Positions 1 to 12,289 of a DNA stretch of 12,289 bases are shown here, one piece after another; within the stretch, counting starts at the first letter, position 1; the number at the start of each line of letters is the position of its first letter. The stretch spans positions 1 through 12,289 of the forward strand of contig JBHLLP010000070.1 of assembly GCA_048885525.1 (NCBI GenBank). The letters run 5' to 3'. This DNA is from Candidatus Hermodarchaeota archaeon. GTDB taxonomy: Archaea; Asgardarchaeota; Lokiarchaeia; Sigyniarchaeales; SOKP01. The position numbers were made by a program, and so were the translations under genes. The notes beneath the pieces were generated by a model. That model worked only from the letters and a program-made list of their open reading frames with translations. It was not told the DNA's origin and made no database searches.

Positions 1-2
1 TT

Positions 3-75
3 AGCGGATTGGTGTAGAGGTCAAGCATTTGGGACTCTGAATCCCGAGACAGCGGTTCGAATCCGCTATCCGCTA
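3..75 (+). tRNA. tRNA-Gln, anticodon CTG (reads CAG), intronless, CCA not encoded
   Basis: Acceptor stem AGCGGAT(3-9)/ATCCGCT(68-74) with discriminator A75. D-arm GTGT/GCAT. Anticodon stem TGGGA/TCCCG with loop CT-CTG-AA (anticodon 37-39). T-arm AGCGG-TTCGAAT-CCGCT. The A1-U72 first pair is typical of archaeal tRNA-Gln. Confidence 0.97.
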
Positions 76-199
76 TTTTAATATTTCATTCTTGAAATTA
101 AAGGCATCAAATTAAATTTGAATAAACATTAAAATATCAACATATCTTATTTAATTATCAATTGGATATCATAAGAAAAAATATATAGTTCCAATAAAA

Positions 200-385
200 A
201 TGAGAGTAAACGAACATCTATTGCAAGGTTTAATATTAACATTCACAATTATAGCTTTAATTTCAATTTTTTTTGCGAATACAGTGCTAGCATGAGGAAA
301 TAGAATAACAAGTTTTGATATTGCATCTGGTGTAAGCTTTATAGTAATTGCAATTTTAATCGTAATATATATATTATCAGATTAA
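200..385 (+). CDS. Putative small membrane selenoprotein, 61 aa, in-frame TGA at 293-295 (codon 32); alternative reading is a pseudogene
   Basis: Manual translation from ATG200: MRVNEHLLQGLILTFTIIALISIFFANTVLA-(TGA)-GNRITSFDIASGVSFIVIAILIVIYILSD-TAA(383-385). There is a hydrophobic helix on each side of the TGA and a SECIS-like hairpin downstream on the same strand. The ORF track misses it because the TGA splits it. Confidence 0.55.
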
Positions 386-464
386 ATAAAGTTGCTTAGG
401 AATAGTTATTAAATGCTAACAATAGAAGTGGACTTTTAACCCTTTAAAATAAACAACTTTAATC

Positions 465-516
465 CAAGAAAGATGATTCTGATAAATAAATTATAGTTAT
501 CGGAGGATAAACCTTG
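465..516 (+). promoter_or_regulatory. Candidate eukaryote/Lokiarchaeia-type SECIS element in the 3' UTR
   Basis: ATGA at 473-476, then T. Helix II TCTGATAA(478-485)/TTATCGGA(497-504). AAA at 488-490, exactly 11 nt after ATGA. 3' core GGAT(505-508) gives the UGAU/GGAU non-Watson-Crick quartet. Helix I CAAG(465-468)/CTTG(513-516), or TCCAAG(463-468)/CTTGGA(524-529). Confidence 0.6.
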
Positions 517-538
517 CAAAGGACTTGGAAAAGTATGG

Positions 539-898
539 TTATTCTGTGCGTTTAATAATATGATAACCATATTTAGATTTCACAGGTTGTGAAATTTCAC
601 CTATTTTTAGGTTTGCACTTGTATTCCAAAATTCGGGGACCATATCACCCTTCGCAAATTCACCTAAATTACCTCCCCTTTTTTTACTTGGACATATGGA
701 GTTTTGTCTTGCTAACTGTTCAAAGTTATTCCCTGCTTTTAAATCTTCATAAAGCTCTTGTGCTTTACTAAACTTCTCAACTAAGATGTGACTTGCCTTT
801 ATTTTTCCACCACGTATAGGGTCTCCTCCTTGTTTTGAACCTCCTCCCTTTGATTGTGTTCCCTTCTGAAATCCTTTTCCATATTTATTTTTTCCCAT
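539..898 (-). CDS. ppiC: Parvulin (PpiC-type) peptidyl-prolyl cis-trans isomerase with a Lys/Gly-rich N-terminal extension
   Basis: Parvulin motifs ASHILV, FEQLARQNSICPS, GGNLGEF, MVPEF and GEISQPVKSKYGYHIIK. Confidence 0.95.
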   Translation of the reverse strand: MGKNKYGKGFQKGTQSKGGGSKQGGDPIRGGKIKASHILVEKFSKAQELYEDLKAGNNFEQLARQNSICPSKKRGGNLGEFAKGDMVPEFWNTSANLKIGEISQPVKSKYGYHIIKRTE

Positions 899-978
899 AA
901 TAACTTCTCTAAATTTGATTAACTTAAAAATATCATTTTACAATAAAAAATTAGCTATCTTGGAAATATTTAGAACCT

Positions 979-1398
979 TTAATTTACAATCAAATACCTG
1001 AAATTCTTTATTTCTTCAATACTGTTTATTTCTACTACAAGTTTTTGGAAATCGTGAAGACTTCCATCAAAAACCATGAAAGTTATAAAATTTGGATTAA
1101 TAAAATTTTGATTTTTACTAACAATTTGGTCTTTATACTCACTTTCAATTCTGTTTAATTTCTTCTGAACATTATAATCATTTGGAGCAACAATAATCAT
1201 ATTTCCAATTATGTTTTTTGTTAATGGGATTAGGTCACTTGAGCTATCTAGACTAGCGGAGATCTCTTCTGTTGACATTAACCTTAATAAAGCGTCTCTA
1301 ATTAGTTTCGATTTATTTTCATATTGATTTCTAGTAACTAGTTTATTAATGAATTTTTTAAGATTCTCATTGAGTGACACGGATATTATTGGGGACAT
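979..1398 (-). CDS. Ribbon-helix-helix (CopG/NikR-like) transcriptional regulator with a C-terminal ACT-like domain
   Basis: N-terminal IISVSLNENLKKFINKLV...YENKSKLIRDAL fits the RHH pattern. The C-terminal pattern (IIGNMIIV...KLNRIESEYKDQIVS...VFDGSLHDFQKLVVEINSIEEIK) and the 139-aa length parallel NikR. Confidence 0.82.
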   Translation of the reverse strand: MSPIISVSLNENLKKFINKLVTRNQYENKSKLIRDALLRLMSTEEISASLDSSSDLIPLTKNIIGNMIIVAPNDYNVQKKLNRIESEYKDQIVSKNQNFINPNFITFMVFDGSLHDFQKLVVEINSIEEIKNFRYLIVN

Positions 1399-1483
1399 GA
1401 GTTTTTTCTTCTTTTCGATACTGTTTTTTAATATAAAATATAGATTTGTACCTTAATAAATCTTTTTTGATAGAAAAAAGGAC

Positions 1484-3856
1484 TTACAATTTAATAGATC
1501 TTGCAATAACGTTCCTGAAATTCTCAATATCATTTACTAGTTTATCTGCTAATTCATCAGTAATTTTATCATCCTTACCAAATTTATTCAATTCAGTGAG
1601 CCAGTACTCTATTCTCCCAAGAATTGCCTCTTTATCTCCTAAAATCTTTCTTACCCTAACGAAAGTATCGTGTAATTTGGTTCTAATATTTTGGGCTTTC
1701 CATCTTAACATACAATAATCAGAAATTTCAGCTAAATTTTGAGTTATCGCCATCACATCAATCGTTTTTTCTCTTTCCTCCGATTTAATTTTCCTAATAA
1801 TGTTAATTTCTTCAAATAATAACTCAATTATCTTAGCAAGAAAACCTGTTAGCTGTCCTGGATGATTACACCAAACTCTAACCTCTAGTGACTGATTAGA
1901 TTCCGACACATAAACCCTTGTCACAATTCTGCCTCCCCCAACCTTCGCTTCAGAACAATGCCAACTTTCTGCTTCATATTTTCCTTTAGGATCATTACCT
2001 TCATGAGAAGTTACTGTACTTACTTCAAAACGTTTTATTGTTCTTACTGCTGCTCTGAAAGCTAAACGTGGATCTAAATCTGCAATTAAAAATGCTCTAG
2101 CATCATTAGGAAGATCTGAAATTGCTATTTGAATATCCTCGATTGTAGCTAAACATGAAACAACTAATGGACATTTTATCTGAACTTCTTTTTTTCGTAT
2201 GTGTACAGTTCTCTTTTCTCCTGAAGCTCTTTTGTAGATGACATCTCCACCAATATTGGATATTCCACATTCTTTTGGTTCTAAATAGAAATCTACTCCT
2301 CTAGAATTCTTAGCCTCAATAACGGGTATATTAATGAGAGGATCTTTTACTTTATAACTAGAAGGAACATCTAAAAGAACTTTTACTGAATTTATTGCCA
2401 TAGAGGTTTCATTCCTTACAACTACTTTAAAATGAAGTTGACCACCAACGAAATCATATTCACGAACTACTTCAATGTTCCCCCCATCGGTAGGTTTTGG
2501 TGTTACCTTTGCTTTATCAGGAGATTCTATCTCTATAGGTACACTATATGCGGTGAAAGATTTTTTATGCATATCAATATAACCGTCAATATCACCACGC
2601 GCAATAATCTGAGCTAAATTCTCTTCTATACTTGCTTCTGTTACTCCTAATCGATTTGAAAGTTCTCTTAAAGGCATAGTTCTATAAGCTCTAGCAACTT
2701 CTTTTATCTTTTGCTCTAGGTATTTATTAGTCATGAATTCTCTTCGTTGAGTAAATATCCCCTTGATTTTTCCAGTTTTAATTAACTCATGAAGGCTTTT
2801 TCTTGCTAATTCTACTGCAATTTTCAACTTTAATGCTAATTTTGAAAGTTCAAATAACCCTGTTTCTTTAGAATAGTTTTTAATATCTTTATAAATTTGA
2901 TTTGCAGTAATAATTTCATTTCCACGATCTGCAAAAAAGCCATTTACGGCTTTTGCTCTCATTAAATTGACACAAAATGATTTAACAAGTTCTTTTGGTA
3001 TATTAAAATTATTTGCTAGATCTTTTAAGGTAACTCTACCTTTATTTTGAATTTCTTTAATTAAATTATCCATTATATATTTTTGAGTATAGTATATCTC
3101 TTTATCTAATGAGAATGAACCTTTTATCTGAAATTGGTTGATTAATTTGTAAATTACCTTTATCGCAACCTCAGAATTCATATCAAGCATTACGCCTAAA
3201 TCTGCAACATTAACTATACCTTCATCATGGAATTTTGCAAGTATTTTCTCACGCATTTCTGAAGATATGTAATAGAACATTTGATTTTTTTGATCAATAA
3301 TTCCATAGATCCGTTCTTCATCCATGTATTTATTAATAAATTTAATCATTTGCTCTGCAGAAATATTGAAAGAATTAATAATTGTAGAAAAGTTGGTAAG
3401 GGGTGCTCTTTTTAATAGATCTAAAAAACAATTAGGGCAAACTTCTTTTCCAACTATAGATCGCAATCTTTTACTGCATAACACTAATCTGTTCCCTTTA
3501 ATAAGGTTGTATCTTATCGCTTCCCTAACAAGCTTTTCCTTTGAAGGAAAGAATAATCCAGGAGTTTTTAAGTATGAATTCCATGCTTCGGGGCATTGTT
3601 GGTTAGTACATTCTAAATAATATTGTCCTGAAGACAATCTTTCTAATCTTAAAATGTGTTTACATACAGGACATTCACTATTTTCTACAACTGTACATTT
3701 AAAATTTCTTTCAATAGCTTTTACTTTTGAATAGAAGAGATTGTGTTTTTTACATTCATGTGTTTCGGTTGTAGCAATATGATTAATACAGAAACTAGAT
3801 TTGCATTTTTCACACGTAAAATCGATTTTTTGGTTTTCACAGAATAAACATTTCAT
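1484..3856 (-). CDS. Multidomain protein: N-terminal Cys/His zinc fingers, five tandem winged-helix (PCI/DDRGK/UFL1-like) repeats, Ig-like ear plus platform (adaptin/COP/BBSome-type appendage), helical C-terminus
   Basis: 790-aa ORF. Contains C3xxC6...C15xxC18x4C23xxH26, C62xxC65...C83x4C88 and C140xxC143. About 60-aa repeats end in IYGIID, IKGSFS, VNGFFA, IKGIFT and IDGYID (Gly at 185, 246, 306, 366, 425). Beta-sandwich signature FKVVVRNETSMAINSVKVLL...SRGVDFYLEP...IGGDVIY. The CDS is certain; the domain calls are by eye. Confidence 0.8.
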   Translation of the reverse strand: MKCLFCENQKIDFTCEKCKSSFCINHIATTETHECKKHNLFYSKVKAIERNFKCTVVENSECPVCKHILRLERLSSGQYYLECTNQQCPEAWNSYLKTPGLFFPSKEKLVREAIRYNLIKGNRLVLCSKRLRSIVGKEVCPNCFLDLLKRAPLTNFSTIINSFNISAEQMIKFINKYMDEERIYGIIDQKNQMFYYISSEMREKILAKFHDEGIVNVADLGVMLDMNSEVAIKVIYKLINQFQIKGSFSLDKEIYYTQKYIMDNLIKEIQNKGRVTLKDLANNFNIPKELVKSFCVNLMRAKAVNGFFADRGNEIITANQIYKDIKNYSKETGLFELSKLALKLKIAVELARKSLHELIKTGKIKGIFTQRREFMTNKYLEQKIKEVARAYRTMPLRELSNRLGVTEASIEENLAQIIARGDIDGYIDMHKKSFTAYSVPIEIESPDKAKVTPKPTDGGNIEVVREYDFVGGQLHFKVVVRNETSMAINSVKVLLDVPSSYKVKDPLINIPVIEAKNSRGVDFYLEPKECGISNIGGDVIYKRASGEKRTVHIRKKEVQIKCPLVVSCLATIEDIQIAISDLPNDARAFLIADLDPRLAFRAAVRTIKRFEVSTVTSHEGNDPKGKYEAESWHCSEAKVGGGRIVTRVYVSESNQSLEVRVWCNHPGQLTGFLAKIIELLFEEINIIRKIKSEEREKTIDVMAITQNLAEISDYCMLRWKAQNIRTKLHDTFVRVRKILGDKEAILGRIEYWLTELNKFGKDDKITDELADKLVNDIENFRNVIARSIKL

Positions 3857-4016
3857 AGTATGAAATTTGATTTTAATTTTAGAATCTATATTATAATAGA
3901 AAAAATCCTAACTTAATATTTTAATGGGGGACCAATTTTATTGTTTTAATAACAATGGAATTTTTAATAGGATTTTAAATTTTTCATTGCATTCAAATGA
4001 CAAATTCAACATTTAA

Positions 4017-4745
4017 TTAAAATGATACTTCTGGGAAGACAGGAATTTTCAAAAAAGATAATATCATTACGACGGTATTAAATACAATAATTATCAAGAT
4101 CATCATTATTAAAATCCAATTCTTTCTAGATTTATAAGATTTAATAATCTGAGATGTTCCGTGTTTTGCTAATGCAAGTGGAAATAATCCGATAAACGTA
4201 CCTAATGAAAAATAAAACACAATCATAATGCCATCAATAAAGCCAAAACCCCCACCTAATGAATATGTTAAGCATTGAGAATAAATGATAAATTCAAAGA
4301 TACAAGGAGCAAATCCTGCCAAGATCCCGAAAAGATATGGTGTTTTCTTTTTTTCCCAATTGAATTGAAAAATTTCATCCTTGTGTTTTGAATGGGGGAT
4401 ATAATCTTTTCTGGTTATGAAGAATAATAGTATAAATCCAGCAAACATAGAACTAATAGCACCAAAAAAGTTAATAGTAAAGGCATCAGGAATAATCCCC
4501 GGAATTAAGATCTGTGGAATAAAGCTAATCAAAATAGTCCCTAAAGCAATCAATAAATTCGAAGACATCAAACCCAAACCATAAAGCATTAAGATAAATA
4601 TACTTCTTTGTGGGGTTTTAGAAATTCCAAATGACCAAAAAAAGAATATTGCTTTATCTTCACATGGTATTAGAGTATGCAAAATTCCTAAAAGGAATGC
4701 TGGAGCAAAAATTAATAATAATGGTGGTGGGTAAAATTCTAACAT
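4017..4745 (-). CDS. Polytopic membrane protein, CcdA/DsbD-beta or NiCoT/UreH-like (LysE superfamily)
   Basis: About 6 hydrophobic segments. Two Pro-Cys motifs, LHTLIPCEDK (C28) and GILAGFAPCIFE (C148), plus FSLGT in a late helix. Confidence 0.7.
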   Translation of the reverse strand: MLEFYPPPLLLIFAPAFLLGILHTLIPCEDKAIFFFWSFGISKTPQRSIFILMLYGLGLMSSNLLIALGTILISFIPQILIPGIIPDAFTINFFGAISSMFAGFILLFFITRKDYIPHSKHKDEIFQFNWEKKKTPYLFGILAGFAPCIFEFIIYSQCLTYSLGGGFGFIDGIMIVFYFSLGTFIGLFPLALAKHGTSQIIKSYKSRKNWILIMMILIIIVFNTVVMILSFLKIPVFPEVSF

Positions 4746-4821
4746 AATAGCTTTTAAATTCTAATGTATTCTTCTATTAATGGGATTTTTTTATCTGTTT
4801 ATATATTTTCAATGATCATAT

Positions 4822-6111
4822 TTAGAATTTTTTATTATTAGATTGCATTTCTTTTGTTAAACAATATTTACTCATGGTATAAAATGAAAGTAATAGAAAG
4901 ATAGTAGGTACAAAATTAAATGGAAAATAGTTTTGCAAGAGGAACCATATTCCCATAAATGCTAAATCAAAGAAACTTAAAAAGAAAAAACTTGGTTTAA
5001 TAAATTCTTTCGTTAATTTCGACTCTCGCGGTAAATTAAATATTATTATTATCAAAAGTGGTGTTAGGATTAAAAGATGATGGTCCCATGAGTCAAAATA
5101 TCCTAGTAGCATTATTAAAATACCTAATGTATATCCATATATTAAAGAGTAATTATCAAGTCTTCTTACTAAATAGAAGACAAATCCTATTCCACCTATA
5201 ATGATAAGAATGATTATAAAAAGGGGTAATTGAAAACTTAATAATTGTGATTGTGAAAAACCTATAAATATAAAGAAGTTTTGAATTAGTTTAGTTATAC
5301 TAAATGAATGATTGATAAGAACTGTATCTTCACCAGTAAAATTTACACTTAGAAAACCTTCAAGTAATTCTGAATGTATTAGAAATATAAAGATATTTAA
5401 TGATAAGGGTATTATAAAGCCAACTAAGCGTATTATTGATTTCAGAAATTGAATTTCAAATTTTTTTATTTCTAAATCAAAATTAATAATTATTAAAAAG
5501 GGAATTAAAAATAAAGTAATTGGTTTAATAATTACGCTAATTCCTAAAATTATACTAGTAACCAAGTTCCATTTTAAACTCTCGTATTTAAGAAAAAGGT
5601 ATAGTGAAATTAGTAAAAAAAGTGTAATATACAAATTAATTTGACCTAAAATGTAATTAAATACTTGCGATAAGCTCATTAAATATAAACAAATATAAAA
5701 TATAACTCTTTTTTCTTCTGGTTCATGATCAACTCCTTTCACTACCATTATTATTTTATATAGGAACTTACAAATTAAGACGTTGAGAATTAGATTAACA
5801 ATATTAAACATAATAAATCCTAAGTCGAATCCTAAAAGATAATATGGTATAAATAATAGAGCTGAGATCGGAAAGTATCTGAAAGGCCAATTGTAGTCAG
5901 CAGTATAGAGATCAGTAATATTATTGATAAACACTTCTCCAACTTTATAATATACTAAAAAATCATTTTGATTTCTAAATATAGTTAGAGTTAGTATTAA
6001 AGAAAGCATAAAATATACACCGTGAAGTATGGTTGCATATCTAAATATCTTATATTGCCAGAGTACTTTAAACCGATTACTAATTTTGCTATATAACTTC
6101 TCTATTACCAT
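4822..6111 (-). CDS. GT87/DUF2029-like GT-C membrane glycosyltransferase (paralog C)
   Basis: Motifs NDFLVYYKVG, FRYFPISALLF, GQINLYIT, IIKP and DSWDHHLLILTP; about 10-11 TM segments. Confidence 0.85.
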   Translation of the reverse strand: MVIEKLYSKISNRFKVLWQYKIFRYATILHGVYFMLSLILTLTIFRNQNDFLVYYKVGEVFINNITDLYTADYNWPFRYFPISALLFIPYYLLGFDLGFIMFNIVNLILNVLICKFLYKIIMVVKGVDHEPEEKRVIFYICLYLMSLSQVFNYILGQINLYITLFLLISLYLFLKYESLKWNLVTSIILGISVIIKPITLFLIPFLIIINFDLEIKKFEIQFLKSIIRLVGFIIPLSLNIFIFLIHSELLEGFLSVNFTGEDTVLINHSFSITKLIQNFFIFIGFSQSQLLSFQLPLFIIILIIIGGIGFVFYLVRRLDNYSLIYGYTLGILIMLLGYFDSWDHHLLILTPLLIIIIFNLPRESKLTKEFIKPSFFFLSFFDLAFMGIWFLLQNYFPFNFVPTIFLLLSFYTMSKYCLTKEMQSNNKKF

Positions 6112-6118
6112 TTTTAAT

Positions 6119-6868
6119 TCATTTTCTTTTAACGAATTTTCTTTTTTTAGTTATATATATTATTATACTAAGAGTTAAAACACATATCAATCCAATCAAT
6201 GTAGGTATTACATAAATCGGTATAAATTCAAAAGCTATATCTATAATAACGACATTTTCATTAATATAGAGTTTATAAGAACTAAGAATTCCTTGATCGT
6301 TATAAATAGTAATAATTTTAATATCTTTTAAAGGAACTCCGGGTAATACTGCATTTTCTTTAATCTCAACATTTAAAGTAGGTAAAACTCTATTGTCTAC
6401 ATCGTACCACTCATTTAAACTTAAACTAGCCAAATAGTCCCCTATGGGAATTGGAAACCAAAATGGGACAAAAGAGGTATCATTTGAAAAATTCCATCCT
6501 TGAGGGTAGTTTTTTGGATTTGAAAAATAGATCATTTGAGAATCATTATCTTTATCGCCCCAAATTTTTCTACTAGTCCATATCCAAATGCTAAAATTTA
6601 TTTTTAAATATATTTCATTATATTCTGTATCTGTGATTTTCCATTTCATCTTTGTTCCTTTGCTTAGATTTTGAAATATTCCAGACGCATCCCAATTATT
6701 ACCAAAAATGTTATCCATCTCATTTTCATTACATAATTTACATTTCCATACTAATTCTTGATCTCTTTGGACTCCTATATTATAATTAATAGCAGCTACA
6801 TTTGAAATTAAATTGCTAACTAATAAGAGAAGAAGTGTAAACTTTAAAACAATTTTTTTCAGTTTCAC
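6119..6868 (-). CDS. Secreted, C-terminally membrane-anchored protein of unknown function
   Basis: Signal peptide MKLKKIVLKFTLLLLLVSNLISNVAA. C-terminal IPIYVIP, TM helix and KKRKFVKRK tail. Five N-X-S/T sequons and a CKLC motif. The GTG start overlaps the upstream TAG stop (TAGTG) and is preceded by GGAGGT. Confidence 0.85.
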   Translation of the reverse strand: MKLKKIVLKFTLLLLLVSNLISNVAAINYNIGVQRDQELVWKCKLCNENEMDNIFGNNWDASGIFQNLSKGTKMKWKITDTEYNEIYLKINFSIWIWTSRKIWGDKDNDSQMIYFSNPKNYPQGWNFSNDTSFVPFWFPIPIGDYLASLSLNEWYDVDNRVLPTLNVEIKENAVLPGVPLKDIKIITIYNDQGILSSYKLYINENVVIIDIAFEFIPIYVIPTLIGLICVLTLSIIIYITKKRKFVKRK

Positions 6869-8142
6869 TAAATTAAACCTCCCGTTTTCTCATTCGTTTG
6901 TTTTAATAAACAATATTTGCTTATTGCATAGAAAGATAATAGTAAAAAGAGAGTAGGTAGAAAATTATATGGAAATATCAGATATATTTGCATCCAGATA
7001 CCTGTAAAAATAAGACTGAAAAAACTAAAGAAAAAAATGCTAATATTTAATGCACGATTTATCTTTAAATCAAAAGGTAAGTTAAAGAAAATAATAATTA
7101 AGATTGGTATTAGAGTGAGTAAATGATGATCCCACGAGTCAAAATATACAAGTAAAGTAATGATAATTCCAAAGAAGTAACTATATAAGATAGAATTATT
7201 TTCAAATCTTCTAAATATAAAGATTATAAAACCTAAACCCCCTATAATGACAATAACTCCTAAAATTATAAAAATCTGATTAAATGGAATGTTATAAAAA
7301 TAATAGAAATTAACAATTAACTGAGAAATACTAAATGAAAAACTTTGAGCGATTGGATTGTTTCCTGTAAAATTGGCATTTAAGAAACCTTCCCAAAACG
7401 TTGGATAAAAGAAGAAAAAAATGAGGTTCAATAATACAGGTAACAAAACTCCAATTACTCTAATTATACTTCGATAAACATCAAACTTTATCTTTCGATT
7501 TTCTAAATCGAATTGAAGTATTATTAAGAAAGGGATTAAAAAGAAAGTAGTGGGTTTTATGGTAATACTTACTCCTAATATAAAGCTTGCTAAAAAGTTC
7601 CATTTAATTTCTTCATATTTTAGAAACAAGAAAAGAGATAGTAAAACTAAGAAGGTAACGTATAAGTTTATTTGCCCTAAAATATAATTAAAAATATTAG
7701 GTAATCCAATTAAAAAAATACATATATAATCTATAACTTTCTTCTCATTCTTTTCATGATTTTCACTTCTAATGAGAATAATTATTTTATAAAGGATTAG
7801 GCAGATTAAAATGTTTAAAATTAGATTAAAACAATTAAATATTATAAAACCTAAATCAAAACCCATTAAGTAAAAAGGTACAAAAAAGTATGCTGAAACT
7901 GGAAAATATCTAAATGGCACAATAAAATCAAAAGTGTAGAGATTGTTGATATCATGAAGAACAACTTCACCCGTTATATAATAAACTCGAAAATCGTTTT
8001 GATATCTAAAAAGATTTAGCGTTAGAAACAAGGATAATATAAAGTAGCTTAAATGAATTAAAAAAGCAATTCGAAAAACCTTATAATCCCATAAATTTCT
8101 AAATAATTTTTTTATTTTTAATAAAAAAGGAATCAATTTCAT
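6868..8142 (-). CDS. GT87/DUF2029-like GT-C membrane glycosyltransferase (paralog B)
   Basis: Motifs NDFRVYYITG, FRYFPVSAYFF, GQINLYVT, TIKP and DSWDHHLLTLIP; colinear with paralogs A and C. Confidence 0.85.
   Translation of the reverse strand: MKLIPFLLKIKKLFRNLWDYKVFRIAFLIHLSYFILSLFLTLNLFRYQNDFRVYYITGEVVLHDINNLYTFDFIVPFRYFPVSAYFFVPFYLMGFDLGFIIFNCFNLILNILICLILYKIIILIRSENHEKNEKKVIDYICIFLIGLPNIFNYILGQINLYVTFLVLLSLFLFLKYEEIKWNFLASFILGVSITIKPTTFFLIPFLIILQFDLENRKIKFDVYRSIIRVIGVLLPVLLNLIFFFFYPTFWEGFLNANFTGNNPIAQSFSFSISQLIVNFYYFYNIPFNQIFIILGVIVIIGGLGFIIFIFRRFENNSILYSYFFGIIITLLVYFDSWDHHLLTLIPILIIIFFNLPFDLKINRALNISIFFFSFFSLIFTGIWMQIYLIFPYNFLPTLFLLLSFYAISKYCLLKQTNEKTGGLI
6877..6882 (-). promoter_or_regulatory. 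Shine-Dalgarno sequence GGAGGT for the 249-aa gene (translational coupling)
   Basis: ACCTCC on the + strand, 8 nt from the GTG start at 6868, inside the 3' end of the upstream GT87 gene. Confidence 0.7.
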
Positions 8143-8173
8143 TATTAGTTTTGATTTATCAAACCTCCTTCTC

Positions 8174-9436
8174 TTATTTTCCTTGTTTTATTAAACAATA
8201 TTTACTTATCGCGTAGAAAGCTAAAGTAAGAAAGAAAGTAGATTCAAAATTATAAGGAAATAATGGATATGTAAGATACCAAAAACCCGTAAAGGCGAGA
8301 TCAAAGAAGCTAAAGAAGAATAAACTCAATTTAATAGGCTTAACCGTTTCTGATTGTCGGGGTATATTAAACATAATTATAATTAAAATTGGAGTTAAAT
8401 TCAGTAAATGATGGTCCCATGAATCAAAGTATGCTATTAGCATTATGATAATTCCATATGAATAACCAAATATGATTGAATTTTCTTCAAATCTTCTTAT
8501 TATGAAGATTACAAACCCTAAAAACCCAAAAATTCCAATAACTCCAATAAATATGAAGAGTTGATTAAAGGGAATATTATAAAAGAAACAGAAGTTAATA
8601 ATAAGCTTAGTGAGGCTAAAAGAAAAATTAAGAGCTATTGGATTGCTCCCTGTAAAGTTAGTATCCAAAAAACCTTCCCATAATGTAGGATACAAGAAAA
8701 AGAGGATAAAATTCAACAAAATGGGTGTACAAACTCCTGCTAAACGAATTAAGCTTCTTGAAATATCAATTTTCAATTCTTTATGCTCTAAATCAAAATT
8801 AATTATAATTAAAAATGGAATTAACAGAATTGCAGTAGGTTTTATGATGATACTTAATCCAAGGATAATACTACTCAATAATTGCCATTTATAATCTGAA
8901 AATTTAAGGAAAATATAAAGAGATAATAAGATAAAAAATGTAATGTATAAGTTAATTTGCCCGTAAATATAATTCAAAACATGAGGTACTCCCATTAAAT
9001 AAATACATATATATGAAATTACCCTTTTATCATTTTTTTCATGATTTTTGTATTTAATTATAAAAATTATTTTATAGAGAAGAATACATATTAGGAAGTT
9101 TAGAATTAAATTAAAAATATTAAAAATTACAAATGCAAATTGAAAATCAAAGAAGGAAAATGGAATAAAGAATATAGCAGATAATGGAAAATATCTAAAA
9201 TCCCATAAGTAATAAGCTTGATTATAAAGATTTTCAATATCATTAAGAAATATCTTTCCTACATTATAAAATATTATGAAATCATTTTTTGTTTGGTAGA
9301 ATATGAAAAATAATATAATTGATAGTACGAAATAAAAACTATGGAGAAGTAGGGCATACCTAAATACTTTTTGCTTCAATAATTCTCTAATTCTCTTAAT
9401 AAATGTATATTTTAGACTCATTGAGTCATTATCCAT
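8174..9436 (-). CDS. GT87/DUF2029-like GT-C membrane glycosyltransferase (paralog A)
   Basis: Motifs NDFIIFYNVG, FRYFPLSAIFF, GQINLYIT, IIKP and DSWDHHLLNLTP. Confidence 0.85.
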   Translation of the reverse strand: MDNDSMSLKYTFIKRIRELLKQKVFRYALLLHSFYFVLSIILFFIFYQTKNDFIIFYNVGKIFLNDIENLYNQAYYLWDFRYFPLSAIFFIPFSFFDFQFAFVIFNIFNLILNFLICILLYKIIFIIKYKNHEKNDKRVISYICIYLMGVPHVLNYIYGQINLYITFFILLSLYIFLKFSDYKWQLLSSIILGLSIIIKPTAILLIPFLIIINFDLEHKELKIDISRSLIRLAGVCTPILLNFILFFLYPTLWEGFLDTNFTGSNPIALNFSFSLTKLIINFCFFYNIPFNQLFIFIGVIGIFGFLGFVIFIIRRFEENSIIFGYSYGIIIMLIAYFDSWDHHLLNLTPILIIIMFNIPRQSETVKPIKLSLFFFSFFDLAFTGFWYLTYPLFPYNFESTFFLTLAFYAISKYCLIKQGK

Positions 9437-9643
9437 TTATAATTTTAGTTTTAAATTCTTAAATTAAGTTACTAAAATTAGAATGCTATAAAATTATTTC
9501 ATTAAGAGCACTTTTTAAAACTCTAATTCTATTCTTTTTAAATGGTAAATCTTAAAAAGAAAAGAATCATAACTGAATATTGAAGACCAATTTATATCTT
9601 TAAGAACATTTCTATCAATAATAACAAATTTAGGCGAATTTAG

Positions 9644-11446
9644 TTGTTGAAAAAAAAGTTAAACGTATTTGAAATCTTAATTATTACTGCAATTTTATTT
9701 GTTAGTTTTTTTCCTCAAAAAGTAGTGTTAGCTAACGAAGCCTATTATTTTGCAGAAGATGATGATTCTTGGATAGTTAAAACTCTCGAAGCAAGAGGTT
9801 TGGACTCAAATATCATAGAGGAAATGTACGATTACATTCTTGATAATGAGCAAGTTATTCAAAGTATTTTAATATCTCGAGATGGATACTTAATACAGGA
9901 TGAATATTTGTATGCATACGAGCGTACGGGCGATAATTTCTATTATAATCCCTATGACGATATGCTTTTAGATCAAATTCATGAGAATAGGCATCATGTA
10001 TGGAGTGTAACTAAATCGATTACATCGTTATTAGTTGGCATTGCTATCGATTTGGGAGATTTAGATAATGTAACACAAAAGTTTTTTGATATCTTCCCAG
10101 ATAAGTGGAAACCAATTTATCAGAATGAAACCAAGAAGGATATAACTATTGAAGATTTACTTACTATGACTTCAGGGCTTTCTTGGAATGAGGCTGTTGA
10201 TGCATTTGAAATATGGCCTGGAACAGGGTATAGTCTCGATTATATTCTTAATAAAACATTAGTACACGATCCTGGTACAACATTCACATATTCAACCGGA
10301 AATACGGAACTTCTTGCAGCCATATTACAAAATAGGACAGGTGTAAAACTAGCAAATTATGCTAAGCAATATCTATTTGATCCAATTGGAGTAGATGAAA
10401 ATGATATTGAATGGATAGAAGATACTTGGGAGTGGGGTTCGGGGGCATTAACAACTATTTCTCATGGAGGTTTTGGGATTTTTGCCGCACCGAGAGCTTT
10501 AGCTCGGATTGGAGAGTTATGTTTGAATAATGGAAATTGGAATGGCACACAGGTAATTCCAGCAGAATGGATCGAAAATGCAACCACGACACATTCGATT
10601 CCTATAGGTGTAGGGGAAGGTTTGGAATATGGATATTTGTTCTGGCTAGATGATGATTTTTATTCTGCAATTGGAGCTTTAGGACAGCAAATATCAATTA
10701 TTCCAAAACTCGATACCGTTGTAGTTATTACATCAGAACTTTTAGACTTAGCTTCAAATACTCCTACTTATTTAGTAAAAAATTACATCATTCAAGCAGC
10801 TTTGGTAGAAAACTTAACAATAGCGAAGCCGTTAAACAACGCTGGATATGGAGCGAACTCTCCATATTTTGAAATTTATCCAGAAAAACCATATCGAAAT
10901 GGAACTTGGTATTCGTTAAATAGCGGGATTAATACAACTTTTACGGAATTTAGCGGTGTGATCAATCCAACTCAATGGGATATTTTATCTACTGGAAACT
11001 ACTCCCTAACATTCTATGCAAATAATTCTGCAGGAGAAATTATATCAAAAACCGTGAATATCATAAAAGATGTGATCGATCCTATAATAATAGTAAACTT
11101 CACGGGAAATACTTTTGGAAAGATAGCTCCAGATTTCACCGTATCTATCACTGAGGATTATCTAAATGATACTTGGTATACTTTAGATGATGGAAACACA
11201 AATATTACTTTTACGGGATTAAGTGGTACAATCGATCAAGATCAATGGGATAATGTAGCAAAAGGGGAGGTTACCATAGTTTTCTACGCAAGAGATATTA
11301 CAGGAAACATTGGATCTCACCAAATAATACTTCAAAAAGTAATACCTTCAGAAATTATTCCAGGATATAGCCTACTTCTGCTCTTGGGTGTTTTTTCCAT
11401 AACTGTAGTCCTAATTGCTAGAAAACTAAAAATTAGATTTAAATAA
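9644..11446 (+). CDS. Cell-surface serine hydrolase (beta-lactamase/AmpC fold) with two Ig-like repeats and a Loki-CTERM-type anchor
   Basis: TTG start; signal peptide ending VVLA. SxxK = S121-V-T-K124 (WSVTKS), ITIEDLLTMTSGL, PGTTFTY216STGN, LFDPIGV, LARIGELCLNNGNWNGTQVIPAEWI, YGYLFW, AIGALGQ. C-terminal IPGY, TM helix and RKLKIRFK. Confidence 0.92.
   Translation: MLKKKLNVFEILIITAILFVSFFPQKVVLANEAYYFAEDDDSWIVKTLEARGLDSNIIEEMYDYILDNEQVIQSILISRDGYLIQDEYLYAYERTGDNFYYNPYDDMLLDQIHENRHHVWSVTKSITSLLVGIAIDLGDLDNVTQKFFDIFPDKWKPIYQNETKKDITIEDLLTMTSGLSWNEAVDAFEIWPGTGYSLDYILNKTLVHDPGTTFTYSTGNTELLAAILQNRTGVKLANYAKQYLFDPIGVDENDIEWIEDTWEWGSGALTTISHGGFGIFAAPRALARIGELCLNNGNWNGTQVIPAEWIENATTTHSIPIGVGEGLEYGYLFWLDDDFYSAIGALGQQISIIPKLDTVVVITSELLDLASNTPTYLVKNYIIQAALVENLTIAKPLNNAGYGANSPYFEIYPEKPYRNGTWYSLNSGINTTFTEFSGVINPTQWDILSTGNYSLTFYANNSAGEIISKTVNIIKDVIDPIIIVNFTGNTFGKIAPDFTVSITEDYLNDTWYTLDDGNTNITFTGLSGTIDQDQWDNVAKGEVTIVFYARDITGNIGSHQIILQKVIPSEIIPGYSLLLLLGVFSITVVLIARKLKIRFK
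10814..11342 (+). repeat. Two tandem Ig-like stalk repeats of about 88 aa within the hydrolase
   Basis: TWYSLNSGINTTFTEFSGVINPTQWDILSTGNYSLTFYANNSAGE versus TWYTLDDGNTNITFTGLSGTIDQDQWDNVAKGEVTIVFYARDITGN. Confidence 0.8.
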
Positions 11447-11451
11447 AACTA

Positions 11452-11460
11452 TTTTTTTTT
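11452..11460 (+). terminator. Oligo-T archaeal-type terminator of the hydrolase gene
   Basis: T9 run starting 6 nt after the TAA stop. Confidence 0.5.
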
Positions 11461-11649
11461 CAATTTATTTTCTGAGATAAAAGGCCAACTCTTTTTAATT
11501 TCATTAAAATATCAATTTTATTGAAAAAAATAAACAATAATATAAAGCGAGTGATAGTGTGAATAATTAATAATATTTTATTTAGTTTTGATTTCCTAAA
11601 TTAAAGTATTAAAAATATTATTTTGAAATTTCATAATGAGAGATTTAAA

Positions 11650-12085
11650 ATGTCTTTTATAAACATCAGATCAGAAGAAATAACTTTTGGAATAATAGTG
11701 GGAAATAGAGGTTTTTTTCCTAGTGAACTAGCTAACAATGAAGAATTGAAATAATTGAAGTTATGAGGGATCAGGTTATAATTATGTAATCCTAGAAGAG
11801 GAAGCTAGTCAATTTGGAGATGTGGAGACATATGAAGATGCTAAAAAATGTGCTGAATTATTTAAACAAAATCAAGACAAAATTAAAGGTGTAATAATTT
11901 GTATGCCTAACTTCGCGGATGAGAAAGGAATCGCTAATTAATTAAAATTGGCAAATCTTAATGTTCCTGTTTTAATTCAGGCATCTTAAGATGACATTGA
12001 GAAGATGGACCGTGTACCTAGAAGAGATGCGTTCTATGGAAAAATTTCAGTCACAAGTGTATTATATCAATATGCTATTCCATTT
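11650..12085 (+). pseudogene. L-fucose/L-arabinose isomerase family pseudogene, N-terminal fragment
   Basis: Reconstructed: MSFINIRSEEITFGIIVGNRGFFPSELA../RIEIIEVMRD../GYNYVILEEEASQFGDVETYEDAKKCAELFKQNQDKIKGVIICMPNFADEKGIAN*LKLANLNVPVLIQAS*DDIEKMDRVPRRDAFYGKISVTSVLYQYAIPF. Frameshifts near 11740 and 11773, in-frame TAA at 11939 and 11987, and similarity ends near 12085. Confidence 0.88.
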
Positions 12086-12086
12086 T

Positions 12087-12289
12087 TTATTTCTTTTCAG
12101 AGCCGAGTTGCTTATCTAAATCAATTACTAATGGAACCTCTTTTTCATTTCTCTTAAGGACTGAATTTAGCCATTTTTGAAAAAAAAATATTAACTCTTG
12201 AATAAAATTAGCTTATTCTTTCGAATTCTCCTCGGATCACTCGAGATGCTTCACAGACAGAATTGACGAATTGTTCGTATAAAATTTCA
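12087..12289 (-). pseudogene. 3' end or remnant of an unidentified minus-strand gene entering from beyond the window
   Basis: One frame reads KFYTNNSSILSVKHLE*SEENSKE*ANFIQELIFFFQKWLNSVLKRNEKEVPLVIDLDKQLGSEKK* (stop 12089-12087). Another frame is open from the edge to 12208 (EILYEQFVNSVCEASRVIRGEFERIS*). The real frame cannot be decided from this window. Confidence 0.35.

Follow-up and report, generated by a model that had tools for sequence, protein, structure and literature searches.

A probable family of membrane micro-selenoproteins accompanied by lokiSECIS elements in Promethearchaeia

Among Lokiarchaeota, the genes served by the lokiSECIS element include those for HdrA-VhuD, VhuU/FrhA and PrxL (Mariotti et al. 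2016, PMC4989117; Huang, Xiao & Zhang 2024, PMC11227280). According to the 2016 report, the element is located just behind the coding sequence. Its 9-bp stem is preceded by AUGA and followed by GA (or AA), and its 11-nt loop begins A-rich and has a G, mostly preceded by an A, as last base; standard SECIS tools are stated to miss the Loki elements (PMC4989117). The published counts stand at seven selenoprotein families for the Asgard archaea and 11 for the archaea as a whole (PMC11227280, PMC13188914), and the listed archaeal families include SelD, FrhA/VhuU, HdrA, FrhD/VhuD, PrxL, AhpF-N, DsbA-like and FdhA. Every family listed in the 2016 and 2024 studies and in a 2026 review (PMC13188914) is either a soluble enzyme or thioredoxin-like. 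The 2024 Asgard survey was conducted by homology search to known families only (PMC11227280).

The locus described here is located in a 12,289-nt stretch of DNA (hereafter the window). We conclude, with a probability of roughly 0.88, that positions 200-385 (+) are a real gene encoding a 61-residue helical hairpin of an unlisted family, single-copy in this genome as judged from profile searches, in which UGA293 is decoded as selenocysteine (Sec) via tRNA-Sec/EFSec and a lokiSECIS at 464-528. The gene runs from ATG200 to the stop codon TAA383-385 and TGA 293-295 is its sole in-frame TGA; reading this codon as Sec reproduces exactly the open reading frame and the 61-residue peptide proposed in an earlier note on this DNA, and homologs share the same architecture. 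Like the HdrA-VhuD, VhuU/FrhA and PrxL genes of Lokiarchaeota, the micro-gene would depend on the same recoding system and on the same RNA element just past the stop: the canonical Lokiarchaeia-type SECIS in the 3' UTR (464-528) would direct the recoding of UGA293, and the tRNA-Sec/EFSec system of the organism would place Sec at residue 32. Unlike these systems, however, the predicted product is a membrane-integral micro-protein and not a soluble redox enzyme, and its Sec replaces no known catalytic or cluster Cys; nor was any Cys form found. The recoding mechanism is known; the protein family is new, as are its arrays, the location of its Sec and the absence of Cys forms.

The window starts with a tRNA-Gln(CUG) gene (2-76), and a TATA-like AT-rich box (176-188, +) is situated 12-24 nt 5' of the start codon of the micro-gene; this box, recognized in the sequence only, is possibly an archaeal promoter, with a leader that would be short or absent. 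On the other side, the gene of a parvulin-type PPIase (539-898, -) is convergent with the micro-gene, so close to it that its stop codon (539-541) lies directly against the SECIS at the latter's 3' flank. The N-terminal tail of this parvulin is Lys/Gly-rich. In at least 10 species an ortholog of the micro-gene has the gene for the parvulin as its neighbor, a synteny that the earlier note had suggested looking for, and about 10 of 80 parvulin loci have an abutting SECIS, with the family micro-ORF recognized in 8 of those. The adjacency to tRNA-Gln, which the note had also suggested looking for, is not conserved: the syntenic locus of genome G001 has no tRNA. The genomic context of the micro-gene provided no functional clue. 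Two other studies yielded contigs with exactly this sequence, TGA included, which confirms it at the DNA level; a search for RNA runs containing the locus returned none. As previously noted, TGA is not globally reassigned in this organism: a general change of its meaning is ruled out, since TGA terminates the neighboring 249-aa gene (6119-6868), and the long ORFs of the window are intact under table 11.

The host genome (3.58 Mb, 99% complete) harbors all the components of the Sec-decoding machinery that the earlier note had named as a check of its proposal. The tRNA-Sec gene (63.6 bits) lies directly beside the gene for SepSecS (486 bits), a gene encoding an EFSec-like GTPase is found 5 kb from tRNA-Sec, and a PSTK-like gene is present (E 3e-45). 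A SelD gene contains an in-frame TGA at the usual active-site position, with its own SECIS-like hairpin behind. The matches for tRNA-Sec, SepSecS and Sec-containing SelD are above cut-off; the genes resembling PSTK and EFSec also match strongly, but with scores that fall short of the curated cut-offs. Two adjacent SelD paralogs are encoded on contig 16 (19043-21411; L005 and L006), one with an in-frame TGA and one without. The relatives of the parvulin all originate from MAGs labeled Promethearchaeota or Promethearchaeia. Promethearchaeia is the current name of Lokiarchaeia, and the organism is a Promethearchaeia MAG, consistent with the Lokiarchaeia setting assumed beforehand.

The putative recoding signal at 464-528 (+) displays every lokiSECIS feature given in PMC4989117. 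A closing helix (464-468/524-528) and an internal loop (469-472) are followed by the AUGA (473-476), by a 9-bp stem (477-485/497-505) in which nine of nine positions are paired when G-U is counted, and by the GA (506-507); the 11-nt apical loop (486-496) has an A at four of its first five bases and ends in AG, and a mini-hairpin occupies 512-522. The AUGA begins at 473, 88 nt past TAA385 and 180 nt past the UGA. The earlier note had described an AUGA/GA hairpin about 80 nt past the stop, which stands, but its end coordinate of 516 is too short, because both the closing helix and the mini-hairpin belong to the element. This 3-bp mini-hairpin, which follows the 3' GA and precedes the closing helix, covaries and is present in every element aligned, those of HdrA/VhuD included; it makes the SECIS a three-way junction (508-528 in the window), an arrangement that we have not seen described in the available sections of PMC4989117.

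The element was recognized with a covariance model (R1) trained on only three elements, each of which follows an HdrA or HdrA-VhuD gene of the host genome; these genes contain two to three Sec codons in HdrA and two in VhuD. R1 matches the window at 458-537 with 48.8 bits (E 8e-7 genome-wide). Across the 3.58-Mb genome it yields six matches at E <= 0.1, namely the three training elements, the window element, a 56.2-bit element on contig 35 and one weak match. The window element is thus far beyond chance, since a model derived from the SECIS of other genes returns just six matches in the whole genome and this element is among them. In an alignment to R1 of 30 elements taken from loci of the family, 15 of the 18 base pairs were doubly changed, with such covariation in all three helices, and 89.5% of the cells were paired, against 36-56% with the partners slid. 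A search of Rfam with window positions 1-1200 (E <= 10) returned no SECIS family, in agreement with the remark on standard tools in the 2016 report (PMC4989117). The single-sequence fold of 386-540 was not significant (z = -0.71) and no better than that of shuffled sequences.

A search of 60 relatives with the single peptide gave weak matches only. One of these adjoined an 81%-identical parvulin gene and corresponded to a 63-residue ORF with a TGA at the same place, followed by the same hairpin as in the window with compensatory changes. Family profiles built from this first syntenic ORF, and then from 18 and 35 members, led to 41 matches, distributed over 27 of the 400 genomes that were sampled in the phylum; 35 of these matches have an in-frame TGA. 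The family comprises ~40 homologs in 25 other species, all from two genera that belong to a single family of Promethearchaeia, with 18 of the 53 other species in one genus and 7 of the 42 in the other; the only match outside these genera lies inside a 461-aa frame and is probably a false positive. In the alignment of 35 members the Sec column, with 33 TGA and two Gly, is the sole near-invariant one. The surrounding motif is [ILV]-x-[ASG]-Sec-Gly, with [ILV] at -3 in 25/35 members, [ASG] at -1 in 30/35 and the Gly in 29/35, and the helices are conserved both before and after the TGA. The 13 loci that were not part of the seed all have a TGA at the Sec column together with a same-strand R1 match, which starts about -15 to +65 nt from the stop codon, and a SECIS is found downstream of every TGA-bearing locus tested. 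The suggestion in the earlier note of a new family of tiny membrane selenoproteins is supported, nearly all the checks that it proposed having turned out favorable.

Among the alternatives, the one that survives best, itself very improbable, is that the UGA is read through as Trp, Cys, Arg or Gly by near-cognate decoding, with the hairpin acting as a read-through stimulator or as a kink-turn protein-binding site. Cys-containing homologs are present in most selenoprotein families and are a customary supporting criterion, and the failure to find them here speaks for this alternative: no Cys occurs at the Sec column in ~40 genomic members, nor in the 10 matches obtained from 1.84 billion representative proteins. 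The earlier note had expected TGA or Cys at codon 32; the first is found in 33/35 members, whereas a Cys homolog was not found. Also on the side of read-through are the Gly variants, seen in two aligned members, L033:1501-1692 (G003) and L170:528-722 (GGA read directly in the latter), both of which keep the downstream hairpin (33.9 and 38.8 bits, respectively), and apparently in a third case, the library protein P0008. Gly at this codon had been put forward beforehand as an observation against the proposal, but we do not consider these variants to refute it, because GGA is one base from TGA, the two tested copies keep their SECIS and such copies are a small minority. They may represent recent losses of Sec without a Cys intermediate. 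It had also been anticipated that only TGA-bearing copies would retain the SECIS; this is consistent with three Sec-less small paralogs, two without any SECIS (L084, L180) and one with a remnant of 20.7 bits (L179), but not with the two Gly variants.

Three observations argue against non-Sec read-through. R1 cannot tell the hairpin from the HdrA/VhuD elements, whose UGAs replace a conserved Cys; the full Sec machinery is encoded in the genome; and the element occurs at six genomic sites, three of them behind HdrA/HdrA-VhuD genes, the others being the window, another UGA-containing ORF and one weak match. Of the ten proteins found by the profile search of the 1.84 billion representative sequences, six have a 'W' at the Sec column, two have Gly and two lack the motif. 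True Trp homologs are ruled out for the four 'W' proteins checked (P0001, P0004, P0006 and P0007, from loci L184, L185, L186 and L169), which all stem from short contigs on which TGA was called under code 4. Asgard annotation either misses the genes of this family or calls Trp under code 4.

Even less probable, in our opinion, is that UGA293 is a genuine stop codon terminating a 31-residue one-helix peptide, with the remainder untranslated or separately translated. TGA does serve as a stop elsewhere in the window and gene callers treat UGA293 in this way, but the 28-45 codons past the TGA form an open frame whose amino-acid sequence is conserved in ~35 copies, in DNA of 29% G+C. Nor is pN/pS higher past the TGA than before it (0.54 versus 0.61, and lower in the closest groups), although these values lie no more than moderately under 1 and, because synonymous sites are close to saturated, are only mildly informative. 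Judged from these alignments, constraint is no weaker past the TGA than ahead of it, in line with the coding-type conservation on both sides that the earlier note had regarded as supportive. Separate translation fits poorly with the lack, in most copies and in that of the window, of an ATG among the codons just past the TGA, and the occurrence of a SECIS with every TGA-bearing locus tested also argues against a simple stop. The homologs end where the window ORF ends, and the reading on past TAA385 that would have suggested a decayed gene was not seen. Finally, that the ORF is a chance frame or decayed remnant in an AT-rich spacer, followed by a fortuitous hairpin, could draw on the weakness of the first single-peptide search and on a single-sequence fold no better than shuffles, but is effectively refuted by the comparative data, namely conservation across 25 other species, synteny, covariation of the SECIS and the genome-wide rarity of the element. 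As judged from sequence comparison, decoding of the internal UGA as selenocysteine is almost certain.

Expansion of the family in some species has given rise to tandem arrays with common SECIS elements. Such arrays of diverged paralogs are found in four species, with two to eight copies per array, the highest number being reached in one species (L037/L062 on contig 17 of G007, L034 in G029, L032 in G066 and L044 in G064). Each paralog has one TGA, within the motif Ala-Sec-Gly, Ser-Sec-Asn, Pro-Sec-Thr or Val-Sec-Ala. The arrays hold several SECIS elements, some of which are apparently common to two or three cistrons; this is reminiscent of HdrA-VhuD, where one SECIS likewise serves several cistrons. 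In two species of the second genus, three predicted Sec codons occur within six residues (Sec-Gly-Sec-Gly-Gly-Sec; L072:1507-1719, -, and L183:954-1121, +).

The AlphaFold2 model computed from the 35-row alignment (mean pLDDT 88.2) predicts two helices, residues 5-29 and 37-60, connected by a tight 7-residue loop that holds Sec32; together with the hydropathy profile, it assigns transmembrane helix 1 to positions 212-286 (+) and transmembrane helix 2 to positions 308-379 (+), on either side of the UGA at 293-295. Lys and Arg residues together average 2.4 for the N-tail, 0.7 for the loop and 2.2 for the C-tail. Because these residues are concentrated in both tails and rare in the loop, the positive-inside rule would place both termini in the cytoplasm and Sec32, with its short loop, on the outer side of the membrane. 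We suggest, as a best guess of rather low probability, that the protein could be a membrane-anchored selenol acting outside the cell, in a redox or soft-metal-binding function, that is, in exchange with, or scavenging of, disulfides, polysulfides, peroxides or soft metals. Such a selenol would have to be resolved intermolecularly, by a second copy, a paralog or a small thiol, because about half of the members are devoid of any Cys.

The nearest likeness in eukaryotes is to SELENOK and SELENOS, single-pass ER proteins with a Sec near the C-terminus on the cytosolic side. Like these, the micro-protein is tiny, membrane-anchored and mostly unstructured outside the membrane, with a single Sec and no thioredoxin fold. 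Unlike them, it has two predicted helices with the Sec in the connecting loop, presumably facing outward, and no sequence similarity was detected. The context of the Sec is also reminiscent of the lipobox of bacterial lipoproteins, in which a short signal peptide ends with [LVI][ASTVI][GAS]-Cys. The N-terminus is basic and is followed by a hydrophobic stretch, with [ILV] at -3, [ASG] at -1, Sec where the Cys would be, and then Gly. However, the hydrophobic stretch of about 22-25 residues, with the Sec at 25-38, is longer than in typical lipoprotein signals, and a membrane helix would also make up the 'mature' part. We take this resemblance solely as a lead for a possible processing or modification of the protein. 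A more doubtful extension, which we regard as unlikely, is that these are Sec-only surface micro-proteins in which Cys is unacceptable, the motif being a processing or modification site that yields a ~30-residue peptide with an N-terminal or lipid-modified Sec, or the paralogs forming diselenide-linked hetero-oligomers; if true, this would be a selenium surface chemistry new to any organism.

The family has no detectable homology to the 11 archaeal selenoprotein families of PMC13188914, and searches of Pfam and NCBIfam returned hydrophobic noise only, with no family match. It is not mentioned in PMC4989117, PMC11227280 or PMC13188914, nor was it encountered in further full-text literature searches. 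The words 'membrane' and 'transmembrane' are absent from PMC4989117 and PMC11227280, as are 'transmembrane' and 'membrane protein' from PMC13188914.

Other UGA-containing frames were observed outside the window in the same genome. On contig 35, an ORF at 26270-26536 (+; region to 26598) would encode a one-helix membrane protein with a Gly run followed by Sec-Ala-Cys; a second TGA is its likely stop and the 56.2-bit R1 match overlaps its end. From its sequence, this ORF is a candidate for another unlisted small membrane selenoprotein: like the members of the window family it is a tiny membrane ORF with a UGA and a lokiSECIS, but it has one helix and a different motif. On contig 1, a 163-codon frame (79278-79840, +) contains two adjacent TGA codons (Sec-Sec) and has a lokiSECIS-like hairpin 6 nt past its stop (34.6 bits; L059:566-639). 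A weak R1 match on contig 40 (22975-23056, +; 29.2 bits, E 0.04) showed no convincing upstream ORF on a quick look.

This family shows that a search outward from the SECIS reveals membrane micro-proteins whose frames are truncated at the UGA by gene callers. The family is unusual in having no Cys counterpart and a Sec at what is predicted to be the outer face of the membrane, and the ~30 new covarying lokiSECIS elements provide material for modeling the transition from archaeal to eukaryotic SECIS. In some species, the arrays would add seven or more selenoprotein genes, approximately doubling the known selenoproteome.

Follow-up and report, generated by a model that had tools for sequence, protein, structure and literature searches.

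A predicted Asgard-type SECIS element downstream of a candidate membrane selenoprotein gene in a Candidatus Hermodarchaeota genome

The locus and its genome

The window (the whole 12,289-nucleotide stretch of DNA that was analyzed) is the start of contig C70 in a 3.58-Mb genome with 29.4% GC. An Rfam scan identified a tRNA-Gln gene at the very start of the window (2-76, + strand), and a convergent gene predicted to encode a PpiC-type parvulin occupies 539-898 on the − strand. An RNA hairpin on the + strand (463-529) is located past the parvulin stop codon at a distance of 9 nt. The sole + strand coding candidate between the tRNA-Gln gene and the hairpin is a small ORF (200-385; stop codon TAA at 383-385), and it is open only when the TGA at 293-295 is read through. 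With this UGA read as selenocysteine (Sec, U), the ORF has 61 codons (MRVNEHLL...TVLAUGNRITSFD...YILSD); the proposed Sec codon is codon 32, at the end of the first predicted helix, and it falls in a near-invariant column in the alignment of relatives.

The host genome contains a tRNA-Sec gene adjoining a SepSecS gene, and a SelB-like factor is encoded 6 kb from this pair, with a score below the cut-off of the bacterial model. The SelD gene of the host itself carries an in-frame TGA, indicating a Sec-containing SelD. TGA also serves as an ordinary stop codon in this organism: it terminates 186 of the 1452 long open frames in the genome, as well as one of the nine large ORFs in the window. ARAGORN identified just 14 tRNA genes in the genome, which is rated 99% complete; intron-containing or split tRNAs may have been missed by this program.

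The remainder of the window encodes several larger proteins. An ORF at 1484-3856 (− strand) encodes a 790-residue protein with PCI, E3 UFM1-ligase-like, DDRGK, and VPS28-like domains; this mix of eukaryote-signature domains suggests UFMylation-like or ESCRT-linked machinery and is consistent with placement in the Asgard archaea. A DsbD_2-type membrane protein (cytochrome c biogenesis or thiol-disulfide transporter-like) is encoded at 4017-4745 (− strand), 3.5 kb from the small ORF. Three tandem ORFs (4822-6111, 6868-8142, and 8174-9436, all on the − strand) encode paralogous polytopic membrane proteins, and the one that was scanned matched glycosyltransferase family 87. Between them, 6119-6868 encodes a small protein that is secreted or anchored.

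We compared the window to four sequencing runs. The matches consisted of identical DNA contigs and one diverged SECIS paralog; the RNA run yielded no match and is uninformative on expression. The diverged sequence (run X5, record 2) comes from a second contig in an independent sediment run and aligns to 469-525 of the window, with a SECIS core that has eight differences and with unrelated flanks. It is probably a paralogous SECIS from another organism or locus.

The RNA element at 463-529 and its counterparts in the genome

In the + strand transcript, the element folds into three helices. Helix I pairs UCCAAG (463-468) with CUUGGA (524-529). It is followed on the 5' side by an internal loop (AAAG, 469-472) that is A-rich in all alignment rows, and then by AUGA (473-476), the 5' half of a kink-turn-like quartet, in which the G and A are invariant in alignments A5 and A7. 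Helix II pairs UUCUGAUAA (477-485) with UUAUCGGAG (497-505), and it is capped by an 11-nt apical loop, AUAAAUUAUAG (486-496), which has an A-rich start (AUAAA) and ends in AG; the AAAU and UAG of this loop are invariant in the other SECIS elements of the genome. The GA that forms the 3' half of the tandem G.A/A.G core, together with U508, which faces U474, spans 506-508; the A and U are invariant, and the G is near-invariant. On the 3' strand, a side hairpin (CCUU-GCA-AAGG, 512-522) follows helix II and precedes the 3' arm of helix I.

Based on the letters alone, an initial annotation of this DNA described a compact SECIS-like kink-turn hairpin in the + transcript, with a non-Watson-Crick quartet, an 8-bp helix II, and AAA located 11 nt past AUGA. 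All of these features are present. The quartet comprises U474.U508, G475.A507, A476.G506, and U477.G505; the nine positions of helix II consist of eight Watson-Crick or G.U pairs plus U477.G505, with no mismatches when G.U is allowed; and the AAA lies at 488-490, with 11 nt intervening. The element fits the published lokiSECIS layout as well as a model built from the hdrA and vhuD SECIS elements of the same genome (described below). The fold energy of the + strand is -16.3 kcal/mol (z -2.63 vs. shuffled sequences), compared to -11.3 kcal/mol (z -1.29) for the − strand. This difference bears out the contention that the structure is specific to the + strand and is not a terminator of the parvulin gene, as do the G.U pairs and the G.A core, which occur on the + strand only.

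The lokiSECIS is defined by AUGA, a 9-bp stem, an 11-nt apical loop, and GA (or AA) 3' of the stem, and within the loop the first five letters are A-rich and the last is G, usually after A (Mariotti 2016, PMC4989117, in the portion of the text available to us). An Rfam scan of the whole window with E-values up to 10 returned the tRNA-Gln and two sub-threshold chance matches, and SECIS families were absent. This result is what the initial annotation anticipated for tools trained on eukaryotic elements, and it agrees with the statement, in the same portion of Mariotti 2016, that existing eukaryotic, archaeal, and bacterial models miss lokiSECIS. The appropriate comparison class is the eukaryote-like SECIS of Asgard archaea, rather than the eukaryotic SECIS.

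To find similar elements in the genome, we scanned both strands for ATGA, a 9-bp stem with ≤1 mismatch, an 11-nt loop, and GA. This strict scan produced 14 matches, and only the window element had zero mismatches. When the loop motif was added, the scan retained elements on contigs C1, C6, C24, C35, and C64, in addition to the window element. (A looser regular expression for SECIS-like hairpins gave 122 matches, mostly spurious, and was replaced by the loop-motif scan and a covariance model.) The elements on C6 and C24 are each preceded by an hdrA-vhuD pair, and the element on C64 by hdrA, with in-frame TGAs in all cases; Pfam identified FlpD and FAD/4Fe-4S HdrA-like domains in these frames, and the TGAs occur inside the matched frames.

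We then trained a covariance model, R1, on the C1, C6, C24, C35, and C64 elements, with the window element left out; three of these five elements follow hdrA or vhuD, whereas those on C1 and C35 follow ORFs of no known family. R1 matched 467-513 of the window at 36.9 bits, with E-values of 5.7e-7 for the window and 1.6e-4 for the genome, both of which are rough owing to shortened calibration. The window element is the top non-training match in the 3.58-Mb genome (the next two score 32.1 and 23 bits), and the second-best match within the window reaches 14.0 bits. A comparison with the organism's genuine SECIS elements had been put forward as a check that could overturn the hairpin assignment; the outcome at 36.9 bits is a match. 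The training elements score 55-63 bits. The window element differs from the hdrA/vhuD consensus in having AG instead of GA as the two letters before AUGA and GAU instead of GAC, and these departures lower its score by roughly 20 bits relative to the training elements. Judged by eye, the hdrA/vhuD elements of the host share the three-helix layout.

A scan of 185,579 species genomes with the consensus motif identified 12 stretches, 11 of them in genomes assembled from metagenomes titled Promethearchaeota and one titled Candidatus Odinarchaeota; by these titles, every match is from Asgard archaea. We conclude that the hairpin is very probably a real Asgard-type SECIS.

Other elements in the host genome lie near ORFs of interest in their own right. 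On C1, an ORF at 79278-79815 without a Pfam family contains two adjacent in-frame TGAs (VVHADUUADVM) and ends 8 nt before a SECIS that scores 55.2 bits; it may encode a selenoprotein with a Sec-Sec pair. On C35, a small ORF (26270-26571), also without a Pfam family, encodes a single-helix membrane protein with the sequence GGGGUACLIGYF, and the SECIS overlaps the end of this ORF, whose stop codon is probably a second TGA located ~20 nt before AUGA. The 32.1-bit match (C40:22985-23031) has a loop ending in UUG rather than UAG and lies behind a tiny zinc-ribbon-like ORF (CxxC...CxxC) ending in SFKU; it may represent another Sec gene or a degenerate element. The 23-bit match (C2:20924-20964) was judged spurious because it is located within an ordinary coding frame and has no TGA-bearing ORF upstream.

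Covariation across the elements of related loci (see below) was assessed with 32 sequences, and also with a 20-row set that included two non-family elements. Among these 32, 83.9% of the cells were paired, compared to 74.1% after shuffling and 31-54% in slid controls. Changes on both sides occurred in 15 of the 19 pairs, a count reached by 0 of 500 shuffles, although such shuffle counts overstate significance because the relatives are not independent. By helix, both-side changes affected 6 of 6 pairs in helix I, 7 of 9 in helix II, and 2 of 4 in the side hairpin, where C-G/U-A exchanges were found at two pairs. Thus, the base TCCAAG/CTTGGA and its enclosed side hairpin, offered in the initial annotation as an alternative base, find support across the related elements. 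RNAalifold predicted helix II (eight pairs) and the side hairpin unaided and did not recover helix I. At the first position of helix II, most elements have U.U and the window has U.G, so the quartet is U.U / G.A / A.G / U.U(G), as had been proposed. Two elements, in genomes G007 (G007c; L010:267-313, − strand) and G074 (L020:1704-1751, + strand), have AGGA in place of AUGA, with the rest of the element conserved.

A family of small ORFs with an in-frame UGA

A search with the single protein sequence in 61 genomes identified one weak relative, which also bears a TGA. At the locus of this relative, four small ORFs lie in tandem, and in every one of them a TGA separates two hydrophobic segments; the locus also has two R1 matches, at 46.6 and 45.6 bits. 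A word-index protein search found two homologs only. Profile searches identified TGA-bearing sequences in 21 of 28 rows at the level of the genus (54 genomes), in 36 of 44 rows at the level of the class (161 genomes), and in 36 of 48 rows at the level of the phylum (400 genomes). All TGA-bearing matches belong to one taxonomic family, specifically 18 genomes from the window's genus (G000 among them) and six from a second genus, so the distribution is patchy (24 of 400 sampled Asgard genomes). Profile matches outside that taxonomic family are weak and lack the TGA. Six weak loci without TGA (G036, G008, G000:C5, G025, G063, and G031 contig C54) were rejected as longer, unrelated membrane proteins, and a search of these six loci with R1 found no match; G031 has a separate TGA-bearing member on contig C103.

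We extracted 36 family ORFs, and all 36 have an R1 match downstream on the same strand (23.9-49.3 bits). The UGA is kept in the inter-helix loop in 34 of the 36. One SECIS accompanies one to three ORFs; in G007, for example, there are seven ORFs and four SECIS elements. Gene contexts vary (e.g., locus L008), and no conserved neighbor was seen in a non-systematic check. In the window, the stop codon of the ORF is 88 nt from AUGA. Measured instead between the final sense codon and the beginning of the R1 match, the distance is 84 nt, which is longer than in most single-ORF members and falls inside the -16 to 505 nt spanned by the family. Distances from UGA to AUGA range from 110 to 622 nt in the family, and the distance in the window is 180 nt on this measure, with the UGA at 293-295 preceding the core by 178 nt; in this table, the row for G120 was measured from a spurious upstream U.

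Several members depart from the common pattern. The G145 member (L060 589-813, − strand) has three in-frame TGAs in the loop (LQLUGUGGUYY). In G077 (L015 1486-1701), the closest relative of the window ORF within its genus, the stop codon is the UGA in the AUGA core of the SECIS. In G003 (L049 604-881), the Sec codon is replaced by a Gly codon, and the member's own SECIS is kept at 32 bits; in G007 (L010 1256-1450), the replacement is Ser, and a SECIS is kept nearby. Since these two UGA-less members still lie near a SECIS, relics exist in the family.

In a 22-member alignment (A6), the Sec column contains 21 U and one Ser, and it is the sole near-invariant column besides Met1. We examined the codons past the UGA in two pairs of orthologs: in the first pair, the 35 codons comprise 14 identical, 15 synonymous, and six nonsynonymous; in the second pair, the 38 codons comprise 20 identical, 13 synonymous, and five nonsynonymous. 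This excess of synonymous changes in both pairs indicates that the second half of the ORF is under protein-coding constraint, and the coding signature on both sides of the UGA, a standard criterion for selenoproteins, is therefore present. Orthologs of the window ORF in the second genus keep ANxVLAUGNRxxxFDIxSG, and their SECIS elements carry AGAUGA and GGAGGAU, which are otherwise specific to the window.

New selenoproteins are usually recognized by a Cys homolog aligned to the UGA, and the loop Sec lacks such a homolog. An exhaustive HMMER search of 1.84 billion representatives returned 11 proteins, 10 of them small; at the loop Sec column, these 10 have W (7), S (1), P (1), or G (1), and Cys is found in 0 of 10. 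Exchange between Cys and Sec is confined to a second, minor site, located in helix 2. The W forms suggest TGA codons called under a translation table in which TGA encodes Trp, given that one of these proteins (P0006) has W at both positions that hold U in a G007 paralog. The eleventh protein (P0009; 3142 aa, aligned over 11 short stretches) is a low-complexity match and was rejected as a family member.

AlphaFold2, run on the family alignment, predicted alpha-helices at residues 5-31 and 41-60, with U32 ending helix 1 (mean pLDDT 77). For 21 of the 36 members, we counted Lys and Arg residues: N-terminal tails contain 51, loops contain 12, and C-terminal tails contain 59. Under the positive-inside rule, this bias assigns the two ends to the cytoplasm and puts the Sec loop on the outside. 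The window protein is itself weakly charged, and its ends are predicted to be cytoplasmic by homology. Neither Pfam nor NCBIfam has a model that covers a consistent part of the family. As a guess, the role could be that of a membrane-anchored extracytoplasmic selenol for redox or metal/chalcogen handling, possibly dimeric.

Interpretation and comparison with known systems

Based on sequence evidence, we put a probability of roughly 0.88 on the reading that 463-529 is a functional eukaryote-like class I SECIS of the Asgard type that serves the gene at 200-385, with Sec at the UGA at 293-295. Under this reading, the SECIS would lie in the 3' untranslated region of this small gene's mRNA, where the transcript would fold into helix I, the A-rich internal loop, a core that resembles a kink-turn and has tandem G.A/A.G pairs between U.U and U.G, an 8-9-bp helix II, the 11-nt A-rich loop, and the side hairpin. 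The folded element would recruit the Sec-specific elongation factor with Sec-tRNA(Sec), either directly or via an adaptor, and the UGA would then be decoded as Sec instead of as a stop. The predicted product is a 61-residue membrane hairpin of two helices, whose only Sec would lie where helix 1 ends, at the outer membrane face. Related microproteins would be made within one Asgard family, often from tandem arrays, with one SECIS for one to three ORFs.

The alternative that survives best, which we nevertheless consider improbable, is that the SECIS is a relic or inactive, such that the UGA at 293 ends a 31-residue peptide or the gene is silent. The Gly variant in G003 (with its 32-bit match) and the Ser variant in G007 show that a SECIS can be kept without the UGA; moreover, the window element scores below the training set (36.9 vs. 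55-63 bits), and its spacer from the stop codon exceeds that of most members. However, helix II has accumulated no mismatches, the letters of the core are intact, and the ORF is open through the full second helix to the TAA. Orthologs in another genus preserve the sequence past the UGA, and the SECIS elements of those orthologs share the variant letters that lower the score in the window, which points to selection on a subtype and not to decay.

A kink-turn RNA with a role unrelated to Sec is less probable still. The element could be an L7Ae-bound regulatory or stabilizing structure in a 3' untranslated region, or part of a small RNA, in which case the two halves of the ORF would not form one protein. 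Kink-turns are common L7Ae targets in archaea. No SBP2 or other SECIS-binding factor is known in Asgard archaea, according to the portion of Mariotti 2016 (PMC4989117) available to us. Against this alternative, elements of the same type occur behind hdrA-vhuD, where the TGAs are inside frames matched by Pfam as FlpD and HdrA-like; the element and an in-frame UGA occur together in 34 of 36 family ORFs; and purifying selection continues past the UGA. Least probable of all is a chance AT-rich hairpin, or a terminator or stabilizer of the convergent parvulin gene (539-898, − strand): the element is 9 nt past the parvulin stop codon in an AT-rich genome (29% GC) where hairpins are frequent, but the − strand fold is weak, the G.U pairs and G.A core are confined to the + strand, and chance is excluded by the R1 E-value together with conservation in 24 genomes, other gene contexts, and covariation.

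Returning to the reading of a functional SECIS, the class of element is known, whereas the element described here, the family of genes, and the three-helix architecture seem to be new. Using known families as queries, Huang 2024 (PMC11227280) lists seven Asgard selenoprotein families, and a 2026 review (PMC13188914) gives the same set; Sun 2021 (PMC9723677) and PMC11291895 report only HdrA, Prx, MvhD, SPS, and VhuU, in each case as far as the accessible part of the source extends. A search of full-text literature on membrane or small selenoproteins of Asgard archaea found nothing. Homology to known families was the basis of the published Asgard selenoproteomes; consequently, families without Cys homologs would be invisible to them. 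We consider it likely that the ORFs described here are an undescribed group of two-helix membrane microproteins with Sec, restricted so far to one Asgard family, with Sec as the one conserved residue, placed at the outer membrane face and having no Cys form there. The genes would occur in arrays of up to seven, with as many as three ORFs recoded by one SECIS. This SECIS, as with the hdrA/vhuD elements of these genomes, would be a three-helix junction that includes a conserved 3' side hairpin, in contrast to the plain stem-loop of published models. With similar confidence, we expect the small membrane selenoprotein family to be both real and unreported.

Starting from SECIS elements rather than from known proteins uncovers more: this family and, in the host genome, at least two other candidates. 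Among known organisms, Asgard archaea are the nearest relatives of eukaryotes, and the SECIS they use is regarded as a bridge from archaeal to eukaryotic Sec decoding. If true, no membrane-integral selenoprotein family would have been known in archaea before this one, and an outside-exposed Sec on a hairpin of 60-75 residues, never replaced by Cys, would be an uncommon way to use selenium. The covarying helix I and side hairpin would sharpen search models for Asgard SECIS, and they supply constraints for seeking the archaeal SECIS-binding factor.

Among eukaryotic selenoproteins, SelK and SelS are short single-pass ER proteins that lack a thioredoxin fold and carry one Sec close to a disordered C-terminus in the cytosol. 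The window family is likewise short and membrane-anchored, with a single Sec and no thioredoxin fold; it differs in being a hairpin of two helices that has Sec at its turn, and we detected no sequence relation between the two groups. The SBP2-bound kink-turn SECIS of eukaryotes, as represented in Rfam, resembles the window element in its AUGA...GA quartet, unpaired As in the loop, placement in the 3' untranslated region, and position at a distance from the UGA on which it would act. Helix II of the eukaryotic SECIS is ~12-14 bp, whereas that of the window element is 8-9 bp; in addition, the window element has a side hairpin on its 3' strand and no Rfam SECIS match.

The canonical SECIS of Methanococcales and Methanopyrus shares a location in the 3' untranslated region and the archaeal Sec machinery (the PSTK/SepSecS route, with SepSecS found here). 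Canonical euryarchaeal elements are described in the available portion of Mariotti 2016 (PMC4989117) as having a GAA_A bulge flanked by a GC-rich lower stem and an upper stem of three G-C base pairs; we looked for this bulge and for a GC-only upper stem in 455-535, and both are absent. The stems there are A/U-rich.

The closest counterpart is the eukaryote-like type I SECIS of Asgard archaea, as set out in the accessible parts of PMC4989117 and PMC11227280. The differences are that the family served here is outside the seven reported Asgard selenoprotein families (PMC11227280), and that helix I covariation and the 3' side hairpin do not appear in the accessible text on the published models; as given there, the model of Huang 2024 (PMC11227280) comprises the core, upper stem, and apical loop only. 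The likenesses are AUGA, the nine-position stem, the 11-nt loop ending in AG, and GA, along with a position in the 3' untranslated region near the stop codon and the use of one element for more than one ORF. In the Asgard type I elements of those sources, the stop codon may also coincide with the UGA of AUGA, and the same arrangement is found here in the relative from G077.
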